A DNA stretch of 64,000 nucleotides. Source: Clostridiales bacterium. GTDB lineage: Bacteria; Bacillota; Clostridia; TANB77; SIG350. This document shows positions 1 through 64,000 of the stretch, in pieces. The notes under the pieces were generated by a model. That model searched no databases, was not told the DNA's origin, and worked only from the letters and a program-made list of their open reading frames with translations. Position 1 is the first letter of the stretch, and each line of letters begins with the position of its first letter. The translations under genes and the position numbers were made by a program. The stretch covers positions 36,721 to 100,720 of the forward strand of contig SVGE01000004.1 in assembly GCA_015056545.1 (NCBI GenBank), given 5' to 3'.

Positions 1-156
1 TGTTTTAACAACTGTACATACACCTCTTTTTTGTGGTCCACCTGCATTTGTAGTTCTTTTTCTTTTTGTATCATATCCTTTTAATAATGCTGGGGCTTTT
101 GCTTTTTTAACTGTAGCTTTTCTTCCTTTTCTTACTAATTGGTTAACTGTTGGCAT
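1..156 (-). CDS. rpsL: 30S ribosomal protein S12, N-terminal 52 aa (gene continues beyond window start)
   Basis: Reverse-strand translation from ATG at 156-154 gives [48 protein letters not shown], which matches the canonical S12 N-terminus. A GGAGGTGAG RBS precedes it. Confidence 0.85.
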
Positions 157-390
157 TTACTCACCTCCCTTCAATATTGTAGCTGCTGCTACTTTAACTT
201 GAACTTTAAACATATTACCTAATTTTTTCATAGATTCAATATATTTAATTTCAATATTCATGTTTTTACACATTTGTTCTAATTCTTGAATTACTATTTT
301 ATCAGCATCTTCTGCAATATATACACATTTAGCATTATTCTTTTTTACTTCTCTTATAGATTGATTAACACCTACTACTTTATCTTGCAA
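157..390 (-). CDS. L7Ae-family ribosomal protein (YbxF/RplGB-like), immediately upstream of rpsL
   Basis: 77 aa. Its position just 5' of rpsL fits the Firmicutes ybxF-rpsL arrangement. It has the VYIAEDAD and KYIESMKKLG motifs typical of the L7Ae/L30e fold, and a GGAGGTG RBS. Confidence 0.7.
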   Translation of the reverse strand: MQDKVVGVNQSIREVKKNNAKCVYIAEDADKIVIQELEQMCKNMNIEIKYIESMKKLGNMFKVQVKVAAATILKGGE

Positions 391-534
391 AATAACACCT
401 CCATAAAATTAATCATAGAACAGTATAAATCATACCATTTATTAGAAGAAATGTCAATAAAAACATGCAAAAAAGTTAGGGAAATAACTATTTTCCCCAA
501 CTTTTTATTCTTTTAATAAAATTAATTAATATTT

Positions 535-1233
535 TTACTGTTTTTTATCAATAAATTGCTTATTTCCGTTATAATATTTATTAAATTCATCCTCTATTAT
601 TCTTAAATAATTTTTATGAACTTGCATTTTAAATCTTTCATTAAAATATGAAGTTTTTACTTCTAATTCATAATATGGACTAATAAACCAAGGTTCACAT
701 AGAATAATGCTAATTATTTCAAAATCACCATCTCCGTAGTTTTCATTCAAATAATCAATTACATATTCTTTTATCTCATTTTGTTTTATTAATTCATTCT
801 TTTCTTGAATATAATGTCTTTGTTTTATAATTAATGTATCAATTCCTATAAATAATATAAATATAACTAATGTAACTAAAAAATATTTAATTATTCTATT
901 TCTCATTGCTTTTTTATCTATTCTTTGTAATACAATATTTTGTTTTTTCAAATTTCTACTTCTAATTATTTTGCATACAATAGTTATTAATAACATAACA
1001 GCATATATGCATATTGGAATAAAAGCAAAAAACATATATATAAATATCCACCAACCGATTTCTAAGCTTAGAAAATTCAAAAAATATCCAAATCCAATAA
1101 ATACATATCCAACAGATATTATTATTGAAGCAATTAATCCTGAAAATGTATTATTTTCTTTATTTCTCATAATTTTAATTAACATATACATTTGAAGTAA
1201 AAATAATAAAACATAATATATAAAAATTAACAT
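535..1233 (-). CDS. hypothetical multi-pass membrane protein
   Basis: 232 aa ORF with several hydrophobic segments and no recognisable motif. It abuts the downstream gene on the same strand. Confidence 0.5.
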   Translation of the reverse strand: MLIFIYYVLLFLLQMYMLIKIMRNKENNTFSGLIASIIISVGYVFIGFGYFLNFLSLEIGWWIFIYMFFAFIPICIYAVMLLITIVCKIIRSRNLKKQNIVLQRIDKKAMRNRIIKYFLVTLVIFILFIGIDTLIIKQRHYIQEKNELIKQNEIKEYVIDYLNENYGDGDFEIISIILCEPWFISPYYELEVKTSYFNERFKMQVHKNYLRIIEDEFNKYYNGNKQFIDKKQ

Positions 1234-1234
1234 A

Positions 1235-2110
1235 TTATATTACTCCTCTCTTAATTTTTACACCATATAAATCTTTTTTCGAGCAGCCAGCTCTTCCTCC
1301 TCCTGCACAGGCACACGCACAAGCGCAACTGCTCGCACAGGCACAACTACTTACGCAACTACTATGATAATGATGATGTCTATCATATCTATCATCATAA
1401 AAACCACTATGACTTGAATAAGGTGTAACTATAACAAATATCGCTACAAATATTATTATTCCAATTGGTATTAATAACATTAAATTATCAATTTGATTTT
1501 GCACCGAATTTGTCTGTTTTAAATCTTTAAAAGCTGTTTTTGCATAATACACTTCTGCTGTCATTTTTTCACTATAATCAAGATTTTGTTTATACCAAAC
1601 TAAATAATTATCAACAACTTTTGTAGCATTTGAATTTTTTATACTGTTGTTATTCCATTTAATAATCATTTCACCTATTTTACATTCATTAAACCACCCT
1701 GGTGTAAATTTAAAATTACAGTTACTTCCGCTTAATGTATAAATATTAGATTGATGCAAAGAAAAGGAAAATTTAATTGTTTCTCCTTGATAGTAATTTC
1801 TATCAAAATAAACTGCTACATAAGACCCGTTATATTTTTCAATTTTCTTTATATTATTTGTTAATGGTTTTAATTCATCAACACTTTTATTAGCAACCCC
1901 TATTTTTACCCAACTAAGTGGTCCTTCACTTGTAGAATCAAGAACAGTCCATTCTAGGTCATACCTAATATCTAATGTCCCATTTATTCTAGGATTAACA
2001 GTTACAATATACTTATTTATATAATCTAAATCTTTTGCATATGTATTAATACCAAATAGAGCTACTAAAAAGGTAACTAGTAAAATAATTTTTATTAAAC
2101 ATTTTTTCAT
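1235..2110 (-). CDS. signal-peptide membrane-anchored protein with a His/Cys/Ala-rich cytoplasmic tail
   Basis: AAAGGAGG RBS and ATG at 2110 (MKKCLIKIILLVTFLVALFG signal peptide). About 200 aa ectodomain, one C-terminal TM, then tail DRHHHYHSSCVSSCACASSCACACACAGGGRAGCS. The start overlaps the stop of the upstream rSAM gene (ATGA). Confidence 0.6.
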   Translation of the reverse strand: MKKCLIKIILLVTFLVALFGINTYAKDLDYINKYIVTVNPRINGTLDIRYDLEWTVLDSTSEGPLSWVKIGVANKSVDELKPLTNNIKKIEKYNGSYVAVYFDRNYYQGETIKFSFSLHQSNIYTLSGSNCNFKFTPGWFNECKIGEMIIKWNNNSIKNSNATKVVDNYLVWYKQNLDYSEKMTAEVYYAKTAFKDLKQTNSVQNQIDNLMLLIPIGIIIFVAIFVIVTPYSSHSGFYDDRYDRHHHYHSSCVSSCACASSCACACACAGGGRAGCSKKDLYGVKIKRGVI

Positions 2111-3495
2111 TTCGTAGCCTCCTTTAATGGACATTTATTAATATTTTTGCAAGAATAGATACGTATCTTTTTACATTTTTCTGAATTCCAAACTTTTTCC
2201 CATTTATCTTGTAACATATTACCTAGTCCCGCTTCATTATTAAGCCAACTTTGGCATGGAACAATCTGTCCATCTGGTGCAATTGCCATATTACTTAAAC
2301 ATGCTCCACAAGAAGGAATATTCATTCCTAATTTTTTAAGTTCATACCCTTGTACCCAACCTGGTGATGTAAAGTCTATTTCCATTAAATTCTCATCTGT
2401 ATATTTTTTGGCTTTAATTAATATTTCTAATAATTCATTTTCTTTTAATTGTGTATCTTTTGACTCTTTATTTAAAGCATTCCCAGTTACTATTAATCCA
2501 GAACAAGTCACATATTTAATACCTAATTCATTTGCAAATTTTAAAGTTTCTTCATAATCTGAATTTAGTTTACAAAGTGGTGTATTAATACTAACATTTA
2601 AATTAGCTTTTACTGCATTTTTAATTCCTTCAACCGTTTTTTCAAAATTATTAGCACCAACTAGCTTGTTATGTATTTCTGGAATATTTGAATATAGAGT
2701 AACTTGAACACTATCTAAACTCGCATCATATAATTTTCTGCAAAGTTCTTCTGTTAATAATACTCCATTTGTATTAAGTCTAGTTATAAACCATTTAGAA
2801 TAATCTATTAATTCAACTAAATCTTCTCTTTTTGTAGGTTCTCCACCTGTAAATGTTAATTGTGGAATATAACTTACTTTGCATTTATCTATTACTTTTT
2901 TCCACTCTTCTGTAGACAACTCTTTCGTTTCAGCATAAACTTGACCTGCAGCATAACAATGTATACATTTTTGATTACAATTCCATATTCCATCCTTTTG
3001 CATAGAACTTATCATTAAATCCATTCTATGTGGTGCCAACATATTTTTAGAATATTTGCTTATAGATAATTGCCCTATATTTACTTTTACTTCTCTTCCT
3101 AGAGCAACATCAGATAATGTTCCAATTAAAATATCCAAATCTATAATAAATCTTTTCTTTTTTGTAAAACAATATATTTTAGACATTCTTATTGATATTT
3201 CTTTTTTTATTTTTTCTATCTCTTCTTGTGTAATTTCTTTTCCTTCATATTCATTAATTTTTTCAATGAACATTGAAAGCATAATAGTCCATGCTAAATT
3301 TATAGGAATAATGTCTTTTCCATTTAATATAACTAAACTAGGTTTAGTTTTTAATAAATTCAATTTAGCAGGAATTAAATGAATTCTTACAACACCTGGC
3401 TCATATGGATTTAATGTTGTATGTAATACTTTATTAAGATTTTTTCTACAATATAAATATTCACTAAGAGTCATATTCTTTCTCCTTTTCGACAT
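2107..3495 (-). CDS. radical SAM protein with C-terminal SPASM/twitch-type Cys cluster and ~170-aa N-terminal extension
   Basis: CNQKCIHC (CxxxCxxC) at about residue 175, GGEP motif (LTFTGGEPTK), and C-terminal CGAC...PC cysteine cluster. Confidence 0.75.
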   Translation of the reverse strand: MSKRRKNMTLSEYLYCRKNLNKVLHTTLNPYEPGVVRIHLIPAKLNLLKTKPSLVILNGKDIIPINLAWTIMLSMFIEKINEYEGKEITQEEIEKIKKEISIRMSKIYCFTKKKRFIIDLDILIGTLSDVALGREVKVNIGQLSISKYSKNMLAPHRMDLMISSMQKDGIWNCNQKCIHCYAAGQVYAETKELSTEEWKKVIDKCKVSYIPQLTFTGGEPTKREDLVELIDYSKWFITRLNTNGVLLTEELCRKLYDASLDSVQVTLYSNIPEIHNKLVGANNFEKTVEGIKNAVKANLNVSINTPLCKLNSDYEETLKFANELGIKYVTCSGLIVTGNALNKESKDTQLKENELLEILIKAKKYTDENLMEIDFTSPGWVQGYELKKLGMNIPSCGACLSNMAIAPDGQIVPCQSWLNNEAGLGNMLQDKWEKVWNSEKCKKIRIYSCKNINKCPLKEATK

Positions 3496-3638
3496 TAATT
3501 TTCATTTTGAGTATATAATAACTATTTCAACATATCAATAAAAATTTATTTAATTCTAAATTTTGTTATAACACTTGAAAATATATCAAATATAATATAT
3601 TTTAATAATATATGAAATAATCATACATGGAGGTTAAA

Positions 3639-5033
3639 ATGAATTTAAAAATAAAAGATATTATAAAGTGTACAAATGGAATATTACTAACTGGAAACGA
3701 AAACTTTGAATGCGTAGACTTTTCTAAAGATACAAGAACAATAAAAAGTGGTGATACATACATTGGAATTAAAGGTGAAAAGTTTGATGGTAATCTATTT
3801 TGGGAAGATGCATTAAATAAAGGTGCAAGTACAGTAATTATAAATAAAATAGATATTCCTAAAGATAAAATAAATAAATACTCAAACAAAAATATTATTC
3901 AAGTAAATGATACTAAAAAAGCATTACTTCAAATAGCAACTGCTAAAAGAAATTTATATAAAGACTTAATAGTTGTCGGTGTAACTGGAAGTGTTGGTAA
4001 AACAAGTACAAAAGATATTATTGCTTCTGTTTTAAGTCAAAAATATACCACATTAAAAACAGAAGGAAATAATAATAATGATATAGGTCTTCCATTTACA
4101 ATTTTAAGATTAAAAGATGAACAAGTTGCTGTAATTGAAATGGGTATGAACCATTTAGGCGAAATAAGTGTACTTACTAAAGTAGCTAAACCAACTATTT
4201 CAGTAATAACTAATATAGGGACTTCACATATAGGGAACTTAGGATCTCGTGAAAATATTTTAAAAGCAAAATTAGAAATTTTAGAAGGAATGGAAAAAAC
4301 AAATTTAGTAATAAATAATGATAATGACCTTCTACATAATTGGTATATAGAAAATAAAGATAAATTAAACATACATACATTTGGAATTAATGAAATATCC
4401 AATTGTATGGCTAATAATATAATAAAAAATGAAAATGCAAGTACTTTTGAATGTAATATTGATGGCATGAAATTTGAAGAAACTGTTCCAATTGGTGGTG
4501 ATGTCTTTATATTAAATGCTTTATGTGCTAGCCTTATAGGTAATATACTTAACTTAAGCAATGAAGAAATTCAAAAAGGTATTTCAACTATTGAACTTAC
4601 TAAAAAAAGAATGGAAATTATTAAATTAAATAATGGTGTAACATTAATTAATGATTCATATAATGCAAGTTTTGAGTCTATAAAAGCTTCTCTTGAATAT
4701 TTATCTAATACAAATGCTAATAGAAAAATTGCTGTTTTAGGTGATATATTTGAATTAGGTGAATTTGCAGAAGAAATGCATAAAAAAGTTGGAAAAGAAG
4801 TTGCAAATAATAATATAGACTTATTATTTGTCATTGGTGAAAATTCTAAATATATTGTAGAAGAAGCAATAAATAATGGCATGAACGAACAAAATATTTA
4901 CTATGCAAAAAATAAAGAAGATTTAATCCAAAAACTAAAAAAAGAAATGTCTGATGGTGACTGTATATTATTTAAAGCTTCAAATGGAATGAAACTTTTT
5001 GATATAGTTGAAAAATTAAAACAAGAAATATAA
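3639..5033 (+). CDS. murF: UDP-N-acetylmuramoyl-tripeptide--D-alanyl-D-alanine ligase
   Basis: GGAGG RBS then ATG at 3639. P-loop VVGVTGSVGKTSTKD and Mur ligase domain order are present. Confidence 0.85.
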   Translation: MNLKIKDIIKCTNGILLTGNENFECVDFSKDTRTIKSGDTYIGIKGEKFDGNLFWEDALNKGASTVIINKIDIPKDKINKYSNKNIIQVNDTKKALLQIATAKRNLYKDLIVVGVTGSVGKTSTKDIIASVLSQKYTTLKTEGNNNNDIGLPFTILRLKDEQVAVIEMGMNHLGEISVLTKVAKPTISVITNIGTSHIGNLGSRENILKAKLEILEGMEKTNLVINNDNDLLHNWYIENKDKLNIHTFGINEISNCMANNIIKNENASTFECNIDGMKFEETVPIGGDVFILNALCASLIGNILNLSNEEIQKGISTIELTKKRMEIIKLNNGVTLINDSYNASFESIKASLEYLSNTNANRKIAVLGDIFELGEFAEEMHKKVGKEVANNNIDLLFVIGENSKYIVEEAINNGMNEQNIYYAKNKEDLIQKLKKEMSDGDCILFKASNGMKLFDIVEKLKQEI

Positions 5034-5111
5034 CAAGAAAATGCACAATAATATATATTTTTATCTTGACTTTTCTCAAAAAAGATATATAATATATGTG
5101 CATTTATTTAT

Positions 5112-5187
5112 GCGCCATTAGCTCAGTTGGTAGAGCAACTGACTCTTAATCAGTGGGTCCGGAGTTCGAGTCTCCGATGGCGCACCA
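5112..5187 (+). tRNA. tRNA-Lys (anticodon CTT)
   Basis: Cloverleaf folded by hand: acceptor gcgccat/atggcgc, anticodon loop cuCUUaa, T-loop ttcgagt, 3' CCA encoded. Confidence 0.85.
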
Positions 5188-5232
5188 AAAAAACACGCTA
5201 TTTTCAAATAAAAAATAGCGTGTTTTTATTAC
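5188..5232 (+). terminator. rho-independent terminator after tRNA-Lys (near-palindromic, may work bidirectionally)
   Basis: aaaaacacgctatttt / aaaatagcgtgttttt inverted repeat followed by a T-run. Confidence 0.7.
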
Positions 5233-5233
5233 A

Positions 5234-5971
5234 TTATCTTAAATATATTGGAACCCACCAACCACCTGCTGTTTTCTCCATTTTTTCATATTCCTTCAAA
5301 CCTTCTATTGCTATCAATAATTCTTCATCTGTTGGCCTTGTTGTAAATAACATTTGCATAATAATTGTTAACACCTTAGGCCTATCAATAAGATATAGTA
5401 TCGTAAGTATACCAATTATAGCAATATGAATTAAAATATCTAAATCAAAAGTTAATTCAATACATAACAATAATTCAAAAAAAATAAACCTAAGAGTATG
5501 CTTTTTCTCCACATCTTTATAAAAAAGCGAATATTGATTTGTTTCTTCTAAAGTAGGAATTCTTCCTAAATCATTATATGCATTCAAAACTATATTTCTT
5601 GCTCCAATAAGTTTTCCGATTTTTTTATCTTTGCCAAACTTAACTTTATATGATACATTAAGTAAATTCAAAAAATCAGTAGATACAAACAGTGCAAAGA
5701 TAAGTGTTGATGCAACAATAGCAGAATTTTTAATAAAATATACACCAATAAACATGCTAAGTACTACTAGCAATATATCGATCAGAACAATTGTCTTCTG
5801 TTTTACTTTTGGCATATATAAGTCATCTTTAATAGATGCTTCTTCAACCTGCTTGCTTTGTATCTTTCCTGAACTATCCAAAAATGTTTGTGAGCATAAA
5901 TTAGGATGTTTGTTAGAATAAAAAACTATTCCGTCCTTTTTTATCCGAGTTCGAATATTACATTCTTTCAT
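5234..5971 (-). CDS. hypothetical membrane protein
   Basis: 245 aa ORF with central TM segments and no recognisable motif. Confidence 0.45.
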   Translation of the reverse strand: MKECNIRTRIKKDGIVFYSNKHPNLCSQTFLDSSGKIQSKQVEEASIKDDLYMPKVKQKTIVLIDILLVVLSMFIGVYFIKNSAIVASTLIFALFVSTDFLNLLNVSYKVKFGKDKKIGKLIGARNIVLNAYNDLGRIPTLEETNQYSLFYKDVEKKHTLRFIFFELLLCIELTFDLDILIHIAIIGILTILYLIDRPKVLTIIMQMLFTTRPTDEELLIAIEGLKEYEKMEKTAGGWWVPIYLR

Positions 5972-6071
5972 ATCTTTTAACTCCTTCTATATTAAAATTT
6001 TCTATTCCATTATACAACATTTTATTTATTTATTCAAGAACAATAGTTCTAAAAATCTTATCCGAAGTAAT

Positions 6072-7040
6072 TTACATCTCAAAATATTCTTTTAATACTT
6101 TATATATCTCATCAATATTTTCTAATGAATTAATTATATTTTTCATATTAGAATTATTTTTCATTCCTTTTATATACCATGCAATATGTTTTCTCATTTC
6201 CCTTATAGCCGTATATTCTCCCTTATTTTTTATACATAATTCATAATGTTTTAATATCATTTCATATTTTTCTTTATCTGATATTTCAATATCTATATTA
6301 TTCAAATCTTTTTCAATAATTTTATTAAATACCCAAGGATTTCCTAAACTAGCTCTTCCTATCATAATTCCATCTACATTAGTATAATCAAACATCTTTT
6401 TAGCAGACTCATAATCTTCTATATCACCATTTCCTATAACAGGAATACTTACACTTTCTTTAACTTGTCTAATTATATCTAAATCACATGTTCCTGAATA
6501 AAATTCTTGTCTAGTTCTTCCATGAATAGTTATAAGGCTAGCCCCAGCTTCTTCAATAATCTTTGCTACTTCACTTGCATTCACTTGTGTGTCATCCCAA
6601 CCTTTTCTTATCTTCACAGTTATAGGTTTATTAGTTGAACTAACAGCACTTCTTACTATATCTCCTATTAATTTAGGTTCTTTAAGTAGAGAACTGCCTT
6701 CACCATTACTTGTTACTTTAGGTGCTGGACATCCCATATTTATATCTATAATATCCGCATTATCTTCTATTTTCCTTATTGCTTCACTAATAATATATGG
6801 GTCATTACCAAAAATCTGCACTGCCCTAGGCATTCCTTCAATATCTGTATCCATTAATTCTATTGTTTTTTTATCATTATAATAAATTCCTTTAGAACTA
6901 ATCATTTCTGTATACACTAATCCAGCATTTTGCTCAGCACAAATTTTTCTAAAAGCTTTATCTGTTATTCCAGCCATTGGAGCTAAAAATATATTATTTT
7001 TTATTTCTACATTTCCTATTTTTATCTTTTTTATATACAT
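6072..7040 (-). CDS. dusB: tRNA-dihydrouridine synthase
   Basis: LAPMAGITDKAFR N-terminal motif and the TIM-barrel Dus family signature. Confidence 0.85.
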   Translation of the reverse strand: MYIKKIKIGNVEIKNNIFLAPMAGITDKAFRKICAEQNAGLVYTEMISSKGIYYNDKKTIELMDTDIEGMPRAVQIFGNDPYIISEAIRKIEDNADIIDINMGCPAPKVTSNGEGSSLLKEPKLIGDIVRSAVSSTNKPITVKIRKGWDDTQVNASEVAKIIEEAGASLITIHGRTRQEFYSGTCDLDIIRQVKESVSIPVIGNGDIEDYESAKKMFDYTNVDGIMIGRASLGNPWVFNKIIEKDLNNIDIEISDKEKYEMILKHYELCIKNKGEYTAIREMRKHIAWYIKGMKNNSNMKNIINSLENIDEIYKVLKEYFEM

Positions 7041-7044
7041 TTTA

Positions 7045-8157
7045 TCATCCCATTAAAATTACTTTTTGTCTTTGTCCACTAATATTTAATAATATTCCTA
7101 TTGCTACCATATTAGAAAGCATTGAACTACCACCATAACTTACAAAAGGTAAAGGTACACCTGTTATTGGTAATAATCCCATTGTCATCCCTATATTTTC
7201 TGTTGCATAAAATATAAACATCCCTGCTATTCCTAATGCAACTAATGCACCAAAATTATCTTTTGCACTTCTAGATATATATATACAACGTAAAATTAAA
7301 GCCATAAATAAAACTATTACTGGTCCAGCAACTATAAATCCCATTTCTTCTGCAATTACAGCATAAATAAAATCTGTTGTTTTAGGACTTAAATACCCTA
7401 ATTGAGTTTGATTTCCTTCACCAAGGCCCATACCCGCAAGTTTTCCAGAACCAATAGCTAATTTTGATTGTGTAACATTATATCCAATTCCTAATGGATC
7501 AAGAGATGGATCTAAAAATACTTTTATCCTATTTTTAGCATGTGTTGGCAAAACAAACATATATAATAATGGCACTATTATTACTACTGCTAATATCGCA
7601 CCAGCTATATATTTTTTACTTAAATTAGACACAAATAACATAAGAACAGTAAATACCAAAAATACCATAGCTGTTCCATAGTCTGGTTGCATAGCAATAA
7701 GTACAACCGGAACCATAACTAATATACCTACTAATAATAAGTTTTTTACTTTATTTATTTCATCATCACTTTTTTTATTAATTTTTGTAATAACCGCAGA
7801 TAATGAAATAATTGTAAATAACTTAGCTACTTCTGATGGTTGAAATTGCATAAATCCTAAATTAAACCAACTTGTAGCACCATTAATAGGGTTTGTAAAT
7901 AATACTGCAATAAGTAGTAAAATAGCTATTCCATATAAGACATACCATATTTTTTCATAAAACTCATAATTTATAAAAGTAACTACTACCATAACAACAA
8001 AGCCAATTCCTGCCCACATTATTTGTTTATTTAATTCAGAAACACCACTTACATCTTTGGTTGCACTCCATAATGCAATACAACCAATACAAATAAGTAT
8101 TCCAATTATTACTATTAATTTATAATCTAGATTTTTTAGTAATTTTTTATTCATCAT
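7045..8157 (-). CDS. rodA: SEDS-family peptidoglycan glycosyltransferase (RodA/FtsW/SpoVE)
   Basis: About 10 TM segments, and SEDS motifs MQFQPSE and GVPLPFVSYGGSS. Confidence 0.8.
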   Translation of the reverse strand: MMNKKLLKNLDYKLIVIIGILICIGCIALWSATKDVSGVSELNKQIMWAGIGFVVMVVVTFINYEFYEKIWYVLYGIAILLLIAVLFTNPINGATSWFNLGFMQFQPSEVAKLFTIISLSAVITKINKKSDDEINKVKNLLLVGILVMVPVVLIAMQPDYGTAMVFLVFTVLMLFVSNLSKKYIAGAILAVVIIVPLLYMFVLPTHAKNRIKVFLDPSLDPLGIGYNVTQSKLAIGSGKLAGMGLGEGNQTQLGYLSPKTTDFIYAVIAEEMGFIVAGPVIVLFMALILRCIYISRSAKDNFGALVALGIAGMFIFYATENIGMTMGLLPITGVPLPFVSYGGSSMLSNMVAIGILLNISGQRQKVILMG

Positions 8158-8324
8158 TTCACTCCTTAGGTAAATATATTACCACAAAATTAAATAAAAG
8201 TATATACAAAAAAAAGAAAAAATAGGCAAAAGTTCTCAAGTAAAATTGAGCAATTATTCTCATATAAAAAATAAAAAAATAAAAACACCTTTTTATGAAA
8301 AAAGTCCCGATCACCCACCCCAAA

Positions 8325-8348
8325 TAGTAAATACGGTACAGCTCTAAC
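8325..8348. repeat. 9-bp-stem hairpin at the module boundary (acggtacag-ctctaa-ctgtaccgt); paralogous copy at 21040-21060
   Basis: Perfect inverted repeat overlapping the stop codon of the small ORF. A near-identical hairpin and G-rich flank are present at the second module. Confidence 0.6.
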
Positions 8349-8736
8349 TGTACCGTATCCTCTCTTTCATTAAATATCCATATATTTCATTTATTTTATT
8401 TCGTTTAGTTATATATCTATTTGCTATATTATATATTTCATTATATTTATTTTTATAATTTTCTTCTAATTCTATATTATATTTATTACTTCTATCAATT
8501 ACCTTATAATTTATACATTTAGCTTCTAATCTACTAATTACCTTATTTAATGCTACTTCTGGAAAACCACAACTATTTATATTTCCTTCTACTTTTTTAA
8601 TCTGATAATTATACATATATGAAATTATCTGACTAGCATCTTTTCCATATACATTTAAGAATTTACCTACCCTTATCATTACTATATCTTCTTTATGTAA
8701 TTCTTTAATTATTCTTACTATATTTATTATTCCCAT
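8344..8736 (-). CDS. small protein resembling MutS mismatch-recognition domain I (stand-alone), encoded at the Avd-like position 3' of a DGR-target-like gene
   Basis: 130 aa. The stretch IVMIRVGKFLNVYGKDASQI...NSCGFPEVALNKVISRLEAKCINYKVI aligns with the GxFYE...DA...GxP...L core of MutS domain I. This is recalled from memory, not searched. Confidence 0.5.
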   Translation of the reverse strand: MGIINIVRIIKELHKEDIVMIRVGKFLNVYGKDASQIISYMYNYQIKKVEGNINSCGFPEVALNKVISRLEAKCINYKVIDRSNKYNIELEENYKNKYNEIYNIANRYITKRNKINEIYGYLMKERIRYS

Positions 8737-8926
8737 ATCTTCTCCCCATCTAGCTTCCCAAAAAAGAACAGTTTAGAGAGTTGACTTGGGCTTCGTGGGC
8801 GGAAAATATTCTCCTCCCACGAGCTTAAATCCTTTATTATTTCAATATTTTTATTTTAATTTTTTCTATATTACTATTTCCAGCGCCTCGCAAGGTGACA
8901 AAAAGCCCCCTTGCGCGCAATGCTAG

Positions 8927-10195
8927 CTACTTTAATTCCCATGCTTTTTCTTCTGTTGTGCCTCCATCTGGTTCATCTATTACTTGGATATCAGAGCTTA
9001 GAGTAACTACTGGGCGCAAACCATACGCGCCTTCATTATCGTAGCCACTAGAAGTGAATACTTGGGTCCAGTTCAAGCCGCCTAAGTCCACACAGCGCAC
9101 AGCAAAGCAAGCCACATCACAGTCGAACCATATATCCACACAAGAAGAAGACAGCCAGTATTCACTGTTTCCAAAGTTTCCAAAGATTAAGTCCTTTTCT
9201 GTATCTGTCGCTACTGTTGCATCTGTTAAACTTGATTCTACATAACCATAAGAATTTGGAGCATATTCTCCTAGTTCTTTTCCTTCTTCTGGTACTTTTC
9301 TATTTGCTATTGTACTTACTCCTGTCGCTCCACTTGCTTCTAACTCTGCTATTGTTCTTACCCCTGCTGGTACATTATGACCTTCTTCATCTGTTCCAAA
9401 ATAGTCCCAGTTTATTTCGTTATCGCCCCATGTTCTGTCATCTTTTAATAGTTCATTTACATCTTCTATTTTTAAGTTTCTTCCTCCATATACTACTCTA
9501 CATATTTCATCTAATCTATCTGGACCGTATGCATATCCATTTGCTCCGCTTAGATATATATTCTCTACTGGTTCTGCACTTACTAATGTTACTGTATTTT
9601 CATCTTTTTTTAATACTCTCCACATTATATCTTGGTATCCTATTTCATAGCTTGCTGTAGAATAAAGCTTTTTATATATCCATTCTCTTTCATCTTCTGA
9701 TACTGTATATGTTCCTTGTTTCTCTTCTGGTATATTATAATTCACATAATGTCCTACTTGTAACTTTTTTACTACTGAATTTTCTGGTATTGCTCCTTTT
9801 CCTATTCCTAATTCTGCTAACCATATGTTATATGGGTCTTCAGTTCTTGTTCCTAATACTATCTCTCCATTACTTATTGCTATTAAGTCTTTATATTCTT
9901 CTTTTAATTCGGGGATTATTTCTTTTATTTTTTCATATTCTGTTTCATTATATAATCCACCTTCTCCATTTCCGGTTGCTAATTCTATTTGTTTTTCTGC
10001 ATTCTTTACTGCTAGTATTTCTTGATATGTTCGTATATCGCTTTTAAATACTGCTTCTTTTGCCTTCTCTATTATTCCACCTTCCATAAAAGTTACAATA
10101 ACTGCTGCTGTTAATATTATTAGCACAATTATTGTTACGATTAAAGCAACTAGCGATATACCTGATGTTTTTTTACTATTCTTTAAATTTTTCAT
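8927..10195 (-). CDS. pilin-like N-terminally anchored protein with C-terminal CLec-fold-like hypervariable region (putative DGR target), copy 1
   Basis: AGGAGG RBS. N-terminus MKNLKNSKKTSG-ISLVALIVTIIVLIIL (basic leader, Gly, hydrophobic helix). YWLSSS, then a ~117-nt variable segment, then YGLRPVVTLSS. The first 115 aa are 95% identical to the paralog at 21524-22747. Confidence 0.7.
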   Translation of the reverse strand: MKNLKNSKKTSGISLVALIVTIIVLIILTAAVIVTFMEGGIIEKAKEAVFKSDIRTYQEILAVKNAEKQIELATGNGEGGLYNETEYEKIKEIIPELKEEYKDLIAISNGEIVLGTRTEDPYNIWLAELGIGKGAIPENSVVKKLQVGHYVNYNIPEEKQGTYTVSEDEREWIYKKLYSTASYEIGYQDIMWRVLKKDENTVTLVSAEPVENIYLSGANGYAYGPDRLDEICRVVYGGRNLKIEDVNELLKDDRTWGDNEINWDYFGTDEEGHNVPAGVRTIAELEASGATGVSTIANRKVPEEGKELGEYAPNSYGYVESSLTDATVATDTEKDLIFGNFGNSEYWLSSSCVDIWFDCDVACFAVRCVDLGGLNWTQVFTSSGYDNEGAYGLRPVVTLSSDIQVIDEPDGGTTEEKAWELK

Positions 10196-10467
10196 AATCT
10201 CTTCTCCTCCTTAAAATTTAATCTTTTGTTATTACACAATTTTATTGTATAACACTTTCAGTTTTACTTTAACTGTTTCGTTGTAGTTTTTTGTTTTTTA
10301 TTACCTCCTTCCTCGGCTCTTTTTATTTTATTATTACCAAAATATATTTTTATATAATTTGGCAAACTAAAAGAACCTAAGACTACATTACGTTTTCTCG
10401 TAATATATTCTTAAGTTCTTTGCAAAAATTGGCATGTCAATTAAAGATGTTTTTATACTATAAACAT

Positions 10468-10477
10468 CCCCCCCCCC
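10468..10477. repeat. homopolymeric C10 tract (G10 on the coding strand) upstream of the copy-1 target gene
   Basis: Counted directly. The paralogous position in copy 2 has C8. It lies ~25 bp upstream of a TTGACA hexamer on the gene strand. Confidence 0.8.
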
Positions 10478-10654
10478 TAGTATTTAGCACTTTATGGCAT
10501 ATTGCTTTGGTTTTATTTGACATTTTCTTACACCTCTTTTCTTGTTTGTATACTATCATAGGCGTTTTAAAATTTCAATTGTTTTTTTGAAAAAAGGCTA
10601 AAAAATAATTAGAATACATTTTGTACTCTAATTATTTTCTTTATATATTTTTAC

Positions 10655-11410
10655 CTATTTAATTTTTTCAAAATAAATGTGTATATTAGACAATACTCCA
10701 TCATTAAAATAGAATTTTAACTCACTTCCATCTTCTCCATCAATATATGATGTTCCATATATTTTTTTAATTTCTTCTTCTGTTGTTACACCTACATGAA
10801 TATTACCTAATGAAGTACCTTCTGTTACATATACATTATGATAATATACTATATCACAATCATATATATTTTTAGGAGTATTTGAATTATTTTTTATTGC
10901 ACCATACCCAAAAGATAAATTAAAATTACAGTCAATAACAGTATTAGGCTCTACTATAATATTTTCTATTGCTTTTTCTTCTACGATATCTATAGTTTCA
11001 TATCCTAATAAATCTATATATTCTTGAGTATCTCTAACCAAACCAGATATTTCATCATTATTTATTTGATCTTTAATTGTTTGGTAATCTTTAACATCTA
11101 TCTCTTTTACTTCATTAAGTCTGCTAATACTTATTCCTAATTCTCTTGGTGTTTTTGTTAAGTCATAATCTACACCATCAATTGTAATAACACTAATATC
11201 TTTTTTACTTATTTTTTTATATTTATTTTCTTCTTCCAAAAATTCTTCATCTTCTAAATAATATCCATCATCATTTACATCATAATCATAATCATTATTA
11301 TCTTTATCATTATTGTTTGTTACAGCTTTAATAATACAAGCTACAACAAGAATTGCAAATATTGCTATCAATATTAATACTAACATTGTTATTCCATTTT
11401 TCTTTTTCAT
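10655..11410 (-). CDS. hypothetical membrane-anchored acidic protein
   Basis: N-terminal TM (ITMLVLILIAIFAILVVACII) followed by a D/E/N-rich region. Confidence 0.5.
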   Translation of the reverse strand: MKKKNGITMLVLILIAIFAILVVACIIKAVTNNNDKDNNDYDYDVNDDGYYLEDEEFLEEENKYKKISKKDISVITIDGVDYDLTKTPRELGISISRLNEVKEIDVKDYQTIKDQINNDEISGLVRDTQEYIDLLGYETIDIVEEKAIENIIVEPNTVIDCNFNLSFGYGAIKNNSNTPKNIYDCDIVYYHNVYVTEGTSLGNIHVGVTTEEEIKKIYGTSYIDGEDGSELKFYFNDGVLSNIHIYFEKIK

Positions 11411-11434
11411 ATCTTTTCTCCTTTTATATTAAAT

Positions 11435-12826
11435 TTATTTTTTCAAAAACTCTTTGTATCCTTTATATGCCATATAACAGTCATGTTTACTTGTAACTTC
11501 ATATGGTGAATGCATAGATAATACTGGAACACCACAGTCTATAACATCTGCACCTTTATCTGCAACTATATATGCGATAGTTCCGCCACCACCTTCATCA
11601 ACTTTTCCAAGTTCACCTGATTGGTATCTAACATTATTATCTTCAAATATTTTTCTAACATATGCAACATATTCTGCACATGCTTCACTTGAACCAGATT
11701 TTCCTCTAGCACCTGTATATTTTAATAAACAAATACCTTTTCCAATAAATGAACTATTTTTAGGATCTGATACTCCTGCAAATGTAGGGTCAAATGCAGC
11801 ATCTACATCTGATGATAACATTTTTGTATTTATATATAGCTTATTTAATAAATTATAACTTTCTTGTTTTAATTTAACAGCCATTTCCATTAACATGAAA
11901 TCTAATGTATTTGAACACATCCCAGTATTACCCATACTTCCTATTTCTTCTTTATCCATTAACATTGCAACACATGTTTTGTTTGGAATTTCAGTTAAAT
12001 CCATAATAGCTTTTGCTGAAGCAAATGAACATACCCTATCATCTTGACCATAACCAGCTATCATACTTTTATCAAAACCAACAAGTTTTGCTTCAAAGTT
12101 TGGTACTAATTCAAGTTCTGAACTTATGAAATCAGCTTCTGTTATTCCATATTTTTCATTTAATATTTTTAATATATTGTATTTTACTTTTTCATTAGCC
12201 TCTTTATCTTCACTTGGAATATTACCAACTAAAATATTTAAGTCTTCTCCTTCTATTCCTTCAGATAATTTCTTTTCCATTTGTCTTCTAGCTAAATGTG
12301 GTAATAAATCTGTTATAACAAAGATTGGATCATCTTTATCTTTACCAATAGATATTTCTACTTTTTCACCATTAGTTTTAATAATAACACCTCTTATTTC
12401 TAATGGAATAGTTACCCATTGATATTTTTTAATTCCACCATAATAGTGTGTTTTAAATAAAGCAAACCCTTCTGATTCATATAATGGATTTGGTTTTAAA
12501 TCTATTCTTGGTGAATCAATATGTGAACCTATTAAATTAATTCCTTTTTCTAATTGTTCATTACCGATAACTGCTAATAAAATATTTTTATCTCTGTTAA
12601 TATAATATACTTTATCACCTGGTTTTAAAGTTTTACATTTATCTAATTCTTTAAATCCTTGTTTTTTAGCTAATTTTTCAACATATTTAACACATTCTCT
12701 TTCTGTTTTACATTCATTTAAAAAATCAATATATTCGTTTGTATATCCATCTAATGTTTTCATTTCTTTTTTATTTAATGTATCCCAACCGCTTTTTCTA
12801 TTTAATAATAACTCGTCTTTTTTCAT
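11435..12826 (-). CDS. M18-family aminopeptidase
   Basis: 463 aa. GSHIDSPRIDLKPNP and the conserved metal-binding Asp/Glu/His pattern of M18/M42 peptidases. Confidence 0.75.
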   Translation of the reverse strand: MKKDELLLNRKSGWDTLNKKEMKTLDGYTNEYIDFLNECKTERECVKYVEKLAKKQGFKELDKCKTLKPGDKVYYINRDKNILLAVIGNEQLEKGINLIGSHIDSPRIDLKPNPLYESEGFALFKTHYYGGIKKYQWVTIPLEIRGVIIKTNGEKVEISIGKDKDDPIFVITDLLPHLARRQMEKKLSEGIEGEDLNILVGNIPSEDKEANEKVKYNILKILNEKYGITEADFISSELELVPNFEAKLVGFDKSMIAGYGQDDRVCSFASAKAIMDLTEIPNKTCVAMLMDKEEIGSMGNTGMCSNTLDFMLMEMAVKLKQESYNLLNKLYINTKMLSSDVDAAFDPTFAGVSDPKNSSFIGKGICLLKYTGARGKSGSSEACAEYVAYVRKIFEDNNVRYQSGELGKVDEGGGGTIAYIVADKGADVIDCGVPVLSMHSPYEVTSKHDCYMAYKGYKEFLKK

Positions 12827-13136
12827 TAAAAACTCTCCTCCTTAATACATATTATTTACAATACACTTACATTATATGTTTAATATTTTTAAAAGTCAAT
12901 TTTTATTTATTAAATTACATTTTCTTTATATAATTTTTTATTAATTTATGTCAATATTTACATTTTTTCCTTATGTATTTTTGTTGTTTTTGACATTTTT
13001 TAATATTTTTTTATTATTTATAAATTTAGAAATGTTACAGAATTATTACAAATATACTTTTTTACCATTTTCTCTTATCAAATGCAATTTTATGTGATAT
13101 AATGTCGATGGAAAATATATTTTAGGAGGTTTTTTT

Positions 13137-13388
13137 ATGAATAGATGTTCACGTTGCGGATGTTTTTTTGTAGGAAATGATACAGTTTGCTATAACTGTG
13201 TACCATATGATAATAATGATAGAGCTAAGTTAACTGATTTTTGTCAAGGCAATGAAGAAGTTACTTATGAAAATATATTATATAAAACTGGCATTGCACC
13301 TTCTAACTTATCAAGATTTCTAGAAATGCCAGATTATGCAAAAATAGCAAAAATAGTAGACAAAAAGGGAGTGGAATTTTATGAATAA
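13137..13388 (+). CDS. small zinc-ribbon protein (CxxC...CxxC), overlapping tyrS start
   Basis: Extended -10 TGTGATATAAT at ~13094, AGGAGG RBS, ATG at 13137. [11 protein letters not shown]...CYNC cysteine pairs. 8-nt overlap with tyrS. Confidence 0.55.
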
Positions 13389-14604
13389 TGTTTGGGACAT
13401 ACTTGAAGAAAGAGATTACATCGAACAAGCTACTTTTGGTGATGAATTAAAAGAATGGTTAGGAAAAGAAAAAACTACATTCTATATTGGTTTTGATCCA
13501 ACTGCAGATAGCTTACATGTTGGACATTTTATCTCTTTAATGGTTGCTTCACATATGCAAAAAGCTGGTCATACACCAATACTTTTAATTGGTGGTGGTA
13601 CTGCAATGATAGGCGATCCAAGTGGTAAAACAGATATGAGAAAAATGCTTACTAAAGAAGAAATTAATCATAATGTTGAATGTTTTAAAGTTCAAATGTC
13701 TAAATTTTTAAGCTTTGAAGGTGAAAACAAAGCTAGAATAGTAAATAATGCTGATTGGTTATTAGACTTAAATTATGTTGAATTCATTCGTGATATAGGT
13801 GTTCATTTCTCTGTAAATAGAATGCTTACTGCTGAATGTTTTAAACAAAGATTAGAAAGAGGTTTATCTTTCTTAGAATTCAACTATATGTTAATGCAAT
13901 CTTATGACTTTTTAGAATTATTTAATAATTATGGTTGTAGATTAGAACTAGGTGGAAATGACCAATGGTCAAATATTTTAGGTGGTGTTGAATTAATTAG
14001 AAAAGTAAAACAAACACCTGCATTTGGTCTAACATTTAAATTATTAACAAATTCAGAAGGAAAGAAAATGGGTAAAACAGTATCTGGAGCTTTATGGCTA
14101 GATCCTAATAAAACATCTCCATATGAATTTTATCAATATTGGATGAATATTAATGATGCTGATGTTAAAAAAGTTCTTTCTTTACTTACATTCTTACCAA
14201 TGGATGAAGTAAATAGATTATCTAGTTTAGAAGGTAGTGAAATTAACCAAGCTAAAAAAGTAGCTGCATATGAAATTACTAAAATTGTTCATGGTGAAGA
14301 TGAAGCTAATAAGGCAAAAGAAGCTGCAGAAGCATTATTTGGGCAAGGTGGAGATATTTCAAATATGCCAACTACTCAAATAAATAAAGCAGACTTTACA
14401 GGAAATATTTTAGATGTTTTAGTTATAACAAACTTAGCTCCATCAAAAAGTCAAGCAAGAACACTAATTGCTCAAGGTGGTATTAGTGTTAATGATATTA
14501 AAATAACAGATATTAATCACATAATATCTGAAGATGATTTTACTGATGGATATGTAATTGTTAAAAAAGGTAAAAAAGTATTCCATAAAGTTGAATTAAT
14601 ATAG
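13381..14604 (+). CDS. tyrS: tyrosine--tRNA ligase
   Basis: HIGH motif (LHVGHF), KMSKS motif (KMGKT), and C-terminal S4 domain. Confidence 0.9.
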
Positions 14605-14607
14605 TTT

Positions 14608-14640
14608 TTAAAGTACTGAAATTTATCAGTACTTTTTTTT
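14608..14640 (+). terminator. rho-independent terminator after tyrS
   Basis: agtactga-aattt-tcagtact hairpin followed by T8. Confidence 0.75.
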
Positions 14641-14705
14641 ATAAAAATATTGAAAATATCTTTTTACGTGATATAATTATACCAAAAGTAAAGGAGGTTT
14701 TTTTT

Positions 14706-15350
14706 ATGGATAAATTACAAGTATTATCTAAACTAAAAGAAGAAAAATTAGTTGCTGTTGTTAGAGCTGAAAGCAAAGAACAAGGCGAAAAAATTATTGA
14801 TGCAATTGTTAAAGGTGGAATTAATTTCATAGAAATTACTATGACAGTTCCTGGTGCAATTGATGTTATTAAAGAATTATCTAATAAATATAAAGATAAT
14901 AAAGATATTGTTATAGGTGCTGGTACAGTATTAGATGCTGAAACAGCTAGAATGGCTATTCTTGCTGGAGCTAAGTATGTTGTTAGCCCATCATTAAGTG
15001 TTGATACTATAAAAATGTGTAACAGATATAGAGTCGCTGTTATGCCAGGTGTAATGACTGTTAAAGAAGCTGTTGAAGCTTTAGAAATGGGTGTAGACAT
15101 ATTAAAAGTATTCCCTGGTAATGCATTTGGTCCAGACATAATAAAAGCATTTAAAGGTCCACTTCCACAAGCTAACTTTATGCCAACTGGTGGTGTATCA
15201 ATAGATAATGTAGATAAATGGCTTGCTGCTGGTGCTGTTGCACTTGGAACAGGAAGTAATTTAACAGCTGGTGCTAAAACAGGTGATTATGATTTAGTTA
15301 CTAAAACTGCTGCTGAATTTGTAGCTGCTGTTAGAAATTATAAAAAATAG
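14706..15350 (+). CDS. eda: 2-dehydro-3-deoxyphosphogluconate / KHG aldolase
   Basis: 214 aa. KDPG aldolase family pattern (VAVVRAE, EITMTVPGA, GAGTVLD). Confidence 0.8.
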   Translation: MDKLQVLSKLKEEKLVAVVRAESKEQGEKIIDAIVKGGINFIEITMTVPGAIDVIKELSNKYKDNKDIVIGAGTVLDAETARMAILAGAKYVVSPSLSVDTIKMCNRYRVAVMPGVMTVKEAVEALEMGVDILKVFPGNAFGPDIIKAFKGPLPQANFMPTGGVSIDNVDKWLAAGAVALGTGSNLTAGAKTGDYDLVTKTAAEFVAAVRNYKK

Positions 15351-15365
15351 TAAAGGAGTTTTGTT

Positions 15366-16460
15366 ATGTTAAATATTAAAGATAAAAAAGACTGTAAATA
15401 TGATGAAGTTTCACTTGGTGAAATAATGTTAAGACTTGATCCAGGTGAAGGAAGAATAAGATGTGCAAGAGAGTTCAAAGCTTGGGAAGGTGGCGGAGAA
15501 TATAATGTTGCTCGTGGTTTAAAAAAATGTTTCAAATTAGATACTGGTGTAATTACTGCATTTGCTGAAAATGAAATTGGTTATTTGTTAGAAGATTTCA
15601 TAATGCAAGGTGGTGTTGATACATCTTTAATAAAATGGATGAAATATGATGGTATTGGTAGAAGTGTAAGAAATGGTATTAACTTTACTGAAAGAGGATA
15701 TGGTGTTCGTGGTGCTGTAGGTACATCAGACAGAGCTAATACTGCTATTTCAAAAGCAACTGCAGAAGATTTCGATTTTGAATATATTTTTGGAACTTTA
15801 GGTGTAAGATGGTTGCATACAGGTGGTATATATGCTGCACTTTCTGAAGAAACTTCTAAAACAGTAATTGAAGCTATTAAAACAGCTAAAAAATATGGAA
15901 CAATTGTATCTTATGACTTAAACTACAGACCATCTCTTTGGAATGGTATTGGTGGAAAAGAAAAAGCTATTGAAGTAAATAAAGAAATAGCAAAATATGT
16001 TGATGTTATGATAGGAAATGAAGAAGATTTTACAGCTTGCTTAGGTTTTGAAATTGAAGGAAATGATGAAAACTTAAAAGAATTAAACATAGATGGATAC
16101 AAAAAAATGATAGATAATGTTGTAAAAGAATATCCAAACTTAAAAGTAGTTGCAACAACATTAAGAGAAGTAAAAACAGCAACTGTAAATGATTGGAGTG
16201 CATTATGCTGGGCAGAAGGTAAAATATATAAAGCTAATGACTATAAAGGATTAGAAATATTAGATAGAGTTGGTGGTGGAGATAGCTTCGCATCTGGTTT
16301 AATCTATGGATTAATGACATATCAAGATGCTGAAAAAGCTGTTAATTATGGTGCTGCACATGGTGCTCTTGCTATGACTACTCCAGGTGATACAACTATG
16401 GCTAATTTAAAAGAAGTAGAAAATTTAATGAAAGGTGCTTCTGCTAGAGTACAAAGATAG
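15366..16460 (+). CDS. kdgK: 2-dehydro-3-deoxygluconokinase (PfkB family sugar kinase)
   Basis: PfkB signature GGGDSFASGLIYGL. Immediately follows eda (KDG/KDPG pathway pair). Confidence 0.75.
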   Translation: MLNIKDKKDCKYDEVSLGEIMLRLDPGEGRIRCAREFKAWEGGGEYNVARGLKKCFKLDTGVITAFAENEIGYLLEDFIMQGGVDTSLIKWMKYDGIGRSVRNGINFTERGYGVRGAVGTSDRANTAISKATAEDFDFEYIFGTLGVRWLHTGGIYAALSEETSKTVIEAIKTAKKYGTIVSYDLNYRPSLWNGIGGKEKAIEVNKEIAKYVDVMIGNEEDFTACLGFEIEGNDENLKELNIDGYKKMIDNVVKEYPNLKVVATTLREVKTATVNDWSALCWAEGKIYKANDYKGLEILDRVGGGDSFASGLIYGLMTYQDAEKAVNYGAAHGALAMTTPGDTTMANLKEVENLMKGASARVQR

Positions 16461-16482
16461 TATTATTAGAAAGGTAAACTAT

Positions 16483-16674
16483 ATGGAAAATAATAAAATT
16501 GTAACTGTTATAGGAATTATACTAATTGCCATTTTAGGATGGATTTTAGTATCAAATATATTTTTCGCTGAAATGGGAAGACAAGTCCACAAAGAAGCAA
16601 ATGACGTTATTAATAATACAGCTGATGATATAAAAAAGTTAGAAGAGAATTTAAAAAATCTAGAAAATAATTAA
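16483..16674 (+). CDS. small single-TM protein
   Basis: Start moved to internal ATG (MENNKIVTVIGIILIAILGWILV) to avoid overlap with kdgK. A bidirectional terminator follows at ~16685-16730. Confidence 0.4.
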   Translation: MENNKIVTVIGIILIAILGWILVSNIFFAEMGRQVHKEANDVINNTADDIKKLEENLKNLENN

Positions 16675-16744
16675 CTATAATAACCAATAAAAAATGAAGT
16701 AAGTTTTTTAGCTTGCTTCATTTTTTTATTGATTATATTATGCT

Positions 16745-17404
16745 CTATAATATTTTATTTCCATTTATCACTAATTCAAATCTAGCTCCTAAAAAATTAG
16801 CTGCTTTTTTTGAAAGTAACATCCTATAAGTAAATATTTCAAAATATTCCATTATTTGAGTTATCTTAGTATCAATTACTAAATCTAACGTTATTGTTTT
16901 TGTTTCTTTATTTGGTATTATTTTAGATTTTTGAACAGAATAATTAACTCTATCATGTATATCAAAATTAGTTTTATTTGGATTACGTACTCTACTTTTA
17001 TGAACATCTGATTTATCTGCTAATATTAACGCAGCAGTTATAGGACTTACTGGTGTTCCTGTTCCTTCATCATGATTTCCTATTGCCATCATAATTTCAG
17101 CCGCTTCTGTATTATCCAATCCAATTTCTAAAAGTGTATAATATGCAAGTATTGCTCCTAAATGAGCATGGTCATTTCTATTTACAGCATTACCAATATC
17201 ATGAAGGTATCCTGCGATTTTACCAAGTTCAATTGTTCTTTCATCATATCCAAATTCTTTTAAAATATTTCCTGTTAATGTTGCTACAAATTTTGCATGT
17301 CTTGTTGAATGTTCTGTATATCCTAATTCATCTAATTGTCTTTGACAATTAATTATAAATGTTTTTATTTTTTCATTATTTTCAATATCTTTTAATTCTA
17401 TCAC
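16745..17404 (-). CDS. HD-domain phosphohydrolase
   Basis: H...HD motif (STRHAKFVATL...GYLHDIGN). Confidence 0.75.
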   Translation of the reverse strand: MIELKDIENNEKIKTFIINCQRQLDELGYTEHSTRHAKFVATLTGNILKEFGYDERTIELGKIAGYLHDIGNAVNRNDHAHLGAILAYYTLLEIGLDNTEAAEIMMAIGNHDEGTGTPVSPITAALILADKSDVHKSRVRNPNKTNFDIHDRVNYSVQKSKIIPNKETKTITLDLVIDTKITQIMEYFEIFTYRMLLSKKAANFLGARFELVINGNKIL

Positions 17405-17406
17405 TT

Positions 17407-17859
17407 TTATCTCCTCACATTACTAAAATTTACACCTATAATACCACCAATAATACCTGATAGCATAGCTGTTATTATCATTATAATTGAATATTTATCT
17501 AAAGTAAAGCCTACTTTTGTTAAACTACTAATTAAATAAACTAATCCTATATATATTGTAGAAATAATTACACCATTAACTAAACCATTACTTCCAATTT
17601 GTCTACAAAATATTAAGGTTGATAAAAATATAGAAAACATGGTTATTCCAATTACTACTGTTGGTATTGTACTATCTGGAACATTAGTATATGCTAAAAC
17701 AAATGAATATATTACTACTAATAAATATGTAAATGCAAATGTAAAAAAACATGCTTTAATAATACTCTTAATCTTATTATTTTCTCGTATTTCTTTAACT
17801 TCTTTATTCAAAAAAATCACCTCATAATATATGTATGAGGCAACCTTTATTTTATTCAT
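17407..17859 (-). CDS. small multi-pass membrane protein
   Basis: 150 aa with four hydrophobic segments. Confidence 0.5.
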   Translation of the reverse strand: MNKIKVASYIYYEVIFLNKEVKEIRENNKIKSIIKACFFTFAFTYLLVVIYSFVLAYTNVPDSTIPTVVIGITMFSIFLSTLIFCRQIGSNGLVNGVIISTIYIGLVYLISSLTKVGFTLDKYSIIMIITAMLSGIIGGIIGVNFSNVRR

Positions 17860-18541
17860 TTAATATTAAATTTGTTCTTATTATCTGATAATCATATATT
17901 GCAAGACCATTTTTTTCAATCGCTTGAATTATATAATCTGGCCTTAAATTATCCTTACTACCAGCTTTTGCTTTCATTTTAATACAAATATCATATTCAT
18001 CATTATCCACATATTTTTCCACATATACATTAATAATAAATGATTTAATATCTATATCTACTTTTGGCTTATCTGGTTTTACTTTTTTATCTACTAATAT
18101 TTCATTTGAATTAAATATATCTATTACTTTTTCAGCTAATTCATCTTTATTATTCTCATGTTCAAATTTAATATATACTTCATATTCAGACTCAATAACT
18201 TTTGCCATTAAGCTTTTATTATCTGTAACATAATTTGCTGTAATTATGTTAAAACCATTTGGTAAATTATTATTTAATCTTTCAATTAATTTATTTTCCT
18301 CCACATCTTCTTCAAGTTCAATTTCAATAATTTCAGATTTACTTATTAATCCTGAACCTGATGGAAGTGCAAATACTATATTAGGTTTTGGATTAAAACC
18401 TTGTGAAAACTTTAATTTAATGTCTGCTCTTCTAAATGTTCTATCAAACATAGTCATTGTATCTAAATGTCCTAAATATTTAACTTCATCATTTTTTTCA
18501 TATATTAGCCTATATTTACTCAAAGCAAACACCTCCTCCAA
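17852..18541 (-). CDS. radical-SAM-associated protein (DUF2344/TIGR03936-like)
   Basis: Translationally overlapped with the upstream TIGR03960-type radical SAM gene, a conserved gene pair. Confidence 0.6.
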   Translation of the reverse strand: MEEVFALSKYRLIYEKNDEVKYLGHLDTMTMFDRTFRRADIKLKFSQGFNPKPNIVFALPSGSGLISKSEIIEIELEEDVEENKLIERLNNNLPNGFNIITANYVTDNKSLMAKVIESEYEVYIKFEHENNKDELAEKVIDIFNSNEILVDKKVKPDKPKVDIDIKSFIINVYVEKYVDNDEYDICIKMKAKAGSKDNLRPDYIIQAIEKNGLAIYDYQIIRTNLILNE

Positions 18542-20363
18542 ATGATGCTATGCCACACCCTGAGCAGCTCTGTCTACAATTAGGAGTTACTTCGCCCTTT
18601 AAGGCTTTATCTAATTCTTTTTCAAAAAATTTTCTACTAACACCCATATTAATAAATTCCCATGGAAGTATTTCATCAAGTCTTCTTACTCTTTGTGCAT
18701 AAAACTCTTTACTTAAGCCACTTATTTCAAATGCTTTATTCCATTTTTGAATATCGAAATGTTCATCCCAACCATCAAATTTAGCACCTTGTTTCCATGC
18801 TTCATATATTAATTTAGATACTTTTCTATCACCTCTTGCAATAACCGCTTCCATAATACTTACATCTGGGTTATTCCAATTAAATGATACATTTCTATTC
18901 TTAGTAGCATTTTGCAAAAATTCTATTTTTTCTTGTATTAGTTTTTTGTCATTTTGACCAGCCCATTGAAAAGTTGTAAATGGTTTAGGAACAAATGTAG
19001 ATACACTAACTGTTACTTTTACATTTCTGCCTCTTTCATTTTTAGGTATTTTAAAAAACATATCTACAATTTTATTAGCTAAATCTGCTATTCCCTGCAA
19101 ATCTTCAAATGTTTCTGTTGGAAGTCCCATCATAAAATACAATTTAACAACTGTCCAACCTTTTCTAAATGCAATATCACAAGCTTTAAATATTTCCTCT
19201 TCATTAACATTTTTATTAATAACATTTCTAAGTCTTTGAGTACCTGCTTCAGGTGCTAATGTTAAACCAGATTTTCTTACACTATTCATTTTATCTAATA
19301 ATTTATCATCTATTGAATCTATTCTAAGTGATGGAAGTGATAAATTAATCTTCTTCTCTTTTGTCATATCTATAAGGTTGCTAGCTAATTCATGAAATTT
19401 TGTATAATCACTAGTACTTAATGATACAAGTGACATTTCTTCATAACCAGTACTATCTATACTTTCCTTTGCTATTTCAAGCAATCTATCTACACTTTTT
19501 TCTCTAACAGGCCTATATATATATCCTGCTTGACAAAATCTGCAACCACGAATACATCCTCTAAAAATTTCTAACATTGTTCTATCGTGTATAACACTAC
19601 TATATGGAACTATAGTTTTTGTAGGGAAAAACACTTTATCCAAATCTTTAATAATTCTTTTAGTAATATTTATTTTCTCATTATCTTTTCTTTTAAATTC
19701 AGAAATTGTTCCATCTTCATTGTATTTAGTTTCATATAGACATGGTACATATACACCTTGCACTTTGTCTACTTTTTCTAAAAATTCTTTTCTTGTCCCT
19801 TTACCATCTTTCCATTTAGCATATACATCCATTATCTCATTTATTACTTCTTCACCTTCACCTATAACAAAAAAGTCAATAAAATCTGCTAATGGTTCTG
19901 GATTACATGCACATGGCCCACCTGCTATAACAAATGGCATTCCTTCTTCTCTATCTTTTGCATATATTGGAATATTAGCTAAATCAAGCATATTTAATAT
20001 ATTTGTATATGTTAATTCATATTGAAGTGTAAATCCTACAAAATCAAAAGTCTTTATACTGTCTTTTGTCTCTAGTCCATATAATTCAATATTGTTTTTT
20101 CTCATCAAATTTTCCATTTCTATTGAAGGTGCAAATACTCTTTCACAATATGTATCTTCTCTATTATTCAAAAGATAATATAATATTTTCATACCTAAAT
20201 ATGACATACCTATTTCGTATACTTCTGGGAAACAAAAAGCAAACCTGATTTTTACATCATCAGGCTTTTTTATTACTTGATTTAATTCATTTCCAGTATA
20301 TATAATTGGATTTTGCACTGTAAGTAATTGCTTATTTGTTAATTTATTCATTTTCTGCCTCAC
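18516..20363 (-). CDS. B12-binding-domain radical SAM protein (TIGR03960-like)
   Basis: CIRGCRFCQAGY CxxxCxxC motif and an N-terminal B12-binding-like domain. 615 aa. Confidence 0.75.
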   Translation of the reverse strand: MRQKMNKLTNKQLLTVQNPIIYTGNELNQVIKKPDDVKIRFAFCFPEVYEIGMSYLGMKILYYLLNNREDTYCERVFAPSIEMENLMRKNNIELYGLETKDSIKTFDFVGFTLQYELTYTNILNMLDLANIPIYAKDREEGMPFVIAGGPCACNPEPLADFIDFFVIGEGEEVINEIMDVYAKWKDGKGTRKEFLEKVDKVQGVYVPCLYETKYNEDGTISEFKRKDNEKINITKRIIKDLDKVFFPTKTIVPYSSVIHDRTMLEIFRGCIRGCRFCQAGYIYRPVREKSVDRLLEIAKESIDSTGYEEMSLVSLSTSDYTKFHELASNLIDMTKEKKINLSLPSLRIDSIDDKLLDKMNSVRKSGLTLAPEAGTQRLRNVINKNVNEEEIFKACDIAFRKGWTVVKLYFMMGLPTETFEDLQGIADLANKIVDMFFKIPKNERGRNVKVTVSVSTFVPKPFTTFQWAGQNDKKLIQEKIEFLQNATKNRNVSFNWNNPDVSIMEAVIARGDRKVSKLIYEAWKQGAKFDGWDEHFDIQKWNKAFEISGLSKEFYAQRVRRLDEILPWEFINMGVSRKFFEKELDKALKGEVTPNCRQSCSGCGIASFGGGVCFE

Positions 20364-20868
20364 TTATTATTTTTCTTATTTGAGCAACAACTTGTTCTGG
20401 ATTTTCCACATAAGGAATTTTAATTCCTGCACTAATTTCAACATTAGTTTTAATATGAATATTTCCTACATTCATAGCTCTTCCCCATACATGTTGGTCT
20501 GTTGTTACTTCTGTTATATTTTTATATAAAATTTCTTTAGAATTTTTATTAAAGAAATTATCTTCAAATCTTACAAAATCTTTATAGAACTTATATGATA
20601 TTTTTCCTGTATGCATATACATTACAAATGTTCTATATAAATATAATATAGGGATTAAAACAACTGCTATAATTCTTAAAGCACCCATAAACATATTTAC
20701 TAGAGGTTCCATTTCTGGTAAAGTATTAATTCCTATAGCTCCAAATATAAATGTTAGTATAAAAAAAACAACTGCTACACCTAACATCCATATATTCCAT
20801 TTTAAATAATCTATAATTCTTACTTTTGGCTCAATTTTTAATAATACTTGATTTTCCATAATCTTCAC
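20344..20868 (-). CDS. membrane-flanked PH-domain (bPH_2/YdbS-like) protein
   Basis: Two N-terminal TMs followed by a ~100 aa soluble domain. Confidence 0.5.
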   Translation of the reverse strand: MKIMENQVLLKIEPKVRIIDYLKWNIWMLGVAVVFFILTFIFGAIGINTLPEMEPLVNMFMGALRIIAVVLIPILYLYRTFVMYMHTGKISYKFYKDFVRFEDNFFNKNSKEILYKNITEVTTDQHVWGRAMNVGNIHIKTNVEISAGIKIPYVENPEQVVAQIRKIISEAENE

Positions 20869-21089
20869 TCCTTACAAAAATATTATACTATTAATATATA
20901 TTTTTTGCAAGTAGGAAAATATACTGTAACATTCACTTCATATATGTAAATTTTTAAAATATGAGTAAATATTGTAAACAAACAATTTACACGCTCAAAT
21001 TTTAAAAATCCCGACCACCCACCTCAGACATGTAATAAGGTACAGCTCTCACTGTACCTTATTCTCCCATGATAATTTTTTTTACCTGT

Positions 21090-21480
21090 TTAATTATTTT
21101 AAATTTTTCAGATTTCATATACTATTTTTTCTATTTCTACTATTTTACCATTGATTTCATCATTAGTTAGGTTTTCCAGCAAATATCCATATATTTCATT
21201 TACCTTATTTCGTTTTGTTATATATTTGTTTGCTACATTATATATTTCTTCATATTTATTTTTATAATCTTCGTCTATTTCTACATTATATTCATTACTT
21301 CTATCAATTACCCTATAATTTATTTTTTTATCTTCTATTCTACTAATTACCTTATTTAATACTGTTTCTGGTAAAACCTTTAGCTTTTACATTACCTTCA
21401 ATTTTTTTAATCTGCTTAAATTTACATATATGAAATTATCTGACTAGCATCTTTTCCATATACATATATAAATTTAACTC
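21090..21480 (-). pseudogene. decayed paralog of the MutS-domain-I-like small ORF (copy 2)
   Basis: DNA is ~80% similar to 8344-8736, with indels, a missing N-terminal segment and no ORF of at least 60 aa. Confidence 0.6.
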
Positions 21481-21523
21481 CTCTTACCTTTACTACGTCC
21501 GACGCCCCCCACGCGCTTTCGTC

Positions 21524-22747
21524 CTATTTTATTTCCCAGGCTGTTTCTTGTGTATCTCCTCCTGCTTCTTTATCTACTACTTGGATGCTAGAGCTTAGAG
21601 TAACTACAGGGCGCAAACCATACACGCCGTCGTTCTCGCCACCAATCGAAGTGTACAAGTAGTACGCGCCCACGCGGTCGCCGCCCACATTGCGCACATC
21701 GAAGTCCGCAACGTCGTCGTAGAAACGAACATAAGCGCAAGACGAAGACAGCCAGTAGTACTTATCTCTAAATATCATGTCTTTTGCTTTTTCACTCGCT
21801 TCTGTACATTCTGATTTATTATAGTAGTAATATAACTCTAATTCTTCATAATTGTCGGGTTTGCTCCAACCACTTACATCATATTCTTCCTCTGCTATTG
21901 CGTCTCCAAATGTAAACCCTATTTCTTTATTTACTTGATTATACTCTTCGTCATCATAACATGGCTCTGGTTCATATTTTAATACTTCATTTACATCTTC
22001 TACTCTTAAGTTCCTTCCTCCATATACTTCTGCACATATTGCATCTAATGCTCCTGGTCCTTTTGTAAATCCTTCTTCTCCATATAGGTATATATTTTCC
22101 ACTGGGTCTGCACTTACTAATGTTACTGTGCTGCCATTATTTTTTAGTACTCTCCACTTTATTTCTTCGTTATATCCTATTACTTCTTCTCCTTCAGTAT
22201 ATGACCAACTTTCATCTCCATCATTATATATCCAATTTGTTGCTTCTGCTCCCAGTTTTTCGGTTATATTATATGTCTTTCTTTCTCCTTCCGGTATACT
22301 ATATTTTACATAGTCTCCTTCTTCTAATAATCCTATATCTGATGTTTCTCCTTCTCCTATCCCTAATTCTGCTAACCATTCACTATATGGGTCATCAGTT
22401 CTTGTTCCTAATACTATTTCTCCATTACTTATTGCTATTAAATCCTTATATTCTTCTTTAAATTCGGGGATTATTTCTTTGATTTTTTCATATTCTGTTT
22501 CATTATATAATCCGCCTTCTCCATTTCCGGTTGCTAATTCTATTTGTTTTTCTGCATTCTTTACTGCTAGTATTTCTTGATATGTTCTTATATCACTTTT
22601 AAATACCGCTTCTTTTGCCTTCTCTATTATTCCACCTTCCATAAAAGTTACAATAACTGCTGCTGTTAATATTATTAATACAATTATTGTTACTATTAGT
22701 GCAACTAAGCTTATACCTGATGTTCTACTATTTCTTAAATTCTTCAT
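21524..22747 (-). CDS. pilin-like N-terminally anchored protein with C-terminal hypervariable region (putative DGR target), copy 2
   Basis: Paralog of 8927-10195. N-terminal 115 aa and C-terminal 30 aa are conserved. The variable segment 21624-21741 is ~58% GC and encodes DDVADFDVRNVGGDRVGA using NNC codons. Confidence 0.7.
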   Translation of the reverse strand: MKNLRNSRTSGISLVALIVTIIVLIILTAAVIVTFMEGGIIEKAKEAVFKSDIRTYQEILAVKNAEKQIELATGNGEGGLYNETEYEKIKEIIPEFKEEYKDLIAISNGEIVLGTRTDDPYSEWLAELGIGEGETSDIGLLEEGDYVKYSIPEGERKTYNITEKLGAEATNWIYNDGDESWSYTEGEEVIGYNEEIKWRVLKNNGSTVTLVSADPVENIYLYGEEGFTKGPGALDAICAEVYGGRNLRVEDVNEVLKYEPEPCYDDEEYNQVNKEIGFTFGDAIAEEEYDVSGWSKPDNYEELELYYYYNKSECTEASEKAKDMIFRDKYYWLSSSCAYVRFYDDVADFDVRNVGGDRVGAYYLYTSIGGENDGVYGLRPVVTLSSSIQVVDKEAGGDTQETAWEIK

Positions 22748-23020
22748 AATTTTTTCCTCCTTTGAATTTTAAATTTGTTATTACACAATTTTATTGTGTA
22801 ACACTTTTGGTTTAATTTCAACTGTTTTGTTGTAGTTTTTTTATTTTTCTTTTTACTACCTCCTTCCTCGGCTCTTTATTTTATTATTGCCAAAATATAT
22901 TTTTATATAATTGGGCAAAACAAAAGAACCTAAGACTACATTACGTTTTCTCGTAATATATTCTTAAGTTCTCTATATTTTTTGGCATGTCAATTAAAGA
23001 TGTCCTTATTCTATAGAACA

Positions 23021-23028
23021 CCCCCCCC
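23021..23028. repeat. homopolymeric C8 tract upstream of the copy-2 target gene
   Basis: Counted directly. The paralogous tract in copy 1 is C10. Confidence 0.8.
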
Positions 23029-23233
23029 TAGTATTTAGCACTTTCTGGCACTTTACTCTGGTTTTATTTGACATTTTCTTACACCTACTTTCTTGTTTGT
23101 AATATATCATAGGCATTTCATCTTTTCAATAGTTTAAATACAAATATATCTTTTATTTATCATATTTTTTCTTTACTATATGAATTATTCATGTTAAAAT
23201 TTTCTTGATAGAAAATATAAAGGAGGAAACTTT

Positions 23234-23893
23234 ATGAATATAAATATACTAAATGATTTATCTTATGGAATGTATATTATTTCTACTAAATATATGAATA
23301 AAAATGTTGGTTGTTTTGTTAATACTGTTAGTCAAATAACTTCTGAAAACCCAATAATATCTGTAAGCATAAATAAAAGCAACTATACTAATGAAGCTTT
23401 AAATATTGGGAATAAATTTGCTATATCTATATTATCTGAAAAAACAGATTCTCAATTAATTGGTAAATTTGGATTTTTTTCTTCAAAAGATACGGATAAA
23501 TTTGATGGAATTGAATATTCAGAAATTTGTGGCATTCCTGTTGTAACAAATAATATATGTGGATATTTAATTTGTGAAGTTATTAATATAATTGACTGTG
23601 AAACACATAATATAGTATTAGCAAGAGTTATTGATGGAGAGAAATTAACAGATAATATACCAATGACATATAAATATTATCATGAAGTTATAAAAGGAAA
23701 AGTTCCAAAAACTGCTCCTACATATAAAAAAGAAAAAGTGGAGGTGAAAAATATGGGTAAATATGTTTGCAAAATTTGTGGTTATGTTTATGATAACTCA
23801 AAAGAAGAAATAAAATTTGAAGATTTACCAGATAGCTGGGTATGTCCATTATGTGGTGTTCCAAAAAACATGTTTGAAAAAGTTGAAGAATAA
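23234..23893 (+). CDS. flavin reductase-like domain fused to C-terminal rubredoxin (high-molecular-weight rubredoxin)
   Basis: AAGGAGG RBS. N-terminal FMN-binding split-barrel-like region. C-terminal CKICGYVYD...[10 protein letters not shown] rubredoxin motif. Confidence 0.7.
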
Positions 23894-23933
23894 TTTTGTT
23901 TTTTTAATTTTCTAGATGGGAAGTTACTCCCAT

Positions 23934-24131
23934 CTATTTTTTCATTAAATTTTGTATCCCACAATATATTTTTCCAATATCACAAGCCTTAGATATCCCA
24001 TTTAACATACATCCTGTTTGATATAACCTACAATATATTTTATTAATTTTAAATTCTAAATTATTTAATTTATTACAATTATAGCAATTTTTTAGATAAT
24101 ATTTTTTATAATATTTACAATTTCTATTCAC
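23934..24131 (-). CDS. small Cys-rich hypothetical protein
   Basis: 65 aa ORF with 8 Cys and no RBS checked. It could be spurious. Confidence 0.25.
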   Translation of the reverse strand: MNRNCKYYKKYYLKNCYNCNKLNNLEFKINKIYCRLYQTGCMLNGISKACDIGKIYCGIQNLMKK

Positions 24132-24183
24132 AAAATCATCTCCTTATGATATATTATGTAAAATAGAATTTATAGGTGAGAAC

Positions 24184-24912
24184 ATGAAAAATAGAATAGA
24201 TGACTTAGAAATTAATAATTTAAAAATTAAACAAAATACTGATTACTTTTGTTTTGGTATTGATGCTGTATTACTTTCAGATTTTGCTAAAGAAATTAAA
24301 AATAATAGTATTGTTTTAGATATTGGAACAGGTAATGGAATTTTACCTTTACTTTTATCTGCTAAAACTAAAGCAAAAAAAATATATGGTTTAGAGATTC
24401 AAAAAGAATTATATTCTCTAGCTACTGAAAATATTACTATGAATAATTTAAATGAATTAATTGAAATAGTAAATGGAGATATTAAAAATGCTAAACAAAT
24501 TTTTTCTGAAAATATGTTTGACACAATAGTTACAAATCCACCATATAAAAAAATAGGAAGTGGTATAGTAAATGATAATGAATTTGTAAAAATAGCTAAA
24601 CATGAAATATTATGTACTTTAGAAGATATTATTAAAAATGCTAGCTTTGTACTTAAAAACAATGGTAATATTTTTATGGTTCATAGACCAGATAGACTAG
24701 TAGATATACTTTGCCTAATGCGACAATATCATATTGAACCCAAAAATATTAGATTTGTACATTCTAAAATAGGAAGTGAACCTGTTTTAGTTTTAATAAA
24801 AGGAATTAAAAATGCAAAACCATTTTTGAAAATAGATAAACCATTATATATTTATGAGAATAATGGAGAATATACTGACGAAATATATGAAATTTATGGA
24901 AAGGAAAAATAA
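24184..24912 (+). CDS. N6-adenine methyltransferase, TrmN6/YfiC-like (tRNA m6A37)
   Basis: NPPY motif (VTNPPYKK) and SAM-binding LDIGTGNG. Sits upstream of rsmI as in the Bacillus yabB-yabC arrangement. Confidence 0.7.
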   Translation: MKNRIDDLEINNLKIKQNTDYFCFGIDAVLLSDFAKEIKNNSIVLDIGTGNGILPLLLSAKTKAKKIYGLEIQKELYSLATENITMNNLNELIEIVNGDIKNAKQIFSENMFDTIVTNPPYKKIGSGIVNDNEFVKIAKHEILCTLEDIIKNASFVLKNNGNIFMVHRPDRLVDILCLMRQYHIEPKNIRFVHSKIGSEPVLVLIKGIKNAKPFLKIDKPLYIYENNGEYTDEIYEIYGKEK

Positions 24913-24918
24913 AATATT

Positions 24919-25767
24919 ATGAAGAAAGGTAAATTATATATTATAGCTACACCAATTGGGAACTTAGATGATATCTCTTTTAGAGCTATTGAAACTTTAA
25001 AAACTGTAGACCTAATTATTGCTGAAGATACTAGACATACATTAAAATTGCTAAATCATTTTAATATTCAAAAATCTTTATCTAGTTATCATAAATTTAA
25101 TGAACAAACTAAATCTGAAAATATAATAAATAAGCTATTGAATGGATTAAATATTGGACTAGTTTCAGATGCTGGAACCCCAGGAATATGTGACCCAGGA
25201 AATATAATTATTAATGAATGTATAAAAAATAATATTGATGTAATCCCAGTTCCAGGCGCTTGTGCTTTTCTGCAAGCTTTAATTTGTTCTGGTTTTACTA
25301 CAAATAATTTTTCTTTTTTTGGTTTTTTATCTGTAAATAAAAAGGAAAGAAAAAAACAACTTGAGAACATGTCTAATTCAACAACTGACTTAAGTATAAT
25401 ATATGAGGCACCTCATAAGTTATTGACGACTTTGCAAGATTTATTAGAAGTTTTAGGAGATAGAAATATTTGTATAAGTAAAGAAATTACAAAAATTCAT
25501 GAAACACACTATAGAGATACATTATCTAATTCAATTAATTATTTTTCTGAAAATACTCCTAAAGGTGAATATGTTATAATAATTGAAAACTGTAAAAAAA
25601 ATGATATTATATATTCTATGGATAGTAAAGAAACATTAGAGTTATTAAAAGATTTTTATATACTTAATAAAGACTTGAATTCATTAAAAGATATATCTAA
25701 ACTTTTAGCAGATAAATATAATTTATCTAAAAAAGAGATTTATAATTACTTATTAAAAATTAAATAA
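24919..25767 (+). CDS. rsmI: 16S rRNA (cytidine1402-2'-O)-methyltransferase
   Basis: N-terminus LYIIATPIGNLDDISFRAIETLK...AEDTRHT, typical of RsmI. Confidence 0.85.
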   Translation: MKKGKLYIIATPIGNLDDISFRAIETLKTVDLIIAEDTRHTLKLLNHFNIQKSLSSYHKFNEQTKSENIINKLLNGLNIGLVSDAGTPGICDPGNIIINECIKNNIDVIPVPGACAFLQALICSGFTTNNFSFFGFLSVNKKERKKQLENMSNSTTDLSIIYEAPHKLLTTLQDLLEVLGDRNICISKEITKIHETHYRDTLSNSINYFSENTPKGEYVIIIENCKKNDIIYSMDSKETLELLKDFYILNKDLNSLKDISKLLADKYNLSKKEIYNYLLKIK

Positions 25768-25818
25768 TCAAAAAAATAAAAGAAATGAAGTTATGAAAAA
25801 CTTCATTTCTTTTTGCTA

Positions 25819-26058
25819 TTATTTATTTAATGCTTTAATACATTTTGGACAAACATTTTTTCCTTTATATCTTCTAATATCTTTACTTTGTCCACAGAAA
25901 ATACAGCTATCACTGTATTTTTTTAATACAATAGAATCATTTTCTACATAGATTTCGATTGGATCTTTTTCTTCAATATTTAATACCCTTCTTAATTCTA
26001 TTGGAATAACTATTCTTCCTAATTCGTCTATCTTTCTTACTACTCCTGTTGATTTCAT
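25819..26058 (-). CDS. abrB: AbrB/SpoVT-family transition-state regulator with C-terminal Cys4 extension
   Basis: MKSTGVVRKIDELGRIVIPIELRR swapped-hairpin N-domain. C-terminus CIFCGQ...CPKC. Confidence 0.8.
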   Translation of the reverse strand: MKSTGVVRKIDELGRIVIPIELRRVLNIEEKDPIEIYVENDSIVLKKYSDSCIFCGQSKDIRRYKGKNVCPKCIKALNK

Positions 26059-26187
26059 AAAACAACCCTCCTAAAATAAATTTTACAAATATATAATACT
26101 ATAATACGTTTAAGTTTTCAACATATTTTTACATTTTTTTACGTAAAATTACATTTTTAGTTTTAGAGTATAATTAGTACTTTGAAT

Positions 26188-27252
26188 TTATTCACCAGAC
26201 TGTAATTTCAAAGCCATATCTTGTGTATTTAAAGCATCTATCATTTCATCTAAATCACCATTTAAAAAGTTTTCCATTTGATAAATACTTAAATTAATTC
26301 TATGGTCAGTTATTCTACCTTGTGGGAAATTATATGTTCTAATTTTTTCACTTCTATCTCCACTACCTACTTGTGTTTTTCTATCTTGTGCTACTTGTGC
26401 TGTTTGTTCTTGTACTTTTTGTTCATATAGTTTTGCTCTCAACATTTTTAAAGCAGTTTCTTTATTTTGAAGTTGTGATCTTTCATTTTGACATTCAACA
26501 ACTAATCCTGTTGGAAGATATGTTATTCTAATAGCTGATTCTGTTTTGTTAACATGTTGCCCACCTGCACCTGATGCTCTAAATGTATCAATTCTCATAT
26601 CTTCATTTCTAATTTCAAAATCTATATCTACATCATCAAGTTCTGGAAGCACTGCTACTGTAACTGTTGATGTATGTATCCTTCCACTTGATTCTGTATC
26701 AGGTACTCTTTGAACTCTATGTACGCCACTTTCGAATTTAAGTTTACTGTATGCACCTTTACCACTAATTAAAAATGATACTTCTTTTATTCCACCTATT
26801 CCAGTTTCATTTATATTTAATATTTCAACTTTCCATCTTTTTCTTTCAGCAAACATTGAATACATTCTAAATAAATCGTGTGCAAATAATGCAGCTTCAT
26901 CACCACCAGCACCACCACGTATTTCAATAATAACATTTTTATCATCATTTGGATCTTTTGGAAGAAGTAATATTTTTAATTCTTCTTCTATTTGTGGAAG
27001 TTTTGATTTATTTTCATCAAGCTCCATTTGTGCAAGTTCAGCTAATTCTGGATCATTTAACATTTGTTTAGCCTCTTCAATATTATTTTTTGTTTGTTTA
27101 TATTCTCTATATTTATTTACAACATCAGTTATATCTGAATGTTCTTTCATGTATTTTCTCCATACTTCATTATTAGCAATTACTTCTGGATCACTTATTT
27201 GCTCATTTAAGAATTCATATCTTTTTTCAACTTCATCTAATTTTTGAAACAT
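26188..27252 (-). CDS. prfA: peptide chain release factor 1
   Basis: GGQ motif ([14 protein letters not shown]) and PxT-type tripeptide region (RVPDTE), which marks RF1 rather than the RF2 SPF motif. Confidence 0.85.
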
Positions 27253-27262
27253 ATTTTCACTC

Positions 27263-28018
27263 CTATTCTTCTATATATTCAAATTTTATATTTGAAACAT
27301 CCACATTTTCATTTAAACCAAAACCACCTGTTATATCAGCACATGGTAGTACTAAACTAACTTTTGCAACATACTTGTTATTTGCTTCTGTTATAATTAC
27401 TATATCAAAAGATTCTGTAAATACAATTTCATTTGCATCTATTTGTGCTATATTTATAAGTGTCCCATCAAATTTAACTTCTTCATCAGATATTTCAATA
27501 TTTTTAATATTATTATTAACTACTGAAAAACATATTTGCCCATTATTTTTATTTACTTGTTTTTTATATGGACTAGCATCTTTCTCTACTACTTCAAAGT
27601 TTAACTTATTTTCAAATCTATATGTATCATTAAATTCAAATAATTTGTTTTCATCATCAGATAATTTATACATACTAATTGAACTACCTAATATTGGTCC
27701 TTGTGAATTAGTAAAATTTTCAACATATATTTCTTTTATTCTTGAATTTTTTTTACTAATTTTTTCACTATCTTGAACACCTGCAAATTCAATGTATATA
27801 TCATTATTTTGATATATATTTAAATTCCATTTTTTTGAAGGCTCACTATTATTTGAATTAGCATTAGCGTTTGAAGTTATAGTAATATTAGTTATTTGAA
27901 ATGGAATAATTTCAGTTTCATTATTTCCAGATATTATAGCTATAACTATCATTATCAAAATAACTAATATAACAATTGCTATTTCTTTTTTTCTTTTTAA
28001 GATTTCTTTAATTTCCAT
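27263..28018 (-). CDS. hypothetical N-terminally anchored protein
   Basis: N-terminal TM then a ~220 aa domain with no recognisable motif. Confidence 0.45.
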
Positions 28019-28150
28019 AAAAATTCCTTTCTGTTAAATCAATTAAATTGCTTATCTTTATTATTTTGCTATAATATATTACTATATTTTCTCATTTTTT
28101 TCAATACTTAAAGTAAAACTAGCTTTTGCTTTTTCAAATTCATTTAAATT

Positions 28151-29110
28151 TTATATCAATTCAAAATCTATTAATTTAATTTTATTTGAAATATATTTAT
28201 CATTTTCTTCTATTGGTTCAGAAAGTTTTGTTGATAAATATTTTTTATTATCATCTGGAAAAACAGTTCCAACTTTAATATTATCTTTGTTTATTAATAC
28301 ACTTGCTAAAAAATTAGCCCCACTTGAAATACCTACACCTATACCTAATTCTTTTGCTATTTTTTTTGACATATTTATTGCATCTTTATCATCTATCAAT
28401 ACAATATCATCTATAATATTTCTATTAACTATACTAGGAACAAAATCATCTCCTATTCCTTCTATCATATGCTCACCCTCGCTCATCCCCATTTTAAGTA
28501 TAGATAGTGTACTTGGTTCTAATGCATATATTTTTACATTGTTATTATTATCTTTTAATTTTTTAGCAATTCCCATTAATGTTCCACCTGTACCAATGCC
28601 TGATACAAATGCTTCTATATCTGGCACACTTTCTAATATTTCCTTACCAGTAGTCTCATAATGTGTTTCAATATTTAAAATATTATCGAACTGTTTAGGT
28701 CTATATGCATTTATCTCTTTTGCAAATTCATCAGCTAGTTTAAGAGCTTTTTTAAATCCACCTTCTTGCTTTGATACTAAATGAACTTTTGCTCCATACA
28801 TTTCAATTATTTTTCTTCTTTCAATACTTACCCAATCTGGCATAAATATATGAACTTCATGACCATAAAATGCTCCTATTGCACTAAATGCTATTCCAGT
28901 ATTACCACTAGTTACTTCTACTATTGGTTGTTTATCTTTTAAATTTCCATTTTCTTTTTCCTTTTTAATTATATATAAAGCTAATCTATCTTTTATACTT
29001 CCTGTGAAGTTATATGCTTCAAGTTTTGTATATACACTTTTTTTCTTTCCTATATATTCATAATTAATTTTTATCATTGGTGTATTTCCAATTAATTTTT
29101 CAATATTCAT
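28151..29110 (-). CDS. cysK: cysteine synthase / PLP-dependent CysK-CysM family enzyme
   Basis: PLP-lysine region (FTGSIKDR) and TSGNTGIAFSAIGA glycine loop. Confidence 0.75.
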   Translation of the reverse strand: MNIEKLIGNTPMIKINYEYIGKKKSVYTKLEAYNFTGSIKDRLALYIIKKEKENGNLKDKQPIVEVTSGNTGIAFSAIGAFYGHEVHIFMPDWVSIERRKIIEMYGAKVHLVSKQEGGFKKALKLADEFAKEINAYRPKQFDNILNIETHYETTGKEILESVPDIEAFVSGIGTGGTLMGIAKKLKDNNNNVKIYALEPSTLSILKMGMSEGEHMIEGIGDDFVPSIVNRNIIDDIVLIDDKDAINMSKKIAKELGIGVGISSGANFLASVLINKDNIKVGTVFPDDNKKYLSTKLSEPIEENDKYISNKIKLIDFELI

Positions 29111-29164
29111 ATTAATTCCCCCTATCTTAAATTATTCCTTTTAATATTTTTGGTTACAAAAAAG

Positions 29165-29210
29165 ATAACTATACCTTGCTCTGTATAGTTATCTTAAAAA
29201 TATCTATCTC
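29165..29210 (-). terminator. intrinsic terminator-like hairpin inside the cysK-family 5' leader / downstream of the Uma2 genes
   Basis: agataactata-ccttgctctg-tatagttatct 11-bp stem followed by T6 on the minus strand, ~70 nt upstream of the cysK start. Alternative hairpins lie further upstream (29215-29290). Confidence 0.6.
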
Positions 29211-29368
29211 AGATGCAAGCAAACATACACTTGCATCAATTATGCAAGTGCTATTATTTGCAACAGCATCTTTTATTTAATTTACTAATTATATTTTTAT
29301 TCATAATTATCACTTCCATAATTAGTATATTATTTTTATTTAAAATGGTCAATAGTTTTAGTATAATT

Positions 29369-30571
29369 TTATATATCCTTTAGACTTACTTCTAAATTTT
29401 CAAATATATGTGACTTTATATTTTCACCAAAACTATATTGCTGTTTTAATTCATATTTATTTTTTTCATTTAAAACAAATATGTCTGTTATTCTCGTTAC
29501 AGGATCTACTATCCAATATTCTTTTACTCCATATTTTTCATATATCTTATATTTTCTTATTCTATCATGTGTAACATTACTAGATAATATTTCTACTACT
29601 AGTGTTGGTGCTCCATATATTCCATCAGATTTTATCTTTTCCATATCACATACTATCATTATATCTGGCTGAACCACAACTGATGTATTTTCTTTTTCTT
29701 CCCCATCCAAAAATACATCAAATGGTTCAACATATGATTTGCATTTTTTCCCCTTTAAGAATCTTTTAAACTCAAACGAGATTTCACCTAATATATCTTG
29801 ATGAATTTCTTTTGGACTTGCAAATAAAAATATTTCGCCATATATTAACTCATACCTTTTATCTCCAAATATTGCTTCTGCCTCCTCATATGTATAATTG
29901 TTTATTCTATATGCTTCTCTTGGCTCTTGTAACATAGATATATTTTTATTTTCTTTTTTTATTTCATAATCTTCATTATAATATTCTTTTAAATTTACTT
30001 GCAAATTTTCAAATATATATGATTTTATATTTTCATCAAAACTATATTGCTGTTTTAATTCATATTTATTTTTTTCATTTAAAACAAATATATCTGTTAT
30101 TCTCGTTACAGGATCTACTATCCAATATTCTTTTACTCCATATTTTTCATATATCTTATATTTTCTTATTCTATCATGTGTAACATTACTAGATAATATT
30201 TCTACTACTAGTGTTGGTACTCCATATATTCCATCAGATTTTATCTTTTCCATATCACATACTATCATTATATCTGGCTGAACCACTATTTCTCTATCTT
30301 CTTTTTCTTTTCCATCTAAAAAAACATCAAATGGTGCTATATATGATTTGCATTTTTTTTGTTCAAAAAAATTGCCAAATACTCTTGAAATCTTTCCTAA
30401 TATATCTTGATGAATTTCTTTTGGACTTGCAAATAAAAATATTTCCCCATATATTAACTCATACCTTTTATCCCCAAATATTGCTTCTGCCTCCTCATAT
30501 GTATAATTGTTTATTTTATATGCTTCTCTTGGCTCTTGTAACATAGATATATTATCTTTTTCATTTTCCAT
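29369..30571 (-). CDS. tandem double Uma2-family (DUF820, PD-(D/E)xK) endonuclease fusion
   Basis: Two ~200-aa repeats (NISMLQEPREAY...IVDPVTR) encoded by ~600-bp DNA repeats about 97% identical (29400-29990 vs 30000-30590). RBS-supported start at MENEKD. Confidence 0.7.
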   Translation of the reverse strand: MENEKDNISMLQEPREAYKINNYTYEEAEAIFGDKRYELIYGEIFLFASPKEIHQDILGKISRVFGNFFEQKKCKSYIAPFDVFLDGKEKEDREIVVQPDIMIVCDMEKIKSDGIYGVPTLVVEILSSNVTHDRIRKYKIYEKYGVKEYWIVDPVTRITDIFVLNEKNKYELKQQYSFDENIKSYIFENLQVNLKEYYNEDYEIKKENKNISMLQEPREAYRINNYTYEEAEAIFGDKRYELIYGEIFLFASPKEIHQDILGEISFEFKRFLKGKKCKSYVEPFDVFLDGEEKENTSVVVQPDIMIVCDMEKIKSDGIYGAPTLVVEILSSNVTHDRIRKYKIYEKYGVKEYWIVDPVTRITDIFVLNEKNKYELKQQYSFGENIKSHIFENLEVSLKDI

Positions 30572-30597
30572 TTTATATTTCTCCTTTCTATCTCTAT

Positions 30598-31188
30598 TTA
30601 ACAAGATATTCTAAATTTATTATTGTCAATATTTTTTAAATCTACTTCTAAACCATTAAAGATTTTTGATTTAACTATTCCATTAAATAAAATTTTACTT
30701 ATTAATTCATATTTATTTAGATTATCTAATACATATATTTTTACTAATCTTTTATTTATATCAACTATCCAATATTCCTTTACTCCATATTTTCCATATA
30801 GCTTCATCTTCTTTTTATTATAATTAGTAGCATTAACTTCTATTTCAACTATTAATACTGGTACACCATATATTCCATCTTCTTTAATATATTCTTCTTT
30901 TTGTATTACCATAATATCTGGTTTTATTATATATTTTGCTATTTCTTTATTATCACTATCTAATATTAAATCAATTTGTCCCAAAAATGGCTCATAATTC
31001 TTATTCTTAAAATATTTTCTAAAGGTTTCAAATATTTCATACAATATTCGTTGGTGAGTTAATCTTCTGTTTGATATTAAATATTTTTCTCCATTTATTA
31101 CTTTAAATCTATTATCTGATATATTTTCTATCTTATCCATTCTCATCACCTCTGGATATATTGTACAACAATTTTCTTTATTTGTCAA
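30598..31188 (-). CDS. Uma2-family (DUF820) putative endonuclease
   Basis: 196 aa, with the same family motifs (D...EVDL / VKEYWIVD) as the adjacent duplicated gene. Confidence 0.65.
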   Translation of the reverse strand: MTNKENCCTIYPEVMRMDKIENISDNRFKVINGEKYLISNRRLTHQRILYEIFETFRKYFKNKNYEPFLGQIDLILDSDNKEIAKYIIKPDIMVIQKEEYIKEDGIYGVPVLIVEIEVNATNYNKKKMKLYGKYGVKEYWIVDINKRLVKIYVLDNLNKYELISKILFNGIVKSKIFNGLEVDLKNIDNNKFRISC

Positions 31189-31196
31189 TTTGGCAT

Positions 31197-31613
31197 TTAT
31201 ATATTTTCTAATTCATATATTTTTTCAAAGGTAATATTTTTCTCTCTTAATGTACTAGTATCATAAACTATTGAAAAGCATTGATAATACTTAGCAATAG
31301 CAATATGCAAAGCATCATTATATCTGCTTTTTTCAATAATATTATTATCTACATATCTTTTTGCAATTTTTAATATAATATTATTTATTTTTAAAATTTT
31401 AACATTTTCAATTCTTTTTAGCATATCTTTATAAGATATCTCTTGTTCATACATACAATAACTTTTTAATTCCAATAGTGTTAATTCAGATATATATAAA
31501 TCCATTTTCATTTTACTAAAAGTTTCTTCAAAATATGGATTTACTAAGCAAGATATATCTAAGTACGCCCTCCTTATTCTACTAATTCCTCTTAAAACCG
31601 CTTCATTTTCCAT
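31197..31613 (-). CDS. PIN-domain protein (VapC-like nuclease fold)
   Basis: AYLDISCLV N-terminal acidic motif and DALHIAIA distal acidic motif. 138 aa. Last gene of the Tad/VirB4-like operon. Confidence 0.55.
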   Translation of the reverse strand: MENEAVLRGISRIRRAYLDISCLVNPYFEETFSKMKMDLYISELTLLELKSYCMYEQEISYKDMLKRIENVKILKINNIILKIAKRYVDNNIIEKSRYNDALHIAIAKYYQCFSIVYDTSTLREKNITFEKIYELENI

Positions 31614-31616
31614 TAT

Positions 31617-32237
31617 TTAACCTACCTTTCTACATAATTCTCTTTCCATTTCTGTTAATGTATAGTCTTTATTTTCAATTTTGTATTTTACTAACTCATT
31701 TATATTTTTTAATTCATTTACTTTTTCTATAGCTTTAACTGTTGGTAATAATTTTTGGTATTGTTTTTCAATTTGTGTATATATCTTATCCATTGATTTA
31801 ACATCACCATCTTTAAAAGCTTTTTCCCACTTATTATATTTTTCATCTATCTTTTGTAATATTTTTTCTTGTCCTTCAAACCTATTTTTAGTTTCATCAC
31901 TTATTAATTTATCTATTATTATATCTTTGCAATCAGATAACTTATCTGCTATATTTTTATCTACATCTTTCAATGTATTAATTGCATTAGTTACTGTATC
32001 TGATATACTTCCAATAAATCCTTTTTCTTCAATTATATTTTTAACATCTTGCACATCTGAAACACTTCTATTTTTATCAAAAATATTGTCAAAAACATTT
32101 TTTATTTTATTTTGCACTACATCATTTGTTAAAATATTCTTAGCTGTTATAACTATTGTTTCTGTGCTTTTCCTTAATGGTAATGCTTTTACCACATTAT
32201 CAAAAGTTTTATCAAAAACTTGTGCATTTAATTCCAT
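31617..32237 (-). CDS. hypothetical soluble, predicted helical protein
   Basis: 206 aa, K/D/E-rich, no TM. Confidence 0.45.
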   Translation of the reverse strand: MELNAQVFDKTFDNVVKALPLRKSTETIVITAKNILTNDVVQNKIKNVFDNIFDKNRSVSDVQDVKNIIEEKGFIGSISDTVTNAINTLKDVDKNIADKLSDCKDIIIDKLISDETKNRFEGQEKILQKIDEKYNKWEKAFKDGDVKSMDKIYTQIEKQYQKLLPTVKAIEKVNELKNINELVKYKIENKDYTLTEMERELCRKVG

Positions 32238-32249
32238 ACTTATTCCTCC

Positions 32250-33194
32250 TTAATTATCAACTTTTTTAACATAAATAATTAAAAATACCATAATCCATAT
32301 ACTAATAAAATTCCAATAAATAATTATTCTCCCTATAAAATCATTAACCATAATATTATAATTTTCTGTATTAGAATTTATAAAATTAAAATAAACAAAA
32401 AGTGACATCCCTATTAAAATTATTAAAACAATTCTTGCAGACATCGTTTGTTCATTCCTATTAACTTTTTCTCTATAAACTTTCATATATATGTTTTGTG
32501 TTTTATCTAATAAATCATAAAAACTTCCCCCATTTATATAACAACTTTCTAAATTTGTTATTAATTGCTTAAATCTATCAATATTTATTTTATTTTTTAG
32601 ATTATCAAAAGCTTGAGCGATATTTACTCCATTATTAACCTCAAATATAAATATTTTTATATATGTTTCTAATGGTTTTCCTGCATATTTAGCAGTATTT
32701 TTAAAAGCTAAGATTATATCATTATATGTTCTTACTTGATTTTTTAATTGGATAATATATGTTATAAGATTTTTTTCTAATTTTTCTTCATAGACATCTG
32801 CAAGAATTAATAATGCAAATATTGGAATAAAAGAAATGCAACCGCTTAATATTAATGTTGCAATTTTCAATTTAAGAATACTAATTAAAAGAATATATGA
32901 TATGAAGAATAGTATAATACATAATAATATTATTGTCTCTGGGATAAACCACCATAATAATTTATTTTCTGTAATTCCTGTTTTTATTAATAACAAATAT
33001 ATCTTATCTCTTAAATTATATTTTTCATTTATATATTTTTTATTTTTTCTATATACCATTTTTTGTATATATTTTTCATTTTCATTTAAAAGCTTTTGCT
33101 TTATTTTTTTATGTACATTTTTTTCATATAAAATATTTAAACAAAAATATATAAATATACTAATTGTAATAAACAATAAAATTTTAATTGCCAT
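32250..33194 (-). CDS. TadB/TadC-like (T2SSF-domain) inner-membrane platform protein
   Basis: N-terminal TM, cytoplasmic helical domain (...NQVRTYNDIILAFKNTAKYAGKPLETY...GVNIAQAFDNL), then two C-terminal TMs. Confidence 0.6.
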   Translation of the reverse strand: MAIKILLFITISIFIYFCLNILYEKNVHKKIKQKLLNENEKYIQKMVYRKNKKYINEKYNLRDKIYLLLIKTGITENKLLWWFIPETIILLCIILFFISYILLISILKLKIATLILSGCISFIPIFALLILADVYEEKLEKNLITYIIQLKNQVRTYNDIILAFKNTAKYAGKPLETYIKIFIFEVNNGVNIAQAFDNLKNKINIDRFKQLITNLESCYINGGSFYDLLDKTQNIYMKVYREKVNRNEQTMSARIVLIILIGMSLFVYFNFINSNTENYNIMVNDFIGRIIIYWNFISIWIMVFLIIYVKKVDN

Positions 33195-34512
33195 TTTCCT
33201 CCTCCATTATTCTTTTTATTTCTAATTCATTAATATCAAATTTATTTTTAACAATATATTTAGGATCATTTATCTTTTTAAAATATCCTTGAACTTTTCC
33301 ATCAATTATTTTATCTATAACAAATTCAAATAATTTATTATAAATTATTTCTTGCTTTTTTATATCATAATATACTTCTGTTATTTCTTTTACTTTAAAA
33401 TTTTGCATATATATTATTAATTCAATACTTGTCCCTAATATTTGCTCTAAATATTTATTTGTATATTGAATCGCCCTATTATCTCTTTTCATTAAAGTAA
33501 TTAGTCTGTTAATTGTATTTGTTGAACTATTAGAATGAACTGTTGCATATCCACTATGTCCTGTTGAAATACCATCAACAAAAGTCATTGCTTCTGCTCC
33601 TTTTAATTCACCAACAACAATTGCATCATTTGACATTAAAAGTGCTTGTTTAGATAGTTTTTCTAATGTTATATTTTTGTCCTCTGTTCTGTTTTGCACC
33701 ATTTCTCTTTGAATAATATTATCATGTTTGCAAAAAAGCTCTGCTGTTTCTTCATTAGAAGTAATAGCAACTGTTTCTGGAATTTTATTAATAATTGCTC
33801 TAAGTAAAGTAGTTTTTCCACTCGCACCTTTGCCACTAATTATTATATTAATACCAGAAATAGCACATTTTATTAAAAAAATATATATTTGGGGATTTAT
33901 CATACCACTACCAGAAAGTAGTAGAGTTTCAAGATTTTTTAAATTATTAGGTCTATGAATTCTAATAACCAAATTGGGACTAATAATATTTACAGGTTCA
34001 ATTCCCGCTTCTATTCTTAAATTATTTTGTTTATCACTAACAACTGTAACTGGAATTTCATTATTAATTTTTCCACCGTTTTTAAGAATACAATATCTAA
34101 CAAAATTTGAATATTCTTTTTCATCTTCAAATTCATCTATTGCTTTTAACCATTTACCATTTTTCTTTATATATATTTTATTAAACTCAATTGCTCGAAT
34201 ATCTGAAACTTCTTCATCTTCTATATACTTTTGCAATATATAGTAACCAAAGAAACGATCCATAACATTTTTAACAATTTTATTAATATCTATATCTCTA
34301 TTTGAATAACTATTAACAACTTTTTCTTTAACTAAATTTTCAATACTCTTTTTGTTTTTCTCACTAGAAATATTACTAAGCATTTCTGAATGTTTATCTA
34401 ATAAAAAATCTATAATATTATTTACAATCTTATCATTATTGGCCTCATATATCATTTTATCTTCTTGCACAATACTTTGGTTACTGCTGTCTTGCAAAGG
34501 ATTAATTAACAC
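33184..34512 (-). CDS. TadA/CpaF/VirB11-family secretion ATPase
   Basis: Walker A ISGKGASGKTT, Asp/Glu box IVVGELKGAEA, and His box GHSGYATVHSNS. Confidence 0.8.
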   Translation of the reverse strand: MLINPLQDSSNQSIVQEDKMIYEANNDKIVNNIIDFLLDKHSEMLSNISSEKNKKSIENLVKEKVVNSYSNRDIDINKIVKNVMDRFFGYYILQKYIEDEEVSDIRAIEFNKIYIKKNGKWLKAIDEFEDEKEYSNFVRYCILKNGGKINNEIPVTVVSDKQNNLRIEAGIEPVNIISPNLVIRIHRPNNLKNLETLLLSGSGMINPQIYIFLIKCAISGINIIISGKGASGKTTLLRAIINKIPETVAITSNEETAELFCKHDNIIQREMVQNRTEDKNITLEKLSKQALLMSNDAIVVGELKGAEAMTFVDGISTGHSGYATVHSNSSTNTINRLITLMKRDNRAIQYTNKYLEQILGTSIELIIYMQNFKVKEITEVYYDIKKQEIIYNKLFEFVIDKIIDGKVQGYFKKINDPKYIVKNKFDINELEIKRIMEEENGN

Positions 34513-35786
34513 TAAAACACCTCCTTAATAGCCCTACTTAGCTTTGAAAAAATAGGTTTCTTATCATATATACCTAATAATTCTTGATATTTTTGTTTTT
34601 CAATAATATCTGTAAAAACAATTGGAACATTATTATTAATACTTTCTATATATTTATCTTTATAATCAAAAACTTGAACAATCTCTAAATCTTTTTCAAT
34701 ATCATTTATACTTTGCCTATTTAAACTAAATCTAGTTTGTTTATTTAAAATAAATTTAATTTTATTAAATAATACATTCCATGCTTTTGTATAAATATAT
34801 AAAATGTTTTTCATATTAGATATATCTGTATAATTACCTTGAAAAATATAATAAATTAAATCTGCATTTTCCAATGCCCATTTAGTAGAATCTAAAAATA
34901 AGCTACTATTAGTATCAATAACAATATAATCATAAAGTTGCTTTGCTTTATTTAGTATTTGATTATAGTAATTATCACATAAAATACTTTGACAAACGAA
35001 CATTGAATTATTTCCTGTAATAATTGATACATTTTTTTCTTTTGGATATGTAATAACACTTTTTTCAAAAATATCATAATCTAAATTATCTTTTTGTATA
35101 CAATCAACCATATAGTTTAATACACATCTTTTATCATTATCTAAATTGCAAATAATTTCTTTATTCAATTTATTAACACCAAGAATTTTATCAATATTTG
35201 CTGTTGTTGTATCTAAATCAATAATAAGTACTTTTTTATTATATTCTTTTGCAATAGTAATAGCTAAATTACTTACAAATGTACTTTTTCCACTTCCAGA
35301 TAATCCATTTACAGTTATTATCTTTTTGTCTAAAACATTTCTAATAGTTACACTATTTAGATTCTTTGTATTATTAAGTTTTTCTTTTAAATCAATTATT
35401 TGATTATATAATTTTTTCTCATTAGGATTTTCAATTTCATTATCTATATTTTTACATAATAGTTCTAATGTTATTTCTTCTGAATTTATTATTTTAAATA
35501 TTCCTTTAGATATTAAAAAATTAATAAACTCTTTATTCTCTTTATCTAGTATAATAATAATATCTATATTTTGTTTTGTATCTATAATAGCTTCAATAAA
35601 CTCTTTTTTATCAAGTTCACCATCAAGTTCATCATATATTACTAATTTATCTATATTATTTTTAGAAATGACATCCAAAACTGCCTCTTGATAAGCAATA
35701 TCACCAAATAATATGTTATATTTTTCTAATTTTCTTAATTCATTATTAATATTTTCATTTCCAATACCAGTTATAATATTATACAT
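34512..35786 (-). CDS. TadZ/CpaE-like ATPase (N-terminal receiver-like domain plus ParA/MinD-type NTPase)
   Basis: P-loop NGLSGSGKST, A' box KKVLIIDLD, Walker B YDYIVIDTNSS, and ~110-aa N-terminal alpha/beta domain. Confidence 0.6.
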   Translation of the reverse strand: MYNIITGIGNENINNELRKLEKYNILFGDIAYQEAVLDVISKNNIDKLVIYDELDGELDKKEFIEAIIDTKQNIDIIIILDKENKEFINFLISKGIFKIINSEEITLELLCKNIDNEIENPNEKKLYNQIIDLKEKLNNTKNLNSVTIRNVLDKKIITVNGLSGSGKSTFVSNLAITIAKEYNKKVLIIDLDTTTANIDKILGVNKLNKEIICNLDNDKRCVLNYMVDCIQKDNLDYDIFEKSVITYPKEKNVSIITGNNSMFVCQSILCDNYYNQILNKAKQLYDYIVIDTNSSLFLDSTKWALENADLIYYIFQGNYTDISNMKNILYIYTKAWNVLFNKIKFILNKQTRFSLNRQSINDIEKDLEIVQVFDYKDKYIESINNNVPIVFTDIIEKQKYQELLGIYDKKPIFSKLSRAIKEVF

Positions 35787-37596
35787 AATCTATCCTTTCT
35801 AAATTATCTTTATTTTCAATTATATCTTTTTCAAATTCACTGCTAGATACATTTAATAAAATATTATTTTTATTAATAATTAGCAAGCATTCTCCTCTTA
35901 ATAAATTTAATATTCTGTCTTTTTCATTTTCTGAAATATATATTAAATTTTTAAGTTCAGATATATTTTCTTCATTTAATTTAAAAATTGCTTTTATACT
36001 AGAATTATTTATAATAGCTTTTCCATAAACATTTTGATTAATAATTAAATCAGAGATATCTTGAGTTATGGCTGTTGCTCCACCCTTATATTTTCTAATA
36101 GTTTTAAATATTTGTATAACAAAGTTAGCACATAAATCATTTTCTTTTGATGAAATTAGTCTCCATATTTCATCAATATATATAATCTTTTTTTGCAGAT
36201 TATCTTGTTTAACTATATTCCAGAAAAATTCTATTATTACAAATAAAGATAAATTCATATATTCATCTTTAACATCACTTGTATCAATAAAAATCGAATT
36301 ATTTTCTTTATCTACATTTGTATAATTGTTAAAATACTGCAAACTACCAAATATAAAAGGTTTAAGTAAATATATTAAATTAGGATATGTATTTTCTTTT
36401 AGAATAACATCATACAAATCCTGAATTCTAGGCATCTTATCATATGACTTAAATTTAGGTTTAATAATTAGTCTATTACTATTTTGTCTTTCATATAAAC
36501 TTTTATTATCAAAAGTTATTCCTTTATCTTGATATATTTGAATAATCTTTTCTTCTAAGTAATTTTTACTTTCTATATCTAAATCGGGAAAAACTATAGA
36601 AAAGAAAATATTTAAATTTTGTATTTTTTCTTGTAAATAACCAATATTTTCATTATTAATATTTGAATGTTCATATATATCAAAAATATTAATATATGTA
36701 TTAGTATTATTGCCAAGCTTAATATATGTTCCATTAAGTTTTTTGCAAATATTTTTATACTCCCCTTCTGGATCTATAACAAATTGCTTAGTATTAAGCA
36801 AACTGTTTCTAATTACTTGCAATTTAGTGAAATATGATTTTCCACTTCCACTAGCTCCAAACACACAAATATTAGAATTAATATATTTTTCGCTATCAAA
36901 CCTATCTATAATTATTAATGATTTATTTTGAATATTATATCCATAAAGAATTCCTTTCATATCTGATACACTACATGAAATAAATGGATAAAAACTTGAT
37001 ACAGTTTTAGATATCATGTTTCTTTTAGAATTATATTTAATTTCTTTTGAATTTATATTAAATGGTAAGCAAGATTTATATAAATATATATGTCTAAAAT
37101 ATGGTACTTTTCCAATTAATCCATAACTATATAATATTGACTGAATCTTATTAATACTATCTTTTAGCTTATCTAAACTATCTTCATAAATACTAATATA
37201 CATATACACATTGTATATTTTTTCATTATTTATTTGAAGCTCTTTTCTTATTTCTTTAGCATCATTATATGTTATATTTAATACTTCATAATCTTGTTTA
37301 TTACCAGAACTCATTTTCATATCTGTATTAACATTTCCAATATGATAGGTTAGTTTTTTAATAACTTCATAGCTATTAATTTTTTCTAAAAACATTGAAA
37401 ACTGAATGTTACTATCTAAATATAATAATTTTTCAAGCAAACCTATTTCAATAATTCTTGGATAATCTACAATTATCATACCTGAATAATATAGACCATC
37501 AACAAGTAAATAAGCAGGATTTCTATTATCTAATAAGCTGGGCATAATTCTATCTATAACTTCATTTTTAAAATTGAACTTATTTAATGTTTTCAT
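35779..37596 (-). CDS. VirB4/TraC-family (HerA-FtsK superfamily) ATPase, C-terminal 605-aa portion
   Basis: Walker A GASGSGKS, DPEGEY, Walker B IYIDEIWRL, and RKYKGGATAITQD (RK...TQ) motif. Confidence 0.65.
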   Translation of the reverse strand: MKTLNKFNFKNEVIDRIMPSLLDNRNPAYLLVDGLYYSGMIIVDYPRIIEIGLLEKLLYLDSNIQFSMFLEKINSYEVIKKLTYHIGNVNTDMKMSSGNKQDYEVLNITYNDAKEIRKELQINNEKIYNVYMYISIYEDSLDKLKDSINKIQSILYSYGLIGKVPYFRHIYLYKSCLPFNINSKEIKYNSKRNMISKTVSSFYPFISCSVSDMKGILYGYNIQNKSLIIIDRFDSEKYINSNICVFGASGSGKSYFTKLQVIRNSLLNTKQFVIDPEGEYKNICKKLNGTYIKLGNNTNTYINIFDIYEHSNINNENIGYLQEKIQNLNIFFSIVFPDLDIESKNYLEEKIIQIYQDKGITFDNKSLYERQNSNRLIIKPKFKSYDKMPRIQDLYDVILKENTYPNLIYLLKPFIFGSLQYFNNYTNVDKENNSIFIDTSDVKDEYMNLSLFVIIEFFWNIVKQDNLQKKIIYIDEIWRLISSKENDLCANFVIQIFKTIRKYKGGATAITQDISDLIINQNVYGKAIINNSSIKAIFKLNEENISELKNLIYISENEKDRILNLLRGECLLIINKNNILLNVSSSEFEKDIIENKDNLERIDYV

Positions 37597-38158
37597 AACT
37601 ATTTTCCCTTTCGTTTAATATTTGTGATACTTTTTTTATTAAATACTCATCATCATAATCAGAAAAATCTGTAACTATATTCCCACATTTAATTAAATTT
37701 TCTTTTATAACTAAATACATATCATTTAAAATATTTATTATTTCATTTATTGGATTATTATTAAGATTTTTAATTGAGAAAACAATATAGAATTCTTTTG
37801 AATAAATATAATTTGAATTTGTTAGATTTAAGATATATTCAATATATTTATATGAAATTTCATTTTTGTTATTAATTGAATTAATATAATTAATATGATT
37901 TTCTACATTTTCTTTTTTAGTTTTAATAAATATTTGAAAATCAAATGAACAAATTTTTAAGAATTGATTATATTGGTTTAAAATTTGCCTTTTCTCAGTT
38001 TCAGATTTTAAACTAAAATTAATTGGATATACTTGAACTATTTTTGCATATATATTATTTTTTAAAACTAGTACATTTTTTTGAATATCAATAATATCTA
38101 ATAAAGCTTTTATATTTTTTATTTTCATCACCAAATACATTTTACTATAGTTTACCAT
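37580..38158 (-). CDS. N-terminal fragment of the same VirB4-family protein (frameshift-split)
   Basis: 192-aa ORF that overlaps the next ORF by 17 nt in another frame. Together they restore a ~790-aa VirB4-like architecture with the P-loop at about residue 435. Confidence 0.5.
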   Translation of the reverse strand: MVNYSKMYLVMKIKNIKALLDIIDIQKNVLVLKNNIYAKIVQVYPINFSLKSETEKRQILNQYNQFLKICSFDFQIFIKTKKENVENHINYINSINNKNEISYKYIEYILNLTNSNYIYSKEFYIVFSIKNLNNNPINEIINILNDMYLVIKENLIKCGNIVTDFSDYDDEYLIKKVSQILNERENSYENIK

Positions 38159-38287
38159 TATTTGTCAATAAAAATCGTTCGACCAAATATGACAAACCAG
38201 CTTGAAAATAGCTTGTTTACACCATTACATGTTTTTATTTTTTTAATATTTTTATTTAATTTAACATATATTTAATTGGTGATATTT

Positions 38288-38857
38288 ATGATGAACTATA
38301 TTTGGTCTTTTATGATAATACTCTCTCTTATATATTCGATTATTTTTAATAAATTAGATATTGCTACAAATGCAATGTTTGATGGGGCTAATGATGCTGT
38401 AGATCTTACAATATTAATGTTTGGACTAATAACTTTATGGAATGGTATTATGAATATTTTATCGAATACAAGTATTATGCATTGGATATCTAAATTAATA
38501 ACCCCTATAATCTCTAAAATATTTTCTGGTTTAGATAAAAATTCTAAAGCATATAATTATATTTGTTTAAATTTCACAGCAAATTTATTAGGTCTGGGGA
38601 ATGCTTCTACACCACTTGGATTAAGTGCTGTCAAAGAATTAGAAAAGGAAATAGACGGTAAAAAACATATTTTAAAATTAATATTAATAAATACTGCTGC
38701 ACTTCAATTAATTCCATCTACTGTAATCGGACTAAGAAGCATGCTTGGAAGCGAAAATCCAAATTCAATTATATTGCATATATGGATATGTTCACTTATT
38801 TCAATTACAACAGCTTTATTTAGCTATAATTTATTATTAAGGAGAAAAAAATTATGA
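38288..38857 (+). CDS. spmA: spore maturation protein A (nucleoside-recognition domain)
   Basis: Gate/nucleoside recognition family pattern. Paired with spmB. Confidence 0.7.
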   Translation: MMNYIWSFMIILSLIYSIIFNKLDIATNAMFDGANDAVDLTILMFGLITLWNGIMNILSNTSIMHWISKLITPIISKIFSGLDKNSKAYNYICLNFTANLLGLGNASTPLGLSAVKELEKEIDGKKHILKLILINTAALQLIPSTVIGLRSMLGSENPNSIILHIWICSLISITTALFSYNLLLRRKKL

Positions 38858-39378
38858 ATATTATAAATTACATTACATCGTTAATAATTCCACTTTTTGT
38901 ATTAATCACTATATTTATTGGAATAAAAGAAAAAAAGCCAGTATTTGACCTTTTTATAGATGGTGCTAAAAGTGGTGTAGATACTGTTATAAAAATATTT
39001 CCTAATTTAATAGCTCTATTTTTAGCAATAAATATTTTTCAAGCTTCAGGATTATTAGATTTTATAACTAATTTACTAAATCCAATAACTTCACTTATTG
39101 GTATTCCACAAGAAATTTTGCCACTTGGTATACTGCGTCCTATTTCTGGAAGTGGTTCAATGGCACTTCTTCAAAAAAATTTAGAAATATTTGGTGTAGA
39201 TTCATATTTAGGGAAAGTAGCTGCAACTATTATGGGAGCTGGTGAGACTACATTTTTTACAATTGCTATATATTGTAGTGTTACTAAAATAAAAATACCT
39301 AAAAAACTTATAATTTCTGCTCTAGCAGCTGATAGCATGGTTATTCTTTCAAGCATATATATTTATAAGTTTTTCTAG
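38854..39378 (+). CDS. spmB: spore maturation protein B
   Basis: Start overlaps the spmA stop (ATGA). Same family. Confidence 0.7.
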   Translation: MNIINYITSLIIPLFVLITIFIGIKEKKPVFDLFIDGAKSGVDTVIKIFPNLIALFLAINIFQASGLLDFITNLLNPITSLIGIPQEILPLGILRPISGSGSMALLQKNLEIFGVDSYLGKVAATIMGAGETTFFTIAIYCSVTKIKIPKKLIISALAADSMVILSSIYIYKFF

Positions 39379-39387
39379 GTATATATA

Positions 39388-40014
39388 TTATTCAAAAAAT
39401 TTACCTAATAGCCCATCTAATATGAAATTAGATGATACAAACTCTTTAATTAAATTTCTAGTATAAGGTATCTTAATTATTGCAAATAATATTCCTATCA
39501 TTATTATTATTGTTAATACTTTTGCAAGCCAATCCCTAAAATCTTGTTTCTTGTCCCTGATATAACCATTTCTATATAAATATTGGTTATATAATTCATC
39601 ATAATAAACCTGTGCTTGTCTACGTATCTCTTCATCTGTTACATTAAATGGACTACCTTGCTCTTGTTTTTGTGTTACAACTTCTGTATATTCATTTTGA
39701 TTATTTTTACCATTATTTATATTTTGTTTAGTCTCCTGCTTAAACTTTCCGCTTCTTTTCATTTCTTCTATTATTTCTTGCATCCTAAATTCTTTTAATT
39801 CATTATCATATTGCTGTTTTTTTACAGGATCAGTTAAAACTTCATAAGCTTCATTTATTAATTTCATTTGCTCTTCTGCTTCTTTTTTATTTTCTTCAGG
39901 TTGCAAATCTGGATGATATTTCTTTATAAGTAATTTATGAACTTTTTCAATTGTTTCTTTTGAAGCACTTTCATTTATTTCTAATACACTATAATAATCT
40001 ATCATATTTTTCAC
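39388..40014 (-). CDS. DnaJ (J-domain) protein with C-terminal TM
   Basis: DYYSVLEI...KKYHPDLQ contains the HPD motif. There is a C-terminal hydrophobic helix. Confidence 0.7.
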   Translation of the reverse strand: MKNMIDYYSVLEINESASKETIEKVHKLLIKKYHPDLQPEENKKEAEEQMKLINEAYEVLTDPVKKQQYDNELKEFRMQEIIEEMKRSGKFKQETKQNINNGKNNQNEYTEVVTQKQEQGSPFNVTDEEIRRQAQVYYDELYNQYLYRNGYIRDKKQDFRDWLAKVLTIIIMIGILFAIIKIPYTRNLIKEFVSSNFILDGLLGKFFE

Positions 40015-40460
40015 CTATTTCTTATTTTTTTAAAAAAATCTTTTAATATTTTAGAACATTCTTCTTCCATTATTCCTACTTCATATTCTACTTTATGATT
40101 AAATTTTAAATCATCAAATCCTTTTAATTTAGATATAACTGCACCTGTTTTTATATCTAATGCACCTATATATATTTTATTTATTCTTGATTGAATAATT
40201 GCCCCTGCACACATCATACATGGTTCTAATGTTACATACATTTCACATTCTTCTAATCTCCAGTCATTTATCTTTTTACATGCTTTTTGTATTGCTAATA
40301 TTTCAGCATGACCACATGGATTATTAGTGCTTTCCTTTATATTATGAGCTCTAGCAATTATTTTATTATCTTTAACTATAACAGCTCCTATTGGAACTTC
40401 TTCTTTTTCATATGCTTTTTTAGCTTCATTTAAAGCCTGTTGCATATATTTTTCTTTCAT
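40011..40460 (-). CDS. tadA: tRNA-specific adenosine deaminase
   Basis: HAEILAI and PCMMCAGAI zinc-binding motifs. AAGGTGA RBS with ATG at 40460. Confidence 0.85.
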   Translation of the reverse strand: MKEKYMQQALNEAKKAYEKEEVPIGAVIVKDNKIIARAHNIKESTNNPCGHAEILAIQKACKKINDWRLEECEMYVTLEPCMMCAGAIIQSRINKIYIGALDIKTGAVISKLKGFDDLKFNHKVEYEVGIMEEECSKILKDFFKKIRNR

Positions 40461-40533
40461 AAAAATCACCTTACACTTTATTTACAACCTCATTTTACTA
40501 TTAAATAACCAAAATATCAATATGTATATGTAT

Positions 40534-40570
40534 TTTTATTTGACAGTTAACATAATAAATGCTATAATAT
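40534..40570 (+). promoter_or_regulatory. consensus sigma-A promoter (TTGACA-17 bp-TATAAT) driving a short non-coding transcript
   Basis: tttatTTGACAgttaacataataaatgcTATAATataac. Confidence 0.6.
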
Positions 40571-40574
40571 AACT

Positions 40575-40735
40575 AGGTAAATATTTTTTTATTTGGGGCA
40601 TTCAATTTTTGGAAGAATGGTTATATATGTTAATTGGTCGCGTTCCGACACCATGTCATATGTAACATCCCATTATATGAAGGTATTCCAACCTTCAGAA
40701 GGAGACATTATGTAAAATTTTTTTGTCTAAAATAA
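40575..40735 (+). ncRNA. candidate small RNA (~130-160 nt) of unknown family
   Basis: Sits between the consensus promoter and a T7 run at ~40718-40726, with no plausible ORF. Contains the GC-rich hairpin GGUCGCGUUCCGACACC. Its identity was not established. Confidence 0.3.
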
Positions 40736-40829
40736 GGATTGAGTATACTCAATCCTTTCTCTTTATAAATAAAACGCCTAAATACTAGTAAAATCTTAGT
40801 ATTTAGGCATTTCTTATAATTATTTATAT

Positions 40830-40906
40830 TGGTGTACCTAGCTGGATTCGAACCAGCGGCCTCTCCCTTAGGAGGGGAGCGCTCTATCCTACTGAGCTAT
40901 AGATAC
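40830..40906 (-). tRNA. tRNA-Arg (anticodon CCT)
   Basis: Cloverleaf folded by hand on the minus strand, with anticodon loop cuCCUaa and T-loop ttcgaat. Followed by hairpin aggattgagtatactcaatcct and a T-run (terminator at 40733-40770). Confidence 0.8.
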
Positions 40907-40914
40907 ATTTTATA

Positions 40915-41796
40915 TTAATCTATGCTTTGTAATAATTCATTTAGTTTATTTACATCAAATGTATATTTTTTATTACAAAAATGACATTCTAAATCAATAT
41001 CTTTACCTTCTGAAATGATATCTTTTAATTCATCTTTTCCTAAACTAATTAGACCTTTAGTCATTCTATCTTCACTGCAATCACATATATATTCATTACT
41101 AATTTCACCTAACATAGTTAATAAATATTCATCACCTGTTATAGTTTTGGCAATATCATATAAAGAAATATTATCACTTAACATTTGAGTAATGCTTGGT
41201 ACATTTGATATTATTTTTTCTAATTTATCTATAATTTCTTCTGTTGCATCTGGCATTAGTTGAAGTAAATAACCACCTGCTTTTTTTACTTCATTATTAT
41301 CATCAAAACAAACTCCTAATGCTAATACAGTTGGTATTTGTTCTGATGTTGCATAATAATTAGCAAAATCTTCTGCAATTTCACCAGATACTATTTCAGA
41401 TATCCCTACATATGGCTCTTTTAAGCCAATATCTTTTATTATATAAATATATCCTTCATTTCCTACAATACCTTGTACATCAAGTTTCCCATTTTCTTTT
41501 GGTTTAACTTCTATCTCAGGATTTGTTACACATCCTTTAACTTTTGCTCCTTTTTTAGTAACAACTGTCATACTTCCTATAGGTCCATTTCCTTTAACTT
41601 GAAGTGTTACATTATCTGTATCTTCTTTTAAATCAGCACCAATAATAACCCCCATAGTTAATAATCTTCCTAATGCAGCTGTTGCTGTTTTAGATAAATT
41701 ATGAATTTCTTTTGCTTTTCTTACAACTTCTGTTGTATCAACACATGTAATTTTAGCCATACCTTCATATGCTAAAAACTTTTCTACATTACTCAT
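40915..41796 (-). CDS. hslO: redox-regulated chaperone Hsp33
   Basis: C-terminal zinc centre CDC...CHFC (CxC...CxxC) and Hsp33 N-domain. Confidence 0.85.
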   Translation of the reverse strand: MSNVEKFLAYEGMAKITCVDTTEVVRKAKEIHNLSKTATAALGRLLTMGVIIGADLKEDTDNVTLQVKGNGPIGSMTVVTKKGAKVKGCVTNPEIEVKPKENGKLDVQGIVGNEGYIYIIKDIGLKEPYVGISEIVSGEIAEDFANYYATSEQIPTVLALGVCFDDNNEVKKAGGYLLQLMPDATEEIIDKLEKIISNVPSITQMLSDNISLYDIAKTITGDEYLLTMLGEISNEYICDCSEDRMTKGLISLGKDELKDIISEGKDIDLECHFCNKKYTFDVNKLNELLQSID

Positions 41797-41857
41797 TTTT
41801 CCTCCTAAATATTTTTAAAAGCTCAGCAATAATAGAAGCTGAGCTTTCATTAACTTA

Positions 41858-42061
41858 TTAAAGTACTACTGTTACATTTGATGCTTGTGGTCCTTTTTCT
41901 CCATCTATTACATCAAAAGTTACTGTTGCTCCTTCATCTAATGTTTTATATCCATCTATATTAATTGCACTATAATGTACAAATACATCTTTACCTTCAC
42001 TTCTTTCGATAAATCCTATTCCTCTTTCTGGACTAAACCATTTAACTGTACCTTTTTCCAT
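41858..42061 (-). CDS. cold-shock protein (CspA family)
   Basis: MEKGTVKWF and RNP1-like GIGFI motifs, with VFVHYS (RNP2). A hairpin terminator follows at 41815-41850. Confidence 0.85.
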
Positions 42062-42261
42062 TATTATTTCCTCCTTTGCATTATTTAAATATTATGATAC
42101 TTTCAACCATCTTGTTTTAAATCTATTATAAATACCCACTTTTATTAATAATCAAAACTGTATAAGTTATATCATATTCTAAGTTTAAATTCAATACTAA
42201 AATGGATTAATTTTGTTTTTTATATAAACAAAATTAGTAAAAGGAATCAGATTGATTCCTT

Positions 42262-42645
42262 TTACTTGTTACTTTCTTTCATTTTTTGTTCCAACTTCAT
42301 ACATACTGCAGATATAATAAAAAATAAAATAAGTGATGTGATTGCAATAGGATAAGGCGTTGCTATTTTCATTAAACCTTTCTCTTTGGCAACAATTGAA
42401 GAAAATGATAATATAAGTATAATACCATTTATTCCTTCTAATGTAAGCCATATATTTAGTTTCACATTTTTCTTTTTTATTATATCATAACTCGATGTAA
42501 ATATTACCGCAAACATAACAAATATAAATAATACAAATAAAAACATTCCGCCATGTAATTGTATATGTTTTGATAATCCATACATCATTAATAATGTACA
42601 TATTACAGACAATACTAGTGATATAACTGCTTTCTTCCAATTCAT
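42262..42645 (-). CDS. hypothetical membrane protein
   Basis: 127 aa with four hydrophobic segments. Confidence 0.45.
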   Translation of the reverse strand: MNWKKAVISLVLSVICTLLMMYGLSKHIQLHGGMFLFVLFIFVMFAVIFTSSYDIIKKKNVKLNIWLTLEGINGIILILSFSSIVAKEKGLMKIATPYPIAITSLILFFIISAVCMKLEQKMKESNK

Positions 42646-42766
42646 ATAATACGTCCTCCTTAAAAATAACTTTTAATTTTGATTTATATTTTTTAATTTT
42701 TCACAATTATATCATAAAATTAAAATTATGTAAATAAAAAACATCAAACTATAAGTTTGATGTTTT

Positions 42767-42843
42767 TGGTAGCGGCAGTTAGAATCGAACTAACGACACT
42801 ACGGGTATGAACCGTATGCTCTAGCCAACTGAGCTATGCCGCC
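42767..42843 (-). tRNA. tRNA-Met (anticodon CAT; probably elongator or tRNA-Ile2, not initiator)
   Basis: Cloverleaf folded by hand. The anticodon stem lacks the three G-C pairs of an initiator. A terminator hairpin with T-run lies at 42738-42766. Confidence 0.75.
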
Positions 42844-42916
42844 ATATTTAAATGCTAATTAATAATAACAAATTAATTAGCATTTGTCAATAACTTAATT
42901 TATATTTTGATAAAAA

Positions 42917-44173
42917 TTAATAAATTTGTGGTTGATTTAACATCATAAAATTACTAAATAGCTCATTTGCAGATTTAACATTACCCAAATTAACACTTTC
43001 TTCTTCATGTTTAAACGATAGTTTTTCATCAAATGTTATAACAATTTTTGTTGTTTGATTTAGATTAAAACCAATATTCCCTTTTCCTTCTATTTCACCT
43101 TCATTATTTTCTTCTCCTGTAAATTGAGCAAACATTTTATATTCTCCATATTCAGCATTAATAGAAAAATTGTAATTTTCAATATTAAATTTAAAGTTAA
43201 AATTCCCTGCTGATATAGTTAAGCTATACATATCATTATTTTTAGTTAATGATAAATTTATCTTTTGATTGTTTTTTTCTAAATCAATACTTACACCGTT
43301 TTCATTTATATACATATTAGCTGTAAATTTAATAATTGATTTTTCTGTTCTTGTTATTACTATTTTATCTGTTTTAGAATTTAATAAACCAGATGTGTAT
43401 ATATCTAATTTTGTAACATTACTATCTAATGCTTCAATTTCTTTAATATTTTTTATATCTTCTTCTACATTTTTTACTACTTTATCTTTTTCTATATCGT
43501 TAAGATTTGAATATAATTCAATAAACTCTTCATTTTCTTTTAATACATTTAATGTATCAATTATTATTTCTTTTACTCTTTTATCTGTTAATGATATACC
43601 TATTTTAGTTTGTTTTGTTGTATCATCTGTTAATCTATAAAAATCTAAATCTTTTAATTGCTTTTTTGCAGTTTTGTATATTAAGTTATACATTTGTTGT
43701 ATATCTTTTATATTATAATTTTCATTTACTTCAATTTTTTCATCATTTAACTGATATGTTTGATTATTTAAATTAATATATATTATACCTTCTTTTTCAT
43801 ATAATCCTGCATTAATATTTTGCCCTTGCATTTCAGAAGATAATTTAATTATATTATATTCATTTTCCTTGCTTAAATTTGTATGTATAGTTCCTGTTAT
43901 TAACTCAGTAGATACTTTTTCATTTTCAATGTTTTGTTCCATATTTGCTTTAAAAGTAACATCTTCAACTATATTTTCTTTATCATATTCACTAATAATA
44001 TCAAACCCATTATTTACAGCTATATCAAATATTTTATCTACTCTTGACATAACAGCTAACTTATCATTAGATGTATAAAATATTAATCCACCTATAACAC
44101 CTACAAAAACTATTAAAAAAATTAATATAGCAACAATTTTTTTGTTTTGTTCATCATTAAACCTATATTCCAT
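42917..44173 (-). CDS. hypothetical N-terminally anchored protein
   Basis: 418 aa with an N-terminal TM and no recognisable motif. Confidence 0.45.
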   Translation of the reverse strand: MEYRFNDEQNKKIVAILIFLIVFVGVIGGLIFYTSNDKLAVMSRVDKIFDIAVNNGFDIISEYDKENIVEDVTFKANMEQNIENEKVSTELITGTIHTNLSKENEYNIIKLSSEMQGQNINAGLYEKEGIIYINLNNQTYQLNDEKIEVNENYNIKDIQQMYNLIYKTAKKQLKDLDFYRLTDDTTKQTKIGISLTDKRVKEIIIDTLNVLKENEEFIELYSNLNDIEKDKVVKNVEEDIKNIKEIEALDSNVTKLDIYTSGLLNSKTDKIVITRTEKSIIKFTANMYINENGVSIDLEKNNQKINLSLTKNNDMYSLTISAGNFNFKFNIENYNFSINAEYGEYKMFAQFTGEENNEGEIEGKGNIGFNLNQTTKIVITFDEKLSFKHEEESVNLGNVKSANELFSNFMMLNQPQIY

Positions 44174-44232
44174 CTTTTTATCCTCCGTTCTTTTTTTCTT
44201 TATACTATCATAAGTAAATTAACATTTCAATA

Positions 44233-45108
44233 TTAATTTTTACTAAATCCATTTCCTAAAACTTCTTTTGCTTCATTAATTATTACAAATGCATTTGTAT
44301 CTATATTCTTAACTATTTCTTTTAAATCAGATAATTGATATTTATTTACAACACAATAAATAACTTGTTTTTTGTTTTTTGTATAATATCCTTCAGAATT
44401 TAATAAAGTAACTCCTCTACTTAACTTTTGTATAATAATATCTGCTATTTCATTTGTTTTATTTGAAATAATATATACAGCTTTTGCATAATTTATACCT
44501 TCAACTATAATATCTATTGCTTTTTTAGAAATGAATATTGCTATAATTGAATATAGTCCAACATCAATATTTTTAAATACAAAAATAAATAATCCTATAA
44601 TGATAATATCAAAAATAACTATTACTTCCGTTAAGCCTACTTTCTTAAAATAATGATTACTAATTTTTGCAATAAGCTCGCTTCCTCCAGTTGTTGAATT
44701 AGCTATTAAATTAAGTCCTATCCCTGTTCCAGATAATATTCCACCACAAACACTTGCTAAAAGTAAATCATTAGTTACAACAAACTTATCTTGTAATAAA
44801 TTTGAAAATAGACCATAAATTAATATAGATATTGTTGTTCTAAAAATAAATTTAAAACCAAATAAATATGCTGAATAGATTATAAATATTATATTTAATC
44901 CAATTATAATTGTACCAACTTTTATATCTAAAAAATAATTAATAATTGTAGCTAAACCAGAAAATCCACCAGTAGATAATTGATTTGGCAATAAAAAAAT
45001 ACTAACACTTGTTGCTAATAATAAATCTCCTAATATTATTAAAATATAATCTTTCAATGTTTTCATAAAATTCACTCCAAAAATAAAAATACAAAAAATA
45101 AATATCAC
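44233..45108 (-). CDS. YitT-family (DUF161/DUF2179) membrane protein
   Basis: N-terminus LIILGDLLLATSVSIFLLPNQLSTGGFSGLA, typical of YitT. Confidence 0.65.
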   Translation of the reverse strand: MIFIFCIFIFGVNFMKTLKDYILIILGDLLLATSVSIFLLPNQLSTGGFSGLATIINYFLDIKVGTIIIGLNIIFIIYSAYLFGFKFIFRTTISILIYGLFSNLLQDKFVVTNDLLLASVCGGILSGTGIGLNLIANSTTGGSELIAKISNHYFKKVGLTEVIVIFDIIIIGLFIFVFKNIDVGLYSIIAIFISKKAIDIIVEGINYAKAVYIISNKTNEIADIIIQKLSRGVTLLNSEGYYTKNKKQVIYCVVNKYQLSDLKEIVKNIDTNAFVIINEAKEVLGNGFSKN

Positions 45109-45150
45109 TATCTATTTTTTGTATAATATGTTATTTTATTCATTTTTAAT

Positions 45151-45894
45151 TTATTTACTCTCTTTTTTTCCTTTAAATAATACAACCAATAAAAATTTTG
45201 GTAATACCATCATTCTTCCAATTCTTGATGGCTGTTTTAATAATCTATAAAACCACTCAAGCCCTAGCTTTTGGAATATTTTTGGAGCTCTTTTTACAGT
45301 TCCAGCAAAAACATCTATTGTGCCACCACAGCCAATTGCAATTTTTACATTTAACTTATCTTTATTATCATATATAAATTTTTCTTGTTTCTCCATACCT
45401 AAGCCTACAAGTAAAATATTGGCACCAGATAAGTTTATATTTTCAATTATTTCTGGAATAGCGTCTTGATTAAAATATCCATCTTGAAGGCCAACAACTT
45501 TTAAATTATATTTTTCTTCAAGTTTTTGTTTAGCTATCTGAGCAACACCAGGTTTTGCACCTAAAATATATACTTTTTTTTCTACACTACTTTCAGTATT
45601 TTCAAATAAATTACAAATTAAATCAAAACCCGCTACTCTTTCTTTAAGAGGTGTTTTTAATATTTTACTTCCATAAATAACTCCTATCCCATCTGGAATA
45701 ACTAACTCAGAATTATTGATAATGTTTTTGAACTCTTCATTTTTTCTTGCATGCATTACTATCTCAGGATTTGGAGTTATTATCATATTAAGTTTATCTG
45801 ATAATAGAAATTCATTGCATTTATTAACAGCATCTTGCATTTTAACATTATTAAAATTAATACCTAAAACATTAATCTTATTTACATTTTCCAT
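45151..45894 (-). CDS. tagA: WecB/TagA/CpsF-family glycosyltransferase
   Basis: INVLGINFN...ITPNPEIVM...GVIYGSK family pattern. Confidence 0.75.
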   Translation of the reverse strand: MENVNKINVLGINFNNVKMQDAVNKCNEFLLSDKLNMIITPNPEIVMHARKNEEFKNIINNSELVIPDGIGVIYGSKILKTPLKERVAGFDLICNLFENTESSVEKKVYILGAKPGVAQIAKQKLEEKYNLKVVGLQDGYFNQDAIPEIIENINLSGANILLVGLGMEKQEKFIYDNKDKLNVKIAIGCGGTIDVFAGTVKRAPKIFQKLGLEWFYRLLKQPSRIGRMMVLPKFLLVVLFKGKKESK

Positions 45895-46960
45895 CTAAAA
45901 TATCTCCCATAATTTCATTTATAATTTTCTTTCTACTATCTGTATTTTCAAAAACTTTTTTATCATATTTATCGTTAAATATCTTACCTACTTCTTTCAA
46001 AATAGCCTCTTCATTAAGTTTAGAATAATCTGAAACTGCTTTCATTCCTATATCTTGTAAAAATCCATCTATTTTTGGGTCATAACTAATTCCTATTGTT
46101 GGAACATTTGCAATAGTTGAAAATACTAATGAGTGTAATCTTACACCAATATTTAAACTCATTAAAGACATTAATCCAGCTACTTGAGATGGCAAAAATT
46201 CTCCATAAATCAAATGATTTTTTGTTTCCATTTTTTCTATTACTTTAACTGTAAAAGCATAATCTTGTGATTTATGAAATGGTATAAATACTATTTCTGC
46301 ATTATGTTCATTAGCTATTTTATCTAATACTCTAGCAAAGTTAACTTCATTTCTAATATTTTTCCATGGTCTTAAAGAAACTCCGATATATGTCTTTTCA
46401 TTTGAATAATTTTGAATATATTTTTTTATTAATTGAGTATTTTCTTTTTCTTCTGGTACTTTAAGTCCAAATATTAAATCTGTTGCAACTATAGTTCTAG
46501 AAATATCAAACTCTAATCTTTTCATTTCTTCTAAAGATTTATTATCTCTTAAAACAATATAGTTTACTTTGGATAATATTTTTCTAGTAAGCCATATATT
46601 AAACTTATTATTTATAGGACCCATTCCTTGAAATAATATATATGTTTCTTTCTTTAAAAATATTCCTAATAATATTATGAATAAATAATACCAAATACTC
46701 GCAACTGTTGTTATATCTTGAAGCAAAGTTCCTCCTCCACTTATTAATATATCTGATTTTTTAATCTCAGACATAATCTTAAAAGGGTTACTTCTATCAA
46801 TTGCATTAATATTAAATTGTTTTTTTGTTTTATCTGGGTTTTTAGATAATACAGTTACATCTAATTCTTTATTTTTTAATATGGTTGAAAATGTTTCAAC
46901 CATTGCATCATCACCAACATTATCAAAACCATAATAACCTGAAATTACTACTTTTTTCAT
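45878..46960 (-). CDS. csaB: polysaccharide pyruvyl transferase CsaB
   Basis: ISGYYGFDNVGDDAM N-terminal motif. Confidence 0.75.
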   Translation of the reverse strand: MKKVVISGYYGFDNVGDDAMVETFSTILKNKELDVTVLSKNPDKTKKQFNINAIDRSNPFKIMSEIKKSDILISGGGTLLQDITTVASIWYYLFIILLGIFLKKETYILFQGMGPINNKFNIWLTRKILSKVNYIVLRDNKSLEEMKRLEFDISRTIVATDLIFGLKVPEEKENTQLIKKYIQNYSNEKTYIGVSLRPWKNIRNEVNFARVLDKIANEHNAEIVFIPFHKSQDYAFTVKVIEKMETKNHLIYGEFLPSQVAGLMSLMSLNIGVRLHSLVFSTIANVPTIGISYDPKIDGFLQDIGMKAVSDYSKLNEEAILKEVGKIFNDKYDKKVFENTDSRKKIINEIMGDILDGKCK

Positions 46961-46961
46961 A

Positions 46962-47984
46962 TTACTCCTTATTCTCTATAATATATTGATTCTCTCCAAT
47001 GTTATTATCTATTTGTACCTTAACATTAATATCATATCTGCTTTTTATTTTCAATATATTTTCTTTCTTATTTCCAATTATTTTACTAATTTCTTTATTA
47101 TTACATTTAATAATTAAATCTTTACTTCTTAAATCGTTATTTTTTATATATTCTTCTATTTCTAAAAAACGAATATATTGACTAACTAGCTCCCCAAATG
47201 CCGGATGGAACGGTCCAGCTACAACATCTCTACCTTCATTTATATTATCTGTTGTTTGAAGTCCCATTCTTATAACAATAATATTTTCTTTTTCAAACAT
47301 TTGAAATAGCTTTGCACTAATTTTTATAGCTTTTTCTAAATCACATGCTTGATAGATTCCATTATAATACTCTTCCTCAAGTGGTGTATCTTTTATTACT
47401 AAAACAGGATAAATTCTAACACAATATGGTTTTAATTTTATAAACTCTTTTGCTGTTTGAATTTCTTTTTCTTCATTACTTTCTGGAAGACCTACCATCA
47501 TTTGAAGTCCTAGTAATATACCATTTTTTTTAATAAGCTTGCTAGCATTAATTACATCTTGACTTGTATGTCCCCTAAGAGCTCTATTTAATACTTCATT
47601 ATTCATTGACTGAACACCAAGTTCAATTAATCTAACACCATATTTTTTTAAATAATCTAATATTTCTTGATTAATATAATCTGGTCTTGTAGATAATCTA
47701 ATACTATTAATCTTTTTATTCTTTATATATTCATTTGCAACTTTTAAAAGCTCTATTTGTTTTTCATATTCAATTCCTGTAAAACTTCCACCATAAAAAG
47801 CTACTTCTATATTAGAATAATCTATATTATTATTAATTTCCAAATACTCATCTATTATTTTTCTAACATCGTCTGTTGTAAGATCTTTAATTTGACCACT
47901 TATTTTTTTTTGATTACAAAAAATACATTGATTTGGACACCCTTTATGTGGAACAAATATTGGAATAATATAATTATGCTTCAT
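46962..47984 (-). CDS. radical SAM protein (TIGR01212/ELP3-like)
   Basis: CPNQCIFCNQ CxxxCxxC near the N-terminus. Confidence 0.7.
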   Translation of the reverse strand: MKHNYIIPIFVPHKGCPNQCIFCNQKKISGQIKDLTTDDVRKIIDEYLEINNNIDYSNIEVAFYGGSFTGIEYEKQIELLKVANEYIKNKKINSIRLSTRPDYINQEILDYLKKYGVRLIELGVQSMNNEVLNRALRGHTSQDVINASKLIKKNGILLGLQMMVGLPESNEEKEIQTAKEFIKLKPYCVRIYPVLVIKDTPLEEEYYNGIYQACDLEKAIKISAKLFQMFEKENIIVIRMGLQTTDNINEGRDVVAGPFHPAFGELVSQYIRFLEIEEYIKNNDLRSKDLIIKCNNKEISKIIGNKKENILKIKSRYDINVKVQIDNNIGENQYIIENKE

Positions 47985-48660
47985 ATTTCATCCTTTCTAT
48001 CGCCATCTTTGCAGCCATTTGTTCAGCTTCTTTTTTAGTTTTTCCAATTCCATTTCCTATTTGTACATTATCACATAATGCTTTCATATAAAATGTTTTA
48101 TCATGTTCAGGTCCTTCTGCTCTAATAAGTACATATTCTAATTTTCTTGTAGGGTCTCTTTGTATAATTTCTTGAAGTGTTGTCTTATAATCTTTTACTC
48201 CTAACCCTTTAATAGACTCAGCTACATATTCTGCTAAATTATTTAAAATAAATTTTTGAGACTCAATATATCCTCCATCTAAATATATTGCTCCAATAAC
48301 AGCTTCAACACAATCAGCAAGCATTGAAGGTCTTCTTTTTCCATTATTTCCAATATGTTCACTTCTACTTACTAATAAGAAATTACTAAAATTATGCTTT
48401 GTTGCGACTTTAACTAATGTTTTTTCACAAACAACACTAGCTCTAACTTTAGTCATTTCTCCCTCTGGTAATTCCGGAAAATTTTTAAATAAATATTCAC
48501 TTATTGTTAATTCTAAAACCGCATCACCTAAAAATTCTAATCTTTCGTTATTTTCTATCTTGTTTTGTTTTTCATGTGAATATGATCTATGTACAAAAGC
48601 TGTTTCTAATAATTTTACATTTTTGAATTGATATCCTATCTCTATATCTATTTTTCTCAT
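47974..48660 (-). CDS. rnc: ribonuclease III
   Basis: ERLEFLGDAVLEL signature and C-terminal dsRBD. Confidence 0.9.
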   Translation of the reverse strand: MRKIDIEIGYQFKNVKLLETAFVHRSYSHEKQNKIENNERLEFLGDAVLELTISEYLFKNFPELPEGEMTKVRASVVCEKTLVKVATKHNFSNFLLVSRSEHIGNNGKRRPSMLADCVEAVIGAIYLDGGYIESQKFILNNLAEYVAESIKGLGVKDYKTTLQEIIQRDPTRKLEYVLIRAEGPEHDKTFYMKALCDNVQIGNGIGKTKKEAEQMAAKMAIERMKYEA

Positions 48661-48761
48661 CTTTACCTCCTAAAAATAAACACTTCCAACCTAGCTTAAA
48701 TTATATTATATATTTAGCTAAATTGGAAGTATATTTTAATAATTTAGTATAAGAATTGTCT

Positions 48762-49079
48762 TTAAAATAAATCTAAAAATTTTTCAAGCGTTATTTCATT
48801 CCACTCTTTACCATTCCATCTTAAAACTACCACACCATCAAGTTTAGGATCTAATAATAAATCCAACCATTCTTCAGTTATCTGACTGTCTGTTGCAATA
48901 TAGTCTGAATGTTTTGCGATAGTTTTCATTACACCATTTATATTAGTTATGCCATCTTTATAACAAGTATTACTAATTTGTAACTCAAACGAACCTACCT
49001 TTTCCCGCAACTTTAAATCAATAACACCTATTTCTTTATAAATTGTTTTACCTGCCCACAAAATTTTCTTAGACATATT
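48762..49079 (-). CDS. hypothetical protein
   Basis: AGGAGG RBS supports start at MSKKILWAG. 105 aa. Confidence 0.45.
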   Translation of the reverse strand, partial: NMSKKILWAGKTIYKEIGVIDLKLREKVGSFELQISNTCYKDGITNINGVMKTIAKHSDYIATDSQITEEWLDLLLDPKLDGVVVLRWNGKEWNEITLEKFLDLF

Positions 49080-49250
49080 ATTCCTCCTAAAAAATTCATC
49101 TACTTTTGACATAACGTCAAATAGCTTAACATGTTTTTTATACATTTTAAATTATACCACACTTTACATAATGTTGCAATTGTATATTTTTCATTTAGTT
49201 CCGAGAAAAAAATGCTAGAACTCTTTGTTCCAGCATTTTTATTTATTATT

Positions 49251-51632
49251 CTATTTTCTAATAATAGCTCCATTAGATTCAAAATGATTTATTAATGTAT
49301 CTTTAGCTACTGTTATTTCTTCACTAGTTAATGTATGGTCATTTGCACCAAATGTGAATTTAATAGTAACAGATTTTTTATCACCCATTTTTTCTTTATC
49401 TTCAAATATGTCTACTAATGAATAACTATTCATGTTTTCTATACTGCATGTAGCTATATATTCCTCAATTTGTGAATACTTAACATCTTTATCTACAACT
49501 AAACTTAAATCTAATGTAACTGTTTGATATTTAGAAATATCTGCATATACTTTATCTTGTTTATCTATTTTATTTAATTCATCTAATTTAATTTCAATAA
49601 TTACACTATTTAATTTTTTATCTATAGCATCTTTAATCTTAACATTTAAAACTGAAATATTACCTAATTCTTTATTGTTATATGTAATAATTCCACAATT
49701 TATTGGATTAATCCAACTATATTTTCTTTCAGTATCATCTATTATTTTAGGTAATATATTTTTAGTTAATTTTAAAATATTTGTAACTATTTCTTTACCT
49801 TTTAATAATAATTCTTCTTCAGATTTATTCTTACTAGCTAAAACAATTCCTAAGTTTTTATTTTCAATAGATGGTTTTCCATCAAAATGATATTCCCATA
49901 CTTTACCTATTTCAAAAATATTTACATCAGCAAAATTTTTTACATTTTTATGTAACATATTAATTAAAGTAGGCATCATAGAAGCTCTTAAAACATTATT
50001 ATCTGCATTTAAACTATTAATTGTTTTTATATTATCTTCAGTTTCAATTTTTAATTCTTTATTTAATTTTTTATCATACCAAACATAACTATGAACTTCA
50101 GATAAAGCATATTTTTGAGATAAAACATCTTTAATTATATAGTCTACTGTTTGCTCTTTTTCTTGTCTTACAATTTGAAGTGGTCCCATCGTTGTTTTTG
50201 GTACAATATTATCATAACCATAAATTCTAGCAACTTCTTCAACTAAATCTGCTTTAATTGAAACATCTTTTGTTGCTCTATAACTTGGCACTAAGACTTG
50301 CATTTCATCTCCATTTACTGTAACTCCAAATCCTAGTGATGACAATACATCCGCAATTTCTTTTGTTTCAAGTTCTATTCCTATAAGTCTATTAATATAT
50401 TCTTTTGTTATATTTATTGTTATCTCAGGATATTTTTTTACATAAACATCTGTAACAGATGATACAATTTTAATATCTTTGTCTACATTTTTTAATAACT
50501 TAACATATCTTCCAATAGCTTGAATTGTCATTTCTGGGTCTAAAGTTTTTTCATATCTTGCACTAGCATCTGTTCTTAAACCTAATTTAATTGCAGATTT
50601 TCTTACACTTACACCATCAAATGTTGCTGATTCTAAGAATAAGCTATTTGTAGTATCTTTAATTTCTGTATTTTCACCACCCATAATACCTGCAATAGCA
50701 ACTGGATTATTATCTTGGCATATCATTAAAGTATCTTCATAAATAGTTCTTTCTTCTCCATCTAATGTTTTAAATGTTTGCTCTTTTCCTAATGTTGTAA
50801 TATTAACATGGTCAACTAATGATTTATCAAAAGCATGCATAGGTTGCCCTAATTCCATCATAATATAATTTGTTATATCTGCTAATAAATTTATTGCTCT
50901 TGAACCACAATAATATAATCTAATTCTCATATTAATATCTGATACTTTTTTAGTTATATTTTCTATTGCAATACTTGAATATCTAAAACATTTTTCCCTA
51001 TCTTGAACATCTATATTTAATTTAGGTAAATTATTATATACTTCTAAATCTTCTACATCTAATGGTTTTAACTCTCTATGTGTAATTGCTGCAATTTCTC
51101 TTGCAATACCATAATGTCCCCATAAGTCTGGTCTATGTGTTAAAGATTTATTATCCACTTCAAATATTACATCTTCAATATCCATTATATCTTTAATATC
51201 TGTTCCAATAACAGTATCTTCTGGAAGTATCATTAACCCAGAGTGGTCATCACTTATTCCTAATTCTTTTTCAGATAAACAAACAGCTTCACTTAATTCA
51301 CCAGCTATTTTTGTTTCTTTAACTTTCATACCTTGCACCATACTACCTATTGGAGCAACTGGTACAATTATTCCTGGCTCAACATTTGGTGCACCACAAA
51401 GTGATTGAACAACTTTTCCTCCGATGTCTATTTTAGTTATTTTTAATTTATCTGACTGAGGATGTTTTTCAGTAGATAATACTTTACCTGCAACTACACC
51501 AATAGTGTCAAATCCTTTTTTCTCAATACCTTCAACTTCAGCTGTTGCTAATGTAAAACGATTAATTAAATTATCTATATCTATTCCATCAAGATTTACA
51601 AAATCTTTTATCCAATTTATTGATATATACAT
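49251..51632 (-). CDS. pheT: phenylalanine--tRNA ligase beta subunit
   Basis: 793 aa. tRNA-binding, B3/B4, B5 and FDX-ACB domain order. Downstream of pheS. Confidence 0.9.
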   Translation of the reverse strand: MYISINWIKDFVNLDGIDIDNLINRFTLATAEVEGIEKKGFDTIGVVAGKVLSTEKHPQSDKLKITKIDIGGKVVQSLCGAPNVEPGIIVPVAPIGSMVQGMKVKETKIAGELSEAVCLSEKELGISDDHSGLMILPEDTVIGTDIKDIMDIEDVIFEVDNKSLTHRPDLWGHYGIAREIAAITHRELKPLDVEDLEVYNNLPKLNIDVQDREKCFRYSSIAIENITKKVSDINMRIRLYYCGSRAINLLADITNYIMMELGQPMHAFDKSLVDHVNITTLGKEQTFKTLDGEERTIYEDTLMICQDNNPVAIAGIMGGENTEIKDTTNSLFLESATFDGVSVRKSAIKLGLRTDASARYEKTLDPEMTIQAIGRYVKLLKNVDKDIKIVSSVTDVYVKKYPEITINITKEYINRLIGIELETKEIADVLSSLGFGVTVNGDEMQVLVPSYRATKDVSIKADLVEEVARIYGYDNIVPKTTMGPLQIVRQEKEQTVDYIIKDVLSQKYALSEVHSYVWYDKKLNKELKIETEDNIKTINSLNADNNVLRASMMPTLINMLHKNVKNFADVNIFEIGKVWEYHFDGKPSIENKNLGIVLASKNKSEEELLLKGKEIVTNILKLTKNILPKIIDDTERKYSWINPINCGIITYNNKELGNISVLNVKIKDAIDKKLNSVIIEIKLDELNKIDKQDKVYADISKYQTVTLDLSLVVDKDVKYSQIEEYIATCSIENMNSYSLVDIFEDKEKMGDKKSVTIKFTFGANDHTLTSEEITVAKDTLINHFESNGAIIRK

Positions 51633-51644
51633 ATTTCTACCTCC

Positions 51645-52673
51645 TTAATTTAACCCTATTGGTTTTAAGAATCTTAAATCACCTGAATTTAATAATCTTA
51701 TATCTGTAATAGAGTATTTCATCATAGCAAGTCTAGCTAATCCTAAACCAAATGCAAATCCTGAATATTCATCTGGATTAATTCCACCCATTTCTAAAAC
51801 TTTGGGATGTATTAAACCACAAGGACAAAGTTCAATCCAACCTGAATTTTTACAAACCTTGCATCCTTTTCCTCCACAATACATACAGCTTGCATCTAAT
51901 TCAAATCCAGGTTCAACAAATGGGAAATAACCAGGTCTTAATCTAACATTAACTTCTTTTCCAAAAACTTCAGATAGCATAATTTTCATGAAATATATTA
52001 AATTAGATACTGAAATATCTTTATCTATCATCATTCCTTCTAATTGGAAGAAAGTATTTTCATGTGAAGCATCTAAATCTTCATTTCTAAAACATCTTCC
52101 AGGAAATATTGCTTTTAATGGTCCATTATATTTTCTCATAATTCTATTTTGAGCTGCTGATGTATGTGTTTTTAACAATTCACCATTTTCAAGCCAGAAT
52201 GTATCTTGCATATCTCTTGCTGGATGATATTTAGGTACATTAACAGCTTCGAAATTATTATATTCACTTTCTACTTCAAAACCTTCTTCAACAGTAAATC
52301 CCATTGATTTAAATATTTCTTCAATTTCTCTTTGAACAACTGTTATTGGATGAAGTGAACCCAAAGTATCCTCTGCTGGAATTGAGAAATCTATTTTTTT
52401 AGCATTTTCTAAACTTTTTAAAATAGCTTCTTCTTCTAATTTAGCTTTTTTAGTAGTTAATTCTTTTTCAATTTCTTCTCTTGTTTCATTAACCATTTTT
52501 CCTATTAATGGTCTTTCTTCAGCTGAAACATTTCCCATGTTTCTTAATATTAAAGTAAGTTCACCTTTTTTCCCTAGGTATTTTACTCTTACTTCTTCTA
52601 AACCATTTACTTCCCTAGCATTTTCGATTTCTTGCACACATGCTAATTTAATTTTGTTTAATTCTTCTTTCAT
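51645..52673 (-). CDS. pheS: phenylalanine--tRNA ligase alpha subunit
   Basis: Class II motifs (FPFVEPG, GLGLARLAM). Confidence 0.9.
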   Translation of the reverse strand: MKEELNKIKLACVQEIENAREVNGLEEVRVKYLGKKGELTLILRNMGNVSAEERPLIGKMVNETREEIEKELTTKKAKLEEEAILKSLENAKKIDFSIPAEDTLGSLHPITVVQREIEEIFKSMGFTVEEGFEVESEYNNFEAVNVPKYHPARDMQDTFWLENGELLKTHTSAAQNRIMRKYNGPLKAIFPGRCFRNEDLDASHENTFFQLEGMMIDKDISVSNLIYFMKIMLSEVFGKEVNVRLRPGYFPFVEPGFELDASCMYCGGKGCKVCKNSGWIELCPCGLIHPKVLEMGGINPDEYSGFAFGLGLARLAMMKYSITDIRLLNSGDLRFLKPIGLN

Positions 52674-52687
52674 CTTTTACCTCCTAA

Positions 52688-52960
52688 AAAAACAAAATAG
52701 CTATACTTAAGTCCTACATAGGACGAAGTATAGCTCCGCGTTACCACCTAAATTTATATTAAATACACTTCCGTATTTATATACACTCAAAACTTTTAAC
52801 GCAAGTTAAACGATATTTCCTACTTAATTCAAAAATACATCTCAAAAGTGAAATTTCAATAAAGGTATATTAGTAGGCTCACAGCTTAATAACCTACATT
52901 CTCTCAAATATATTGTCTTTATCTACTTTGCTTTGTCATCGACTTTACTTTAATATATTA
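52688..52960 (-). promoter_or_regulatory. T-box riboswitch leader of pheST
   Basis: Minus-strand AAATTTAGGTGGTAACGCGG matches the T-box consensus (52736-52755). The overlapping terminator hairpin agctatacttcgtcctatgtaggacttaagtatagct plus T-run lies at 52688-52736. Confidence 0.8.
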
Positions 52961-53055
52961 ACATAAGTAAAAAAAAATAGCAAGAGGAAAATGAAATATT
53001 TATAAAATACTACGGAAAAGAGGTATTGAATTAATCAATACCTCTTAAAATAAAC

Positions 53056-54213
53056 TTAAATTAATCTATCTAATGCAAATTTAGGTCCATGTATACATTG
53101 TCTAGCACAATTAAAACTTGGGAATGTACATCTTGCCCCTTTTGAATATGGAAGCAAATATTCATAAATTTCTGGTTTTGAATCTTTTGTATTATCCAAA
53201 AACATATTCATTGTTTGTTTTGTTTGGTCAGCTATTTCAAGCTGAGCTACTCCACATAATCTTTCTGTGCATTTTAAAACAAAATTTTCAACAGTTCCTC
53301 TTTCATTAATCTGTACAAGCATTCCTTGTGGGAAACAATCTGCTAATGAAGAAATATCTTTTAACCATTCATCTTCATATTTTGTACCACGTATACATTT
53401 AGGAACATAAAACTTCGGCTCATCAAGTAACATCATTTCATAACTTAATGTTCTATGTCTATGTGCTTGTGCAAGCTCGGCAAATGTTCCCAAATATGTT
53501 ACACAATAATTTTCACCAAATTCATTTTCTCTCTTTCTTTTAGCAAATATAGAAAATCCTCTTTCCTTAACTTTTGTATTTAACTCTGGAACATATAAGT
53601 CTTTTAAAACTGGCTGATTTATAAAATCATTAAGAACTTCTTTTAATTTAATTGCAAAATTACTTTCATCTGAGTTCTCAATATATTCTTTTGCCCAATT
53701 TATTATATAATTAAGCTGTCCAAAAGATAAAGTATGTTCCATTATTGTTGCCGGTGTGAATACACTTATTAAATATCTTGCATTTTCCTGTGCTAATTTC
53801 ATTGCATCTTTTTCAGGCATATCTGGATAAATTTTTAATATTTGGTTAAAATATATATCTATCCATTTTTCGTAAAGCTCTTTTTCCCTAAGTGAAGGTT
53901 CCATTTTTGTATATCTAGCAGATTTTTCAGAAGTGTTATATGCCTTCTCATTATTTAAAACCATTGCTAATATTTTAGGAATACCTTCAAAACTTAGATT
54001 ATATGTTGGATGCCCATATACACTATGATGTCCTGATACTAATGTCCCCTTTGCACGTTTTTCTGTTTTTTCCTTAGGTTCATTAAATAGAGTTTCTAAT
54101 GTATCTGGCATGTAACAAATGCCTGCTGATTTACCAGATAACATTATTGCCTCTTCTTTAGATAACTCATAACCTACTTTTGTTGAACCAATAATTCCTA
54201 CCTTCATGTTCAC
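53056..54213 (-). CDS. thyX: ThyX-family (flavin-dependent thymidylate synthase-like) protein, long form
   Basis: SAGICY, GHHSVYGHPTYNLSF and AHRHRTLS (RHR motif). 385 aa, longer than typical ThyX. Confidence 0.55.
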   Translation of the reverse strand: MNMKVGIIGSTKVGYELSKEEAIMLSGKSAGICYMPDTLETLFNEPKEKTEKRAKGTLVSGHHSVYGHPTYNLSFEGIPKILAMVLNNEKAYNTSEKSARYTKMEPSLREKELYEKWIDIYFNQILKIYPDMPEKDAMKLAQENARYLISVFTPATIMEHTLSFGQLNYIINWAKEYIENSDESNFAIKLKEVLNDFINQPVLKDLYVPELNTKVKERGFSIFAKRKRENEFGENYCVTYLGTFAELAQAHRHRTLSYEMMLLDEPKFYVPKCIRGTKYEDEWLKDISSLADCFPQGMLVQINERGTVENFVLKCTERLCGVAQLEIADQTKQTMNMFLDNTKDSKPEIYEYLLPYSKGARCTFPSFNCARQCIHGPKFALDRLI

Positions 54214-54372
54214 ATCTCCTTTAAAATATTTTTATCAATTGCCATACTATTTTTTTTGCATATTATATCACAGTAAAACACATATTGCATTAATATGTAT
54301 AAAAATTTTTTTAAATTTTTTTCAATTTTTGTATTGACATGCCTAAAATATTATGTTATTATATATTCACTT

Positions 54373-54461
54373 GCAGGAGTGGCGGAACAGGCAGACGCAC
54401 AGGACTTAAAATCCTGCGGGAGTTAAATCCCGTACCGGTTCGATTCCGGTTTCCTGCACCA
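54373..54461 (+). tRNA. tRNA-Leu (anticodon TAA)
   Basis: Anticodon loop cuUAAaa, long variable arm, CCA encoded. TTGACA promoter at ~54336 and terminator at ~54462-54510. Confidence 0.85.
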
Positions 54462-54736
54462 TAAAGTATCAGTACTTTGAGATATCATTGTATTGGTGCT
54501 TTTTTTATTTTATAAATTCAAATAATATCTTACTATACTAGTGCAGTTAATAACTGCACATTTTTATTCTTTTATATTGATATTAGCATTTGATAAATTA
54601 TGCAAGATATTCTTGCACAATTAAATTTATTATAAAACTTACATGATTTTCCTTTTATTGTTGACAAACATTTGTTCGTATTATATAATAAAAACAGTTA
54701 AATATTCTTAAAAATTTTTTTAAAGGAGGTACATCT

Positions 54737-55570
54737 ATGAAAGAAAAAAATGAGTTAATGGTCGAAACACAAAAAACGTTTGAAGATATTAAACATATTG
54801 ATGAAAATGGTATTGAGTTTTGGTATGCTAGAGAGCTTATGGTTAGTTTAGGTTATTCTAAATGGGGAAATTTTGAAAAAGTAATAAATAAAGCAAAAGA
54901 GTCTTGCAATAATAGTAATTTTAATATTTCTGACCATTTTGCCGACGTCGGGAAAATGGTCGAAATAGGCTCTAGTGCTGTAAAACAAATCTTAGATTTA
55001 AAGCTAACAAGATATGCTTGTTACTTAATTGCACAAAATGGAGATTCAAGAAAGAAAACTATTGCACTTGCACAAACATATTTTGCAGTTCAAACACGAA
55101 AACAAGAATTAAGTATAGATGAATATAAACAATTATCTGAAGATGAAAAAAGATTATATACTAGGAAAAATGTTAAAGATAAAAACAAATATTTATTTAA
55201 TACAGCTAAACAAGCTGGTGTAACAAATTATGGTAAATTTAATAACTATGGATATAAAGGCCTATATAATGGTGAAACTGCAAAAGATATTGCTAAAAGA
55301 AAAGGTATAAAAGATAAAGAAGATATTTTAGATTATATGTGTAGTACTGAATTAGCTGCTAATTTGTTTAGAATAACACAAACAGATGAAGTATTAAAAA
55401 ATAAAAATATAACTAATGAAAATGATGCCTGTATAACACATCATAGTGTTGGACAAGCAGTAAGACAAACTATAAAGAAAATAGGTGGAACAATGCCTGA
55501 AGACTTACCTACTCCCGAAAAAAGCATAAAAGAATTAGATGATAAAGATACTAACTTATTATCCGAATAA
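54737..55570 (+). CDS. RhuM / DinD-family protein
   Basis: IEFWYARELMVSLGYSKWGNFEKVINKAK is the family N-terminal signature. Confidence 0.65.
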   Translation: MKEKNELMVETQKTFEDIKHIDENGIEFWYARELMVSLGYSKWGNFEKVINKAKESCNNSNFNISDHFADVGKMVEIGSSAVKQILDLKLTRYACYLIAQNGDSRKKTIALAQTYFAVQTRKQELSIDEYKQLSEDEKRLYTRKNVKDKNKYLFNTAKQAGVTNYGKFNNYGYKGLYNGETAKDIAKRKGIKDKEDILDYMCSTELAANLFRITQTDEVLKNKNITNENDACITHHSVGQAVRQTIKKIGGTMPEDLPTPEKSIKELDDKDTNLLSE

Positions 55571-55617
55571 AGTCAAAAGAAGAAACTAAAATTTTCTTAG
55601 TTTCTTCTTTTATTTTC

Positions 55618-56277
55618 TTATTCTTCTTTATTATTCTTTTTTGCTAAAACAAATGCATATATAGTTATAATTATTGATACTAAAATCACTAAAACTAATA
55701 CTATTACTGTAAATATTGGTTTAAAAAATAATGAAATTATCATTAATATACCAGATATCATAAATGTATAACCAGTAAGTCTAGCTATTTTTCTATAATT
55801 TTTTTCATCTAATTTAGCTAGATATATATCATGTAAATGAATTCCTGTTCTAAAAGCAACCTTTTGGTCAGTTTTAGGAAAATAATTTCCAATTAATATA
55901 AATACTAAACCTACACATAAACATGATACTCTTCTAATATCAATATTATATCCTAATGCAAAACCTATTGTTGTTATATATATTACAATTGTTATAATAG
56001 GTATTATCCATTTACTTACTGCTATTAATTTATATTTTTTTTGTTCTTTATTACCTATATCACAAACAACACAGCAAAATATTTGTACTACTACCATAAT
56101 AATTGGCAATCCAAATATTGCAAATTCTTTTGACCCATAATTATCTGGTTCATTATTTATATTAAAATGTATAGGAACTTCATTTGGTAATGCATCATAA
56201 TAATACACCCCTACTAAAATTGGTAATAAACACAAAATACTTGTAATAATTAATACTTTCCAGTTAATTTTTTTCAT
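55618..56277 (-). CDS. SdpI/YhfL-family membrane protein
   Basis: DUF1648-like N-terminus (ITSILCLLPILVGVYYYDALPNEVPIHF) plus multiple TMs. Overlaps the upstream ArsR gene. Confidence 0.6.
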   Translation of the reverse strand: MKKINWKVLIITSILCLLPILVGVYYYDALPNEVPIHFNINNEPDNYGSKEFAIFGLPIIMVVVQIFCCVVCDIGNKEQKKYKLIAVSKWIIPIITIVIYITTIGFALGYNIDIRRVSCLCVGLVFILIGNYFPKTDQKVAFRTGIHLHDIYLAKLDEKNYRKIARLTGYTFMISGILMIISLFFKPIFTVIVLVLVILVSIIITIYAFVLAKKNNKEE

Positions 56278-56542
56278 TTTCCCTACCTCCTAACTGATAA
56301 ATCCAAATTAATACTTCCTCAAAAACAGATACATTCAAGTGATAATAAATAAAGTTTTTATATTTTGTTTCACCTACTAAATCAGCTTTTTTCAGTTGTG
56401 ATAAATGATAAGATACTGTTGCATTTGTTAAATTAAATTTTTCAGCTATTTCTCCAGCTGACTTCTTATCTTCTTTAAGCATTTCTAGTATATCTCTTCT
56501 TACAGGATCAGATATAGCTTTTAAAGTTTCCGAAATTCCCAT
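56264..56542 (-). CDS. ArsR/SdpR-family transcriptional regulator
   Basis: LKAISDPVRRDILEML...ATVSYHLSQLKKADLV winged-HTH. Confidence 0.8.
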   Translation of the reverse strand: MGISETLKAISDPVRRDILEMLKEDKKSAGEIAEKFNLTNATVSYHLSQLKKADLVGETKYKNFIYYHLNVSVFEEVLIWIYQLGGRENEKN

Positions 56543-56651
56543 ATAACATCACCTCTTAATCTATTTAGATATTTTTCTAAATAGATTATACTATATTTTT
56601 CTATATAAAGCAAGACCTATTTAGATTTTTTTCTAAATAGGTCTATTATCT

Positions 56652-57467
56652 TTATTTTATTTCAATATCTATTACATCAATTTGAGCAGGATATGTTTCC
56701 ATTATATAGCCTGAATATGTTATTTTTACATTTGTTCCAACAATATATAGTGCATCATTGTTTTTGCCTAAACTAATTCTAAATTTATCTGATGATTTTC
56801 TTTCTGCTTCATTTTCATTAGGTTCAACAATTATATATGATGATTCACTTTCTATAACTTTTCCGAAAAATGATTTAGTTTGCTCATTTTCTTCATCCGC
56901 TTCTTTTAAATATGAACATATAAGTATTTCTTTAAAATCTGATGTAATTTGATATAAAGATAATTCATTAAAAACTAATTTAACATGTATATAATTCCCT
57001 TCTTGTATTTTCTTAATATCATATAAATCATGTTGGTATTTAGATTTAGTTATTTTTCTATCATCTTTACCTGCAAATCTATCTCTTGTATTATCTATTG
57101 TTAATTCATACCCTTCATTTTCTATATATTTTAAATCATTAATAATTTCATCTCCTTCAATAGTATATGAAATTAATCTAACCGAATCATTTATTCTTTT
57201 CTTAGCAAAAGCACTTGTATTTGCAATAAATTCATTTAATCTTTTCAAATTCTTCACTTCACCATGCATTAATATAACTGCATTATCTTTATCTACTTCT
57301 TCATTATTATTTGCTTGCTCTAATGGTGGTGCATAACTATATCCCCATGTACTAAATATAACTGGAAGATTATTTTTCATTCTATCTCTATCTATTAAAA
57401 ATACTATAACTAAACAGATTATACATATTAATATTATTCCTAATATTATAAATTTTAATTTTTTCAT
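56652..57467 (-). CDS. hypothetical N-terminally anchored protein
   Basis: 271 aa with an N-terminal TM. Confidence 0.45.
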   Translation of the reverse strand: MKKLKFIILGIILICIICLVIVFLIDRDRMKNNLPVIFSTWGYSYAPPLEQANNNEEVDKDNAVILMHGEVKNLKRLNEFIANTSAFAKKRINDSVRLISYTIEGDEIINDLKYIENEGYELTIDNTRDRFAGKDDRKITKSKYQHDLYDIKKIQEGNYIHVKLVFNELSLYQITSDFKEILICSYLKEADEENEQTKSFFGKVIESESSYIIVEPNENEAERKSSDKFRISLGKNNDALYIVGTNVKITYSGYIMETYPAQIDVIDIEIK

Positions 57468-57656
57468 AAAATCATCTCCTCATATATTAGACACTATTTT
57501 TGTAAAAAAGTTTCAGTTAAAATTACTTTTTCCAATTATATAATAACATTATCTTTTCAGCAAGTTTTAATTATTAGTATTCATAAAACATATATATTGA
57601 AAAAAAATAACAGAAATGATATATTATTTTTATAATTATTAATTTGGAGGATAAAA

Positions 57657-58487
57657 ATGAATAATATTAACCTACCTGAAAATAATTTAAAAATAATAGA
57701 AATAATTTTAAACAAATTTAACGAAAAATATGTAGACCACAAATATTTTACAGATGGTGCATATAGCAAAGTTTTATTACTTAATAATAAATATTTAATT
57801 AAACAAAGTAATAAATTAGCTTTAAAAGCAGAAGTTGAATTTTTAGAATTAAATAAAAATGAATATATGCAAAAAGTTTTATTTGTTGATAAAAATTATG
57901 ATTTTGTTGCATATGAATTTATACATGGAGATATTATGAAGGATTTATCTGATATTTCTTTAAACAAATTAACTAAAACATTAGTTGAAATAGTATCAAA
58001 ATATCCAAACTATAATAGTAATACATTTGGATATTTTGATGATCCTGTTAATTCTTGGCCAGATTTTTTAATAAGTGAAGTAAACTATTCAAGTCAAAAT
58101 ATAACTCAATATATTCCTAATAATGAAATAGTTTTTAAAGTAATAAAAGAACTAGAAAATTATCCTTTTGAAACAAAATTATTACATGGAGATTTTGGAA
58201 CACATAATTTTGTAAAAAAAGATGGTAAATTTATTGGAATAATTGATCCTATGTCAGTAATAGGTGACCCCTTATATGATATTTTATTTGCTTTTGCTTC
58301 AAATATAAATATTATATATAACATATCTTTAGAACACATATATTCTTTAATTAACGAAGATAATAGAAAGATATTATTAATGTTAATTGTTGTTATGTAC
58401 TCAAGAATATCTAGATGTTTAAAATATCATAAACAAGATATAGATAAATATATGGAAATTTGGAACAAATTAATAGAGCAAGTTTAA
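57657..58487 (+). CDS. aminoglycoside/choline-kinase-type phosphotransferase family protein
   Basis: Catalytic loop LLHGDFGTHNFV and Mg-binding IIDP. Confidence 0.65.
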   Translation: MNNINLPENNLKIIEIILNKFNEKYVDHKYFTDGAYSKVLLLNNKYLIKQSNKLALKAEVEFLELNKNEYMQKVLFVDKNYDFVAYEFIHGDIMKDLSDISLNKLTKTLVEIVSKYPNYNSNTFGYFDDPVNSWPDFLISEVNYSSQNITQYIPNNEIVFKVIKELENYPFETKLLHGDFGTHNFVKKDGKFIGIIDPMSVIGDPLYDILFAFASNINIIYNISLEHIYSLINEDNRKILLMLIVVMYSRISRCLKYHKQDIDKYMEIWNKLIEQV

Positions 58488-58512
58488 AACTTGCTCTATT
58501 GTGTTTTTATTT

Positions 58513-58893
58513 TTATTCAACATCAGTTTTCCATAAACCATGTTTGTTACAATATGCATACACTGATGCACCTTTTACATATTTAAAACGCGTTTCTGCA
58601 TTTTGTTCTGGATATAATTGTTGCATATATTTTTTATCTTCTGTTACCATACATATCCATTCAATAAAATGTTCTTTTTCCATTACATGATTTACTTTTA
58701 CAAATATTTCATCTTCTACTCTTTCAACAACTGGAATATGTTTTTCAATACTTGCTTCTACTGTATTTGGAACTAAACTTTCCATTTTTTCTTCGCAACA
58801 CATAATTCCACAATTTTCACAAGTGCAATCTTCAATTATTAAAGCAGTAGCACCACATTTTTTACATTGTCTTATAACTAATTTTTCTTTCAA
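58513..58893 (-). CDS. dfx: desulfoferrodoxin (superoxide reductase)
   Basis: N-terminal desulforedoxin Cys cluster (CKKC...CENCGIMCC) and SOR centre KHIPV...H...EWIC. Confidence 0.75.
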   Translation of the reverse strand: MKEKLVIRQCKKCGATALIIEDCTCENCGIMCCEEKMESLVPNTVEASIEKHIPVVERVEDEIFVKVNHVMEKEHFIEWICMVTEDKKYMQQLYPEQNAETRFKYVKGASVYAYCNKHGLWKTDVE

Positions 58894-58913
58894 ACTAAAT
58901 CATCCTTTCAAAA

Positions 58914-59345
58914 TTAATCTAAAACTTTTTTATCTGTATAGTTTTTTACTTTTTCTATTCCATATTTAATAGCTTTGCATGTAGCTATTACTAAAACATT
59001 AATTCCTACAAATCTAATATTAAATAATATACCATCACCAATATATTGCAAGATATTTTGTCCAAATGTTAATTTAGGAAACATGAAATAACAAATAGTA
59101 TCTATTACTATACTCCATATTAATATTGATATTACAGATGCTAATAAATTTAATTTTTTATTATTAATTTTTCTAACTCCAAAAACAACTGCTCCAAAAA
59201 CTAATATATTTACTACTGGGAATGCTATTCCTAAACTTAAATTTGCACCTATTAACATATATGCTACCCATGCTATACATGCAACTACTGCTACCTTTCT
59301 ATTTTTAATATATGAACTTGCTAACATTAAAATTGAATTTATCAT
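58914..59345 (-). CDS. hypothetical membrane protein
   Basis: 143 aa with four TMs. Confidence 0.45.
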   Translation of the reverse strand: MINSILMLASSYIKNRKVAVVACIAWVAYMLIGANLSLGIAFPVVNILVFGAVVFGVRKINNKKLNLLASVISILIWSIVIDTICYFMFPKLTFGQNILQYIGDGILFNIRFVGINVLVIATCKAIKYGIEKVKNYTDKKVLD

Positions 59346-59368
59346 TTTTCTTCCTCCTTATATTTTTA

Positions 59369-59806
59369 TTAATACTTTTCTATTTTAAAATCATATACTA
59401 TATTATCTCCTATTACACAACTTGAAATTCCTTCTGTTGCATAATTACCATTAATATAATATGACCAATAGTACCCATCGCCTTGCTCTATATCCATAAT
59501 TGAAGTAATATATGCTCCATATGGTCCATCTTCAACAACTATTTTAGCTTCTGGAATCTCTTCAATTATATCAACTAAATATCCTTTTTCTGTTTTAATT
59601 TCTTTATTAAATATTATACCTATATCATCTTTTCCATAAATGTTAACAGATATGTTTTTTTCTATTCCAACAGCTGGATAACTTCTAGATTCTTCTACTA
59701 CCTTGCCTTCATTAATTAAATTATATCCAAGTATTGTTAAGCCAAATACAATTATTACTACTATAATTGATATAATAATTCTTTTTTTGTTTTTCATATA
59801 TCTCAC
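59369..59806 (-). CDS. hypothetical secreted/anchored protein
   Basis: N-terminal TM/signal peptide. 145 aa. Confidence 0.4.
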   Translation of the reverse strand: MRYMKNKKRIIISIIVVIIVFGLTILGYNLINEGKVVEESRSYPAVGIEKNISVNIYGKDDIGIIFNKEIKTEKGYLVDIIEEIPEAKIVVEDGPYGAYITSIMDIEQGDGYYWSYYINGNYATEGISSCVIGDNIVYDFKIEKY

Positions 59807-60238
59807 CTACTTTACTCTACTATTTATTACTTTCCTCATTATATCTTTTGAAGATTCATAATTAATTCTTTCAACTGCTTCTTCTAATTCAAACCACTGA
59901 ATTGTTTCAATTTCTTCTTTTTGTGGTATTATTTCACCACCTATTTTTTCAGCTACAAAGAAAATAACCTGCTTCCAAACATTTTCTTTTGGTGAATATT
60001 CCACTATATATTTATCTTTATTGTTTGGAATTATTACATCAATATTAGTTTCTTCTTTTACTTCTCTTATTGCTGTTTCAATCTCTGTTTCCCCTAATTC
60101 CATATGCCCTTTAGGGAAATCCCAATGGCCTACATTATGTTTAACTAATAAAACTTTGTTATTATCTAAAACTATACACCCACAAGATTTTTCGTTATAT
60201 TCCACAAATATTCTCCTTTCTGCAATGAATTTTATCAT
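59807..60238 (-). CDS. NUDIX hydrolase
   Basis: Nudix box GHMELGETEIETAIREVKEETNI. Confidence 0.85.
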   Translation of the reverse strand: MIKFIAERRIFVEYNEKSCGCIVLDNNKVLLVKHNVGHWDFPKGHMELGETEIETAIREVKEETNIDVIIPNNKDKYIVEYSPKENVWKQVIFFVAEKIGGEIIPQKEEIETIQWFELEEAVERINYESSKDIMRKVINSRVK

Positions 60239-60280
60239 ATTTTTGTTCTAATTAAAATAGTTTTTCAAATTTTATATACA

Positions 60281-60757
60281 TTAATTTATTTCATCTACAA
60301 CAATTGTTTGAAAATGATTTGATTTAATTAGATCCTTTAATTGAACTGGTAGAATTTTTATATTATCTAATTTATCTATATCTATCCATGTATATGTGCT
60401 TTTTCCAGAATCTTTATTTATGAAATTATTTTTTTGTGCAATTATATTATCATCATCTAATTTTATTCTAAAAACATAATATAATTCATGATATTTCGTT
60501 TCATCCATTGTGAAGAAATTTTCTATTATACTTATAAAATCTATTTTTTCTTTACTAATATCTATTTCTAATTCTTCATGTATTTCTCTAATAAGTGCTT
60601 GTTTTACTGTTTCTAATGTTTGTACTCTTCCACCTGGTATTACTGAGAAATCTATATTATATCCTCTTTCTAATAAAACTCTACCCTTATTTTCAAAAAT
60701 TACACCAACTCTAAAATTAAACTTCACTCCATCAATCATTACTGAAATATCTTTCAT
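60281..60757 (-). CDS. NUDIX hydrolase
   Basis: Nudix box GGRVQTLETVKQALIREIHEELEI. Confidence 0.8.
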   Translation of the reverse strand: MKDISVMIDGVKFNFRVGVIFENKGRVLLERGYNIDFSVIPGGRVQTLETVKQALIREIHEELEIDISKEKIDFISIIENFFTMDETKYHELYYVFRIKLDDDNIIAQKNNFINKDSGKSTYTWIDIDKLDNIKILPVQLKDLIKSNHFQTIVVDEIN

Positions 60758-60787
60758 AAAAATCTACCTCCCATACAATATTAATTA

Positions 60788-60958
60788 AATATACTATCAA
60801 AATCATTATTTTTTTCTTACTAAACTTAATTTTTCTAATACTTTATTGGTATTATTAAAATATCCAGTATATAAGGTATTATAATGAATAGATAATGTTT
60901 CACTGCAATAATATGGTTCAAGTGCATTAACTGAATATGGTAACTCAATCTTATTTTT
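60788..60958 (-). pseudogene. truncated Fe/Mn superoxide dismutase N-terminal fragment
   Basis: The 57-codon ORF MKNKIELPYSVNALEPYYCSETLSIHYNTLYTGYFNNTNKVLEK matches the SOD N-terminus (ELPY..ALEP...HH.KHH), but the metal-ligand His residues are replaced and it stops early. Confidence 0.6.
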
Positions 60959-61069
60959 CATAAAATCACCTCAAATATATTATCACATAAATAAGTAATT
61001 AGCAAATAGTAATCACCTTTTTAAGAAAAAAATAATGCTAACCTATTCTAGATTAACATTATCTCTATA

Positions 61070-61726
61070 TTATTCAAAATTCAAAGTATCTTCTTGATTT
61101 ATCTTTTCTATACTCTCCATATTGTAATATGTTGAAGGAACATCACCAATAATTACTACTTCACCAACTAAAATACTATTGCATGCAGTAGATTCTACTT
61201 GTTTTATAGGAGTAATTATTGTTATATATGCATTGATAACAATATATATCTTATGTATTGTTTGATTAATACCATTTTCAACAAACTCACTTTCAAAATC
61301 TATTTTAAAATCTGCAACTGGTAAAATATTTATTTTTATTTTAGGCCCAATATTAGCTAAAATATCACTTCCAAACATACTTCCTATTGGAAGATATACA
61401 TATTCTTCTGTCATATTATTCATTTTTTCTTGTAGAGAATTAGAAATATCATCTAACAATTCATTCATAATTGCAGTATCTACTTGTACCAATTTTATCA
61501 TTCCATTTTGGTCATTTTCTACATTAACTATATCTGTATATTTAATATCATCCATTTTATCATTAACAGCATCATTAGATATATTTATAGCAATTGTCTT
61601 TGCTTTATTTTCTAATAATGCATTAAATGTTGTTGATATATTTCTAGTTACTAAATACATAATTATTATTCCTATTATTATACATACAACTCCTATTATT
61701 TGTTTTAATTCAAATGTATTATTCAT
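61070..61726 (-). CDS. yunB: sporulation protein YunB
   Basis: N-terminal TM plus YLPIGSMFGSDILANIGPKIKI family motif. Confidence 0.7.
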   Translation of the reverse strand: MNNTFELKQIIGVVCIIIGIIIMYLVTRNISTTFNALLENKAKTIAINISNDAVNDKMDDIKYTDIVNVENDQNGMIKLVQVDTAIMNELLDDISNSLQEKMNNMTEEYVYLPIGSMFGSDILANIGPKIKINILPVADFKIDFESEFVENGINQTIHKIYIVINAYITIITPIKQVESTACNSILVGEVVIIGDVPSTYYNMESIEKINQEDTLNFE

Positions 61727-61813
61727 ATTATTATAATTTAGTTTTTTAATACTATATTTTCTTCTATGTGATACTTGAATTATTTTTTTTTTAGCGGAAA
61801 TCTCTCCATATTA

Positions 61814-63349
61814 TCACACTACTTTTTTAATAGCTTTTTTAGGAATAAACAATTGCTCACCTACTTTTAATTCATAACTATCTATATTAAATTCATTGTA
61901 CTTAGCAATTTCATCAATTGTTGTTAAAAATCTTTTTGCTATTTTCCATAATGTATCTCCTTGTTTTACATAGTAGATTGTAATACTATCTGTTTTCTTA
62001 TTTATTTCTTCTTGTTTAACAATATTAGTAATTGCGTTAAATTCACAATTTTGCTTAGCTATAATTTTAAAACATATATATACATTAAGCTCTAATTTAT
62101 TATTATTTAAATTATATTTACAATTTTGAACACTAGGTATAATTGTAAATGAATTAGAATTTCTAATTTGTTCATCTTCAAAAATATGTGTAAATGGAAC
62201 TGAGTAATTTTTTACAAATATTTTATTCATATTTTTACTCATTAATTCTACTTTTATTTCACCTTCAATATGAAGTTTATCATTTACTTTTTTATATTCA
62301 CATTTTACTACACTTGGCATAACTGAATATACTTCGCAATCAATATCTTCTAAAACAATGCATTCATTTACACATTCATTAAAATGTTTAGACATTGCTA
62401 TTTTATCTATACCAACTGTATTTTTGTCAAAAGAAATACCTCTTGTTAAACTATACATATCCTCAATAATGTCTATATTACTATTTTCAAAATTTTTAAC
62501 TAAAACAGAAACTTCGATATTTACACTTACATACTTATCATCACCATTTGTAATTAATTTAATATTTTTATTTAATATATTGTATTTTATATCTAATATA
62601 CTATTTTCTGTTATCCCTTGCATATCTATAAAACCTGTAAGAGGAATAGTTATGTTTTTTGTACAAATATTATTATTATTTGTTATTAATATTAGTGAAA
62701 TATTTGCATCAGCTTTTACTAATATTTTATTATAGCTTAACTTATATTCTTGATTAACTATTTTTACATTACTTTCTAAAAGCTCACAAACATCTTCTAT
62801 ATCTAAACATATTTCTTCATTTACAGATATTGTTTGTATTTCATTTCCTAGCATATTAGAAATTGGAATATTTCTATTTAAATATTGCATATCTGTTTCA
62901 TTTCTTACTCCTCCTACATAACTTATTTCTTGATTTGACTCTAATTCAATATTGCATTCTCCCATTAAAGTAATCATTACTTTTCTTTCATTAACAACTC
63001 TACATTCTATACTTTTTACACTAGGTTCAACATATTCTAATACATGTGAATATTCACTTGGTATTTCTACAGACTCATTTATTTCAATTTCAGTATTTAA
63101 TCCACGTATATCATTTGTTTCATTATCTGCCATATACATAATTTCAACATCTGCTGTACCATTTATTTTTAATATATTATTACTAATATTAGTTCTATTT
63201 ATATATATATTTGCATTTCTATGTAATACCTCCAAAATATCTGGCTTTATATCTGGCACAATTATATCTTGATTTAAAACAAACTCAAATTTATTAGAAT
63301 ATACCTTTCTGTTTACTTTAAAACTTTTATATTCAAAATCTCCTCCCAT
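61814..63349 (-). CDS. DUF3794-domain spore morphogenetic protein with C-terminal LysM (SipL/SpoVID-like)
   Basis: C-terminal LysM YYVKQGDTLWKIAKRF. 511 aa with repeated DUF3794-like segments. Confidence 0.6.
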   Translation of the reverse strand: MGGDFEYKSFKVNRKVYSNKFEFVLNQDIIVPDIKPDILEVLHRNANIYINRTNISNNILKINGTADVEIMYMADNETNDIRGLNTEIEINESVEIPSEYSHVLEYVEPSVKSIECRVVNERKVMITLMGECNIELESNQEISYVGGVRNETDMQYLNRNIPISNMLGNEIQTISVNEEICLDIEDVCELLESNVKIVNQEYKLSYNKILVKADANISLILITNNNNICTKNITIPLTGFIDMQGITENSILDIKYNILNKNIKLITNGDDKYVSVNIEVSVLVKNFENSNIDIIEDMYSLTRGISFDKNTVGIDKIAMSKHFNECVNECIVLEDIDCEVYSVMPSVVKCEYKKVNDKLHIEGEIKVELMSKNMNKIFVKNYSVPFTHIFEDEQIRNSNSFTIIPSVQNCKYNLNNNKLELNVYICFKIIAKQNCEFNAITNIVKQEEINKKTDSITIYYVKQGDTLWKIAKRFLTTIDEIAKYNEFNIDSYELKVGEQLFIPKKAIKKVV

Positions 63350-63437
63350 AATTATCCTCCTTTCAACTTATTTAATGTATATTCAATAAAACAAAAAAAA
63401 TTCCTTAATTTCTTAAGGAATTTAATAATTACTATAT

Positions 63438-63719
63438 TTAAAATATGTTTGCTGTATCTTGACCAAATAAATTATGATATTTATCTCCATCTGATACAGA
63501 TATTTCTACTGATTTAATTAATACATCAGTATAACTATAAGTAGCCTTTCTTGCTCCCTCTTCGTATTGGACAACAAAAAGATTTGGATAGGTATTAACT
63601 AGAGTTGCTTCTTGCTCAACAATTCTATTTCTTCCCAAATTACTTTTTAACATTATTTTTTGTCCTAAACAAGTTTCAATGTCCTTTTTTACTTGTGAAA
63701 CATCATTTTTATCAAACAT
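63438..63719 (-). CDS. veg: Veg protein
   Basis: 93 aa. LGQKIMLKSNLGRNRIVEQEATLVNTYPNLFVV matches Veg (DUF1021). Confidence 0.8.
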   Translation of the reverse strand: MFDKNDVSQVKKDIETCLGQKIMLKSNLGRNRIVEQEATLVNTYPNLFVVQYEEGARKATYSYTDVLIKSVEISVSDGDKYHNLFGQDTANIF

Positions 63720-63879
63720 ATGACCACCTCTTATTTACATTATGGCCCTATTATATCATAGCAATTTTCATTTGTCAAAAGAAATAACAAAAAGTCTAAA
63801 AATAAATTATTATGTAAATTGATTAATGATTAGAATAAAAAATAAAGGCAAATAGTTTTCTATTTACCTTCAATTTTTT

Positions 63880-64000
63880 ATTTTATTAAAATTTTAACTA
63901 AATCATTTTTATTAAACACTCTTTGAGTTTTAAATTCTCTTGCATATGCTAACTGTTCTAATTTCTCAGCTTCTCCTTCTAATACTTCAATTACAACATC
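63880..64000 (-). CDS. C-terminal end of an unidentified CDS running off the window
   Basis: Minus-strand ORF ...DVVIEVLEGEAEKLEQLAYAREFKTQRVFNKNDLVKILIK* with no start inside the window. Confidence 0.3.

What the first reader, a model, noticed from the sequence alone, without database searches (positions are those of the whole stretch)
29369..31188. Tandem array of three Uma2 (DUF820) nuclease domains, two of them fused by a recent ~600-bp in-frame tandem duplication
29400-29990 and 30000-30590 are ~97% identical at the DNA level and encode repeated NISMLQEPREAY...IVDPVTRITDIFVLNEKNKYELKQQYSF units within one ORF. A third, more divergent Uma2 gene follows at 30598-31188. Uma2 proteins are PD-(D/E)xK-fold putative endonucleases. 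Their position directly downstream of the PIN/ATPase operon suggests a nuclease-rich defence or addiction island. The near-identical repeats are also an assembly-collapse risk.
Basis: seen in the sequence. Interest (0 to 1): 0.55.

Follow-up and report, generated by a model that had tools for sequence, protein, structure and literature searches.

The report
Fused tandem Uma2 nuclease genes, mosaic
Three copies of an uncharacterised predicted nuclease domain (Uma2) sit in a row, two of them fused into one protein; the two are kept almost identical except for one old, divergent helix-strand segment, and this pattern recurs across the family and may mark its specificity surface.

Summary
On the minus strand, a single-domain Uma2 gene (30598-31140) is followed by a 400-aa gene (29369-30571) with two Uma2 domains from a 609-nt in-frame tandem repeat. 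All three domains keep the family's H..PD..ExX..K catalytic set. The exact fused protein occurs on at least 16 contigs from separate assemblies, so a one-off assembly artefact is unlikely.

It is not a simple recent duplication. Unit identity is 90%, not 97%. Two tracts are 98-99% identical (dS 0.02-0.08). Codons 59-95 (helix alpha1, strand beta1, hairpin) are anciently diverged (dS about 1.6, dN/dS about 0.2). This points to gene conversion around a retained divergent module.

The same mosaic appears in 29 of 30 other multi-domain Uma2 proteins and in tandem arrays of separate Uma2 genes, for example in Raineya orbicola.

The pair has its own promoter-like site and terminators. It lies at the end of a low-GC conjugation/Tad-like ATPase module, not a defence operon. 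Uma2 matches an untested PADLOC defence candidate (PDC-S03). No antitoxin or methylase partner is present.

Best reading: a single-chain pseudo-heterodimeric nuclease. Its function is unproven.

The parts
31160..31188 (-). Promoter-like site TTGACA-17-TACAAT upstream of the first Uma2 gene
   Evidence: 11 of 12 matches. It lies in the 56-nt gap after the PIN-like gene stop at 31197. This is a consensus match only, and the total count of such sites in the region is not above the shuffled expectation.
30598..31140 (-). Single-domain Uma2 gene ('gene3', 180 aa) with H29, D75, E99, K111
   Evidence: Pfam Uma2 63.5 bits. PADLOC PDC-S03 6.4e-40. Called as 180 aa on 24 public contigs. It is 43-45% identical to units A and B.
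30572..30597 (-). 26-nt spacer with ribosome-binding site AAAGGAG before the fused gene
   Evidence: Sequence read.
29369..30571 (-). Fused di-Uma2 gene (400 aa plus stop)
   Evidence: Pfam Uma2 190.2 bits in 2 stretches. The exact protein is on at least 16 contigs and in NCBI as 'Uma2 family endonuclease [Clostridiales bacterium]'. AlphaFold2 model pLDDT 82, pTM 0.63.
29960..30571 (-). Uma2 domain A (residues 1-204) with H54, D100, E124, K137
   Evidence: Fold match to 6okh and 9y1l, TM 0.86-0.88.
29903..29977 (-). Inter-domain linker (residues 199-223, pLDDT below 50). It is homologous to the 5' leader, ribosome-binding site and start of the unit. ATG became ATA, and the TAA stop of unit B aligns with TAT in unit A.
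   Evidence: Repeat family D2 extends to 30601/29992. Leader homology is only 18 of 30 nt, so this is suggestive.
29372..29959 (-). Uma2 domain B (residues 205-400) with H257, D303, E327, K340
30287..30397 (-). Divergent module of unit A (codons 59-95): exposed face of helix alpha1, strand beta1 and the beta1-beta2 hairpin
   Evidence: dS 1.57, dN 0.285 against unit B. Secondary structure H52-68, E75-78, E95-97.
29678..29788 (-). Divergent module of unit B (codons 262-298)
30398..30553 (-). Near-identical tract 1, copy A (codons 7-58). Its partner in unit B is 29789-29944.
   Evidence: dS 0.075, dN 0.008.
30038..30286 (-). Near-identical tract 2, copy A (codons 96-178, the catalytic core). Its partner in unit B is 29429-29677.
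   Evidence: dS 0.021, dN 0.005. Short-read contigs break inside this tract.
29227..29251 (-). Terminator-like hairpin downstream of the fused gene (also scored on the + strand)
   Evidence: 4 terminator-like sites found against 0.6 expected.
29162..29195 (-). Second terminator-like hairpin (13-bp stem plus T run) before cysK

Best explanation
SHOWN
- Region 29162-31188 (minus strand) looks like a small self-contained unit. It runs from a promoter-like site, through a single-domain Uma2 gene and a 400-aa gene with two fused Uma2 domains, to two terminator hairpins.
- Each domain has the Uma2 fold and the complete family active-site set (His on helix alpha1, PD, E-x-x, relocated Lys).
- The two fused domains are mosaic paralogues.
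  - The N-terminal subdomain and the catalytic core are almost identical.
  - The exposed face of helix alpha1, strand beta1 and the following hairpin (codons 59-95) are anciently diverged and under purifying selection.
- The same rule holds family-wide. Co-resident Uma2 copies, fused or separate, share a homogenised scaffold but differ in this module. Related proteins also carry the module types in swapped order.

INFERRED
- Gene conversion (concerted evolution) keeps the scaffold alike.
- Selection keeps the alpha1-beta1 module different, because it is a specificity surface. Most likely it faces the nucleic-acid substrate next to the active-site His. Alternatively it is a partner or dimer surface.
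- The fusion arose from a tandem copy whose former leader and start became the linker. It yields a single-chain pseudo-heterodimer with two active sites and two different recognition surfaces.
- Such an enzyme would be suited to an asymmetric target, or to cutting both strands without a second subunit.
- The cellular role is probably that of mobile-element cargo or a candidate anti-invader nuclease. This is not demonstrated for any Uma2 protein.
For: Family and fold
- Pfam Uma2: 190 bits for the fused protein and 63.5 bits for gene3.
- Sequence matches to solved structures 9y1l and 6okh.
- Foldseek TM 0.72-0.88 to 6okh, 9y1l, 1wdj and 3ot2.
- Catalytic H/D/E/K present in all three domains, following the motif defined in PMC551604.

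Mosaic in this window
- dS 0.075 and 0.021 in the two near-identical tracts.
- dS 1.57 (dN 0.285) in codons 59-95, and 0.71 in the last 19 codons.
- 35 of 59 differences fall in 111 nt, p = 6e-12.

Generality
- In 29 of 30 other multi-domain Uma2 proteins the module is less identical between halves than the rest. Fisher p is below 0.01 in 22 of the 31 domain pairs from those 30 proteins.
- The module is of average conservation in the family (0.38 against 0.42). Half-to-half identity there is 0.45, where 0.79 is predicted from family conservation.
- DNA-level replication in P0014, P0012 and P0041.
- Replication in arrays of separate genes: Raineya orbicola core dS 0.02 against saturated module dS, and likewise L130 and L079.
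- A five-domain array with three module types on a 4.58-Mb contig whose name suggests a circular assembly.
- Module order is swapped between P0003 and P0004. P0013 and P0014 share one module type at different positions.
- At equal scaffold identity, intra-protein pairs are more module-divergent than pairs from different proteins (0.47 against 0.66-0.67).

Reality of the fusion.

Own promoter-like site and terminators.

Defence candidate
- PADLOC PDC-S03 at 1.4e-108.
- PDC systems are untested candidates from genes embedded in BREX, DISARM and type I RM loci.

Variable residues: they lie on one face of alpha1, while I57, L58, I61, F65 and F68 are kept.
Against: - No Uma2 protein has a demonstrated activity or substrate in the literature searched, so every functional step is inference.
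- The relative orientation of the two domains is not confidently predicted. pTM is 0.63 and the linker is disordered. I could not inspect contacts or crystal interfaces, so 'specificity surface' against 'dimer interface' is unresolved.
- In the distant homologues Hjc and Hje the dimer interface is alpha2/betaE. This is only an analogy.
- One two-domain protein (P0122) lacks the pattern.
- The module also diverges somewhat faster than the scaffold between unrelated single-domain proteins. A neutral conversion-barrier model is therefore not excluded.
- At least one fusion elsewhere (L068) is a frameshift read-through of the spacer and could be an error or an accident. Fusion as such may therefore be incidental.
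- The public contigs may come from related sample series.
Confidence: 0.6

Rival explanations
1. Simple recent in-frame tandem duplication of one Uma2 gene. The differences arose afterwards, by fast or positive selection in one patch.
For: The 609-nt period is in frame. Two long tracts are 98-99% identical. Amino-acid changes are concentrated on one helix face.
Against: Synonymous divergence in the patch is saturated (dS 1.57) and dN/dS is about 0.18. The flanks have dS 0.02-0.08. Post-duplication selection cannot raise dS roughly 20- to 70-fold locally. The same old-patch, young-scaffold pattern recurs in many unrelated arrays.
Confidence: 0.07
2. Recent duplication followed by import of the divergent segment(s) from another, distant Uma2 paralogue by recombination (cassette replacement), rather than homogenisation of old paralogues.
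For: It gives the same mosaic. Module types are found at different positions in close relatives: swapped order in P0003/P0004 and a shared type in P0013/P0014.
Against: No donor was found. gene3 is uniformly 43-45% identical and is not the source. There is no other Uma2 domain in the 64-kb window. No protein in the listed best hits of the public collections is more than 50% identical to the fused protein apart from itself.
Confidence: 0.2
3. Neutral conversion barrier. The patch diverged first by chance. Mismatches then blocked conversion tracts there. The fusion is an accidental stop-codon loss with no special function.
For: The module evolves somewhat faster than the scaffold between unrelated single-domain proteins. 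The linker is just a translated spacer. The fusion in L068 is a frameshift read-through.
Against: The trough falls at the same place in 29 of 30 proteins and in several independent arrays. Family-wide conservation of the patch is average. The patch is under purifying selection. Clades of stable two- and three-domain proteins exist.
Confidence: 0.12
4. Assembly artefact: two strain variants of one gene were chained in tandem, or a repeat was mis-resolved.
For: Metagenome origin. There is a 249-nt near-identical tract. A dozen or so contigs break there (one of each group was read).
Against: The same 400-aa protein occurs in at least 16 contigs from different assemblers (JGI, and ENA 'k141' contigs), with identical DNA in every locus compared. 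The junction sequence is unique to the tandem arrangement. Contig breaks at a repeat imply two copies. No single-unit contig was seen next to identical neighbours.
Confidence: 0.03

Closest known systems
Uma2 / DUF820 / COG4636 family (Pfam PF05685; structures 1wdj, 3ot2, 6okh, 9y1l)
   Same: The HMM, the fold and the H..PD..E-x-x..K active-site variant are all shared. The family's known tendency to sit in tandem gene copies and to insert in unrelated contexts also applies (PMC551604).
   Different: Here two domains are in one polypeptide. The 2005 description reports tandem genes but no fusions. It also does not report the scaffold-identical, module-divergent mosaic found here.
PADLOC PDC-S03 (single-gene 'phage defence candidate')
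   Same: Strong HMM match for all three domains.
   Different: PDC systems are untested candidates derived by 'guilt-by-embedding'. The PDC-S03 model is single-domain (188 positions), and no other defence gene was detected beside this locus.
Single-chain pseudo-dimeric nucleases made by duplication-fusion: monomeric LAGLIDADG homing endonucleases versus homodimeric ones, and archaeal tRNA-splicing endonuclease alpha'2 forms with two tandem repeats (own knowledge, analogy only)
   Same: A dimeric nuclease scaffold is duplicated and fused, so the two halves can diverge and recognise an asymmetric substrate.
   Different: These families are unrelated or only fold-related. In Uma2, neither dimer function nor target asymmetry has been shown. 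Here most of the two halves is actively kept identical.
Type I restriction HsdS subunits: two variable target-recognition domains on conserved repeats, reshuffled by recombination (own knowledge, analogy only)
   Same: A conserved repeated scaffold carries swappable variable modules. Module order and type are exchanged between close relatives.
   Different: HsdS is not a nuclease and is unrelated in fold. No methylase or restriction partner is present here.

Membership tests
Uma2 (PF05685 / COG4636) | Pfam model score above the gathering cut-off (27 bits) | tested here: met
   190.2 bits in two stretches for the fused protein and 63.5 bits for gene3.
Uma2 (PF05685 / COG4636) | Active-site variant: His on helix alpha1, PD, E-x-x, and Lys relocated to the next helix (PMC551604) | tested here: met
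   H54/D100/E124/K137, H257/D303/E327/K340 and H29/D75/E99/K111. Motif definition.
Uma2 (PF05685 / COG4636) | PD-(D/E)xK fold with N-terminal subdomain, as in the solved family members | tested here: met
   The AlphaFold2 model (pLDDT 82) matches 6okh, 9y1l, 1wdj and 3ot2 with target TM 0.72-0.88.
Uma2 (PF05685 / COG4636) | Nuclease activity | not testable with these tools
   No biochemical characterisation of any member was found.
PADLOC PDC-S03 candidate defence system | Match to the PDC-S03 protein models | tested here: met
   E = 1.4e-108 (two stretches) and 6.4e-40.
PADLOC PDC-S03 candidate defence system | Protection against phage, or location within or next to known defence systems | tested here: inconclusive
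   No convincing PADLOC hit in the nine neighbouring proteins. The only hits are partial P-loop matches such as mad8 and HerA. The phenotype is not testable. PDC systems are untested candidates.
Type II toxin-antitoxin (addiction) module | Adjacent small antitoxin gene co-transcribed with the toxin | tested here: not met
   Only 56 nt separate the PIN-like gene from gene3, and 26 nt separate gene3 from the fused gene. No small ORF partner is present. Some homologues carry an N-terminal Phd/YefM half-domain, but this locus does not.
Restriction-modification system | Cognate DNA methyltransferase gene next to the endonuclease | tested here: not met
   The neighbours are cysK and a PIN-like gene. 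The only methyltransferase-like genes are about 3-5 kb away beyond prfA (242-aa and 282-aa ORFs at 24184-25767), in a housekeeping setting; their type was not checked further.
Diversity-generating retroelement target | Template/variable repeat pair differing at adenines, with a reverse transcriptase nearby | tested here: not met
   Patch differences are not adenine-specific (18 of 35 have A in one copy and 11 of 35 in the other). Synonymous sites are saturated. No reverse-transcriptase family was seen among the neighbours.

The most novel reading that the evidence does not exclude
The alpha1-beta1 module may be a portable specificity cassette of the very large, uncharacterised Uma2 nuclease family. 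Tandem arrays and fusions would then encode repertoires, or obligate pairs, of different specificities on one recombining catalytic scaffold. This would be a modular recognition system comparable in logic to HsdS target-recognition domains. The di-Uma2 protein here would be a natural single-chain heterodimer with an asymmetric target.
Probability: 0.25. Interest if true: 0.7.

Novelty: new variant of a known kind. Interest (0 to 1): 0.45.

Why it matters
Uma2/DUF820 is one of the large predicted-nuclease families that has stayed without a known substrate or role since it was described in 2005. It is now listed as an untested defence candidate.

The fused gene by itself is a modest curiosity. 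Its mosaic, and the recurrence of that mosaic in dozens of fused proteins and gene arrays from several phyla, gives a concrete lead. Helix alpha1, strand beta1 and the hairpin stand out as the part that co-resident copies must keep different.

That makes a testable prediction: module swaps should change substrate or partner specificity. It also provides natural matched pairs of proteins that differ almost only in that module, which is convenient material for biochemistry.

Tried and rejected
1. A metagenome scan with gene3, meant to find strains with a single unit, returned only distant relatives (42% identity or less) and no variant of this locus.
2. A genome scan with the TadA-like ATPase found nothing. 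The species or genus could not be named beyond NCBI's 'Clostridiales bacterium'.
3. Exact-protein look-ups of gene3 and cysK showed only the same arrangement or contigs broken in the repeat. No island-free or single-unit strain was seen.
4. A diversity-generating retroelement was rejected.
5. Toxin-antitoxin and restriction-modification readings were rejected for lack of partners.
6. Phage origin was rejected: one weak hit in 50,697 phage records.
7. Rfam found no RNA family in or next to the locus.
8. Tandem Repeats Finder did not report the 609-nt repeat because its longest period is 500. The repeat finder did report it.
9. I could not decide between 'DNA-facing' and 'interface' for the module. 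The tools give no contacts or error maps for the model, and no paper describes the Uma2 crystal assemblies.
10. The literature holds no functional study of Uma2 and no mention of PDC-S03.
Full report
**1. What is in the sequence**

All features lie on the minus strand.
- The ORF listing gives a 411-aa ORF at 29369-30604 and a 196-aa ORF at 30598-31188.
- The fused gene most likely starts at ATG 30571, eight nucleotides after AAAGGAG. That gives the 400-aa protein called in public assemblies.
- The upstream gene most likely starts at ATG 31140, giving 180 aa. The TTG at 31188 is the first base of a TTGACA-17-TACAAT promoter-like site.
- Two terminator-like hairpins follow the fused gene, at 29251-29227 and 29195-29162.
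- The Uma2 pair therefore looks like its own transcription unit, not the tail of the upstream operon.
- Pfam finds two Uma2 stretches in the fused protein (190 bits) and one in the upstream gene (63.5 bits).
- The window contains no other Uma2 domain.

**2. The repeat**

- The period is 609 nt, or 203 codons.
- Over the 594 comparable nucleotides the two units differ at 59 positions, so identity is 90%.
- The differences are strongly clustered: 35 lie in 111 nt (p = 6e-12).
- Nei-Gojobori estimates for unit A against unit B:

| Codons | dS | dN |
|---|---|---|
| 7-58 | 0.075 | 0.008 |
| 59-95 | 1.57 (saturated) | 0.285 |
| 96-178 | 0.021 | 0.005 |
| 179-197 | 0.71 | 0.18 |

- A simple young duplication cannot give a roughly 20- to 70-fold local difference in synonymous divergence.
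- The units are either old paralogues homogenised by gene conversion in two tracts, or a young duplication that later received old segments.
- The patch differences are not adenine-specific, which excludes a retroelement-type diversifier.
- The linker (YYNEDYEIKKENK...) is the translated former leader and start of the second unit. ATG became ATA, the TAA stop of unit B aligns with TAT in unit A, and the repeat extends to 30 nt upstream of the start.

**3. Is it real?**

- The exact 400-aa protein lies on at least 16 contigs from JGI and ENA assemblies, and in NCBI as 'Uma2 family endonuclease [Clostridiales bacterium]'.
- Six of the seven loci compared are identical to the window over the full 2,201 nt; the seventh, L065, is identical over the 1,205 nt before it ends.
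- L065 and the 5 similar contigs not shown end at window 30096. L153 and the 5 similar contigs not shown begin at about 29596. Only L065 and L153 themselves were read.
- Both break points lie inside the 249-nt near-identical tract, which is how short-read assemblers behave at true repeats.
- No contig with identical neighbours carries a single unit.
- The samples may belong to related series, so long reads remain the clean test.

**4. What the protein is**

- Each domain matches the solved but functionally uncharacterised Uma2/DUF820 structures 6okh, 9y1l, 1wdj and 3ot2. This holds by sequence and by fold (target TM 0.72-0.88).
- Feder and Bujnicki defined the family as PD-(D/E)xK nucleases with a relocated lysine ('PD-EXX-K') and a conserved histidine on the first core helix (PMC551604).
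- All three domains keep these residues: H54/D100/E124/K137, H257/D303/E327/K340 and H29/D75/E99/K111.
- In the AlphaFold2 model (pLDDT 82) the linker (residues 199-223) is disordered. pTM is 0.63, so the packing of the two domains is uncertain.
- The divergent codons 59-95 cover the C-terminal two-thirds of helix 52-68, the loop, strand 75-78, and the hairpin up to strand 95-97.
- On the helix, the residues with buried-face periodicity (I57, L58, I61, F65, F68) are kept. Positions 60, 63, 64, 66, 67 and 69-71 change. I infer that the variable positions form the exposed face; solvent exposure was not measured.

**5. The same mosaic elsewhere**

- Homology searches found many two-domain Uma2 proteins and one three-domain protein.
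- I aligned all domains to one HMM. In 29 of 30 other multi-domain proteins the two halves are less identical in HMM columns 55-78 than elsewhere, typically 0.35-0.6 against 0.8-0.92. Fisher p is below 0.01 in 22 of the 31 domain pairs. P0122 is the exception.
- The segment is not unusually variable in the family at large. Pairwise identity among single-domain members is 0.38, against 0.42 elsewhere. From family conservation one would predict 0.79 half-to-half identity, but 0.45 is observed.
- At the DNA level the module has dS of 1.45 or more in P0014, P0012 and P0041. The catalytic core there has dS 0.13-0.32.
- Tandem arrays of separate genes behave the same way:
  - In Raineya orbicola, which is not labelled a MAG, the core has dS 0.02 and the module is saturated.
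  - A Bacteroidetes MAG (L130) and a Chloroflexota MAG (L079, four copies) follow the same pattern.
- A 4.58-Mb contig, whose name suggests a circular long-read assembly, carries five Uma2 domains in a row with three module types. One fusion there was created by a frameshift reading through the spacer.
- Close relatives carry the same module types at different positions. P0003 and P0004 have them in swapped order, and P0013 domain 2 matches P0014 domain 1.
- At equal scaffold identity, pairs within one protein are more module-divergent than pairs from different proteins (0.47 against 0.66-0.67).
- Together this indicates a family-wide rule: the scaffold evolves in concert within a locus, while distinct module types persist and are reshuffled.

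**6. Context**

- Upstream lie a split VirB4-like ATPase (192 + 605 aa), a ParA/TadZ-like ATPase, a TadA/VirB11-like ATPase, one T2SS-F-like membrane protein, a 206-aa protein with no significant family match, and a PIN-like protein.
- The best plasmid relatives of the TadA-like ATPase sit in conjugation/Tad-like clusters. On Vallitalea pronyensis pVpro the cluster includes PrgI and a 253-aa plus 599-aa ORF pair in the same position as the split VirB4 here; the 599-aa ORF is annotated 'ATP-binding protein', and I did not check its family.
- Here the module is short. It has no relaxase, coupling protein or pilin detected in the ORFs I examined.
- GC is 20.7% for the module and 23.6% for the Uma2 unit, against 24.6-26% for the flanks.
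- A 14-nt direct repeat occurs only at 29271 and 38250, bracketing the block. The whole-window expectation is 0.18. I estimate a chance probability of about 0.01-0.1 for the two flanks compared.
- The block lies between housekeeping-type genes: two Gate-domain genes (spmA/B-like by my reading) on one side, and cysK-like and prfA genes on the other.
- PADLOC gives no convincing defence hit for the ATPases. It matches all three Uma2 domains to PDC-S03.
- PDC-S03 is one of 145 untested candidates derived from genes embedded in BREX, DISARM and type I RM loci.
- Uma2 is practically absent from phage genomes: 1 of 50,697 records.
- There is no antitoxin or methylase partner.

**7. Mechanism proposed**

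Shown:
- Three intact Uma2 domains are present.
- Two of them are fused.
- The scaffold is homogenised.
- An old alpha1-beta1 module is retained.
- The rule is general across the family.

Inferred:
- The module is a specificity surface next to the active-site histidine.
- The fusion gives a single-chain pseudo-heterodimer with two active sites and two recognition surfaces.
- The role is mobile-element cargo or a candidate anti-invader nuclease.

The main uncertainty is that no Uma2 activity is known. The second is whether the module faces the substrate or a partner. In the distant homologues Hjc and Hje the dimer interface is alpha2/betaE rather than alpha1, which mildly favours a substrate-facing role.

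**8. Verdict**

- The 'recent duplication' and 'defence/addiction island' readings are only partly supported.
- The locus is a new variant of a known family. Single-chain two-domain Uma2 proteins exist in databases, but I did not find them described.
- The added value is the recurrent mosaic, which singles out a candidate specificity module.

Noticed in passing
window 31197-38158 (minus strand): This is a compact conjugation/Tad-like module. It contains a VirB4-like ATPase split into 192-aa and 605-aa ORFs, a ParA/TadZ-like ATPase (424 aa), a TadA/VirB11-like ATPase (442 aa), one T2SS-F-like protein (314 aa), a 206-aa protein with no significant family match, and a PIN-like protein (138 aa). 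No relaxase, coupling protein or pilin was seen. A 253-aa plus 599-aa ORF pair occupies the equivalent position on Vallitalea plasmid pVpro (L070), which suggests the split may be native rather than a frameshift; the family of those two ORFs was not checked. A TTGACA-18-TAAAAT promoter-like site lies at 38168-38139.
   Followed up: partly
window 29271-29284 and 38250-38263: The 14-nt direct repeat TTTTATTTAATTTA occurs only twice in the window. The two copies bracket the low-GC 9-kb block that holds the ATPase module and the Uma2 genes. It could be an insertion scar or chance in AT-rich spacers. No integrase was seen in the block.
   Followed up: partly
homologues P0042, P0096, P0112, P0040, P0115, P0216: Close single-domain relatives carry extra domains. 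These are an N-terminal half of Phd/YefM antitoxin (about 25 of the best 120 hits), DnaA_N, an ATPase_2 plus DUF234 module, or a C-terminal HD domain. This suggests that DNA-binding or regulatory add-ons are common in the family.
   Followed up: partly
L068:4389-7319: A 4.58-Mb contig, whose name suggests a circular long-read assembly, has Uma2 genes of 187, 382 (fused), 184 and 184 aa in a row, with three alpha1 module types. They are inserted between two CoA-transferase genes and lie next to a PIN/Phd pair. The fusion reads through the spacer after a frameshift, so it may be a sequencing error or an accidental fusion.
   Followed up: partly
P0003/P0004 and P0013/P0014: Pairs of closely related two-domain proteins carry the same alpha1 module types at different positions, implying cassette-like exchange. 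In P0003 and P0004 the order is swapped. P0013 domain 2 matches P0014 domain 1.
   Followed up: partly
L065 (ends at window 30096) and L153 (starts at about window 29596): About a dozen public short-read contigs appear to break inside the 249-nt near-identical tract of the two units; only L065 and L153 were read, and the other ten are listed as similar places. This is a practical warning that the locus is often fragmented in metagenome assemblies.
   Followed up: yes
window 52716-52948 (minus strand): A T-box leader (Rfam RF00230, 111.8 bits) lies upstream of 342-aa and 793-aa ORFs. Their sizes are typical of pheS and pheT, but I did not check this.
   Followed up: no
window 29227-29251: The GC-rich hairpin GCACTTGCAT...ATGCAAGTG scores as a terminator on both strands. 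It sits between the fused Uma2 gene and cysK and is followed by a second 13-bp-stem hairpin at 29162-29195.
   Followed up: no

Follow-up and report, generated by a model that had tools for sequence, protein, structure and literature searches.

A cluster of minus-strand genes in a 64,000-nucleotide stretch of DNA from a Clostridiales bacterium (the window) combines VirB4-like genes with genes resembling those of Tad pilus systems, which raises the question of whether it is a novel hybrid apparatus or, as the original prediction also allowed, the fused remnant of two systems. The seven open reading frames (ORFs) that had been predicted are all present, and the junctions between them are overlaps or short gaps (Table 1); from 5' to 3', the coordinates give overlaps of 17, 8, 1 and 11 nt, followed by gaps of 12 and 3 nt. 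The true start of the first gene is probably at 38128, giving a protein of 182 aa; this start is called for the first gene in three related loci (L002, L003 and L094), and the ATG at 38158 falls between the predicted -35 and -10 elements. The predicted operon promoter lies in a 117-bp intergenic region shared with a divergent pair of Gate-domain genes, which we take to be spmA and spmB from our own reading of the gene pair and which have no NCBIfam equivalog match. This pair is a conserved neighbour in the clade of the window, with the same arrangement in L007, L010 and L094. At the other end, the Uma2 genes at 29369-31188, encoded on the same strand as the operon, are a lineage-specific insertion: in a relative with 90% identity (L094), the PIN gene is followed directly by cysK, with no Uma2 genes between them.

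Table 1. Genes and predicted promoter of the operon and its divergent neighbours in the window.
Feature	Position	Strand	Remarks
VirB4 N-terminal (TraC-like) gene	37580-38158	-	192 aa as annotated
VirB4-family ATPase body	35779-37596	-	605 aa
TadZ-like ParA-type ATPase	34512-35786	-	424 aa
CpaF/VirB11-clade hexameric secretion ATPase	33184-34512	-	442 aa
Single-domain T2SSF (TadB/TadC-like) polytopic platform protein	32250-33194	-	314 aa
p206, helical p24x family	31617-32237	-	206 aa
PIN-domain protein	31197-31613	-	138 aa
Gate-domain gene pair (SpmA/SpmB-like)	38276-39378	+	divergent; precomputed Pfam Gate in both
Predicted promoter	38139-38194	-	sequence read; sigma-70-type match 11/12

The 605-aa protein scores above the cutoff of Pfam P-loop_TraG (4e-23), matches the C-terminal domain of VirB4 in PDB entry 4AG5 (6.8e-42) and contains the motifs GASGSGKS, DPEGEY, DEIW and RK..TQD, with intact Walker A, Walker B and arginine-finger-type motifs. 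These results rule out a non-VirB4 clade and uphold the predicted VirB4 assignment. The motifs are invariant in 22 family members, with the exception of the two middle residues of DPEGEY. The matches to the NCBIfam models conju_CD1110 VirB4-like (7.6e-74, 249.3 bits) and Mbov_0397 (248.3 bits) are below the respective cutoffs of 325 bits (equivalog) and 590, and the nearest VirB4 proteins outside the family are full-length proteins of about 790-870 aa with 30-38% identity. By sequence comparison, the 192-aa ORF is the real N-terminus of VirB4, encoded by a gene of its own, and not the mere fragment that it had been taken for. It aligns in BLASTP with residues 22-178 of the 849-aa VirB4 protein P0130 (34% identity, E 3e-23), the HMM of its family matches the N-termini of full-length VirB4 proteins (L091, 6e-46; L092, 3.6e-21), the precomputed Pfam assignment is PF26593 (TraC-like), and no TM segment is predicted. 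The TraC-like N-domain is thus on an ORF separate from that of the ATPase, and this split into about 190 and 600 aa is conserved across the family, with a dN/dS of 0.17 for the N-terminal gene. A likeness to Gram-positive conjugative type IV secretion systems (T4SSs) of the CD1110/Mbov_0397 type is that the two ORFs, taken together, align along the whole of a VirB4 of this type. A further likeness is that the nearest full-length relative, P0130 (38% identity), sits in an element (L091) with a relaxase, MobC, a T4SS pilin, VirD4 and an M23 peptidase, in which a TadZ-like gene adjoins RcpC.

The next three genes encode a receiver-like and ParA-type ATPase, a CpaF-like ATPase and a T2SSF platform protein, in the order known from Tad/Flp pilus systems. 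The 424-aa protein consists of an atypical receiver-like N-domain (4 of 29 family members match Response_reg) and a MinD/ParA-type P-loop domain with the Walker A motif GLSGSGKS, the lysine of which is invariant in the family. It belongs to the CbiA/ParA/MinD class (Pfam CbiA, 3.9e-11, and AAA_31), and its best solved relatives in the PDB are MinD and PF-32. No TadZ-specific model matches it (CpaE_hom_Actino, E 0.044); its family HMM matches the TadZ-like gene adjoining RcpC in the conjugative element L091 (3.8e-39), and its own gene adjoins the CpaF-like gene. The 442-aa protein scores above the cutoff of Pfam T2SSE (3.4e-23) and below the cutoffs of the NCBIfam models for VirB11 (1.2e-38, C-domain only), the TadA family (7.6e-33) and TrbB; its best PDB match is CpaF, over nearly the full length (2.6e-25, residues 12-409). 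Both this match and the relation to the TadZ-like gene are likenesses to Tad/Flp systems. The 314-aa T2SSF protein (Pfam, 3.8e-7, above cutoff) is the only membrane protein of the operon, with four TM segments by hydropathy and four to six across the family. It contains a single T2SSF domain, in place of a TadB and TadC pair or fusion, and a phmmer search of the window brought up no further T2SSE, T2SSF or ParA paralogue.

The 206-aa protein p206 has no family match in profile searches, and a fold search was uninformative. It belongs to a lineage-specific helical family, p24x, which is always encoded by the last core gene of the module and consists of acidic proteins (median pI 5.2) resembling a generic helical bundle. 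The 138-aa protein matches Pfam PIN (3.8e-5, 24.7 bits, cutoff 23.6), with the candidate acidic residues D19, E43/E48, D100 and D118 read from the sequence. No antitoxin-like small gene lies next to the PIN gene, the upstream neighbour being p206. PIN was found only in the window and in L007, L010, L094 and L095, and it is an accessory gene of this clade only.

As had been predicted, no pilin, peptidase, VirB6 or VirD4 came to light when the candidate membrane proteins and the unknown proteins of the window were scanned. The same holds on a larger scale: relaxase, VirD4 and VirB6-, VirB3- and VirB8-like parts were found neither in the window nor in more than 130 related loci, and in none of the loci does a substrate, pilin, peptidase or cell-wall hydrolase accompany the module. 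No motif or family match to a Flp-type pilin or a TadV/CpaA peptidase was obtained in the window and none was seen in the related loci, and the KKTSG-ISLVALIV proteins of the window, put forward in the original prediction as candidate substrates, have no pilin-family match. A combination of VirB4 with Tad-like genes is not without precedent. The claim that conjugative T4SSs of Firmicutes normally lack TadZ and T2SSF was too strong, since L091 has a TadZ-like gene and the Clostridia plasmid pVpro (L093) carries T2SSE and T2SSF together with PrgI, VirB4, an M23 peptidase and a SAF/CpaB-like gene. The plasmids pAW63 and pXO2 have VirB4 plus a VirB11-like ATPase of 444 aa, which is paired in pAW63 with a VirB4 of 645 aa (PMC1196294).

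Split VirB4, ParA and the helical p24x form the core of the module, and at least 419 species-representative genomes contain a relative. The best 80 of these genomes are all MAGs of gut Clostridia, among them the named genera Ca. Merdicola and Ca. Scatovivens of TANB77/CAG-508 (PMC13106387), and the carriers make up a lineage that is uncultured. Most of the 80 loci have the order dnaA-dnaN-recF-gyrB-module-gyrA, and a reverse search with p24x yielded 52 loci in which, where flanks are present, p24x lies between ParA or VirB4 and gyrA. No other gene recurs in the gyrB-gyrA interval, its other occupants being sporadic. In the clade of the window, the operon no longer adjoins the gyrase genes. CpaF and T2SSF are missing in most of the lineage; in NJ trees without bootstrap support, the long forms branch off at the base and the short form makes up a single nested clade, and the long-form gene order is kept in a locus with 36% identity (L090). 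CpaF and T2SSF appear to be ancestral and to have been lost once. VirB4 is the most conserved and constant member, and the Tad-like ATPase and the platform are the dispensable ones; ParA has been lost in L046, L066 and L073, and only its ATPase domain in L057. The short form contains no protein with a predicted TM segment, so that a membrane role in these species needs partners encoded elsewhere.

All seven genes have dN/dS values of 0.07-0.22 (TraC-like 0.17, VirB4 0.09, ParA 0.10, CpaF 0.09, T2SSF 0.15), compared with 0.10 for the neighbouring cysK, and the lowest value in the operon is that of PIN (0.07). Of the proposed "hybrid or fused remnant", the mixed VirB4/Tad-like content has stood, whereas purifying selection, lineage-wide synteny and the location in the chromosomal core speak against a remnant: the operon is functional, not debris, and is not a mobile element. 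The evidence supports well that it descends from the ATPase and platform part of a conjugative element, which was Gram-positive and joined a VirB4-type T4SS to a Tad-like pilus module, and that it is now fixed in the chromosome and inherited vertically. Equally well supported are the ancestral form, which is kept in the window (split VirB4, TadZ-like ParA, CpaF-like ATPase, one TadB-like platform and the new helical protein p24x/p206), its ancestral position between gyrB and gyrA near oriC, the later loss of CpaF and the platform protein from most of the lineage, and the gain of PIN in the clade of the window, where the block moved together with spmA/B away from the gyrase genes. Unlike conjugative T4SSs, the module lacks relaxase, VirD4, VirB3/PrgI, VirB6, VirB8 and a cell-wall hydrolase, its VirB4 is split into two genes, it is single-copy and syntenic in the chromosome core instead of residing on a mobile element, and it is under an apparent developmental promoter.

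In the window, two 0A-box-like heptamers, TGTCATA (38194-38188) and GGTCGAA (38184-38178), lie 10 bp apart, start to start; the second box is followed by the spacer CGATTTTTA, the -35 element TTGACA (38168-38163), an 18-nt spacer and the -10 element TAAAAT (38144-38139). Both boxes are degenerate, box 2 retaining G2, C4 and G5 and box 1 lacking G5. The consensus of the orthologous promoters is TGTCGAA-N3-TGTCGAA-CGATTTTT-cTTGACA-17-TAnnAT. TGTCGAA is present upstream of the module in 43 of 74 regions but in none of 49 gyrA-upstream controls, and the gyrB-TraCN spacer contains it at 1.05 per kb, versus 0.03-0.06 per kb elsewhere. The composite pattern (box, 19 nt, TTGAC, 15-19 nt, TAnnWT) occurs in 33 of 79 loci with a constant 19-nt spacing, was seen again in independent metagenome loci, and is found only twice outside module loci in 2.68 Mb. 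The boxes are absent or unrecognisable in the long-form loci L007, L016, L023 and L026. The conserved tandem TGTCGAA promoter at a fixed spacing from the -35 TTGACA is new here, and no published description was found in the literature. In B. subtilis as well as in C. difficile, the Spo0A box has the sequence TGTCGAA (PMC3485338). A spo0A gene was not found in any of the sequences searched, and the evidence for one in TANB77 is indirect and comes from the literature (PMC11536998). [quoted passage not shown] It should be kept in mind that Spo0A also controls processes other than sporulation, and thus the timing does not fix the function of the module.

One alternative is that the module handles DNA, in that a hexamer of VirB4 (FtsK/HerA superfamily), the ParA-type ATPase and p24x work on DNA when sporulation or stationary phase begins. 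Such a machine might anchor or segregate the origin-proximal chromosome or pump it into the forespore or, by analogy, might import DNA using a Tad-type fibre. VirB4 homologues import DNA in the ComB system of H. pylori and the crenarchaeal Ced system, both of which are chromosomal and non-conjugative and use a VirB4-family ATPase from conjugation machinery. ComB retains the membrane channel ComB6-10 and Ced retains CedA; the module, which may resemble the two systems in its use of VirB4, has neither. A role in DNA handling would be in line with the position adjoining oriC, between the two gyrase genes, throughout the lineage, the Spo0A-box promoter, the descent from a DNA-transfer apparatus, the entirely soluble minimal set (split VirB4 and p24x, usually with ParA) and the typical function of ParA-type ATPases, which position DNA or large complexes. 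Nevertheless, it appears unlikely: no DNA-binding domain was detected in any component, p24x is acidic and a generic helical bundle, the known DNA motor of T4SSs is VirD4, absent here, and not VirB4, the ParA homologue groups with TadZ-like pilus-positioning proteins, and the ancestral pair of CpaF and T2SSF is a signature of filament assembly.

It is improbable that TGTCGAA binds a regulator other than Spo0A and that the module serves housekeeping in vegetative cells, in connection with its place between gyrB and gyrA near oriC, for example by being co-regulated with gyrase or replication. The heptamer is identical to the Spo0A core motif (PMC3485338), is repeated in the same orientation every 10 bp immediately ahead of the -35 element and does not occur upstream of gyrA, the operon has been retained in the clade of the window though apart from the gyrase genes, and the window carries sporulation genes, its genome containing SipL and YunB as well as an AbrB-family gene. 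These observations outweigh the position between gyrB and gyrA in most species, the failure to find Spo0A in the sequences searched and the several long-form loci that have no recognisable boxes and yet retain a sigma-A-type promoter.

That a normal Tad (type IVc) pilus operon lies beside VirB4 by chance, with pilin and peptidase just outside the region, is very improbable and already contradicted, although the TadZ-like, CpaF-like and TadB-like genes are in Tad order and a Tad-like pilus cluster is conserved in TANB77 (PMC11680825). The cluster described there is another locus, encodes proteins of other sizes (CpaB, TadZ of 231 aa, CpaE of 280 aa, CpaF of 640 aa, a fused TadC/B of 693 aa and seven pilins) and lacks VirB4 (PMC11680825). 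Unlike Tad/Flp systems, the module has no pilin, prepilin peptidase, CpaB/RcpC or TadE/F, it has one platform gene and not TadB plus TadC, it contains VirB4 and p24x, and its CpaF and platform are dispensable in most of the lineage, VirB4 being the most constant member. The window contains no CpaB gene, and a canonical pilin and peptidase, which would have pointed to a known Tad variant, are not among the near neighbours. A decaying or still mobile integrative conjugative element, left as a non-functional remnant, is hardly credible in spite of the derivation of the components from conjugative elements, the GC content of 0.20 compared with 0.25-0.28 in the flanks and the nuclease genes (PIN, Uma2) at the operon end, because dN/dS is 0.07-0.22 in every gene, the chromosomal position is common to hundreds of species, integrase, relaxase, VirD4 and repeats are all absent, and the catalytic motifs are invariant.

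A sporulation-linked hybrid machine put together from parts of secretion systems is known in the SpoIIIA-SpoIIQ channel, which combines a T2SSE/VirB11-like ATPase with a GspF-like membrane protein; SpoIIIA is sigma-E dependent and has neither a VirB4 nor a ParA component. The module, which may resemble this system, differs in families and sizes and has a sigma-A-type promoter with 0A boxes.

The explanation that we tentatively prefer, with confidence a little short of even for the whole of it, is that a domesticated descendant of conjugation and Tad machinery has become a Spo0A-switched, two-motor machine of the cell envelope. Phosphorylated Spo0A would bind the tandem 0A boxes that directly precede the -35 element and thereby activate the operon as the cells pass into stationary phase or sporulation. 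The TadZ-like ATPase would set the complex at a defined membrane site, and p24x may serve as a lineage-specific adaptor. In the biogenesis of T4SS pili, VirB4 works with VirB11; here, a CpaF-like hexamer on the TadB-like platform and a two-chain VirB4 hexamer would form the two motors at the cytoplasmic face of the membrane, which may act on pilin-like or other envelope substrates from genes elsewhere, either extracting and assembling them or exporting them. In the short-form species, the platform and CpaF would have to be supplied by the separate conserved Tad-like cluster of TANB77.

The seven minus-strand ORFs were found by ORF calling of the window exactly where they had originally been predicted (see the table), and they are tightly packed; from the 5' end, successive genes overlap by 17, 8, 1 and 11 nt and are then separated by gaps of 12 and 3 nt. 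Profile searches of the encoded proteins bore out the predicted domains, with p206 matching no family, and they agreed also with the predicted absences, as no pilin, prepilin peptidase, VirB6, VirD4 or relaxase was found within the 64-kb window. The first ORF had been taken for a VirB4-like fragment and has to be reclassified, because its alignment to P0130, an 849-aa VirB4, identifies it as a real VirB4 N-terminal domain (TraC-N). The 605-aa ORF aligns with residues 252-843 of the same protein, and its C-domain matches PDB entry 4AG5 with an E value of 6.8e-42. An anti-phage defence system was considered and rejected, the PADLOC matches being restricted to generic HerA and mads_8 P-loop hits.

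Features of the operon, of the window around it and of comparison loci
Feature	Sequence	Coordinates	Strand	Length (aa)	Evidence or remark
Seven-gene operon	Window	31197-38158	-		
TraC-N	Window		-	192	Residues 22-178 of VirB4 P0130, 34% identity, 3e-23
VirB4-family ATPase	Window		-	605	conju_CD1110 7.6e-74; Mbov_0397 1.1e-73; Pfam P-loop_TraG 4e-23
ParA	Window		-	424	CbiA/ParA/MinD-type ATPase (profile searches)
T2SSE ATPase	Window		-	442	Closest solved structure CpaF, near full-length, 2.6e-25
T2SSF protein	Window		-	314	Single T2SSF domain; 4 predicted TM segments
p206	Window		-	206	
PIN protein	Window		-	138	Pfam PIN threshold passed
Annotated TraC-N start	Window	38158	-		ATG
TraC-N start in related contigs	Window	38128	-	182	ATG
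Two Uma2-family genes	Window	29369-31188	-		Directly after PIN; putative restriction endonuclease
Hypervariable paralogue	Window	8927-10195	-	422	
Hypervariable paralogue	Window	21524-22747	-	407	
Radical-SAM/SPASM gene	Window	2107-3495			
Only exact TGTCGAA	Window	3488-3494	-		
RelA_SpoT and HD_4 domain genes	L091	3059-5391			Adjoin relaxase
ParA N-domain/p24x fusion	L057	11753-13150		465	Single ORF
Small protein	L093	12678-12920			In plasmid Tad-like cluster

Homologues of the 605-aa VirB4 number in the thousands, and the 120 top-ranking ones are all about 550-640 aa long, so the short VirB4 is a conserved architecture. When each GTDB species was represented by a single genome, at least 419 genomes encoded a relative; the best 80 matches all come from MAGs of uncultured gut Clostridia, including Clostridium sp. 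CAG:793, Ca. Merdicola and Ca. Scatovivens, the latter two belonging to family CAG-508 of the order TANB77 (PMC13106387). When the operon proteins were mapped onto related loci, the dominant gene order was dnaA-dnaN-recF-gyrB-[TraC-N, VirB4, ParA, p243/p248]-gyrA. No other gene recurs in the gyrB-gyrA interval across the loci compared, and a search of this interval for hidden small membrane genes, VirB3- or pilin-like, uncovered none shared among loci. In the species represented by L024, L084 and L087, a two-component system is inserted between gyrB and the module, and its membrane protein of about 715 aa, encoded beside the response regulator, is a probable histidine kinase; other species have unrelated single-gene insertions at this place.

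Every gene of the operon is under purifying selection, and the chromosomal position is conserved. Nei-Gojobori estimates of dN/dS for the window versus one relative of 90% identity were 0.17 for TraC-N, 0.09 for VirB4, 0.10 for ParA, 0.09 for T2SSE, 0.15 for T2SSF, 0.13 for p206 and 0.07 for PIN, compared with 0.10 for the neighbouring cysK. A pseudogene or an ICE remnant is rejected on these values and on synteny, and on the same grounds the earlier suggestion of a fused remnant of two systems gives way to a conserved chromosomal module. The window is AT-rich overall (GC of 0.20-0.31 in 2-kb windows), and the operon region (31000-38200) has a GC of 0.20-0.22, lower than the 0.25-0.28 of the flanking housekeeping regions, though purifying selection is comparable to that on cysK. 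In three metagenome contigs (L098, L099 and L107), VirB4 is divided into two to three overlapping ORFs in differing frames; the housekeeping gene recF is likewise split in L098 and L099, which suggests that the breaks in these two are assembly or sequencing frameshifts and not pseudogenes.

The module occurs in two forms. In the long form, T2SSE and T2SSF are placed between ParA and p24x; this form is found in the window, L001-L003, L007, L010, L012, L016, L023, L026, L053, L094, L095 and the distant L090, and all remaining loci have the short form, none of whose proteins has a predicted TM segment. The Walker A, Walker B and C-terminal motifs of VirB4 are invariant across 22 homologues of both forms. 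When VirB4 was placed in neighbour-joining trees, with outgroups of full-length VirB4 or with none, the long-form loci branched at the base and the short form came out as one nested clade, so that CpaF and T2SSF are most simply taken as ancestral and probably lost once, as judged from distance trees without support values. ParA has been lost in addition in L046, L066 and L073. The PIN gene is confined to the window's clade, in which two Gate-domain (SpmA/B-like) genes stand next to the operon and are transcribed divergently from it. The operon block lies just downstream of gyrB in L007 and between gyrB and gyrA in L010, and in the window and its close relative L094 it is found away from the gyrase genes, between a DnaJ-domain gene and cysK. 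The two Uma2-family genes next to the window's operon are absent from L094 (90% identity) and are therefore a recent insertion; the 411-aa Uma2 protein contains two full Uma2 domains, the halves of which are near-identical.

A conserved promoter with 0A-box repeats upstream of TraC-N is a new finding of this study. It has the form TGTCGAA-N3-TGTCGAA-CGATTTTT-(C/G)TTGACA-17 nt-TAnnAT, with TGTCGAATTTTGTCGAACGATTTTTCTTGACA as a representative consensus promoter sequence. The exact heptamer TGTCGAA is present in 43 of 74 upstream regions versus none of 49 gyrA-upstream controls. In the spacer between gyrB and TraC-N it reaches 1.05 copies per kb, as against 0.03-0.06 per kb over the remainder of 1.34 Mb, and of 21 tandem-box matches 19 precede the TraC-N gene. 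The composite of box and promoter elements, in which the distal box and the -35 element are always 19 nt apart, was found in 33 of 79 loci and just twice elsewhere in 2.68 Mb; it was seen again in independent metagenome loci and is weakened in L094 and in the window, where the boxes have degenerated to TGTCATA and GGTCGAA. The boxes are not recognisable in L007, L016, L023 and L026. TGTCGAA is the core of the Spo0A box for the B. subtilis and C. difficile proteins, which contact G2, C4 and G5 (PMC3485338), and the predicted boxes suggest that the operon would be activated directly by Spo0A~P. Promoters of the sporulation sigma factors were also considered, but the SigE, F, G, K and H patterns were not enriched versus controls or shuffles, and the only features that stand out are a sigma-A type promoter and the 0A boxes. 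The genome of the window has sporulation genes, namely SipL, YunB and an AbrB-family gene; a search of the available sequences for spo0A, with an approximate B. subtilis Spo0A sequence as query, returned receiver-domain matches only.

The annotated start codon of TraC-N sits between the predicted -35 and -10 elements, and gene calls in related contigs start at the downstream ATG. With the latter start, about 3-5 nt would separate the expected transcription start from the start codon, and thus the transcript may be nearly leaderless. The radical-SAM/SPASM gene has a likely internal start (AGGAG-N8-ATG), and the only exact TGTCGAA of the window precedes this start by about 20 nt.

The 243-248-aa protein encoded by the related loci is homologous to p206 (hhalign probability 99.3%, E 1.3e-20), and this p24x family has 327 database members and neither a Pfam domain nor a name. 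A reverse search of metagenome contigs with p24x yielded 52 loci, and wherever the flanks are present p24x is preceded by ParA or VirB4 and immediately followed by gyrA. No counterpart was found in the mobile-element relatives L091-L093. The structure model of p206 is all-helical (pLDDT 78), and a fold search with it gave generic helical matches only. In L057, the receiver-like N-domain of ParA is fused via a lysine-rich linker to p24x and the ParA ATPase domain is gone, a hint that the receiver-like domain and p24x work together.

Ancestry from conjugative elements is shown by several comparisons. In a VirB4 search of 1.84 billion cluster representatives, a few family members of about 600 aa rank first and are followed mostly by full-length VirB4 proteins of about 790-870 aa with 30-38% identity, among which more distant proteins of about 600 aa, e.g. 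P0156, are interspersed. The closest full-length VirB4, P0130, is encoded by the conjugative element L091 together with a relaxase, MobC, a T4SS pilin, VirD4 and an M23 peptidase, and L091 has in addition a gene for a 430-aa receiver-plus-CbiA protein, with RcpC next in order; this TadZ-like protein is matched by the module's ParA-family HMM with 3.8e-39 (pairwise E 1e-12). RelA_SpoT and HD_4 domain genes adjoin the relaxase gene of L091, and a PHD_like gene follows VirB4. A single cluster on the Vallitalea pronyensis plasmid pVpro encodes PrgI, a 599-aa VirB4, an M23 peptidase, T2SSE, T2SSF, small pilin-like ORFs and a SAF-domain protein, and on plasmids of the pAW63/pXO2 type a 645-aa VirB4 occurs together with a 444-aa VirB11-like ATPase (PMC1196294). 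Combinations of VirB4 with Tad- or VirB11-like proteins thus exist on mobile elements of Clostridia and Bacilli, and the reading that fits the operon best is that of a domesticated part of one such element, to which p24x was added. The Alkaliphilus megaplasmid with the best T2SSE match carries a Tad-like cluster with RcpC/CpaB and adds no third hybrid, because there is no annotated VirB4 within 14 kb.

The operon and the published TANB77 pilus cluster are separate loci. The TANB77-specific Tad-like cluster, present in 122 of 129 species and missing from species of CAG-492, for example, encodes CpaB (358 aa), TadZ (231 aa), CpaE (280 aa), CpaF (640 aa), a fused TadC/B (693 aa) and seven pilin-like proteins (PMC11680825); gene content and protein sizes differ from those of the operon, and VirB4 is not mentioned in that report. 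Elsewhere in the window, two hypervariable paralogues share a near-identical N-terminus of about 115 aa, beginning MKNL(K/R)NS..SG-ISLVALIVTIIVLIILTAAV, and have divergent C-terminal parts. Neither matched a pilin family of Pfam or NCBIfam, and a link of their pilin-like N-termini to the operon is speculative. A similar G-VSFIGMLIALAIVVLV segment is present in the small protein encoded in the Tad-like cluster of pVpro (L093).

VirB4 and CpaF on a TadB-like platform would form a two-motor, membrane-associated ATPase machine, which the TadZ-like protein may position, for which p24x may serve as adaptor, and which would be turned on as cells pass into stationary phase or sporulation. The chief alternative is a role of the module in DNA handling, for which speak its position near oriC, the soluble nature of the minimal core, and the membership of VirB4 in the FtsK/HerA superfamily. 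A more far-reaching proposal, which we regard as rather unlikely, is that a lineage including TANB77 turned the cytoplasmic motors of a conjugative plasmid (split VirB4 and TadZ, and originally also CpaF and a platform protein) into an unrecognised Spo0A-controlled developmental machine acting at the origin-proximal chromosome or at the division or sporulation septum, e.g. a lineage-specific chromosome-anchoring, DNA-translocating or intercompartment-transport device.

We rate the module as a descendant of Gram-positive conjugation and Tad machinery that has been domesticated and wired to development, and full-text searches of the literature turned up no description of it. The promoter provides a concrete hypothesis, i.e. 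that Spo0A binds it and that the operon is expressed together with early sporulation genes. Caution is advisable in annotation, as the locus could be taken for a degenerate ICE by pipelines such as CONJscan. TANB77 comprises uncultured bacteria with reduced genomes, and its pilus proteins tie the lineage to the response to cancer immunotherapy (PMC11680825); the presence in TANB77 of another lineage-specific system, of envelope or ATPase type, bears on this immunotherapy-linked biology. The module itself would be a clear Gram-positive example of conjugation machinery recruited for a cellular role. VirB4 counts as the hallmark ATPase of conjugation and type IV secretion, and here hundreds of species retain it, in two-chain form, in their core chromosome, with no channel, coupling protein or relaxase and with an apparent developmental promoter.
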